In this document: positions 1 through 24,000 of the stretch, one piece after another
How positions within the stretch are numbered: position 1 is the first letter of the stretch
Layout: every line of letters starts with the position of its first letter
Origin: Candidatus Acidiferrales bacterium
Lineage (GTDB): Bacteria > Acidobacteriota > Terriglobia > Acidiferrales > UBA7541
Reading direction: 5' to 3'
NCBI GenBank assembly: GCA_035933995.1
Contig: DASYYI010000387.1
Span: forward strand, 2,962 to 26,961
Length of the DNA stretch: 24,000 nt
Notes under the pieces: generated by a model
Database searches by the model: none
What the model was told of the DNA's origin: nothing
The model's input: the letters and a program-made list of their open reading frames with translations, nothing else
Position numbers and translations under genes: made by a program

Positions 1-1049
1 TTCGGACTCGCGGATTGGGAGCTTGTGGCGTTGTACGCCATCTTGCCTTGTGCGGTTAGCGTGGTCGGAATCAAGGGAGTTCTGTCAACTGAGTGTGGAA
101 ATCGGTACATGTCGAGGTCGCCGAAGAAAAACAGCTTGTTCTTTAGAATCGGCCCGCCGATCTTAAATCCAAATTGATTGGACTTGATGATTTGGCGCGG
201 CTGGCCCGCCAGATTGCTGAAGTAGTAGTTGGCGTCCAGCGCCGTGTTCCGGAAATACTCCCACGCGCCGCCGTGGAATTTGTTGCTGCCACTCTGGCTG
301 ACCATGCTGATTTGGATGGCGCCTTCGCCAGTTTGCGAAGCGCTGTTGGCCGCAGTGCTGATGCTGAATTCGGAAATGTCGTCAACACGAGGAGCGATAA
401 TGGTGAAAAAGCCATCGCTGGATTTCAGCAGGTTGTCCTGGGTATTGATGCCGTCTTCGGTGATATTGATTGAGCCTTTAGGAAGGCCGTCGAAGGACGT
501 GTTGCGAGGATTTCCAGCGGTCTGAGCGCCGGGGTCAAGAATCGCGAGGTTGATGGCATCGCGCGAGGTAAACGGCAGTTGGGTAATTTCCGCGCCAACC
601 ACGGTGGAGGATATACTGGCGGTCGCCGTGTGCAGCACTTGGGCGCCGGATTCAACCGTTACCGTCGTTGAAGCGCCCCCAATCTCCAGGCTCGCCTTCA
701 AATCGTACGTCTGACCAACCGTAATTTTCACACCAGTGAAAACGCCGGTCTTGAACCCGTCCCTAGTGACCGAGACGTTATACTCACCTGGCATCATGGT
801 CGCCAGCACGAACCGGCCATCCGATCCGGACGTAGCCGTTACGACAGTACCGGTGGCCACACCGGTTGCTGTCACCTTGGCCCCAGGGATGGTTGCACCC
901 GAAGGATCGAGAACCGTCCCGGTCAAAGTGCCGGTCGGGCTGACCTGCGCATAAGCGAGATTCGCGCACAAGAGGAACAACATCGTGCTGAGCACGCATA
1001 CGAGGAATCGCCCAATGAATCGAGGCCCAAAAGCATATTGCTCACGCAT
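1..1049 (-). CDS. TonB-dependent outer-membrane receptor, N-terminal part (signal peptide, carboxypeptidase-regulatory-like domain, plug); the 3' end runs off the left edge
   Basis: Not in the ORF track because there is no stop codon inside the window. Hand translation of the minus strand from ATG 1049-1047 (GAGGTG just upstream) gives MREQYAFGPRFIGRFLVCVLSTMLFLLCANLAYAQVSPTGTLTGTVLDPSGATIPGAKVTATGVATGTVVTATSGSDGRFVLATMMPGEYNVSVTRDGFKTGVF. The frame stays open to position 1 through ITQLPFTSRDAINLAILDPGAQ and KFHGGAWEYFRNTALDANYYF. This pattern is typical of CarboxypepD_reg-type TonB-dependent receptors. Confidence 0.8.
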   Translation of the reverse strand, partial: MREQYAFGPRFIGRFLVCVLSTMLFLLCANLAYAQVSPTGTLTGTVLDPSGATIPGAKVTATGVATGTVVTATSGSDGRFVLATMMPGEYNVSVTRDGFKTGVFTGVKITVGQTYDLKASLEIGGASTTVTVESGAQVLHTATASISSTVVGAEITQLPFTSRDAINLAILDPGAQTAGNPRNTSFDGLPKGSINITEDGINTQDNLLKSSDGFFTIIAPRVDDISEFSISTAANSASQTGEGAIQISMVSQSGSNKFHGGAWEYFRNTALDANYYFSNLAGQPRQIIKSNQFGFKIGGPILKNKLFFFGDLDMYRFPHSVDRTPLIPTTLTAQGKMAYNATSSQSASP

Positions 1050-1414
1050 CGCTCACCTCGCAAGGATTTAGTCTTTACACGAGCAGAGATCGACAGACAA
1101 AGCCCTAAGAACGCGTACTCTGTTGTCCAAGTCCTGAATCACCCAAGTCTAGGAAAGTCGCTGCCAAAATCGCTGCAGGCCAAATACCACATTTCGAATG
1201 TATCTGCAAGTTAAATATAAGATGCATGAAATACGAGATTTAAATTTGCATTCTGCCAATGAGGTCAAGCTCTCCAATCGCCACCGCATACGACAAATCA
1301 TATTGTTCTACGCTAAATGGAAATTGTCCGAGGATTTGACGTCCCGCCTTGGCGAGTTTGGTTGGCACACGAAAGACAAGACGACTTCGGGCGGGAATTC
1401 GCCTGTCGGGGAAC

Positions 1415-2149
1415 TCAATAGGCAAGCTGGCCGTTAATTAGCATCTTGCTGGGCTTGAATTCGATATAAGCCCGTTGGGCGACCAGGGTCCCGATCGCCG
1501 GGCTCATGAATTGAAACGCAAACGATTTGTCTCCCGACTTGATGAATGACGCACCGTTCACCTTGCGAGCGAAAATGAATTCAACGGCTGTTTGCCCTCC
1601 TGGGGCGACCTCCATGCGCGCGGGAACTAGTTTTTGTCCATTGGGTCCGATCAGGTAAGTTTGCATTGGTACAACCCCTGGGGGAAAGGACTGCCAGTAT
1701 TGCATCATATCTCGTTCGTACAGTGTGACGTTTGATCCGTAATCGAGATGGACGACGATGTCATCGTCGTAGTTTCTCGTCAGAAAGCCTTTCACGGAAT
1801 CATCGAACGCCTTTTTGTGGCTAGCGTCCATTCGGTCATACTTGTTCTGTATCTGTGCTTGACGAGCGACTGCCTCGCGGACTGGCAGCGCCGAGCGGAG
1901 CTGCACCAAGTAGTAGATCTCCGGCACCTGTTCTCGTCCTGTACCATCGCTTGGCTGGCCCATCGGGGTCTCTACCATCCCTGTATTGCTCCAGGTTTGC
2001 GCCCAGGGGGAGTTCTGCAACATATTTCGGCAATCGTTGCTCGACCATTGTTGCCAGGGCTTCTTCGTCCAGTACCCTTGCCCTTTAGCGGTAGTTGCCG
2101 ACAGCGCGGTCGCAACCACACCTACCACCAATATGGTCCGGGCATGCAT
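1415..2149 (-). CDS. secreted protein of unknown function
   Basis: 244-aa ORF. The N-terminus MHARTILVVGVVATALSATTAKGQ looks like a signal peptide. It is Trp-rich after the cleavage site (KKPWQQWSSNDCRNMLQNSPWAQTW). I do not recognise a family. It lies upstream of the TonB receptor gene on the same strand. Confidence 0.6.
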   Translation of the reverse strand: MHARTILVVGVVATALSATTAKGQGYWTKKPWQQWSSNDCRNMLQNSPWAQTWSNTGMVETPMGQPSDGTGREQVPEIYYLVQLRSALPVREAVARQAQIQNKYDRMDASHKKAFDDSVKGFLTRNYDDDIVVHLDYGSNVTLYERDMMQYWQSFPPGVVPMQTYLIGPNGQKLVPARMEVAPGGQTAVEFIFARKVNGASFIKSGDKSFAFQFMSPAIGTLVAQRAYIEFKPSKMLINGQLAY

Positions 2150-2265
2150 CGTGACCTCCTTCGGAGTTTGAATTAAGCTGAGATTCCGGTCGGCCGGAAA
2201 CCCGAGTTAGACTCGAACGAAACATCATCGCTCAAAATCGTTGAGAGCAAACCACGCGAAAAAGC

Positions 2266-2313
2266 TGGCGCGCCGGAAGAGGACTGACCTTCACCCCTCA
2301 ATCTGCGCAGAAG
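2266..2313 (-). repeat. decayed second copy of the tRNA-Arg 3'-half / att-like repeat
   Basis: The plus strand reads TGGCGCGCCGGAAGAGGACTGACCTTCACCCCTCAATCTGCGCAGAAG. By eye it aligns with 2809-2853 (TGGCGCGCCCGGAGGGACTCGAACCCCCGACCCTCTGCTTAGAAG) over most positions with a few indels. Both copies are followed by GTAC. The T-loop is destroyed, so it is not a functional tRNA. Confidence 0.3.
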
Positions 2314-2518
2314 TGTACATGATTCCCCGCCACTGCGCTGCCGATTTCCCTTTCTCGGAACGAGAGGAACGTCTGGAATCACAATAATCGTCGAGGAATC
2401 GTTCGCCGCGAAACACACTTTGGGGCAGTACAGCCATTGGGTTGTTTCGTTCGGCGGAATATGGGTGAAGGCTGGCCTGATGGAGTTTTTGTACTACGGT
2501 GTGTGAGAGAGTTTATAG

Positions 2519-2764
2519 CACATCGACTATCCCTTCCACGACAAAACCATCGTCGTCACCCGTTGCGGGCGCATCTGTCTAGGCAAGAAAAAAATAAACT
2601 TCAGCACCGTCTTTGCCGGTCAAGCCGTCGGCATCAAAGAAGTCCGCGACGATATCTGGCTGGTCAGCTTTATGCAGTATGATCTGGGGTACTTCGATCT
2701 GGGGACTCGGGTACTCGAGCCAATCGAAAATCCCTTCGGTCCAAAAGTGTTACCCATGTCTTAG
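2519..2764 (+). pseudogene. C-terminal fragment (about 81 codons) of an rve/DDE integrase-core transposase (IS481/IS3-like); 5' part missing
   Basis: Hand translation in the frame of 2522 gives IDYPFHDKTIVVTRCGRICLGKKKINFSTVFAGQAVGIKEVRDDIWLVSFMQYDLGYFDLGTRVLEPIENPFGPKVLPMS, ending at stop 2762-2764. I recall this C-terminal signature (YP.HD...VT.CGRIC...KI..S..FAGQ.VG..EV.D.IW.VSFM.YDLG.FD) from IS481-type transposases. In-frame stops at 2504 and 2516 and the absence of any catalytic core upstream show it is truncated. Confidence 0.6.
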
Positions 2765-2808
2765 GTACGTTGTGTCACCCATGTCTCCGGGCCGGACCCA
2801 ATGAGGAA

Positions 2809-2853
2809 TGGCGCGCCCGGAGGGACTCGAACCCCCGACCCTCTGCTTAGAAG
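2809..2853 (-). tRNA. 3' fragment of tRNA-Arg(UCU), from anticodon loop to CCA; not a complete gene and probably an att-site remnant
   Basis: The minus strand reads CTTCTAA GCAGA GGGTC GGGGG TTCGAGT CCCTC CGGGCGC G CCA. These parts are the anticodon loop with UCU, the 3' anticodon stem, the variable loop, the T arm with a TTCGAGT loop, the 3' acceptor strand, the discriminator and CCA. The sequence 5' of the loop (..AATGCGTAC) cannot pair with GCAGA. No GCGCCCG acceptor 5' strand or D arm is present upstream. Confidence 0.7.
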
Positions 2854-3135
2854 GTACGCATTACAAAACTCTAAGTGCCGCTTCTGGTGTCGCTTACGGG
2901 GAAGCGCGTCATTTATCTCGCCCTTGAACTGGACCGAAGTTGGACTGAAACTTCTGCTGACTTGCGCTTGAATTCAGACTGCTTCGAAGGGCCATACCTT
3001 CCTTTACTTCAGAGTGCGCCGTCCTGGAGCAATCACTCGGCCCGCGCGGAGACGAATTACTGACGTAATGTAATGGACCCATCCCGGTTCCTGCAACAAG
3101 CGATCAGCTTGGCCGCAGTCCGGGGAGGGACTTCC

Positions 3136-3204
3136 ATGCAAGTTGTGACGATCGGTCTGGATATCGCCAATCATATGGATGAGCACGGACGGCACCCCTC
3201 CTAA
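3136..3204 (+). pseudogene. possible N-terminal stub of an IS110-family transposase
   Basis: A 22-codon ORF encodes MQVVTIGLDIANHMDEHGRHPS. The VTIGLDIA start resembles the conserved IS110 N-terminus (V.IGIDLAK..FQVHG). It stops after 22 codons. This is a short match and weak evidence. Confidence 0.3.
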
Positions 3205-3374
3205 CAATCGTGTCTGCTGCTGCTAAATTCACCCGGCAAAGAATGACACCGCCCATTCGACTTCGCGTTCTTGGCGATTGAACATCAAGCAATGCATTGC
3301 CTTGGCATCTGACAATTGTTGGAGGAAGCTCAGGGTGTTTGGGTAGTACGCGTTGCTCATTTCTCGTTTGCTAT

Positions 3375-3403
3375 GTGCACCGCCGTGGTGTACGGTGGTG
3401 CAC
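3375..3403. promoter_or_regulatory. imperfect inverted repeat upstream of the first RHH gene (candidate operator)
   Basis: The sequence is GTGCACCGCCGT ggtgt ACGGTGGTGCAC, with 11 of 12 arm positions complementary. It lies 59-87 nt upstream of ATG 3462. It contains CACCGCCGTGGTG, which resembles CACCGCTATGGTG upstream of the second RHH gene. TGCTATGTG sits immediately 5' (3370-3378). Confidence 0.35.
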
Positions 3404-3461
3404 AAAAGGAATTAGCGTGCCGAGCAAGAAAACAGGAGGAGCCAAATCGAGGGAAGCAGCT

Positions 3462-3620
3462 ATGCCGCGCGCCTCGGTGAGCTTTCCTCCTGAAGTATAC
3501 AAGACTCTCGAAAATCTTGCGAAGAAGAAAAAAGTCTCGATTGCTTGGATCGTGCGCGAGGCCGTCGAAAAGTACGTCGCTGACCAATGGCCGCTGTTTG
3601 GTAATTTGAAGGGAAACTAA
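3462..3620 (+). CDS. ribbon-helix-helix (CopG/Arc-type) DNA-binding protein, candidate controller of the methyltransferase operon
   Basis: This is the internal ATG of ORF 3297..3620, preceded by GAGGGAAGCAGCT. It encodes 52 aa: MPRASVSFPPEVYKTLENLAKKKKVSIAWIVREAVEKYVADQWPLFGNLKGN. The pattern of a beta-strand (SVSFP) followed by two helices is typical of RHH proteins. The stop TAA is directly followed by the ATG of the next gene. A paralogue is at 7891..8061. Confidence 0.75.
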   Translation: MPRASVSFPPEVYKTLENLAKKKKVSIAWIVREAVEKYVADQWPLFGNLKGN

Positions 3621-4856
3621 ATGAAGTCTGCGATCAAAGCCCGTCTCGAAGAATGTCCAGAGGCAAAGCGCTTCGATGCTGCGCGATTGCATCATGTCGA
3701 CTTCGACTTCACCGACAGCAAGACCGGCTATCTGACACACGGGCTCCACCCGTATCCCGCAAAATTCATTCCGCAGATTCCCGACACCCTCATCCGGGAG
3801 CTGTCGAATGAGGGTGACACGGTAGCCGATGTGTTCTGCGGAAGCGGGACGACGTTGGTCGAGGCGCTTGTACTCAACCGCAATGCCATCGGCTTTGATG
3901 CTAACCCGCTGGCTTGTCTCATCACGAAGGCAAAGACGACACGGTTTGCTCCTGGAGACAAGTCGTCGCTTTTGTCGCTAGCGCGGAGGGCAGGCGAAAC
4001 GGGAGATGCGATAGTGAATGCCGGAAAGACACTCTTCCACCCTTCCGGCGCGTTTACGTCCTCGGCTTGGCGGCCAGATGCGCACGCGCTGACTTTTTGG
4101 TTTGAGCCGCTCGTCATCGAGGAACTTGCGGAAATCCTTTCATGGTGCGAGGCTCTGCCCTCAGAGTCGGCTCGAACCGTCGCACTCGTGGCGTTCTCAT
4201 CGATCATCGTTACGGTCTCTAAGCAGGATTCCGACACAAGGTATGTACGACGCCAAAAGGACGTAGCGCCTGGCGAAACGATGGCACGGTTTGCCCGCGC
4301 GCTTAAGTCCGCACTCACCGCCGTCGATGAGTTCGGCAACCAGGTCCGGTCGGACTTAAGCTGCGAAGTGATCCACGCCAATATTCTTGAGCAGCCGCAA
4401 AGCTCGCCCTTTGACCTGATGGTGTGCTCGCCGCCTTACCCGAATGCGTTCAGCTATCATCTCTACCACATGACCCGCATGGTATGGCTAGGAATGGACC
4501 AGCCGAAATTCAAACGGGAAGAGATTGGTAGTCACCGCAAGTACAGTGCCAAGGGTCTAAATGGGGCAACGGCCCAGACATTCCAGAAAGAAATGCAAAC
4601 CATCTTCTCTTGGCTTCATGTTCATCTGAAGACTGGAGGCTTTACTTGCTTTGTGGTCGGGGATTCCACGATCCGGGGCGAGCTTATCAACAACGCCGAT
4701 CTGATCGCTGCGGCAGGCCTCGTCGAAGGCTTCACTGAGATTGCCCGCCCCACACGGCGTCTTCAAATGACCAAGAAAGCATTCAACCCTGTGATCGGCA
4801 AAATCAAAGACGAGAAGATCATCATCCTTCAGAAGGATAGGGGGGCAGACAGATGA
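3621..4856 (+). CDS. DNA methyltransferase (N4-cytosine or N6-adenine; SPPY catalytic motif), first of a pair
   Basis: 411-aa ORF. It carries HPYPAKFIPQIP, AdoMet motif I VFCGSGTT (aa 71-78) and motif IV CSPPYPNAF (aa 269-277). The order is motif I, then about 190 aa, then motif IV. The 3' end overlaps the next start (ATGA at 4853-4856). Confidence 0.9.
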   Translation: MKSAIKARLEECPEAKRFDAARLHHVDFDFTDSKTGYLTHGLHPYPAKFIPQIPDTLIRELSNEGDTVADVFCGSGTTLVEALVLNRNAIGFDANPLACLITKAKTTRFAPGDKSSLLSLARRAGETGDAIVNAGKTLFHPSGAFTSSAWRPDAHALTFWFEPLVIEELAEILSWCEALPSESARTVALVAFSSIIVTVSKQDSDTRYVRRQKDVAPGETMARFARALKSALTAVDEFGNQVRSDLSCEVIHANILEQPQSSPFDLMVCSPPYPNAFSYHLYHMTRMVWLGMDQPKFKREEIGSHRKYSAKGLNGATAQTFQKEMQTIFSWLHVHLKTGGFTCFVVGDSTIRGELINNADLIAAAGLVEGFTEIARPTRRLQMTKKAFNPVIGKIKDEKIIILQKDRGADR

Positions 4857-6454
4857 AGCAGCAATGCGTATGCCGGATGAAACCCTACATCCAGCCCTTC
4901 GAGCGAACGCTGGCAGTGGCCGAACTCAGCGCCATTGCGCGCACAAAGCCGATTGCGGTTGACAGGACAGAAGAGCCGGTTCTTTTTTCATTGCCGATGG
5001 CGACGAAGGCAGATGCACTGGTGCGGCATTTGGCTTATTGGGAAGTCGTAGAAACAAATAAGCCGTGTTTTACTACCCAGGTATTACGGGAGCGTACCGT
5101 CAATGTGGTCCGCAACGGTGTACCTCCCAAAGACATCCCGCAATTGTTGAAGGACGACATCGTGCTCCCTAATCGTCGCTGCCTGCGCTATGGGACGCAC
5201 GGCATACACGAGTATCGCGGCAAATTCTTCCCTCAGCTTGTCCGATCCTTGATCAATATTGCCGATGTGCCTAAGCGGGGAATCGTAGCAGACCCGATGT
5301 GCGGTAGCGGCACCACCGATGTGGAAGCTGTACTCGGGGAGTATCGCGCCCTGGGGCTTGATATGAACCCATTGTCGGTTCTGATGGCGCACAACAAATG
5401 TGCGCTGCTGTCCGTCGCACCCGAACTGCTGAACTCGAGCTATGAAGCAATCCGCGACAAGCTGATCCGGCCATCCAGCAAACGGAACGGCAAACTCACT
5501 TATTTTGCTTCGCTGCCCGCTCGCGATCAGGAATACCTGTCGGGATGGTTTTCCGAGCAGGTGCTGCAGGATTTGGATGAGGTCGCCCGAACCATAGAGC
5601 AATCAGACAAACGGGTCCGCGATTTCTTCCGGCTCTCCCTCAGCAACATCATTCGCAGCGTCTCGTGGCAAAAAGATGACGATTTGCGTGTCCGTAAGGA
5701 ACTCCGACTCGACGCTGAAATCGATCCTATCCGTGAATTTCTGGAAGAGCTGGGCCGCTCGGTGCGCGTCGTGCTCGCTTTCCTATACCACAACCGGGAA
5801 ACACAGTTTGGACCGTTTGATATTGCCGAAGGCGATGCGCGGGACTTGGCGACGGCGTGGAGCAAGTGGAGAGACAAAATCGACACCATCATCACATCGC
5901 CACCCTATGCCACCGCCTTGCCGTATCTGGACACGGATCGGTTGAGCCTCTCGTATCTTGGCTTGTTGCCGCGCCCCGAGCACCGGCACCTAGATCAGCA
6001 CATGATAGGCAACCGGGAGATTAGTGAAAAGCAGCGGTCAATGTACTGGAGAATCTTTGAGAGCAAGAAGAAGAAATTACCGAAGTCCGTATCAGTGCTA
6101 ATTCAGAAGGTCGATGCACTGAATTCCAAAATCGAGGTTGGCTTCCGCCGCCGTAATCTCCCCGCGTTGCTGACAAAATACTTCCTGGACATGCAGCAGG
6201 TGTTCGAGGGAATGAAAGCGGTACTGCGGCCCGGTTGTCCGGCCTACGTAGTGGTAGGCAACAATCACACAATCGCGGGCGGCGAGAGGGTCGAAATCGA
6301 GACCGCCAGCCTGCTGGTGGAAATTGCGGCGGCGGTCGGAATGAAGTCCGAGCGTCGTATTCCGATGGAGATGCTCGTCTCCCGCGACATCTTCAAGAAG
6401 AACGCGGTCGCTTCGGAAGAAATCCTCTGCTTCAGAACACCTTCTCAGAAGTAG
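4853..6454 (+). CDS. DNA methyltransferase (SPPY catalytic motif), second of a pair
   Basis: 533-aa ORF. It carries YRGKFFPQLV, motif I DPMCGSGTT (aa 147-155) and motif IV ITSPPYATALPY (aa 347-358). It has the same I-to-IV architecture as the upstream gene plus an extra N-terminal domain of about 110 aa. It is translationally coupled to the upstream gene. Its 3' end overlaps the convergent nuclease gene by 10 nt. Confidence 0.9.
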   Translation: MKQQCVCRMKPYIQPFERTLAVAELSAIARTKPIAVDRTEEPVLFSLPMATKADALVRHLAYWEVVETNKPCFTTQVLRERTVNVVRNGVPPKDIPQLLKDDIVLPNRRCLRYGTHGIHEYRGKFFPQLVRSLINIADVPKRGIVADPMCGSGTTDVEAVLGEYRALGLDMNPLSVLMAHNKCALLSVAPELLNSSYEAIRDKLIRPSSKRNGKLTYFASLPARDQEYLSGWFSEQVLQDLDEVARTIEQSDKRVRDFFRLSLSNIIRSVSWQKDDDLRVRKELRLDAEIDPIREFLEELGRSVRVVLAFLYHNRETQFGPFDIAEGDARDLATAWSKWRDKIDTIITSPPYATALPYLDTDRLSLSYLGLLPRPEHRHLDQHMIGNREISEKQRSMYWRIFESKKKKLPKSVSVLIQKVDALNSKIEVGFRRRNLPALLTKYFLDMQQVFEGMKAVLRPGCPAYVVVGNNHTIAGGERVEIETASLLVEIAAAVGMKSERRIPMEMLVSRDIFKKNAVASEEILCFRTPSQK

Positions 6455-7734
6455 CCGAAACGCTTCTGCGAGTGCGGCACCTCCGTATTGCAGAACGGCG
6501 CGAGCTGCTCAAACAGCGGCGAGCCTTGCGGTGCCACCTGGATGTCGTATTCAAAGCCGTTCACCGGATCGACGCGTCGAACGAAGAGAATATCACCAGG
6601 GTACCCAGAACTGCGTAAGACTTCGTTGCGAATCCGAAAATCACCCTTATCCGGGTTGAAGAACATCGCCACGGACTGAACCGTGCCAATGCGCATCGGC
6701 ACGTGCGCACGGTCCATTTTGCCGAGACCATTACGCCTCTTCTTGGGGTTGCGGTTATTCCACGCGATATCGGCGGTGAATTGATTCGGGAAGGTCCAGA
6801 AGTCGGGATTTTGGTCGATAGCTGCCAGCGGTATGAAAACTTCCGGTGATCTGCGGGATGTCCCTCGCGTTGTCTGACCCACACCTACGTCCGTGTTTTG
6901 CAAGGTCATCACGAAGCAACTGACGCCGCCAACTTGTGCTGGCACGATGCCAGGTGGCGGGAGCACGGTGACAGCGGGCAATTCTGCGGCTTCCGCCTCG
7001 CCTTCCGCCTCGATTGGCTCCACTTCCGCTCTGGCGATAGCCGGTGGCCGAGGAACGCCGACCGTGATGAAGAGCGGGGGAGGGGGAACGGGTTGCTCAC
7101 CGGCATTTGCTGCACCCCCTGCTGGAGGCACTGTCGGTTGCGGTGCAGGAGTCCGCGCCTGCTGTGCGGCTGCCAATTCGGCTTCACTGCGCACAAGTCC
7201 AGACGCGACGAGCCGGTCTATGAATTCTGCCGTGAGCACATAGCAAACACCTTGCTGCGGCTGGGCCCATTGATCCAGCGTCGCTTCGATGACTTGCAGA
7301 AACGCTGCATCCTCCGGCACGGCTAGGTCCAGCGAAACGGCAAGGGACGCTTCGTAGTTGGTAAACAATCCCCCGCCTGTCAGATTGCCGGACCCGACAA
7401 GGACATCGGCATGCTCCGCCGACTTGAAGACATAGACCTTCGGGTGAAACGTGTAGGGGCCGTTATTCCGGTAGATGAGAATCTGCCCAGGCCGCGTTAC
7501 ATCCAGGAGATCGTTCAATCCCTCTCTGGAGGTGCCGTACAAATCGACGCCCACGGAAATCAGGACATCCGACCTGGCGCTGAAGTCTCGAAGCAGCTCA
7601 CGAATGTACTGTGTGCCGGAGCGCTTCACGAATGCGATAGCAGCTCGGAAAGTCGCCCATTGCGGATCGGCGAGGTGGTTGCGAAGAAATTCTCCCAACC
7701 GCACGTCTCCGAATGGCTGCGTAATGAATTGCAT
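6445..7734 (-). CDS. PLD-superfamily nuclease, BfiI/NgoFVII-like restriction endonuclease candidate (N-terminal HKD nuclease, Pro/Ala/Glu linker, C-terminal putative DNA-recognition domain)
   Basis: 429-aa ORF. It has a single HKD-type motif, TFHPKVYVFKSAEHADVLVGSGNLTGGGL (H97, K99, GSGN 114-117). A low-complexity linker spans about aa 186-266 (ARTPAPQPTVPPAGG..PVPPPP..EAEGEAEAAELP). The C-terminal domain begins CFVMTLQNTDVGVG...SPEVFIPLAAI, which resembles the first strands of B3/EcoRII-N-type pseudobarrels. The gene is convergent with two methyltransferase genes. Confidence 0.85.
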   Translation of the reverse strand: MQFITQPFGDVRLGEFLRNHLADPQWATFRAAIAFVKRSGTQYIRELLRDFSARSDVLISVGVDLYGTSREGLNDLLDVTRPGQILIYRNNGPYTFHPKVYVFKSAEHADVLVGSGNLTGGGLFTNYEASLAVSLDLAVPEDAAFLQVIEATLDQWAQPQQGVCYVLTAEFIDRLVASGLVRSEAELAAAQQARTPAPQPTVPPAGGAANAGEQPVPPPPLFITVGVPRPPAIARAEVEPIEAEGEAEAAELPAVTVLPPPGIVPAQVGGVSCFVMTLQNTDVGVGQTTRGTSRRSPEVFIPLAAIDQNPDFWTFPNQFTADIAWNNRNPKKRRNGLGKMDRAHVPMRIGTVQSVAMFFNPDKGDFRIRNEVLRSSGYPGDILFVRRVDPVNGFEYDIQVAPQGSPLFEQLAPFCNTEVPHSQKRFGYF

Positions 7735-7805
7735 GACAGGAGAGAATCATACTAGCAAGATTGGTCAACCTGCACGCAGGCTATACGGAAGGTTGCCTTC
7801 CATGC

Positions 7806-7839
7806 AATTCACCGCTATGGTGAATTGTGGTGCTATACT
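7806..7839 (+). promoter_or_regulatory. perfect inverted repeat plus an extended -10-like element in the nuclease/RHH divergent region
   Basis: AATTCACC gctat GGTGAATT (7806-7826) has perfect 8-bp arms. It is followed by TGcTATACT (7831-7839), which is TG-n-TATACT and therefore extended -10-like. It sits between the nuclease start (7734, minus strand) and the RHH2 start (7858/7891, plus strand). Confidence 0.35.
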
Positions 7840-7890
7840 CCAGCAAGCGAGCAGGCCGTGACCAGAGGCGCTAAGCGAAAAGAAAAATTC

Positions 7891-8061
7891 GTGTCGACCG
7901 AGAGTCCGTCCATTCGCGCGACCATCAGCTTTCCGCCTGATCTTTACCAATCTCTCGAAGGGATAGCACAGCAGAAAAAGGTTTCGCTTGCCTGGGTCGT
8001 TCGCGAGGCTGCGGAACAGTACATCGCGGACAAATGGCCGCTCTTCAAAGGTAAGGTGTGA
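7891..8061 (+). CDS. ribbon-helix-helix (CopG/Arc-type) DNA-binding protein, paralogue of 3462..3620, first gene of the Argonaute operon
   Basis: This is part of ORF 7825..8061 and encodes ..SIRATISFPPDLYQSLEGIAQQKKVSLAWVVREAAEQYIADKWPLFKGKV. My hand alignment to the first RHH gives 27 identical of 43 aligned positions, and most other positions are conservative. The start is ambiguous: in-frame GTG at 7891 or 7858, or ATG at 7825. I prefer a GTG because 7825 lies inside the inverted repeat and upstream of the -10-like box. Confidence 0.7.
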   Translation: MSTESPSIRATISFPPDLYQSLEGIAQQKKVSLAWVVREAAEQYIADKWPLFKGKV

Positions 8062-8105
8062 CCATGCCTTTGGCGGCGCAGGAGACTTATTTTTAGAACG
8101 TTTCA

Positions 8106-10070
8106 ATGGCCAATCAACAGACAACGCTTGGCGCTGGAAAAGACGATTACCACATCCACCTCAACTTCTTGCCGGTTGAGACGGGTGGTGCGCATTTTGT
8201 TATTTACCGTTGCAAATGCGCGTCTCCGCAGGAGCAGCGCCCGACCCCGCTGGCAAGCGCTCACAAGCTTCCGGCAACCTCCGCGGACGAAAAAGACTGG
8301 CAGTCCTACTGGGTGATTCCCGAAGCGGCGGAGGGTTTTGAAGCGTTTGATTTCCAACCGGAATGGAACGCCGACATAACGCGAAGGATCATGTTCGGAT
8401 GCCTGAGACAGTCCGTGGTGTCCCGGTTGAAAACCACGGAGTATCGCTTCCCGGAGAACAGCTTCATTGAGGAAGTCTCGTTCGTTATGCAGACGCATCA
8501 AGAGGGGGAGGAGGAACTTGTAGTGCAGCCCTACTCCCTCAAAGCAACCCGCCAGACGGGCTTCCTCGTCGATTTTCACTTCAGGCTCGGCAAGAACGTT
8601 CCATTCAGCCGGAAAATCCAGCAACTCAGCCTGAGCCTCGACAAGAACTTCCGGCGAAATGTCGATTATTACGTTGATCGATCCTCGAAGATTCGACGCT
8701 TCCTCGAAAGGAGATGGCCGGTCTTCGAGGGAATGACGCTGCCCGGCGGTTCCGCGCCGCTGCGGACATCCAAGGAATTTGTGGCGCTGCCGGCGGAGCG
8801 GCTTCGCCCGAAAGTCTATGTATTCTCCGGCGACAAGGAATCCAAGAGCCAGTTCACGGGCCTGCGCGACTTTGGGCCTCTCCAGCCGCTCGACAAACCT
8901 CCCCGGTTGCTTTTCGTATTTCGGGAACAGGACAGGCAAGCGGCGCGACGCCTCGCTCTTTCCCTAAAGGGATTGAAACAGCGCGGCCAGTTTAATTTTC
9001 CGGGCTTCAAGGATCTGTTTAAGACCGCTTTGGACATCGACGCGGACCCGGTAGTTCTTCCCGATCTCAGCGACAAATCGATGGAATCCGCGCTGAAGCG
9101 CGCGGAGACCGTCCGAAAGGATTCGCCCCGAGTTCTGCCCGTCATTGTTCTGCCGAACAACGAGGACAATGGCTACCTTGCTCAGAAGGCGCATTTTTCG
9201 CACGCGGGCATGCCCACACAGGTCTGCACGCTGCGAATTCTGGAGGACGAGGAATCGTTGAAATGGGCAATCGGAAACCTCGCGCTACAGATATTCTGCA
9301 AGGCGGGCGGAAAACCCTGGAAAGTTCGTCCCACGGCCGAGCATTCCCTCATCATCGGCATCAGCCAGTCCCACAAGTGCCGGGTGATCGACAAGCAAGT
9401 GCATGTCGATAAATATTTTGCGTTCTCCGTCCTGACCGACAGCAGCGGCTTGTTCCAGCAGATTCAGGTGCTGGGGGATTCCGAGGATCACTCCACCTAC
9501 ATCAGCGCGCTTCGCGCCAATTTGAAAAAAGTCCTGGAGGAAAACGCGGGCGCGTTCAATCGCGTCGTCATCCATACCTCCTTCAAGCTCAGGCACGAGG
9601 AGATCAAAGCCATACAGCAAACCGCCCACGATGTCGCCACCGCCACGGATCGCGCCAAATGCAGGTTCTCCGTCATCAAGGTGAACCATAAGAGCCGGTT
9701 CTTCGGCATCAACCGCTCCGTCAACAGCCTCGTGCCCTTCGAGGCGACGAAGGTTCGGCTCAGTTCCAGCGAACACCTTCTGTGGTTTGAAGGCATCTAC
9801 CCGGATAAGCCGAACGTGACCAAGGCTTTTCCCGGCCCCACGCATCTCCAATTTCTTCGCGTGAACGACGATGCGGCCGAGCCCGCCGAGCAGCGCGAGC
9901 TATTGCAGGATTTGGTGAATCTTTCCGGGGCCAATTGGCGGGGATTCAACGCCAAGAGCGCTCCCGTATCCGTTTTCTATTGTCATCTGGTCGCCGATCT
10001 TGTTCATGATTTCCATGAGCGAGGACTTCCGATGCCAGCCGTGCAAGACATTCGGCCTTGGTTCCTGTGA
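8106..10070 (+). CDS. prokaryotic Argonaute (pAgo), catalytically inactive PIWI, MID with YKQK-type 5'-end pocket, short N-terminal region with no obvious PAZ
   Basis: 654-aa ORF. MID motifs: NGYLAQKAHFSHAGMPTQVCTL (Y357, K361, Q372) and LALQIFCKAGGKPWKV (K399). PIWI motifs: SLIIGISQSH where slicers have GxDV (S420), and RVVIHTSFKL where slicers have HRDG (S492). The C-terminal APVSVFYCHLVADLV is typical of a PIWI end. Only about 265 aa precede the MID Rossmann start (PRLLFVFREQD). The upstream frame is closed by TAG at 8094, so ATG 8106 is the start. Confidence 0.9.
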   Translation: MANQQTTLGAGKDDYHIHLNFLPVETGGAHFVIYRCKCASPQEQRPTPLASAHKLPATSADEKDWQSYWVIPEAAEGFEAFDFQPEWNADITRRIMFGCLRQSVVSRLKTTEYRFPENSFIEEVSFVMQTHQEGEEELVVQPYSLKATRQTGFLVDFHFRLGKNVPFSRKIQQLSLSLDKNFRRNVDYYVDRSSKIRRFLERRWPVFEGMTLPGGSAPLRTSKEFVALPAERLRPKVYVFSGDKESKSQFTGLRDFGPLQPLDKPPRLLFVFREQDRQAARRLALSLKGLKQRGQFNFPGFKDLFKTALDIDADPVVLPDLSDKSMESALKRAETVRKDSPRVLPVIVLPNNEDNGYLAQKAHFSHAGMPTQVCTLRILEDEESLKWAIGNLALQIFCKAGGKPWKVRPTAEHSLIIGISQSHKCRVIDKQVHVDKYFAFSVLTDSSGLFQQIQVLGDSEDHSTYISALRANLKKVLEENAGAFNRVVIHTSFKLRHEEIKAIQQTAHDVATATDRAKCRFSVIKVNHKSRFFGINRSVNSLVPFEATKVRLSSSEHLLWFEGIYPDKPNVTKAFPGPTHLQFLRVNDDAAEPAEQRELLQDLVNLSGANWRGFNAKSAPVSVFYCHLVADLVHDFHERGLPMPAVQDIRPWFL

Positions 10071-10076
10071 GCTACT

Positions 10077-11162
10077 ATGACGAGCCGCTCTAAAGACATC
10101 ATCTTTCTACTTGGCGCGGGGGCAAGCGCCGAGGCGGGCATCCCCGTTTCCGGCGAGATGATCAATCTGGTGGAAAAGTCGCTTAAGGCGGGCACGGAGC
10201 AGGGCCTGTACCATCACGTCAAAAGCGCCATTCATTTTTCTGCGGGACTCAAAGGCCGCTTTGGCAACGCGGTTCCGTTCAACATCGAGACGCTGGTAAA
10301 CACTTTGTATGAGCTGGAGCGAAACGAAGAACATCCCTTGTATCCGTTCATTGCGGCGTGGAGTTCCCGGTTTGTCGCTCTCGCGGGGCCGGACTTCGGC
10401 GAAGTGCGTCGCTTCCGGCAGCGCATCCTCGCGGACTTAAAGAAATGGATGTGTCCCGAGGACTCGGCCAAAGCCGATTACTACCGGGGCCTGATCGCGC
10501 TCCAGCGCGACCTCAACTATCCTTTGCACGTTTTCTCTTTGAATTACGATCTCTGCGTTGAAGGTCTGAATACTTCGGAGTTTCGCGTCGAAACAGGCTT
10601 CGCCAACTTTGGCCCCAGCCACTCCTGGGACTGGGAGCGTTTCGTGGACATGGAAACCAGCAACAATATCGCTCCGCAGCTTGTCCTCTATAAGCTGCAC
10701 GGGTCCATCAACTGGAAGCGAAGCCCCGAAACCAAAGAGCTATTCTGCGTGCAGCAAATCGAGAGCGTCGATGCGGAAAAAATGGAAGTCATCTTCGGAC
10801 GCGAGTTCAAGCTGGAAGCCGCAGACCCGTATCTGTTCTTCGCGTACAAATTCCGGGATCTGTCACTGGTGACGAAGCTCATCGTCACCTTGGGATACGG
10901 GTTCGGCGACGTGCACATCAATAAGATGCTGACGCAAAGTCTACGCACCGATTCAGAGCGCCGCCTCCTCGCAATTCAGGGCTGCGAGGAAAAAGATTGC
11001 GTCAAGAAAGCTAATGAAATCGAGGGACTTCTGGAGCTCGGTGATGACCGGACGTACCAAGTGATTGTTCAACCAGGCTCGGCAAAACAATTCCTGGAAA
11101 CTCCGAAACTGAACGAGCAGCTTGTAAAGTTAATTCCGCCGAGCAAAGACGTTCCGTTCTGA
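10077..11162 (+). CDS. SIR2-like (SIR2_2 type) protein, putative NAD+-consuming effector
   Basis: 361-aa ORF starting 6 nt after the pAgo stop. Motifs: IIFLLGAGASAEAGIP (Rossmann NAD motif, aa 8-23), FSLNYD (N156, D158), LYKLHGSINW (H208) and TLGYGFGD. It is too short to include an APAZ-type adaptor as well. Confidence 0.85.
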   Translation: MTSRSKDIIFLLGAGASAEAGIPVSGEMINLVEKSLKAGTEQGLYHHVKSAIHFSAGLKGRFGNAVPFNIETLVNTLYELERNEEHPLYPFIAAWSSRFVALAGPDFGEVRRFRQRILADLKKWMCPEDSAKADYYRGLIALQRDLNYPLHVFSLNYDLCVEGLNTSEFRVETGFANFGPSHSWDWERFVDMETSNNIAPQLVLYKLHGSINWKRSPETKELFCVQQIESVDAEKMEVIFGREFKLEAADPYLFFAYKFRDLSLVTKLIVTLGYGFGDVHINKMLTQSLRTDSERRLLAIQGCEEKDCVKKANEIEGLLELGDDRTYQVIVQPGSAKQFLETPKLNEQLVKLIPPSKDVPF

Positions 11163-11358
11163 TCCCCAGTTGCGTTCACACATCCCTTACTTGAAAACTC
11201 GTGACGCCGTGGAAGGTCTTGTGGGGGTGGTGGAGAGCCGCTACGATTTGGGAATGTTGAAGTCGGCCTGCGTAGGGTCGAGGACTGGTGCGTCACTCCG
11301 CAGATTCGGCACATGCAATGACCGAATCGGAAGCTCGTTGCCAGCCCCCGCCACCTCA

Positions 11359-11391
11359 AACCGAGCGTGCAGATTTCCCGCACTCGGCTTA
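11359..11391 (-). ncRNA. group II intron domain V (catalytic hairpin)
   Basis: The minus strand reads AAGCCGAGUGC GGGAAAUCU GCACGCUCGGUUU. It has the AGC triad at the base, a helix of AAGCCGAG with CUCGGUUU, and a 2-nt bulge on the 3' strand. Length and shape are canonical. It lies about 20 nt downstream of the RT/maturase stop. Confidence 0.75.
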
Positions 11392-11413
11392 CCTGTCGGC
11401 TTCCCGTCGAGGG

Positions 11414-12729
11414 TTATGAGACCGTGGCTGATCGAAGGGCCTGTGTGGGAAACCAAGGCCGTCGAACGCGGTAATCATCAAAGAGTCCGAGTTGACGACA
11501 CAGCTCGCGTCCATCCATTCGCTTCCAGCCAAAACCTTGACGTTTCCGTGCCCGCATCAGATGCCGCCTAATCTTCTTGTCTATCCAGTCGCGGACAAAA
11601 GCAAAGCACCGACTCGAATGGCCTGCAGGAAAGTAGTTCACCCAACCTCGCAGAATCGGGTTGATACGTGCGACCACCCTTGCCACGGGTTGACTGACGT
11701 GCTGCTGGAAGATCTCCCTGAGCTTTGCCAGCAGTGCCGTTCGCTTTTTCAGCTTCGGCACTAACTGAGGCCGCCACACTTTGTTCCGACTCAAAACGTG
11801 ACGATACTCAAAGCCCAAGAATGAGAAACACTCTCCCTTGGCCAGATCGATAGTTCGGCTCTTCTCTTCATTGACCTCAACTCGGAGTTTCGCCAACTCC
11901 TCCCGCAGTCGCCTTTCCACCGCCCTCACTAGCCAGTCATGCCGCCGTTGCCGTCCACCAGGATCACCAGATCGTCCGCGTATCTCGCATACTGAACGTT
12001 GGTGTATTTGCCCCGCCGCGTGGTTGCAATCGCCTTTTCCAGCATTCGGTCGACCTCATTGAGATAGACGTTGCTGAGCAGAGGCGAGACAACTCCGCCT
12101 TGCGGGACTCCCTTCTTCTCAGTGGATTTCAAGATCATCTTGAGCAGCTTCATCACCGCATCATCCTGTATCCTCCCCGCTACCTTTTCCATCAGCAGAG
12201 CGTGCTGAACGTTGTCAAAGTAGGCGCGCAGGTCGATGTCGATGACGCGAGTCATGCACTGAACGATCGCCCGTTCTACACGGCCCACGGCCTGATGCGC
12301 TGTCCGTTTGGGCCGATATCCATACGATCCCGGTTGGAAGTCAGCTTCGAAGATCGGCTCCAGAATGAGCTTGAGTGCTCCCTGGACCACACGGTCGCGG
12401 ATAGAGGGAATCGAGAGAACACGGACTTTGCCGCCGTCCTTCGGTATTTCCTTCTTCCGCACCCGCATGGGCCGATACGTGTTTGAGACCAGTTCGTCTC
12501 TGATCCTCTGAAGGAACGTCTCCAGTCCGCTTTCTTCGATAGCGTCGAAGGTAACTCCGTCGATTCCCGGAGCACCGTCATTGTGTTTCGCCATCTGGTA
12601 GGCTTCGTGAATTGTTTCCATCTTGCAGATATGGACGTACAGTCCCCAGAAACGCCAGGCAGGTTCAGCCTTCGCCTTGACGTATAGGCTCCTCCTCAGG
12701 TTCTGCAAACTGATAGGCGTGTTTGTCAT
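11414..12729 (-). pseudogene. group II intron reverse transcriptase/maturase (IEP), split by a frameshift near 11945-11960
   Basis: ORF 11929..12729 encodes ..GAPGIDGVTF..LSIPSIRDRVVQGALKLILEPIFEADF..GYRPKRTAHQA..IDLRAYFDNV..GVPQGGVVSPLLSNVYLNEVD..YARYADDLVILVDGNGGMTG followed by a stop. The homologous continuation RQRRHDWLVRAVERRLREELAKLRVEVNEEKSRTIDLAKGECFSFLGFEY..RINPILRGWVNYF is in another frame (ORF 11414..11929). Together they make about 437 aa of RT plus X/maturase, with no HNH endonuclease domain. A single-base indel or a sequencing error explains the split. Confidence 0.85.
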
Positions 12730-13345
12730 CCGCCCTTGCCTCCCTTTTGTCAGAGCCGTTACCTACAGCAGGGCTCCTTTGCTCGACGGGAATTACCCCG
12801 CTTCGTCGCTACTACGAGCCCCTCCGTCACCCTCTCGTCGTCTGCCGATTTCCCGTGTCCCAGTTATACGGCTTCCTGCTCCGCCGATTGCTCGGCGGGA
12901 AGAGGAGGGTTTCTCCAGTTGCTCAATGCGTCCTTGTCATCGTGCTGTCGCTAGTACCCCGCCGGAGTGGTCCGTCGCTTCAGTCAGTCCGCGACGCTCC
13001 ATGCTGCCTTCACCCTGCTAGCAAGGGCTCGGCCTCCAGGGCGTCCGTTTTCGAGGCTACATTCGCGTTCACGTAAGTTACGGCCCGATGACTCGCTCAC
13101 CATCCTGAAGATGGCTTTGTCGATAGGCTTCAGAGATTCAATTTCTTTCCTCCCTGCTATCCAAGCTACGAGGCTCTGACTTTTGCCTCGGCGAGTTTAC
13201 CTCCCACTGAACACATCAGCATTTTCTGGACACGCGCTAGCACACGGCTGCGCCAGTCGCAAACCTCTCTCCTGTCACACCCGTTGCCATCCGCTCCAGC
13301 CTCCTAATGCGCTGCATCTTTCCGTTCCTCCTGTGGGCGCGGCGC

Positions 13346-13377
13346 TTTGGTTCCTCTTCCTGGGTGAAGGAACCAAA
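13346..13377. repeat. perfect 10-bp inverted repeat (hairpin) just upstream of the orphan methyltransferase RBS
   Basis: The sequence is TTTGGTTCCT cttcctgggtga AGGAACCAAA. No T-tract follows on either strand, so it is not a classical terminator. It could be an operator or an RNA structure. Confidence 0.3.
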
Positions 13378-13399
13378 TCACCTAACAGGAGAACAGAAA

Positions 13400-14062
13400 A
13401 TGAAATCAGATCAAATCAATTCTCAAATCAACAAAGGATTCTCAAACACTCTGCTGCACGGCAATTGCGTGGAATTGCTTACCGCAATATCGTCAGGCAG
13501 TGCCGACTTCGTGCTCACCGATCCGCCGTACATGGTCAATTATTCATCCAGCGATGGGCGCACCGTCCCCAACGACGATAACGACGCCTGGGTTAAACCG
13601 GCTTTTAAAGAAATTTATCGCGTGCTACATTGGAATCGCTTCTGCGTGAGTTTTTATAGCTGGAACAAGGCCGATAAATTCCTTGCAGCTTGGCGCGAAG
13701 CGGGCTTCCGCATAGTCGGGCACTTGACCTTCATCAAGAAGTACGCCTCGACCGAGCGCTTCCTTCGCTACCAGCACGAGAACGCTTACTTGCTGGCGAA
13801 GGGCAATCCGCAGAAGCCGGTCCGCACAATCCCAGACGTTTTGGAGTGGGAATACAGCGGCAACAATCTTCATCCGACTCAGAAGCCGCTTTGCGTCTTA
13901 TCGCCTTTGATTGAATCCTTTTCCAATCGGGGCGACCTAGTGCTCGACCCGTTCTGCGGTTCCGGTTCAACGCTCGTCGCCGCGCAGCAGCTAGGCCGGC
14001 GCTTCATTGGCATTGAGCTTTCCAAACGCTACTTCGATCTAGCGGAGCATCGGCTCTGCTAG
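13400..14062 (+). CDS. orphan beta-class DNA methyltransferase (N6-adenine/N4-cytosine, DPPY)
   Basis: This is the internal ATG of ORF 13307..14062, preceded by AACAGGAGAACAGAAA. It encodes 220 aa: MKSDQINSQINKGFSNTLLHGNC..FVLTDPPYMVNY (motif IV) ..NLHPTQKPLCVL.. VLDPFCGSGSTLVAA (motif I). The order IV then I indicates beta class. No cognate nuclease is adjacent. Confidence 0.85.
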   Translation: MKSDQINSQINKGFSNTLLHGNCVELLTAISSGSADFVLTDPPYMVNYSSSDGRTVPNDDNDAWVKPAFKEIYRVLHWNRFCVSFYSWNKADKFLAAWREAGFRIVGHLTFIKKYASTERFLRYQHENAYLLAKGNPQKPVRTIPDVLEWEYSGNNLHPTQKPLCVLSPLIESFSNRGDLVLDPFCGSGSTLVAAQQLGRRFIGIELSKRYFDLAEHRLC

Positions 14063-14132
14063 GCTCTGGCGGCTGATCATAAAACGGCCAGTCAAAGAAT
14101 CATGGCGCACACTCATGATAAGCGTGTGGGAA

Positions 14133-14624
14133 TCAGGAAAGGGAGGCGCTAGGAAAGTCGTGTTGGCTGACCGTGCCGCACCTCTCACAGATGAAAGCTC
14201 GGTTCCACTGAGCGTATTGCGTTTGGTAGGAAGAATTGTGCCTCCAGAACAGAACCAGCAGGAGAATGAACACACACGCAGAAAGCACGCCGTAAATTGT
14301 CAAAGGCATTGAAGACACGGTCGAAGAATTCTTCGTAATGGTATTCACATAAAAAACTATCCAGCCGACCGATAGAAACACCAAGACTGACCAGCCGAAA
14401 AACTTTCGGTACGACCATTTCTTCGGAGGAGTCAGTCCTTTGGAAACGTCCGTTTGCTGCGTGCCTTTTGTGGTCCCTCTGCCAACCACCAAGTCCGGCC
14501 CTTCGCTTCCAATCACTACGCCGCGCATCCGCGTGCGCACGTTTAACCGAGAAAGTCCTTCCTGGTAGGCGAGGGAAACCTTCTTTAGGTCCGTGCTGTG
14601 ACAATTCGGGCAGCGTAAATCCAT
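14133..14624 (-). CDS. zinc-ribbon membrane protein of unknown function
   Basis: This is the internal ATG (14624) of ORF 14133..14861. It encodes MDLRCPNCHSTDLKKVSLAYQEG.., two hydrophobic helices (FFGWSVLVFLSVGWIVFYV and LTIYGVLSACVFILLLVLFW), and a C-terminal CERCG. The paired CxxC motifs suggest a split zinc ribbon. The 79 codons upstream of this ATG look non-protein-like. Confidence 0.55.
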   Translation of the reverse strand: MDLRCPNCHSTDLKKVSLAYQEGLSRLNVRTRMRGVVIGSEGPDLVVGRGTTKGTQQTDVSKGLTPPKKWSYRKFFGWSVLVFLSVGWIVFYVNTITKNSSTVSSMPLTIYGVLSACVFILLLVLFWRHNSSYQTQYAQWNRAFICERCGTVSQHDFPSASLS

Positions 14625-14734
14625 CGCATCACCCAGTAATCGCCCGTTCGAGATGAATATATCTCTATTCCAATTGCCCTTCCAGTTGAAAGATCTCGAA
14701 TTTTTTGACCGCGAACAACCAACCGCCGCAATTC

Positions 14735-14980
14735 TCATTTCGACCTCTTTCTGCAAGTTCGTTCGACTGGAGTTGGACCAGCCTGCACGACCGGCCGCTC
14801 CCCGGACATTCTCAACAGTCGCTCCATCGTGCCAGCAGACTTCAGTTGCTCCAACGCCCACTCCAGAAGCAGCTCTCCAATATTCCCAAGCGTTCGTCTC
14901 TCGCGAGCAGCGAACTCTTCCAGCTCAACTCGCAGATCTTGTCGGATACGCAGACTGAGTGGTGCCTTCCATTCGCCCAT
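14735..14980 (-). CDS. putative ribbon-helix-helix (Arc/CopG-like) protein
   Basis: 81-aa ORF encoding MGEWKAPLSLRIRQDLRVELEEFAARERRTLGNIGELLLEWALEQLK... It has the strand-helix-helix pattern typical of RHH proteins. GAGGG lies about 11 nt upstream of the ATG. Confidence 0.5.
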   Translation of the reverse strand: MGEWKAPLSLRIRQDLRVELEEFAARERRTLGNIGELLLEWALEQLKSAGTMERLLRMSGERPVVQAGPTPVERTCRKRSK

Positions 14981-14997
14981 TGCATCAAACCCTCGGG

Positions 14998-15177
14998 TTA
15001 AACTGCTTCGCGTTCATTTGCATCTCCAGTTTCCGCCAATTTCAGACTCGCGCGGAACTTTTGCTTCATCTTGGTCGGTTTTCCTACCACGCATTCTGCG
15101 CACTCTTGCTTTGCGGTCGCCCAATGGTATGGCGATGCTTCCACCGCAACTAGGTTCCTCGCTGTGATCTTCTGCAT
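14998..15177 (-). CDS. small hypothetical protein (59 aa)
   Basis: This is the internal ATG of ORF 14998..15363. It encodes MQKITARNLVAVEASPYHWATAKQECAECVVGKPTKMKQKFRASLKLAETGDANEREAV. It starts 8 nt after the stop of the upstream ORF and ends 17 nt before the RHH gene start. No family was recognised. Confidence 0.25.
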   Translation of the reverse strand: MQKITARNLVAVEASPYHWATAKQECAECVVGKPTKMKQKFRASLKLAETGDANEREAV

Positions 15178-15185
15178 TCGGCTCG

Positions 15186-15515
15186 TCAAATTGTGATGTG
15201 GTCCAAGTTGCAGCCAACAGCGGTGAGGAATCCTGCGTCCCGAGGACGCGACTGAATGCAGGCGATCTGAAGTGGTCCCTCCCAGTCGGGATTGAACACC
15301 ATCACTCGGACAACCAGCGTGCCGTCTCGGTCTTCCTCGGCGTAGACGCCCACCGAATCCCACATCTCCGTCCTGCCGTGGCGTTGTATCAGTTGTCCGA
15401 CAGATACCGAGATGGATTCAGTTCCAACGCAGAATTGGTTTTCACCCGAGGCTTTGCAAGACACGTGGAATTGCTTCTGACACTCGGACCAAGAAACCTT
15501 GGGAATGCCCGTCAT
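15186..15515 (-). CDS. hypothetical protein (109 aa)
   Basis: This is ORF 15186..15527 trimmed to ATG 15515, which has GGAG 6 nt upstream. It encodes MTGIPKVSWSECQKQFHVSCKASGENQFCVGTESISVSVGQLIQRHGRTEMWDSVGVYAEEDRDGTLVVRVMVFNPDWEGPLQIA... No family was recognised. Confidence 0.4.
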   Translation of the reverse strand: MTGIPKVSWSECQKQFHVSCKASGENQFCVGTESISVSVGQLIQRHGRTEMWDSVGVYAEEDRDGTLVVRVMVFNPDWEGPLQIACIQSRPRDAGFLTAVGCNLDHITI

Positions 15516-15578
15516 ATGTGACTCCATCTTTCAGGGTCAATTATACAACGAGCGCTCGTTGTTTAGCAATTGGGGTTT

Positions 15579-15731
15579 TCAGCGGGATTTCTTGGACTTG
15601 GGAGGCCGACCGCCCTTGCGCTTTTTCCGTCTGGCTTGCAACTGCCTGAAGTATTCAGGGCCGCGCTTGGCGATCTCCTTGCCACCCTTCCGTCCAAGCT
15701 TGACGGCGGCGGGATCTTTCGTCTTTGCCAA
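15579..15731 (-). CDS. small basic protein (50 aa), KGG-type motif
   Basis: Found by hand because it is below the ORF-track size cutoff. It has a TTG start directly after an in-frame TGA. It encodes LAKTKDPAAVKLGRKGGKEIAKRGPEYFRQLQARRKKRKGGRPPKSKKSR. It resembles small lysine/arginine-rich proteins with AA..LGRKGG that I recall from plasmids and stress loci. Confidence 0.35.
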   Translation of the reverse strand: MAKTKDPAAVKLGRKGGKEIAKRGPEYFRQLQARRKKRKGGRPPKSKKSR

Positions 15732-15856
15732 AATTCAGAAGAAGTAGCTTCCACTCCCAACCGTATTATGCACGACAAACAACTCCCAACCAAAGTTAAC
15801 TGGTGTAATGCTTGCCTATGTAATGAGGGCCAGCTAATCCTTCTCACCCGAGTTCA

Positions 15857-16585
15857 TTAAACCTCAGTGCGTTCCAATACCAGCTGCGCGATGAACGGAC
15901 ATGCCAACGCCACTAACAACCAACCCACCAAGGGCCAAAAGTGTGGCAAGTTCGAGGCGAGCTCTGGGTGCAAGATCAAGTCACTCATTCCCATTGAGTA
16001 CATGTCTGCCGGTGATGGCAAATGAATCTGCCAAAAGTGTGCCACCGTCGAACAAATTATCGGAAAGACAATCACTACGCCCAGGCTGCTCAGGAATCCA
16101 TTGCGTCCATTCTTATGCAATACGCCCAATAGATAGGTCACGCCGAACAGCAAGAAGGTCATAATGAGTCCCGGCGCGAATGCCAGCAGCAAACGCCCTG
16201 TAACCGGCACATGGCATCGCCATGACAGGATCGATGCGCCGACTAACACCATACTTGCCGTTAGCGCCAGAAACTGTACGGCGTTCGCCGTCCAAGCGGT
16301 CCAGACAAAGTAACGAATCGACCGTGGCTTGGTCAGCAAAAAACTTGCTGTTTTGTGGGCGAACTCTTCACCAATCCCGGTGGCTCCGAACGAAATCCCA
16401 GCGAGAGAGAGCAACGTGCTGGAAGCGAACACGAGCATCATCCAAGCGGCCGCGAAAGTTTCCTTCGGGGGCGCACCGCTCATAGTGAAATCCATCATTA
16501 GGAACGCCGCCAAGGTAACGGCAATGAATAGAAAAACATAAAAACTGACACGCGTGTCCCGCCAGCATTTCCAGAAGTACATCAC
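15857..16585 (-). CDS. ABC-2-type transporter permease (multi-pass membrane protein)
   Basis: 242-aa ORF with about 6 hydrophobic segments. Its start overlaps the stop of the upstream ABC ATPase gene (GTGATG). Confidence 0.75.
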   Translation of the reverse strand: MMYFWKCWRDTRVSFYVFLFIAVTLAAFLMMDFTMSGAPPKETFAAAWMMLVFASSTLLSLAGISFGATGIGEEFAHKTASFLLTKPRSIRYFVWTAWTANAVQFLALTASMVLVGASILSWRCHVPVTGRLLLAFAPGLIMTFLLFGVTYLLGVLHKNGRNGFLSSLGVVIVFPIICSTVAHFWQIHLPSPADMYSMGMSDLILHPELASNLPHFWPLVGWLLVALACPFIAQLVLERTEV

Positions 16586-17463
16586 TGCTCCTTTCCAATG
16601 ACCTGTAGGAAGATTTCGCGCAGACCTAGCGTAGTAACACTCGTAACCGTTGCACCGTTCCGCGACAGTTCAGCGGCAAAGCCTTCGGCATCTTTTGTCA
16701 CAACGTATCGATAGAAGTTTTCCTCAACATCAACGGATAACACCTGCGGCGACGTTTGTGCCGGAAGAGATCTGCCCGCGGCGGTGATCAGGCGGAATTC
16801 GCTCTTGATGTCATCTAATCGACCCTCCATCAAAAGCCTGCCGTGATCGATGAACCCAGCATATTCCACGATGTGCTCCACTTCCTCAAGTTGGTGGGAG
16901 GAGAGGAAAATTGTGCACCCTCGGTCGAGGGCATCCTCGGCCAGCACATGGATCAGCTGGTCCACCGTAATCGGGTCCAAAGCGGTTGTCGGCTCATCCA
17001 AAATCAGTAAATCCGCGCCTTGACAAAGCGCCAGCAATAGCCAAACCTTGGTTTGGTTGCCGTTGGAGAGCGCTTCAAAGCGTTGTTTCATCGGGATTTC
17101 AAATAGCCGCGCATATTTCTCTACCGCGCTGTCCAACCACGTTGGATAAAAGCCGCGACTAAATCGCACCAGTTCGGATGGCGTCATCGCGGGATACAGA
17201 GTCTTTTTCTCGCTGACATACGCGGTGCGTTGCAAAATGGCAGTGTGTTCGCTGAGTGCGTCCATGCCCAACACGCGCGCCGAACCGGACGTGGGGCGTA
17301 CAAGTCCGAGCAGCATTTTGGTCGTGGTTGTTTTGCCCGCTCCGTTGCGGCCGAGAAATCCATAGATCGATCCGCGCGGCACGGCTAGGTTGATTCCACT
17401 GACGGCGCGGACGCCGCCGTATGTCTTCGCGAGGTCCTTAGTATCAATGGCAAGTTCGTTCAT
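16582..17463 (-). CDS. ABC transporter ATP-binding protein
   Basis: 293-aa ORF. Motifs: Walker A GRNGAGKTTT, signature-like LSNGNQTKV, Walker B LLILDEPTTALD and H-loop FLSSHQL. It overlaps the GntR gene by ATGA. Confidence 0.92.
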   Translation of the reverse strand: MNELAIDTKDLAKTYGGVRAVSGINLAVPRGSIYGFLGRNGAGKTTTTKMLLGLVRPTSGSARVLGMDALSEHTAILQRTAYVSEKKTLYPAMTPSELVRFSRGFYPTWLDSAVEKYARLFEIPMKQRFEALSNGNQTKVWLLLALCQGADLLILDEPTTALDPITVDQLIHVLAEDALDRGCTIFLSSHQLEEVEHIVEYAGFIDHGRLLMEGRLDDIKSEFRLITAAGRSLPAQTSPQVLSVDVEENFYRYVVTKDAEGFAAELSRNGATVTSVTTLGLREIFLQVIGKEQ

Positions 17464-17858
17464 TTATTGTCTCCTACGCGTTCTACTAATTTGTCCAATT
17501 CCTCTTGCACGATTTTCAGAATGTCCTCGTCCGTAAGGCGGAGTTGGACGCCTTCGACGGCGATCTGCTTAGCGTATGGCTGCAGACGGCGCAATTTCTC
17601 CGATTTCAGAAAGCGCGGGACATTTGCGGCAACGTATGTGCCGCCGCCCGGAATGGTGGTAATGACGCCATCGCGCTCCAGATTCTGATACGCGCGTGCG
17701 GTGGTAGTGGCATTAATCCCCAGTTCGGCGGCCAGCTTGCGCACCGAGGGCAATGCATGGCCTTCTTTCACCGCGCCCGCGGCAATCGCATTCTTCACTT
17801 GAATTTCGATCTGCGCATAAATTGGCACGCCCGAGGACGGATTTACGTGAAAGAGCAT
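17460..17858 (-). CDS. GntR-family transcriptional regulator, YtrA-like subfamily
   Basis: 132-aa ORF encoding VPIYAQIEIQVKNAIAAGAVKEGHALPSVRKLAAELGINATTTARAYQNLERDGVITTIPGGGTYV. It has a winged HTH and a short C-terminal domain. The GntR-ABC ATPase-permease operon organisation is classical for YtrA-type regulators. Confidence 0.9.
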   Translation of the reverse strand: MLFHVNPSSGVPIYAQIEIQVKNAIAAGAVKEGHALPSVRKLAAELGINATTTARAYQNLERDGVITTIPGGGTYVAANVPRFLKSEKLRRLQPYAKQIAVEGVQLRLTDEDILKIVQEELDKLVERVGDNK

Positions 17859-17859
17859 T

Positions 17860-17893
17860 CTGTATGATTACAGCCATACAGTATACATGTCAA
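17860..17893 (-). promoter_or_regulatory. sigma70-like promoter with overlapping inverted repeat; implies a leaderless GntR mRNA
   Basis: The minus strand reads TTGACA (17893-17888), a 17-nt spacer, TAATCA (17870-17865), tacaga, then ATG (17858). The start codon therefore begins 7 nt after the -10 box, and there is no room for an SD. The inverted repeat CTGTATG-N8-CATACAG (17860-17881) overlaps the -10 box and start site and is a plausible YtrA operator. Confidence 0.4.
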
Positions 17894-18314
17894 GTGAGGA
17901 ATACCTCAGCGGTAACGGGCGACAGAATAGCGGGAAACTATGGTCACGGCCGCGCCTAAGCACTGTAGGAATACCGCAAGAAGACTCCAAAGGCCACTAG
18001 AACCGCGCTTCACATCTGTTGCACCCACCCTATAGCCGATTACTTCCGCTCCATCGATTTGTGCCCCACCCAAAATCGGGTTTCGTCGCGTTACTCGCAG
18101 CCTCTTGCCCTTCCTGCTTAAAACCTGCGCCTGGACCGCCCGCTTGTGCTGTGCAAGGGTCTCCGCTTCGCTCCGATAAACGCCAACACCGCGCCCTTGA
18201 CAGCGCGGACGGCCAGGCGCTTTCCCCCCGCCAGGAAGGGCATTTGCTTTTAATGCGCCGCCCTCTGGCGTCGCCTCGAAAGCAAAAATCAAAACACGAA
18301 AGGAGTTTTTTCCA

Positions 18315-18605
18315 ATGCACCAAACCACGAAACAACCGCTTTTTCCGCTTGGCCAAATCGTCGCCACACCCGGCGCTCTGGCCGCTCTCGAAAAGGCAGG
18401 ACAGCAACCGCACGAATTCCTCTCACGCCACGTTCACGGCGAGTGGGGAAACGTGCCCGACGAAGACCGCAGGGAAAACCAATTCAGTCTCGAACGCGGA
18501 TTCCGGCTATTGAGCAGTTATCGCACCGCCGCGAACGAGACCGTCTGGGTTATCACCGAGGCCGACCGCTCTGTAACCACCCTCTTGTTGCCCGAAGAGT
18601 ATTAA
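18315..18605 (+). CDS. conserved small protein of a plasmid/ICE-associated family (function unknown)
   Basis: 96-aa ORF preceded by AAAGGAG. The sequence ..ATPGALAALEKAGQQPHEFLSRHVHGEWGNVPDEDRRENQFSLERGFRLLSSYRT..VWVITEADRSVTTLLLPEEY matches a widespread small-protein family. I recall that family's signature (..GDWG....D...N......G.R..S.Y.......W.ITEADRS.TT.LLPEEY) next to ParB-like genes on mobile elements. Confidence 0.75.
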   Translation: MHQTTKQPLFPLGQIVATPGALAALEKAGQQPHEFLSRHVHGEWGNVPDEDRRENQFSLERGFRLLSSYRTAANETVWVITEADRSVTTLLLPEEY

Positions 18606-18639
18606 ACCGAAAACAAATTAAAAAAAGGAGACGAATGAA

Positions 18640-20316
18640 ATGAACGCAGCAACCGCAGTCAGTACGACCAATGCAGCACCGCCTGTGGAGGTAAGCGTCC
18701 GAGAAATTCCACTGAGTAAAATCTCGGAATCCAAAACCAATCCTCGCCGCCAGTTTGACGAAACCAAGCTCGCCGAACTCGCCGACAACATCAGGCAATA
18801 CGGTGTGCTCCAAGCCATCCTCGTGCGGCCTATCGGCGAGGCAGGCAGTTTCGAAGTCGTGGCAGGAACGCGCCGGTACCGCGCATCGAAGCTCGCTGAA
18901 CGAGACACCATTCCCGCTACTGTCCGCGAACTGACCGACGCGCAGTGCCTCGAATTGCAGTTGATTGAGAACCTCCAGCGGTCTGACGTTCACGAACTGG
19001 ACGAAGCGCAAGGGTATGCCGTGCTCATGCAACTGCAACCGGAGAACTACACCGTCGAAACCATCGCCACAAAGGTGGGACGGTCTGAGGCTTATGTGTA
19101 TGCCCGGCTCCGGCTTCTGCATCTCATTCCCGAAGCGAGGCAGGCGTTCTACGAAGCTAAGCTCACTGTGGCGCATGCCTTCGAAATGGCTCGCTTGCAA
19201 CCGAATGACCAGCAACGCGCTTTGCAGGAATGCTTCCCGCAGCATCGCAGTGCCGCCGCCATCTTGAAGGATAGAAAAGCGGAAGCTGTGACTGTGCGGG
19301 AGCTACGGCAGTGGATTGAGCGGGAAATCCATCTCGACCTGACCAACACACCGTTCGATCCGCAGGATGAAAATCTTCTGCCATCAGCGGGAGCGTGCGC
19401 CCGCTGCCCGAAGCGCACGGGGAGCAATCCGTTGCTTTTCCCCGAAGTGCGGCAGAAATCCATCTGTACCGACCGCGAATGCTACCGCGCAAAGGTGGAA
19501 GCCTTTGTGCAATTTCGCGTGAAGCCGCTTGAGGAAAAGGGCGAGAAACCTCTGCGCGTCTCGCAGGCTCCGTCATGGCAGACGAACGGACATGCGAGAA
19601 ACGTGCTCGTCGAAGGCCAGTTCCTGAGAGCGAAAAGCAAGAGCGAATGCCCGAACACAAAGCCCGCTGTGCTCATCGATGGCAAAGGGGCAGGCACAAT
19701 CTTCCACATTTGCCGCGATGAGAAGTGCCCCGTGCATTCTCGCATCACTCGTTACGAGCCGACACCGCAAGAACGCGCCCAACGCGCCAAAGAAAGATTG
19801 GCCGAAGGCGTTGAGAAGCAATCCCGCTTCCGCATCCTCGATGCGGTTCGCAAGAAGTTGCCGGACGCTCTGCCTCGTGCCGAGGTAGAGATGATTGCCC
19901 TCGACTATTTCCGTCGCTTGGGTCACGACAATCACCGCCGTTTGTGCAGGGTGTACGGATGGGAAGAGAAGAAGACCAAGACATCATGGGGCGGACAGAC
20001 TGTGGACTACGAGAAGATTGCAATGGCAGCGGTCGAAGGCATGACCACCGCCGACCTCCATCGTTTTCTCTTTGTGGCCGCTCTTGCATCCGACCTGTAT
20101 TGCCCTGGGTACAATCCGGCGCAGGCGCTCGCGAAGGACTCAAACCTTGCGCGTGCCGCAACGCGGTACAAGGTCGATTCGGCGAAAATCACCGCAGCAG
20201 TCCGAACCGAACTGACGAAAGCGAAGGCTAAGTCGCCAAACCCAAAAACTGAAAAGAAAGCAGCAAACAAACTGAAACGCAAATCCCAAACGCCAAGCCG
20301 GAACGCGCAAGGTTAG
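18640..20316 (+). CDS. large ParB/Srx-fold N-terminal domain protein (plasmid/ICE ParB-like)
   Basis: 558-aa ORF with AAGGAG 9 nt upstream. The ParB N-terminal domain reads IPLSKISESKTNPRRQFDETKLAELADNIRQYGVLQAILVRP..FEVVAGTRRYRASKLA..IPATVRELTDAQCLELQLIENLQR. It also has a Cys cluster (CARCPKRTGSNPLLF...CTDRECY) and a lysine-rich tail. Confidence 0.85.
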   Translation: MNAATAVSTTNAAPPVEVSVREIPLSKISESKTNPRRQFDETKLAELADNIRQYGVLQAILVRPIGEAGSFEVVAGTRRYRASKLAERDTIPATVRELTDAQCLELQLIENLQRSDVHELDEAQGYAVLMQLQPENYTVETIATKVGRSEAYVYARLRLLHLIPEARQAFYEAKLTVAHAFEMARLQPNDQQRALQECFPQHRSAAAILKDRKAEAVTVRELRQWIEREIHLDLTNTPFDPQDENLLPSAGACARCPKRTGSNPLLFPEVRQKSICTDRECYRAKVEAFVQFRVKPLEEKGEKPLRVSQAPSWQTNGHARNVLVEGQFLRAKSKSECPNTKPAVLIDGKGAGTIFHICRDEKCPVHSRITRYEPTPQERAQRAKERLAEGVEKQSRFRILDAVRKKLPDALPRAEVEMIALDYFRRLGHDNHRRLCRVYGWEEKKTKTSWGGQTVDYEKIAMAAVEGMTTADLHRFLFVAALASDLYCPGYNPAQALAKDSNLARAATRYKVDSAKITAAVRTELTKAKAKSPNPKTEKKAANKLKRKSQTPSRNAQG

Positions 20317-20328
20317 GCTTCGCGAATC

Positions 20329-20359
20329 AGGGGGGCCGCGCTGCCAGCACGGCCCCTCT
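20329..20359. terminator. GC-rich hairpin between convergent genes (candidate bidirectional terminator)
   Basis: GGGGCCG cgctgccagca CGGCCCC (20332-20356) is extendable to AGGGGGGCCG / CGGCCCCTCT with one mismatch. It is followed by only a weak T-tract (TCTT). It lies between the ParB-like stop (20316) and the permease stop (20409). Confidence 0.35.
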
Positions 20360-20408
20360 TACGCTGCCACTCTAATAGCGTCATGCCGAAACACGATTGT
20401 ACAGACCT

Positions 20409-23036
20409 TCATTCATAGCGGAGGGCGACCAATGGATCAACGCGCATGGCGCGCCGCGCGGGAATGTAGCCCGCCGCGAGCGCGACGAGCACGAGCAAAA
20501 CTGCGGCGGCGATGAACGTCAGCGGGTCGATGGCGCTGATGCCGAACAGCAGGCTGCGCATCAATTGGGCGAGCGTCAGCGCTCCGGCGATGCCGATGCA
20601 TACGCCGATGAAAACCACCTTCGCGCCGCCGCCGAGAATGAGATGAAGCACGTCGTCCCGCTGTGCGCCCAGCGCCATGCGAACACCAATTTCGTGAGTG
20701 CGCTGCGTGACGATATAAACCATGACGCTGTAAAGGCCAACCGCAGCCAAAACAAGAGCCAGCGCCGCAAAAAGAGCCAGCAAGCTGGCAGCAAATCGCT
20801 GCTGCGCGACCGATTCGGCGACGCGCTCACTCATCGTTTTCACTCCGTAGACCGCCTCGCTGGAATCGAGCATCTCCACTTGCGCGCGCAACGCACCGGC
20901 GAGCGGCCTCGGGTCCGAAGCGGTGCGCACTACGAGAGTCATGCCATACAAAGGGAAATAAATCGTCCCGTTCGATTTGGTGACGAGAGTGTCGCTGCGC
21001 ACCGTGCCAACCACGCCGACAATCGTCGCCCATGGACCCTTGTTATCCCACCCGAGTTGTTTGCCGACGGCATCTTTGCCGGGCCAGAAACGCTTCGCGA
21101 GGGCTTCGTCAATCATCACGACAGAGCCTTTCTGTATTTCTTCTCCTCCGGTCAGCATCTCCGCTTCTCTGTACACATGCCCGCGCAGCAGCGGAATGCC
21201 CATTGCCGCAAAATAATCCGGCGAGGCCGCCACATTGTCAGCGTGCGGCTGAGGAGCATTTGGACCCGGACGATAATCACGGATCGCAAAAACCGAATTG
21301 CCCGGCTGCATGAGCGGAGGATCATCGGCGAGTGCGGCGTGGAGCACGACTGGCATCGCCGAGACGCGGTCGAGCAAAGCCCGCGAGAATGCCGCAGCGT
21401 GCGCGGCGTCGGACTGCTTCGAAGGCGAGATGCGCATGGTCATCACGTTTGTGGGATCGAATCCCGGATTCACGTCGAGGAGCTTGGCGAAGCTTCGCAG
21501 CAGCAGGCCAGAGCCGACCAATAGGATGAAAGTGAGCGCTACTTCGGAGAGGATGAGAGCGCGGCGAAGCCCCTGGCGGCCGCCAGAGGAACCGTCGGCG
21601 CGCCCATTTTCCTTCAGCGCATCGTTGAGATCGAGTTTGCTTGCCCGCATTGCTGGCGCGAGGCCGAAGAAAATTCCCGCCAGCATCGAAACGGCGAACG
21701 TAAAGCCGAGAACAGCGGGATCAAGACGAATTGTGTTCGCGTGGGGAAGGCTGGCTGGCGCGAAGCGAATCAGCGCCGTAATTCCCCACCAAGCCAGCAG
21801 AAGACCGAGCGCACCGCCGGTAAGGGAGAGTAAGACACTCTCGGTGAGGAGTTGCGCGATGATGCGCCGGCGGCCCGCGCCGATGGCCGCTCGAATGGCC
21901 ATTTCTCGCGAACGGACGCTGCCGCGCGCGAGGAGCAAGTTGGCAATGTTAGCGCATGCAATCAGCAGCACAAGAAGAACTGCACCCAGCAGCAGGTACA
22001 AAGGCTGCCGAACATTGCCGACCAGTTCGTCCATGAGCGGGCGCACCTCAATGCGAAAATCACTCAGAACGCCAGCGTGCTCCTTGTCAACATTCGCCCG
22101 GATGTGCGCAGCATCGGCAGACATCACAGCCCGGGCTTGTCCGAGCGTGACTCCGGAACGCAGGCGCGCCAGCATCGTGCAGACGATCGACCATCGCTCA
22201 TCTTCGGTGAATGCTTTCGGCGTAAACGCCATGGGAACCCACAATTGGATATTCGGGTAGAGGATTTCAAGCTTCTCTGGCAAAACGCCAATCACTTCGT
22301 AGCTTTCCCCGTCGAGCTGCACACGCTTTCCGATGGCGTTGCGGGCGCCTCCAAAAATACCTTTCCATAATCCTTCGCTTAAAAGGACGACGTGGCCGTT
22401 GCCGTAGGTGTCTTCAGCAGCGGTGAATGTGCGGCCAAGAATTGGGCGAATGCCAAGAAGCGGGAAAAGGGTCGCGCTGGCACGCATAGCGAGCAAGCGC
22501 TGCGGCTGGCCCGCGCCGGTCAAATTGAGATTCTTTTCGATAAGCAAGGCCGTGGATGCGAAGATATTCGTGTGCGCGCTGTAGTCACGGAATTGCAACG
22601 GTGAAATGCCCGCGCGCGGCAAGTTGAGATTCGGCAATTGGTCGTGCAGAACAACGACACGTCCCGGATCGCAAATCGGGAGCGGCTGCAGCAGCACGCC
22701 ATAAACCACGGAAAAGATGGCGGTGTTTGCGCCGATGCCGAGAGCGAGTGTGAGGATGGCGACGGCGGTGAAGCCTGGAGATTTGCGCAACATACGGAGA
22801 GCGAAGCGAATGTCAGCAAAAAAACTTTCGATGGAGGGCCATTGCCAGACTTCGCGGCCGCGCTCTTCAAGCAGCGTGACGTTGCCGAATTCGCGGCGAG
22901 CGGCTTGCGCGGCTTCCTCGCGGGACATACCGCCAGCGATCAGCTCGTCAATTTTCTCGTTGAGATGCTCTTCGATTTCGGCCGAGAGATCGCCATAAAG
23001 ACGGCGGCGCGAGAACAATCGGCTGATCCAGTTCAT
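20409..23036 (-). CDS. duplicated MacB/FtsX-type ABC permease (ADOP family)
   Basis: 875-aa ORF. The N-terminal prefix MNWISRLFSRRRLYGDLSAEIEEHLNEKIDELIAGGMSREEAAQAARREFGNVTLLEE..IRFALRMLRKSPGFTAVAILTLALGIGANTAIFSVV is the hallmark of Acidobacterial duplicated orphan permeases. It has two MacB-periplasmic/FtsX modules. It overlaps the upstream PadR gene by ATGA. Confidence 0.9.
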   Translation of the reverse strand: MNWISRLFSRRRLYGDLSAEIEEHLNEKIDELIAGGMSREEAAQAARREFGNVTLLEERGREVWQWPSIESFFADIRFALRMLRKSPGFTAVAILTLALGIGANTAIFSVVYGVLLQPLPICDPGRVVVLHDQLPNLNLPRAGISPLQFRDYSAHTNIFASTALLIEKNLNLTGAGQPQRLLAMRASATLFPLLGIRPILGRTFTAAEDTYGNGHVVLLSEGLWKGIFGGARNAIGKRVQLDGESYEVIGVLPEKLEILYPNIQLWVPMAFTPKAFTEDERWSIVCTMLARLRSGVTLGQARAVMSADAAHIRANVDKEHAGVLSDFRIEVRPLMDELVGNVRQPLYLLLGAVLLVLLIACANIANLLLARGSVRSREMAIRAAIGAGRRRIIAQLLTESVLLSLTGGALGLLLAWWGITALIRFAPASLPHANTIRLDPAVLGFTFAVSMLAGIFFGLAPAMRASKLDLNDALKENGRADGSSGGRQGLRRALILSEVALTFILLVGSGLLLRSFAKLLDVNPGFDPTNVMTMRISPSKQSDAAHAAAFSRALLDRVSAMPVVLHAALADDPPLMQPGNSVFAIRDYRPGPNAPQPHADNVAASPDYFAAMGIPLLRGHVYREAEMLTGGEEIQKGSVVMIDEALAKRFWPGKDAVGKQLGWDNKGPWATIVGVVGTVRSDTLVTKSNGTIYFPLYGMTLVVRTASDPRPLAGALRAQVEMLDSSEAVYGVKTMSERVAESVAQQRFAASLLALFAALALVLAAVGLYSVMVYIVTQRTHEIGVRMALGAQRDDVLHLILGGGAKVVFIGVCIGIAGALTLAQLMRSLLFGISAIDPLTFIAAAVLLVLVALAAGYIPARRAMRVDPLVALRYE

Positions 23037-23374
23037 GACTTCACCGGTGCGAGGACGCGCGTGATTCCTTCCAGCATTTGTTCATAACTCGAAACCTGGT
23101 GATCGAGATGCTTTGCGCCAGCGGCCGTCAACTTGTAAATGCGGACGCGGCGATTGGTCGAAGAGACGCCCCACTCGGCTTTGACGCAGCCTTCCTTGAG
23201 CAGGCGCTGGAGAGCAGGATAGAGTGAGCCTTCTTCAATTTGAAGCAGGTCATCGGAAGCCCGCCTGATGTGCTGGACGAGAGCGTAACCGTGTAGAGGC
23301 TGGCGCTTCAGGGTACGGAGAATCATCATTTCGAGCGCGCCGGGGAAAAGGTCGCGGGGTTGCGGCTTGCTCAT
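23033..23374 (-). CDS. PadR-family transcriptional regulator
   Basis: 113-aa ORF encoding LEMMILRTLKRQPLHGYALVQHIRRASDDLLQIEEGSLYPALQRLLKEGCVKAEWGVSSTNRRVRIYKLTAAGAKHL, a PadR winged HTH. AAAGGAG lies 5 nt upstream of the ATG. Confidence 0.9.
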   Translation of the reverse strand: MSKPQPRDLFPGALEMMILRTLKRQPLHGYALVQHIRRASDDLLQIEEGSLYPALQRLLKEGCVKAEWGVSSTNRRVRIYKLTAAGAKHLDHQVSSYEQMLEGITRVLAPVKS

Positions 23375-23411
23375 GCGGGCTCCTTTGCGACTCCGGTGGC
23401 GAAGGTAATTC

Positions 23412-23456
23412 GCTCTAGGCCTAGAGCAAAATAGTATTAGTCACGGCGAATGTCAA
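23412..23456 (-). promoter_or_regulatory. sigma70-like promoter of the PadR operon with an adjacent perfect 16-bp palindrome (candidate PadR operator)
   Basis: The minus strand reads TTGACA (23456-23451), a 17-nt spacer, TATTTT (23433-23428), then immediately GCTCTAGGCCTAGAGC (23427-23412). This places the palindrome about 38 nt upstream of the ATG. Confidence 0.45.
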
Positions 23457-23812
23457 GCTCCTAAAAATGGGAACGCACGTGGCCATCATCCGTGGACGCG
23501 CGTATCGAGATGCTACCGCGTGACATCCTTCGGAAAACTCACCTCTCGACTATTTCTTCTCGCTTGTTGCCGCCCCTAATGTGCTCCTCATCCCGATTAT
23601 TACTGAGTGCGGTGCATCGCCTTTTTCCGCCGTGCATTTTCTTGGGCACGGCTTCGGGCTAATTCCTGCGCCCGGCAGCTTCGCGTCTTCTGCTTTCACG
23701 GTTCCCCCGGAATGCATCGGTTCCTCCCATAAAGCAGCCGCTCGCTTTGGGAGCAGAAGCCTCTCGCTTATCGGGTGCCTCAAGAAAATGAGGCGGAAAA
23801 AGGAGAAAAAAA

Positions 23813-24000
23813 ATGTCTTACCTTAACTCAGTAACGATAATCGGATTTGTTGGAGCAGACCCGGAGCAGCGCCAAGCGCGGAGCAACAACGGCTCGAAGT
23901 TCACCGTTCTTTCGGTCGCCACGCAGCGATCTTGGAAGAACGCGCAGGACGAGTGGTCCTCGAAGACGGAGTGGCACCGCGTTTGCATCTTCCGTCCGCG
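23813..24000 (+). CDS. ssb: single-stranded DNA-binding protein, N-terminal part (runs off the right edge)
   Basis: Hand translation from ATG 23813 (AAAGGAG upstream) gives MSYLNSVTIIGFVGADPEQRQARSNNGSKFTVLSVATQRSWKNAQDEWSSKTEWHRVCIFRP. This is the canonical SSB OB-fold start (N.V.LIG..G.DPE.R...G...FS.AT...WK......TEWH.V..F). Confidence 0.85.
   Translation, partial: MSYLNSVTIIGFVGADPEQRQARSNNGSKFTVLSVATQRSWKNAQDEWSSKTEWHRVCIFRP

Follow-up and report, generated by a model that had tools for sequence, protein, structure and literature searches.

Two ribbon–helix–helix proteins with a shared tripartite operator head different defense operons and are predicted to repress them

Two defense operons in the 24,000-nucleotide stretch of acidobacterial DNA analyzed here (the window) are each headed by a small ribbon–helix–helix (RHH) protein, RHH1 and RHH2. 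The best explanation for the whole, which we consider rather likely, is that both genes belong to portable RHH cassettes with a tripartite operator that head defense operons and are predicted to repress them. As read from the sequence, such a cassette is a unit of ~300 bp, in which a putative promoter, the tripartite operator, and the RHH gene precede the defense genes.

The kinship of both proteins, proposed in an earlier note on this DNA from a hand alignment (27 of 43 residues), is borne out by BLASTP: the translations of 3462–3620 and 7891–8061 share 28 of 44 residues (64%) with 42/44 positives at an E-value of 8e-25. The 4.25-Mb assembly carries only these two copies of the protein. RHH1 matches Pfam RHH_1 with 31.9 bits (cut-off 20.5) and, in addition, RHH_3 and RHH_5; RHH2 reaches 20.4 bits, just below the RHH_1 cut-off, and the family profile matches CopG-family chains of the PDB at an E-value of about 0.01. 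The AF2 model of RHH2 displays an extended stretch (residues 20–26) and two helices (27–40 and 44–63) with a core pLDDT of 87–96. The best-ranked Foldseek matches of this model are nearly all RHH proteins (CopA_SO, CopG, ORF56, and Arc); CopG superimposes with an rmsd of 1.8–2.0 Å over ~40 residues, and CopG–DNA complexes are found among the top structural matches. By profiles and the modeled β–α–α fold, both proteins are placed in the Arc/MetJ (CopG-like) RHH superfamily. Their genes probably start 11 to 15 codons upstream of the starts assumed before (3462 and about 7891). RHH1 would hence span 3417..3620 (plus strand; 67 aa from GTG 3417, with ATG 3462 as alternative start), a basic disordered N-tail preceding the RHH domain, and RHH2 would span 7858..8061 (plus strand; 67 aa from GTG 7858). 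This is favored by the database gene calls of the homologues, which are mostly 67 aa long—as is the call for RHH2 itself, P0008—and by an in-frame basic N-terminal tail that the homologues retain. Homologues in loci L083/L084 match RHH1 over residues 1–67, the RHH1 clade keeps the in-frame N-tail, and the RHH2 tail MTRGAKRKEK is kept among its homologues.

Upstream of both genes lies the predicted operator CACC-N5-GGTG-N6-GGTG (sites A, B, and C), at 3378–3400 for RHH1 and at 7810–7832 for RHH2. Within the RHH1 control region (3368..3404, plus strand), site A (CACC) occupies 3378–3381, site B (GGTG) 3387–3390, and site C (GGTG) 3397–3400, in agreement with the RHH1-clade consensus tGCACCGcgatGGTGTAtgGTGGTGCa; within the RHH2 operator (7805..7839, plus strand), the corresponding positions are 7810–7813, 7819–7822, and 7829–7832. 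The two palindromes formerly described as separate elements are both partial views of this one A-B-C site. The long repeat of RHH1 (3374–3386 / 3392–3404; arms of 13 nt with one mismatch, gap of 5 nt) pairs sites A and C, and the short repeat of RHH2 (7805–7813 / 7819–7827; perfect arms of 9 nt, gap of 5 nt) pairs sites A and B. The repeats as such and the identity of their cores, CACCGCCGTGGTG and CACCGCTATGGTG, at 11 of 13 positions were reproduced on recomputation.

CACC-N5-GGTG occurs in the window at these two sites only (expected 0.30; at least two in 5 of 100 shuffles). The full tripartite motif occurs at these two sites only in the whole 4.25-Mb assembly, where a reversed-pattern control gave 0 occurrences. 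The earlier idea of a CACCGC-N3-GGTG motif conserved upstream of homologous genes holds in the form of CACC-N5-GGTG for 105 of 114 RHH gene copies and of the tripartite site for 98 of 114—related loci stand behind these counts, which are not independent samples—and 922 kb of background DNA of the same loci contain no tripartite site. In these 98 copies, 75–115 nt separate it from the conserved RATISFP codons downstream; the exact motif is absent from few homologues (L013, L058, and the L083/L084 variants). Across homologues the half-sites are invariant and the flanks variable, which gives the motif the look of a protein-binding site and not of an RNA stem. The site is retained in loci of Dormiibacterota, Gemmataceae, Verrucomicrobiia, Nitrospirota, and one deltaproteobacterial MAG and, hence, tracks the RHH gene instead of a type of host promoter. 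It also stays unchanged while the downstream methyltransferase varies between C5, N6, N4, and type IIG.

Judged from their sequences, RHH1 and RHH2 belong to a large family of CopG-like proteins of about 55–67 aa centered on Acidobacteriota, which numbers 494 representatives when taken at 50% identity (E up to 1e-10). Among 108 related loci, the RHH gene is directly followed by one for a DNA methyltransferase or Vsr (R-M-type) in at least 81 cases and by one for an Argonaute in five, and the predominance of the former points to a family of R-M operon leaders. The suggested analogy to R-M controller proteins—but with an RHH fold—fits a family that overwhelmingly heads methyltransferase and R-M operons. 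In the literature searched, we found neither a published description of this family nor an RHH equivalent of the R-M C proteins. That the motif is a promoter element only and the RHH protein has another role, for instance as antitoxin, appears highly improbable: RHH proteins are common as antitoxins and there are weak NCBIfam matches to a RelB-like antitoxin and to ORF56, but the motif tracks the RHH gene across phyla, no toxin gene lies downstream in any locus examined, where R-M-type genes prevail, and the protein ends 4–7 residues past helix 2, without a toxin-binding tail. An assignment to the RHH antitoxins of type II toxin–antitoxin systems was rejected as well, given the methyltransferases, Vsr, or pAgo downstream and the missing C-terminal extension.

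The centers of the three 4-bp half-sites are 9 and 10 bp apart, which places them on one face of the helix, and the sites overlap with putative promoter elements. For RHH1, these are a −35-like TTGCTA (3368–3373, plus strand), proposed from the conservation of TTG, and a −10-like TACGGT between sites B and C (3391–3396, plus strand), proposed from the conservation of TAnnGT. Among the homologues, the 6 nt between B and C are −10-like, with A at position 2 in 91/94 and T at position 6 in 85/94; TTG is found 16–17 nt upstream of this hexamer in 30/94. A consensus promoter scan did not call the hexamers, which are weak compared with the E. coli consensus; knowledge of acidobacterial promoters is scant. 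The B–C interval of the RHH2 subgroup holds a degenerate version of the element (AATTGT), and the likely −10 is a conserved extended −10-like TGcTATACT just downstream (7831–7839, plus strand). An alternative RHH2 promoter would combine TTGCCT (7793–7798) and TATGGT (7816–7821) over a 17-nt spacer on the plus strand, TTGnnT-17-TATGGT being conserved in the subgroup. The hexamer TGCTAT, listed in the earlier note as adjacent to both repeats, is located on opposite sides of the site in the pair—upstream within the −35-like TTGCTA for RHH1, downstream within TGcTATACT for RHH2—and is not common to the homologues; its presence near both sites looks coincidental.

In the proposed mechanism, one RHH dimer would bind each half-site via its β-ribbon, the mode known from CopG, Arc, and omega. 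The −35/−10 spacer would be filled by sites A and B, with site C downstream of the −10 but ahead of the transcription start, and occupancy of the sites would block RNA polymerase, making the operon repress itself. In a new host without RHH protein, the operon would fire in a burst, methyltransferase first, and expression would then settle to a low maintenance level. For the Ago–SIR2 operon, the same loop would hold a system with suicidal potential at a constant low dose. Quite improbable, by comparison, is an RHH protein that acts as activator or as dual activator–repressor in the manner of classical C proteins and is required to switch the operon on. The downstream −10 of the RHH2 subgroup—its best one, without a good −35—places sites A and B around the −35 and, hence, in a position compatible with activation, and three sites with unequal flanks could give graded occupancy. 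However, small RHH proteins of the CopG/Arc/omega type are repressors as a rule. Most family members bear the −10-like hexamer between B and C, which favors occlusion, and an obligate activator encoded by the leading gene of the operon would be needed before its own synthesis. Omega and PaaR are repressors (PMC3874152).

The closest structures to the RHH2 model are the plasmid copy-control repressors CopG (pMV158) and ORF56 and P22 Arc/Mnt. With an RHH core of about 45–55 aa, they are autorepressors on several adjacent subsites that lie on one DNA face and overlap the promoter, and the predicted site layout of the RHH family is alike. They differ by a remote sequence similarity (E about 0.01), by another operator sequence, and by their cargo of replication or antirepressor genes instead of defense operons. 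For omega (epsilon–zeta), PaaR, Reg576, and RHH-type Aca, the RHH gene is also the first in a mobile-element operon; these proteins are strictly repressive, control products that are needed early or are dangerous, and use short repeated sites in direct and inverted orientation (PMC3874152, PMC6294495, PMC13551039). They belong to other families with other operators and cargo (toxin–antitoxin, plasmid establishment, anti-CRISPR).

The cargo of the RHH1 operon is a restriction–modification system, possibly of the BfiI-like type IIS. The RHH1 stop codon abuts the ATG (TAAATG) of the N4/N6-type methyltransferase M1 (3621..4856, plus strand; Pfam N6_N4_Mtase 2.4e-18, PADLOC MTase_II 2.6e-64), which overlaps by 4 nt with the methyltransferase M2 (4853..6454, plus strand; PADLOC MTase_II 9e-72). 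Convergent with M2, and with its 5′ end toward the RHH2 cassette, lies the gene of a putative PLD-family BfiI-like restriction nuclease (6445..7734, minus strand; PADLOC REase_II 8e-7), whose weak Pfam matches RE_NgoFVII, PLDc_2, and BfiI_DBD are all under the curated cut-offs; the two N4/N6 methyltransferases beside it are clear by Pfam and PADLOC. RHH1-M1-M2-R recurs as a unit in locus L084, where M1 and M2 have counterparts of 88% and 85% identity and the convergent nuclease homologue is 43% identical. A homologous M1/M2/R system in G415 lacks any RHH.

Regulation of R-M systems by helix–turn–helix C proteins is textbook knowledge. Like C.PvuII, C.AhdI, C.Esp1396I, and C.Kpn2I—autoregulatory R-M controllers with multi-site operators (PMC2175313, PMC2504287, PMC6237814, PMC3874152)—the RHH family comprises small predicted autoregulators that head R-M transcription units, have a conserved, predicted multi-site operator overlapping their own putative promoter, with specificity groups to be expected, and presumably control establishment and steady-state levels. 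In contrast to the Xre-type helix–turn–helix and the C-boxes of C proteins, it bears an RHH fold and CACC-N5-GGTG-N6-GGTG. The gene of a C protein is usually placed ahead of the nuclease gene, which the protein activates, whereas RHH genes precede a methyltransferase (or pAgo); RHH1 is followed by two methyltransferases, the nuclease gene being convergent. Finally, C proteins are dual activator–repressors, and pure repression appears likelier for the RHH family.

RHH2 might also control the restriction nuclease, which diverges from the same 123-bp region, a role that would make it the actual C-like controller of R. The nuclease ATG (7734) is located 76 nt from site A, a 16-nt inverted repeat (7725–7740 / 7796–7811) joins the region of the nuclease start codon to the operator edge, and the nuclease-sense RNA folds with a z of −2.7. 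Yet only from 7793 onward does the RHH2 cassette resemble other loci at the DNA level, which assigns 7735–7792 to the R-M module; in L084, this module likewise includes a convergent R gene, and its homologue in G415 goes without RHH. The genes that diverge from the cassette elsewhere are unrelated (recombinases, AbiE, and RNase PH). As no comparative support was found among the loci compared, we regard such control as unlikely.

The earlier picture of a duplicated pair does not hold, since RHH1 and RHH2 fall into two separate clades and are found in separate cassettes, RHH1-M1-M2-R in L084 and the RHH2 cassette common to L012 and L003. On this comparison, they are not a local duplicate and came as separate cassettes. 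The operator flanks are clade-specific, with GCACC...GGTGC in the RHH1 clade and TTCACC...GGTGA in the main clade: site A is preceded by G in 85% of the former and by T in 97% of the latter, and site C is followed by C in 95% and by A in 66%, respectively. These flanks resemble a divergence of specificity and suggest at least partial insulation, which speaks against a designed cross-talk; with different specificity clades, each RHH protein should act mainly on its own operator. Since the GGTG cores do not differ, some cross-binding is possible. A cross-talking pair, in which each protein binds the operator of the other or both form heterodimers and thereby time methylation, restriction, and Ago–SIR2 on host entry, is therefore conceivable but doubtful. 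Both operators share half-site cores and spacing, the β-strand residues are nearly alike (RASVSF in RHH1, RATISF in RHH2), and site C of RHH2 carries the RHH1-type flank GGTGC. Two cassettes per island also occur elsewhere: G446 has two operators of the same type heading the DruE and DruM operons of a Druantia-like system, and L028 and L032 in one MAG have near-identical operators. Against this, apart from the flanks, the modules are found separately elsewhere (L084, L012, L014, and L020).

A broader view would treat the RHH cassettes as a second, undescribed controller class: a transferable promoter/operator/repressor unit whose specificity groups diverge, which captures varied cargo, follows a burst-then-repress course on host entry, and allows a resident of the same group to silence an incomer. 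We give this view an even chance. The proposed specificity groups are GCACC, TCACC, and AGTG (the latter on Xanthomonas plasmids), and the cargo would range from R-M systems of many types and Druantia-like operons to long-B Argonaute systems—a single regulatory cassette reused for unrelated defense genes. If true, silencing by a resident cassette would lead to exclusion or coordination between islands, and the predicted specificity groups could govern the compatibility of defense islands. The cassette would also offer a compact, self-limiting expression unit, and its predicted mechanism is directly testable with the 23-bp site.

The RHH2 cassette shows this reuse for an Argonaute system. By three-way DNA alignment with L012 and L003, the portable unit of promoter, operator, RHH gene, and short tail covers 7793..8096 (plus strand); the similarity starts at TTGCCT (7793) and stops at TTATTTT (about 8096) for L012 and soon past ATG 8064 for L003. 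The cargo consists of a long-B type Argonaute (pAgo; 8106..10070, plus strand; PADLOC pAgo_II 4.3e-214, Pfam Piwi 8.4e-15) and, 6 nt further, a bAgaS-like SIR2 effector (10077..11162, plus strand; PADLOC Aga_SIR2 5.2e-123, Pfam SIR2_2). No terminator or stable hairpin was found between RHH2 and pAgo. With pAgo upstream of the effector and profile fits almost end to end, the cargo is assigned to the known BPAS system of long-B pAgo and SIR2 effector, described for GbAgo/GbbAgaS (Song et al. 2023, PMC10620215). A term search of that article gave no match to "ribbon" or "CopG" and only a figure legend that names neighboring putative HTH regulators. In G392, a 76%-identical pAgo–SIR2 pair has no RHH or operator in the 1.5 kb of upstream sequence covered, so that the RHH leader appears to be an add-on and not a part of BPAS. 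RHH2 is thus, as far as these comparisons tell, a leader of the R-M-type family reused before BPAS. If its predicted role is true, it would be the first candidate transcriptional regulator dedicated to a long-B Argonaute system. Between RHH2 and pAgo lies a 33-nt mini-frame (MPLAAQETYF*; 8064..8096, plus strand), which aligns with the methyltransferase starts of L003, L007, L015, L008, and L035 and with the pAgo-linked L012 and L009. The alignment hints that the mini-frame may be a degenerate C5-methyltransferase 5′ end, this gene being the one after RHH in the sister loci.

One tripartite site, CACC-N5-GGTG-N6-GGTG, lies in the control regions of both ribbon-helix-helix (RHH) genes of the window. 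Its parts—sites A, B, and C—are found at 3378-3381, 3387-3390, and 3397-3400 ahead of RHH1, and at 7810-7813, 7819-7822, and 7829-7832 ahead of RHH2. The inverted repeats that the earlier note described upstream of both genes are indeed present, but instead of two different palindromes they are partial views of this shared pattern: the long repeat of RHH1 is the pairing of sites A and C, and the short repeat of RHH2 that of sites A and B. Genome-wide, the pattern occurs at these two places only (reversed-pattern control: 0), and a search of the window for extra copies with up to two mismatches gave one weak match inside the methyltransferase gene M2, which is not above chance.

The expected conservation upstream of homologues was borne out in related loci (L-numbers), 80 of them fetched from species-representative genomes (338 matched) and 32 from metagenomes. 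Upstream DNA sufficed for 114 RHH copies, of which 105 carry CACC-N5-GGTG and 98 the full tripartite site, which lies 75-115 nt ahead of the codons for the conserved RATISFP; elsewhere in those loci (922 kb), it is absent. The half-sites are invariant and never covary, while the sequence around them is not conserved, which points to recognition of the DNA by a protein and argues against an RNA stem. Loci placed in five other phyla retain the site, which is unchanged whatever methyltransferase comes next; it hence tracks the RHH gene. The TGCTAT element, proposed earlier as a second shared feature, is not conserved among homologues.

RHH1 (3417/3462-3620, + strand) heads an operon of two N4/N6 methyltransferases, M1 and M2 (3621-4856 and 4853-6454, +), with a PLD/BfiI-like nuclease gene, R (6445-7734, −), convergent to it. 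RHH2 (7858/7891-8061, +) precedes a long-B type Argonaute (pAgo; 8106-10070, +) and a SIR2 effector (10077-11162, +). Their suspected paralogy holds, with 28/44 residues shared (E 8e-25), and they are the only RHH copies of this family in the 4.25-Mb assembly. Most database gene calls of homologues have 67 aa and include a basic tail that is conserved (in the RHH2 subgroup, MTRGAKRKEK), and RHH1-clade homologues also keep such a tail in frame, several of them lacking the internal Met. Since loci L083 and L084 moreover match RHH1 over residues 1-67, GTG 3417 and GTG 7858 are the likely start codons. The AF2 model of RHH2 is disordered at 1-19 and extended at 20-26, with helices at 27-40 and 44-63; ribbon-helix-helix proteins make up nearly all of its top-ranked structural matches, CopG being the closest (CopG–DNA complexes, rmsd ~1.9 Å). 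A 119-aa antisense frame over RHH2 (7765-8124, −) is a shadow frame rather than a gene, seen in nine loci (cluster c4) only through conservation of the RHH sequence.

In most loci, sites B and C are separated by the hexamer TAnnGT, with A at position 2 in 91/94, T at position 6 in 85/94, and T at position 1 in 54/94; 30/94 have a TTG 16-17 nt ahead of it. For RHH1, this gives a −35/−10-like pair of TTGCTA (3368-3373) and TACGGT (3391-3396) spaced by 17 nt, which would tentatively place sites A and B inside the spacer and site C before the transcription start. In the RHH2 subgroup, the hexamer is degenerate, and TGcTATACT (7831-7839) and TTGnnT-17-TATGGT (7793-7798/7816-7821) are conserved instead. 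These assignments are weak, as an E. coli-type consensus scan called neither promoter. Between RHH2 and pAgo, no plus-strand terminator was found, and an RNA attenuator was dismissed because the fold is no better than that of shuffles (z +0.85).

The ATG of the nuclease R lies 76 nt from site A of RHH2. The stretch between this ATG and the operator, 7735-7792, is outside the shared cassette—the unit of promoter, putative operator, and RHH gene of about 300 bp—and the RHH2 region resembles loci L012 and L003 at the DNA level from 7793 on, up to ~8096 for L012 and until soon after ATG 8064 for L003. In other loci, the genes diverging from the cassette are unrelated, and no recurrent architecture with a diverging nuclease was found among those compared. 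A 16-nt inverted repeat (7725-7740/7796-7811; 14/16, including a perfectly matched 11-nt core, TGAATTGCATG/CATGCAATTCA) has one arm in the region of the nuclease start codon and the other abutting site A; its right arm carries window-specific substitutions relative to L012 and L003. For the nuclease-sense RNA from 7815 to 7715, the predicted fold has −33.6 kcal/mol (z −2.7) and buries the AUG, a sequestration by the repeat that would occur only if the transcript starts beyond 7812.

The first gene after RHH, surveyed by Pfam matches in 108 loci, is a C5 DNA methylase in 52, Vsr in 14, N6_Mtase in 10, Eco57I in eight, AAA_23 in five, N6_N4_Mtase in four, HSDR_N_2 in two, and Mrr and D12 in one each. 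The nucleases next in these operons vary as well (DUF4928, Eco29kI, NotI-like, PstI-like, type IIG). Besides the window, only L012 and three near-identical loci (L009, L010, L016) have an Argonaute gene immediately after RHH; in L014, L020, L040, and L005 it stands further down an RHH-led R-M operon. The family is present in 33/401 sampled genomes of the class and in 0/6 of the same genus, and counts 494 representatives at 50% identity (E up to 1e-10). A phage collection held no homologue. On Xanthomonas conjugative plasmids, a 61%-identical RHH precedes an Eco57I-type methylase and a PstI-type nuclease (28 Xanthomonas records). The example L131 (Xanthomonas phaseoli plasmid NZ_CP029285.1, 3480-3730) lacks the exact CACC/GGTG site; by eye, an AGTG-N6-AGTG direct repeat is seen just upstream of its RHH, possibly marking another specificity group. 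The cassettes of L026 and L028 each have a large serine recombinase gene immediately upstream in divergent orientation (at 4339-5748 and 968-2560, respectively), which fits mobility of RHH-led R-M units.

In a tree of 103 RHH sequences—a short alignment that leaves many forks open—RHH1 falls into a starred clade of ~27 and RHH2 into the main clade of 76. Operator flanks track these clades, with tGCACCG...GGTGTA..GTGGTGCa (n=20) for the RHH1 clade and TTCACCG...TGGTGaAaTGTGGTGaa (n=74) for the main clade. The whole RHH1-M1-M2-convergent-R unit recurs on a metagenome contig (L084) at 88% identity for M1, 85% for M2, and 43% for R; judged by these values, the nuclease is either swapped or much faster evolving. 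RHH is not obligate for this R-M type, as genome G415 has homologous M1, M2, and R without RHH or operator.

RHH2 is sister to L012, a locus with pAgo and a nuclease effector (support 98/85), and is nested among methyltransferase-linked RHHs; the tree calls for no fewer than two origins of the pAgo label and for 29 changes of cargo type. After the RHH2 stop, a short frame (8064-8096) reads MPLAAQETYF before its own stop and resembles the C5-methyltransferase start of sister loci, MPxFYEFFAGGG, which suggests that pAgo replaced R-M cargo behind a pre-existing cassette. The frame, compared also in L009 (6210-6270) and L012 (387-460), may be a scar of this replacement; the L009 counterpart, MAPCVEFFSKYGRSAI and a stop, shows the methyltransferase likeness more clearly than the window. 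An obligate partnership of RHH with pAgo-SIR2 was rejected: a 76% homologue in genome G392 has no RHH within 1.5 kb upstream, and the nearest homologues, L014 (88%/90%) and L020 (84%/80%), lie behind an RHH-led R-M operon without an RHH of their own. In the window, L014, and L020, pAgo-SIR2 stands right next to RHH-led R-M operons of different types, a recurrent linkage. Speculatively, it might be functional, e.g., by restriction fragments feeding guide acquisition.

In function, the cassettes most resemble the C proteins of R-M systems and those RHH repressors that lead operons, e.g., omega, PaaR, Reg576, and the RHH-type Aca proteins. They differ from C proteins in the defining features of fold and gene position, and from antitoxins in the absence of the defining toxin partner, which is missing in every locus. 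The literature searched, which included few subscription journals and does not prove absence, yielded no account of a controller of the RHH type for R-M or pAgo; in the paper on BPAS, the long-B pAgo + SIR2 system (PMC10620215), the terms searched brought up regulators only as neighboring HTH ones in a figure legend.

The sequence would also allow the cross-talk raised in the earlier note, i.e., binding of RHH1 and RHH2 to each other's operators: the GGTG cores are identical, the β-strands near-identical, and site C of RHH2 bears an RHH1-type flank, whereas the clade-specific flanks argue for diverged specificity. Islands with two cassettes recur, as in one MAG with L028 and L032, whose operators are near-identical, and in genome G446. 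The latter holds a Druantia-like island (L127, G446:C66:20500-38500), in which the operator at 1364 precedes RHH, a protein of 807 aa with weak likeness to DruF, and DruE (PADLOC E 0), and that at 10440 precedes RHH, DruM (C5 methylase), and PDC-S36/NOV_C. The RHH copies of this island are diverged, yet its two operators share the TTCACC...GGTGAA type.

Follow-up and report, generated by a model that had tools for sequence, protein, structure and literature searches.

When an Argonaute gene is followed directly by a SIR2 gene and the two products share no covalent link, the question arises whether the locus has split its domains in a new way or belongs to a kind of system already described. 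The locus considered here lies in a 24,000-nt stretch of Candidatus Acidiferrales DNA (contig DASYYI010000387.1), hereafter the window, and an initial sequence-only reading had favored a non-canonical domain split and a new variant. A 654-aa ORF (8106..10070, plus strand), assigned below to a catalytically inactive, BPAS-type long-B prokaryotic Argonaute (Ago), is followed on the same strand, after 6 nt, by a 361-aa ORF (10077..11162) for a stand-alone SIR2_2 NADase effector of the bAgaS type; coordinates, lengths and spacing agree with those of the initial reading. Both ORFs are full length, with neither internal stops nor frameshifts. A small RHH-like ORF of 78 aa (7825..8061, plus strand) is located 44 nt upstream of Ago, and a group II intron is found roughly 100 nt downstream of the operon. 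A scan for promoters and terminators around the operon gave no signal above shuffle expectation. Judged from its sequence, the locus reads as an intact two-gene defence system, in which a non-cutting Argonaute sensor precedes a SIR2 predicted to destroy NAD+.

Ago residues 347-635 match the Pfam Piwi domain (E=8e-15). Alignment with homologues and Piwi proteins places a MID 5'-end binding pocket at Y357, K361, Q372 and K399 (9174..9302, plus strand). These four residues, invariant among 34 homologues, correspond in alignment to the Y..K..Q..K residues that form the pocket in Ephydatia Piwi-A and Siwi, in keeping with the Y-K-Q-K type originally proposed; the MID of a Granulicella rosea homologue has been typed as 'YK' (Ryazansky 2018 Table S1). 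The first and third slicer positions of PIWI (9363..9581, plus strand) are both serine. S420 (codon 9363-9365) sits opposite the catalytic Asp of the GxDV strand, reading 'sliigiSqsh' against 'cmvvgiDvyh' and 'lmvvgyDvch' in the active Piwi-A and Siwi. S492 (codon 9579-9581) ends strand 486-491 of the AF2 model, which is the site of the RDG Asp in active Agos. When the stretch surrounding S492 was searched against the PDB, it aligned only with 'LHVSG' of AfAgo, and because this sole match is itself inactive, the assignment of S492 to the third Asp rests on strand position and motif. Both serines are invariant in the homologue alignment, and GxD[VI] was found in this region in none of 73 full-length family representatives. 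The fourth tetrad position may keep its His (H627), a hint that comes only from a weak hhalign match of the family profile to human AGO2 PIWI (an approximate query), which covered the C-terminal half alone (E=0.069). The expectation that serines at two slicer Asp positions preclude target cleavage is thereby upheld, and Ago is predicted to be catalytically dead, with no DEDX tetrad.

The N-terminal lobe (aa 1-265; 8106..8900, plus strand) was analyzed with AF2 models, Foldseek and profile searches, which point to N, L1 and L2 and to the lack of a canonical PAZ. The first MID strand of the AF2 model spans 267-273, leaving ~265 aa before MID. Models of the lobe had a pLDDT of about 77, and a PAZ fold was absent from the Ago models. 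In the Foldseek search proposed for aa 1-265, the isolated lobe best matched (TMq 0.35-0.42) the PAZ-free, N-L1-L2-like APAZ modules of SPARTA, SPARDA and SPARSA, at E=2e-4 to 1e-3, together with the RsAgo N-lobe, at TMq 0.41. For some 110 RsAgo residues, as estimated from alignment lengths, the window's Ago has no equivalent. The short lobe is clade-wide: an exhaustive profile search returned full-length relatives of 611-652 aa, with the lobe occurring only at their extreme N-terminus and with no N-terminal effector domain attached to it. The window's Ago additionally carries a 14-residue disordered N-terminal tail. Taken together, the missing PAZ fold and a lobe sized like PAZ-free N-L1-L2/APAZ modules support the description of this Ago as lacking a canonical PAZ. 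The one caveat is that the Ryazansky 2018 census annotates aa 98-155 of the G. rosea protein, which is 76% identical, as a 'small' PAZ*. Offsets in the PADLOC HMMs are compatible with a hairpin vestige of PAZ, and profile comparisons of the lobe were not significant, either with the single EcAgo sequence (hhalign-type profile alignment, E=0.2) or with a 24-sequence BPAN N-lobe profile (E=0.07; nonsense in global mode). The hairpin at 124-145 would be either L1 or a PAZ* vestige, these two placements being incompatible.

The APAZ matches bear on a possible short-pAgo origin, in which a short pAgo joined to APAZ, of the kind seen in single-chain SIR2-APAZ-pAgo proteins, would have lost its own effector and now work with an unlinked SIR2. 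Although the APAZ modules of short systems are the top matches of the isolated lobe, APAZ corresponds structurally to N-L1-L2 (PMC10954474), so that this likeness does not discriminate, and the RsAgo lobe matches equally well. The sequence affinities of MID-PIWI are with long-B proteins instead. The closest PDB sequences to Ago are AfAgo (6.5e-19), EcAgo (1e-10) and RsAgo (3e-8), all long-B; AfAgo is the nearest solved MID-PIWI by sequence and reaches 2e-24 with the family profile, while the top fold match of the Ago model is the long-B RsAgo (TMq 0.68). Ago matches the PADLOC model pAgo_II (PDLC02381) at E=4.3e-214, with aa 15-654 aligned to positions 2-617 of 617, whereas the class I (short) models reach only about 1e-12. 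The G. rosea homologue was listed as 'longB' in 2018 and falls within long-B in the published tree (Ryazansky 2018 and its Table S1). A short system pairs a MID-PIWI-only Ago with an effector-APAZ fusion; here, the Ago bears the ~265-aa lobe, the SIR2 has no APAZ, and no relative of the lobe carries an N-terminal effector. The SIR2 is moreover of the SIR2_2 type, in contrast to the SIR2_1 type of SIR2-APAZ proteins. A short-pAgo origin is thus very improbable. Of the two readings first offered, a long-B/SIR2 variant or an APAZ-Ago fusion, the former stands, as BPAS. The latter was rejected on the long-B affinities of MID-PIWI and the equivalence of APAZ with N-L1-L2, which leaves it no real distinction. 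On PDB sequence and fold matches and the G. rosea listing, we place the window's Ago in the long-B clade.

The downstream protein matches Pfam SIR2_2 over aa 151-305 and, over its full length, the PADLOC model Aga_SIR2 (PDLC02408, Class II; E=5.2e-123); generic PADLOC SIR2 models are far weaker (E=7e-24). G13-S17 (GAGAS), N156, D158 and H208 do not vary among the aligned SIR2 proteins, of which the experimentally tested GbbAgaS is one. No APAZ-type (PNTD) model extends over the SIR2, and composite models match only its first ~30 residues, i.e. the GAGAS segment. The protein thus fits its initial description as a 361-aa SIR2_2 without APAZ and appears to be a bare effector. It ends in a tail, P354...D358-x-P360-F361-COOH (11136..11159, plus strand), that is unchanged in 9 sequences, among them GbbAgaS with its overall identity of 39%.

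Long-B pAgo/SIR2 pairs form a clade that was named BPAS by Song et al. 2023 (PMC10620215), and single-chain long-B pAgos that are PAZ-less or retain a PAZ remnant, with a downstream ThsA-like Sir2, were described in 2024. The tested representative, GbBPAS (GbAgo, HAG96803; GbbAgaS, HAG96802), has the same gene order as the window, Ago then SIR2_2, and the top PADLOC models of its two proteins are identical to those of the window's Ago and SIR2. In a comparison covering the first 393 aa of GbAgo, residues 3-389 are collinear with residues 17-409 of the window's Ago (27% identity over this N-half, E=3e-45), and the equally short GbAgo lobe aligns from the first strand of the window's Ago. GbbAgaS and the window's SIR2 have the same length and 37% identity end to end (E=1e-67), and share GAGAS, LNYDL (N155/N156), YKLHGSI and the C-terminal DxPF; the mutated N155 of GbbAgaS lies opposite N156. 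GbBPAS differs in belonging, at these modest identities, to another subclade, from Gammaproteobacteria rather than Acidobacteriota, and the window adds the upstream RHH-like gene and the disordered Ago tail. The two genes thus very probably constitute a BPAS system, judging by sequence. The window's Ago nests among long-B pAgo-SIR2 operons of a characterized type whose layout is the same, with a short N-lobe throughout the clade, and the notion of a non-canonical split is not supported by this comparison. Since BPAS is already catalogued and experimentally tested, the locus adds an example to a known kind of system. No solved structure of a BPAS Ago or BPAS SIR2 was present in the PDB copy searched.

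Other systems share parts of this plan. The EcBPAN/RsAgo type (PDB 23wq, 5awh) resembles the window in its inactive PIWI, YK-type MID and downstream effector gene, but its effector is a PD-(D/E)XK nuclease and not a SIR2. EcAgo (731 aa) has a ~60-residue hairpin PAZ at 155-218, matches a separate PADLOC model of 724 positions rather than 617, and forms no stable complex with its effector, unlike GbBPAS. fAfAgo (AfAgo plus AfAgo-N; PDB 8ok9; PMC10954474) likewise combines N-L1-L2 with MID-PIWI in the absence of PAZ and has a downstream effector gene; its N-lobe, however, is a separate polypeptide, whereas the window's Ago is one chain, and its effector is an alpha-helical fusion protein of the Af1317 type in place of a Sir2. 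SPARSA follows the same logic, with an inactive Ago that senses a guide/target duplex and turns on a SIR2 NADase, and its APAZ fold is resembled by the window's N-lobe. The SPARSA effector is a SIR2_1-type protein covalently joined to APAZ, its gene lies upstream of the Ago gene, and the partner Ago consists of MID-PIWI alone; in the window, it is the Ago that bears the N-lobe, and an unattached SIR2_2 is encoded downstream of it.

The pairing itself could be questioned, with Ago acting alone in RsAgo-like plasmid silencing and SIR2 serving as an independent Thoeris-like or stand-alone NADase. Stand-alone SIR2 defence proteins do exist, the generic PADLOC SIR2 models do match, and in heterologous hosts RsAgo causes plasmid interference. 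Such uncoupled neighbors are nonetheless highly unlikely given the 6-nt gap on a common strand, the conservation of the pair across phyla, and the dedicated Ago-associated SIR2 model, which scores far above the generic ones. SIR2 directly follows Ago in 8 of 11 genome loci; these come from Acidobacteriota, Deltaproteobacteria, Phycisphaerales and Entotheonella, with about 6-16 nt between the two genes. The literature also argues for coupling: og_44 Sir2 proteins have been reported to co-evolve with their pAgos, and in GbBPAS, Ago and SIR2 co-purify as a complex and regulate one another, the SIR2 being toxic alone and the Ago suppressing this toxicity (PMC10620215).

An RHH-Ago-SIR2 order had also been suggested for survey, and its Ago-SIR2 part is the more widely kept. 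An RHH homologue occurs in 6 of the 11 loci, all from Acidobacteriota; it adjoins Ago in three and lies about 2.5 kb away in the other three. In one locus (L001), a Vsr/Dcm/REase module separates the RHH gene from Ago. The ORF itself matches Pfam RHH_5 and RHH_1 at E about 5e-4, under the curated cut-offs. An integral third component was rejected on this restricted occurrence and the intervening R-M module; the RHH-like gene is a lineage-restricted neighbor, probably a regulator outside the core.

Some related loci have decayed, from which it follows that a BPAS-type system is dispensable: in L011, an insertion divides Ago and SIR2 is truncated, and in L005-7, Ago is cut short and SIR2 is missing. 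Together with the nearby group II intron, these loci would favor a reading of the window's operon as a decaying or silent defence-island remnant that has lost its function. Its two uninterrupted, full-length ORFs and the integrity of every family-invariant residue make this very improbable.

For the BPAS system, the most likely function by analogy is guide-directed sensing of invader DNA leading to NAD+ depletion and abortive infection. This agrees with the function first predicted and with experiments on GbBPAS, in which plasmid triggers an NAD+ loss that is abolished by N155A (PMC10620215); the activity shown there was against plasmid in E. coli, not phage. We hypothesize that the non-cutting Ago retains its 5'-phosphate guide pocket and, through the N-L1-L2 lobe with MID-PIWI, a duplex channel. 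It would load small guides, most likely 5'-phosphorylated RNAs by analogy with other inactive pAgos, and base-pair with invader DNA, e.g. a multicopy plasmid, as the presumed trigger in the native Acidobacteriota host. Until then, Ago would bind the downstream SIR2_2 protein and keep it off, as reported for GbBPAS. Target binding would change the conformation of Ago, speculatively by way of a PIWI 'beta-relay' and sensor loops, and the NADase, thus freed or activated, would deplete NAD+ and lead to death or growth stop of the infected cell.

The coupling interface, including the coupling step, is conjectural, and two clade-invariant elements for which no description was found in the literature consulted are candidates. 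One is Ago segment aa 162-191 (FSRKIQQLSLSLDKNFRRNVDYYVDR; 8589..8678, plus strand), near the L1/L2 junction, which has 8 invariant residues in the homologue alignment and contains the N-lobe's best-conserved 20-mer (aa 172-191, 0.866). GbAgo carries the version 'QRLSLSLDAKYRQN', and the segment is modelled with low pLDDT in full-length Ago. The other is the DxPF tail of the SIR2. It is a tentative and rather doubtful proposal that SLSLD...RRN...D in Ago and the IP...DxPF tail couple the proteins as a tether-free docking or autoinhibition interface. If true, such an interface would stand in for the APAZ fusion through which short pAgo systems link effector and sensor covalently. One form it might take is a tail lodged in the nucleic-acid channel of Ago until displaced by a guide/target duplex.

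The locus yields no new architecture or mechanism, its layout being the family norm, and both genes are already recognized by existing defence-system annotation tools. It is a clean, intact BPAS example from Acidobacteriota. BPAS has only one tested representative, and diverse members will aid comparative and structural work on how Argonaute controls an untethered SIR2. One of the genomes surveyed (L008) carries a system of the SPARSA kind and one of the window's kind side by side.

The 654-aa Argonaute (Ago; 8106-10070, + strand) and the 361-aa SIR2 protein (10077-11162, + strand), separated by 6 nt as the sequence-only reading had stated, are assigned by homology to BPAS, a long-B pAgo with an associated Sir2. 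Song et al. 2023 (PMC10620215) coined this name for long-B pAgo operons in which the pAgo lies upstream and a SIR2_2 protein (orthogroup og_44) downstream, and tested one gammaproteobacterial example, GbBPAS, composed of GbAgo and GbbAgaS (sequences from their Supplementary Data 1). Our assignment is based on PADLOC models, homology to GbBPAS, long-B structure matches and the listing of a Granulicella rosea homologue as long-B. Two dedicated PADLOC-DB models cover the proteins along their full length: pAgo_II PDLC02381 for Ago (aa 15-654 aligned to model positions 2-617 of 617, E=4.3e-214) and Aga_SIR2 'Class II' PDLC02408 for SIR2 (1-361 aligned to 1-343 of 343, E=5.2e-123). The same models are matched by GbAgo (E=7.6e-111) and GbbAgaS (E=2.7e-120), whereas EcAgo, of the nuclease-associated BPAN type, matches another, longer model (PDLC02379, 724 positions). 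Ago 17-409 is collinear with GbAgo 3-389 without a large indel (27% identity, E=3e-45), a comparison resting on a 393-aa GbAgo sequence, and SIR2 is 37% identical to GbbAgaS over its whole length (E=1e-67). The best sequence matches of Ago among solved structures were all long-B (AfAgo, 6.5e-19; EcAgo, 1e-10; RsAgo, 3e-8), as were the best matches of a family-profile search of solved structures (again AfAgo, EcAgo and RsAgo), and RsAgo was the top fold match (TMq 0.68) for the AlphaFold model of Ago (pLDDT 77.8, pTM 0.73). The G. rosea protein WP_089408463.1 (654 aa), 76% identical to Ago, is listed as 'longB' with MID type YK (Ryazansky et al. 2018, Table S1). The locus thus carries all sequence-testable defining features of BPAS, and it lacks those defining short pAgos.

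By sequence, Ago combines a dead PIWI with an intact 5'-end pocket, as first proposed. The Piwi domain was found at aa 347-635 (Pfam, E=8e-15), and Y357, K361, Q372, K399, S420 and S492 are invariant across 34 aligned homologues (59-90% identity). When the MID-to-beta1 segment was searched against the PDB, the first four of these residues fell opposite the Y..K..Q..K pocket of two Piwi proteins, Ephydatia Piwi-A and silkworm Siwi, and S420 fell opposite the catalytic aspartate of their GxDV strand ('sliigiSqsh' against 'cmvvgiDvyh' and 'lmvvgyDvch'). In the AlphaFold model, S492 is found at the C-terminal end of strand 486-491, where active Argonautes have the RDG aspartate; this serine aligns opposite 'LHVSG' of AfAgo, which is likewise inactive. 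At the fourth tetrad position a histidine seems to be retained (H627, 9984-9986), although the two aspartate positions are serines: FYCHLVA, nearly invariant across the family, lies opposite YYAHLVA of human AGO2 in a weak hhalign alignment.

The N-terminal lobe (aa 1-265) had been read as apparently PAZ-less, with the question whether it is APAZ-like or N/L1/L2. No PAZ fold was seen in the Ago structure models, in agreement with the first point. In these models, residues 16-107 form six strands and one long helix; residues 124-161 form three long strands, followed by helices at 169-176 and 186-208 and by further strands, before the first MID strand at 267. When the lobe was modelled alone (pLDDT 77.2), its top fold matches were APAZ modules from SPARTA, SPARDA and SPARSA (TMq 0.35-0.42, E=2e-4 to 1e-3), whose 230-250 residues were covered almost completely; the RsAgo N-lobe matched equally well (TMq 0.41). 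APAZ is structurally equivalent to N-L1-L2 (PMC10954474), and therefore the two proposed readings are not real alternatives and give a single answer: as modelled, it is an N-L1-L2 lobe. From alignment lengths in the full-length fold comparison, we estimate that ~110 RsAgo residues are without counterpart in Ago. The 2018 pAgo census annotates a 'small PAZ' in the G. rosea homologue at residues corresponding to Ago aa 98-155 (8397-8570). Our structure model and its fold matches assign this stretch to the last part of the N domain and the L1 strands. The census may have misannotated the domain in this clade, or the hairpin could be a genuine remnant of PAZ.

The short N-lobe is shared across the clade and does not set this Ago apart. 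An exhaustive profile search with the lobe against 1.84 billion representatives returned 321 clusters, 127 of them at E<=1e-30. The 150 best of the 321 clusters included 73 full-length proteins (611-652 aa, median 636); the lobe lay at the extreme N-terminus as a single collinear stretch in all 73, with no longer protein or N-terminal effector among them. The proposed non-canonical domain split is not upheld, since GbBPAS, the tested system, and the whole clade share this layout. Single-chain long-B pAgos in which PAZ* is present, absent or reduced to a single helix, followed by a ThsA-like Sir2 gene, had already been described by Manakova et al. 2024, and a 2025 preprint restates them as background.

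By sequence, the SIR2 active site is intact. SIR2_2 was found at aa 151-305 (Pfam, E=3e-8), and G13-S17 (the GAGAS motif), N156, D158 and H208, noted at the outset, proved invariant across eight genome homologues and GbbAgaS, in which N155 lies opposite N156. In GbBPAS the two proteins co-purify. Sir2 by itself is toxic and depletes NAD+, and both effects are suppressed by Ago. Cell death and NAD+ loss are triggered by a CloDF13-origin plasmid, and the N155A mutant shows neither toxicity nor NAD+ loss (PMC10620215). The function first predicted here, NAD+ depletion or abortive infection, agrees with the accepted one. As with other inactive pAgos, Ago would load 5'-phosphorylated RNA guides against DNA targets, and a conformational change of Ago would activate SIR2; a PIWI beta-relay is the proposed, undemonstrated route in long-B systems (2025 preprint). 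A PDB search found no close solved structure for a BPAS Ago or Sir2.

Two conserved segments may be speculated to bear on how Ago is coupled to the untethered SIR2. Ago 162-191 (FSRKIQQLSLSLDKNFRRNVDYYVDR, 8589-8678) is as strongly conserved as the MID/PIWI core, has low confidence in the model of the whole protein, and is retained in the distant GbAgo by pairwise alignment. Within it, 172-191 (QQLSLSLDKNFRRNVDYYVD) scores highest in conservation among the 20-mers of the N-lobe (0.87, on a par with the MID/PIWI core). Of 73 diverse full-length family representatives, 50 carry an LS[LI][SGT]L motif. The other is the C-terminal tail of SIR2, IPxSxDxPF-COOH (aa 354-361; 11136-11159, + strand), whose P354, D358, P360 and F361 are invariant in 9/9 aligned Ago-associated SIR2 proteins, including GbbAgaS, whose overall identity in this alignment is 39%.

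Relatives are encoded at eleven genome loci, with 73-88% identity in Acidobacteriota and 56-62% in a deltaproteobacterium, a Phycisphaerales MAG and Entotheonella. SIR2 directly follows Ago in 8/11 loci, a tight and conserved linkage. The remaining loci and the Entotheonella locus are decayed copies. In three Terracidiphilus and Edaphobacter MAGs (L005-L007, 6001-7881) the Ago match stops at residue 586-623 and SIR2 was not found after it; in Entotheonella (L011, 3588-7870) an insertion bearing a 459-aa ORF on the opposite strand splits Ago into 300-aa and 369-aa ORFs, and SIR2 has a premature stop.

Homologues of the RHH-like ORF (7825-8061; Pfam RHH matches below cut-off) occurred in 6/11 loci, exclusively in Acidobacteriota, adjoining Ago in three and lying ~2.5 kb off in the other three. 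We rejected it as a core component, given this distribution and the restriction-modification-type module that separates it from Ago in one locus (L001, 3217-5970: a Vsr nicking endonuclease, a Dcm-type methyltransferase and a type II restriction enzyme). It is an optional neighbour and plausibly a regulator; it may lie outside the Ago operon, either marking the border of an island or controlling variable cargo.

The window looks like a defence island. Upstream of Ago, 3621-7734 is a putative restriction-modification-like module, composed of two methyltransferase ORFs overlapping at their junction (3621-4856 and 4853-6454, + strand) and a convergent 429-aa PLD-like restriction enzyme ORF (6445-7734, - strand; weak PLD/NgoFVII-like and type II REase matches) that overlaps the second by 10 nt. 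Downstream of SIR2 are another methyltransferase and a complete group II intron on the opposite strand (11272-13209, - strand; Rfam D1-D4 at 13073-13209, 113.9 bits; domain V/VI at 11272-11392, 41.7 bits), whose 3' end is ~100 nt from the SIR2 stop codon. Its encoded protein occupies two ORFs (RT, 11929-12729; maturase, 11414-11929), and their 1-nt overlap suggests a frameshift. In an Acidobacteriota MAG (L008), two Argonaute-SIR2 systems of different architecture are neighbours: ~730 nt upstream of the BPAS pair (5974-9027) lies a divergent, complete class I short-pAgo system (1205-5240, - strand) with an 849-aa SIR2-APAZ (PADLOC E=3.5e-288) and a 494-aa short pAgo (E=7e-135).
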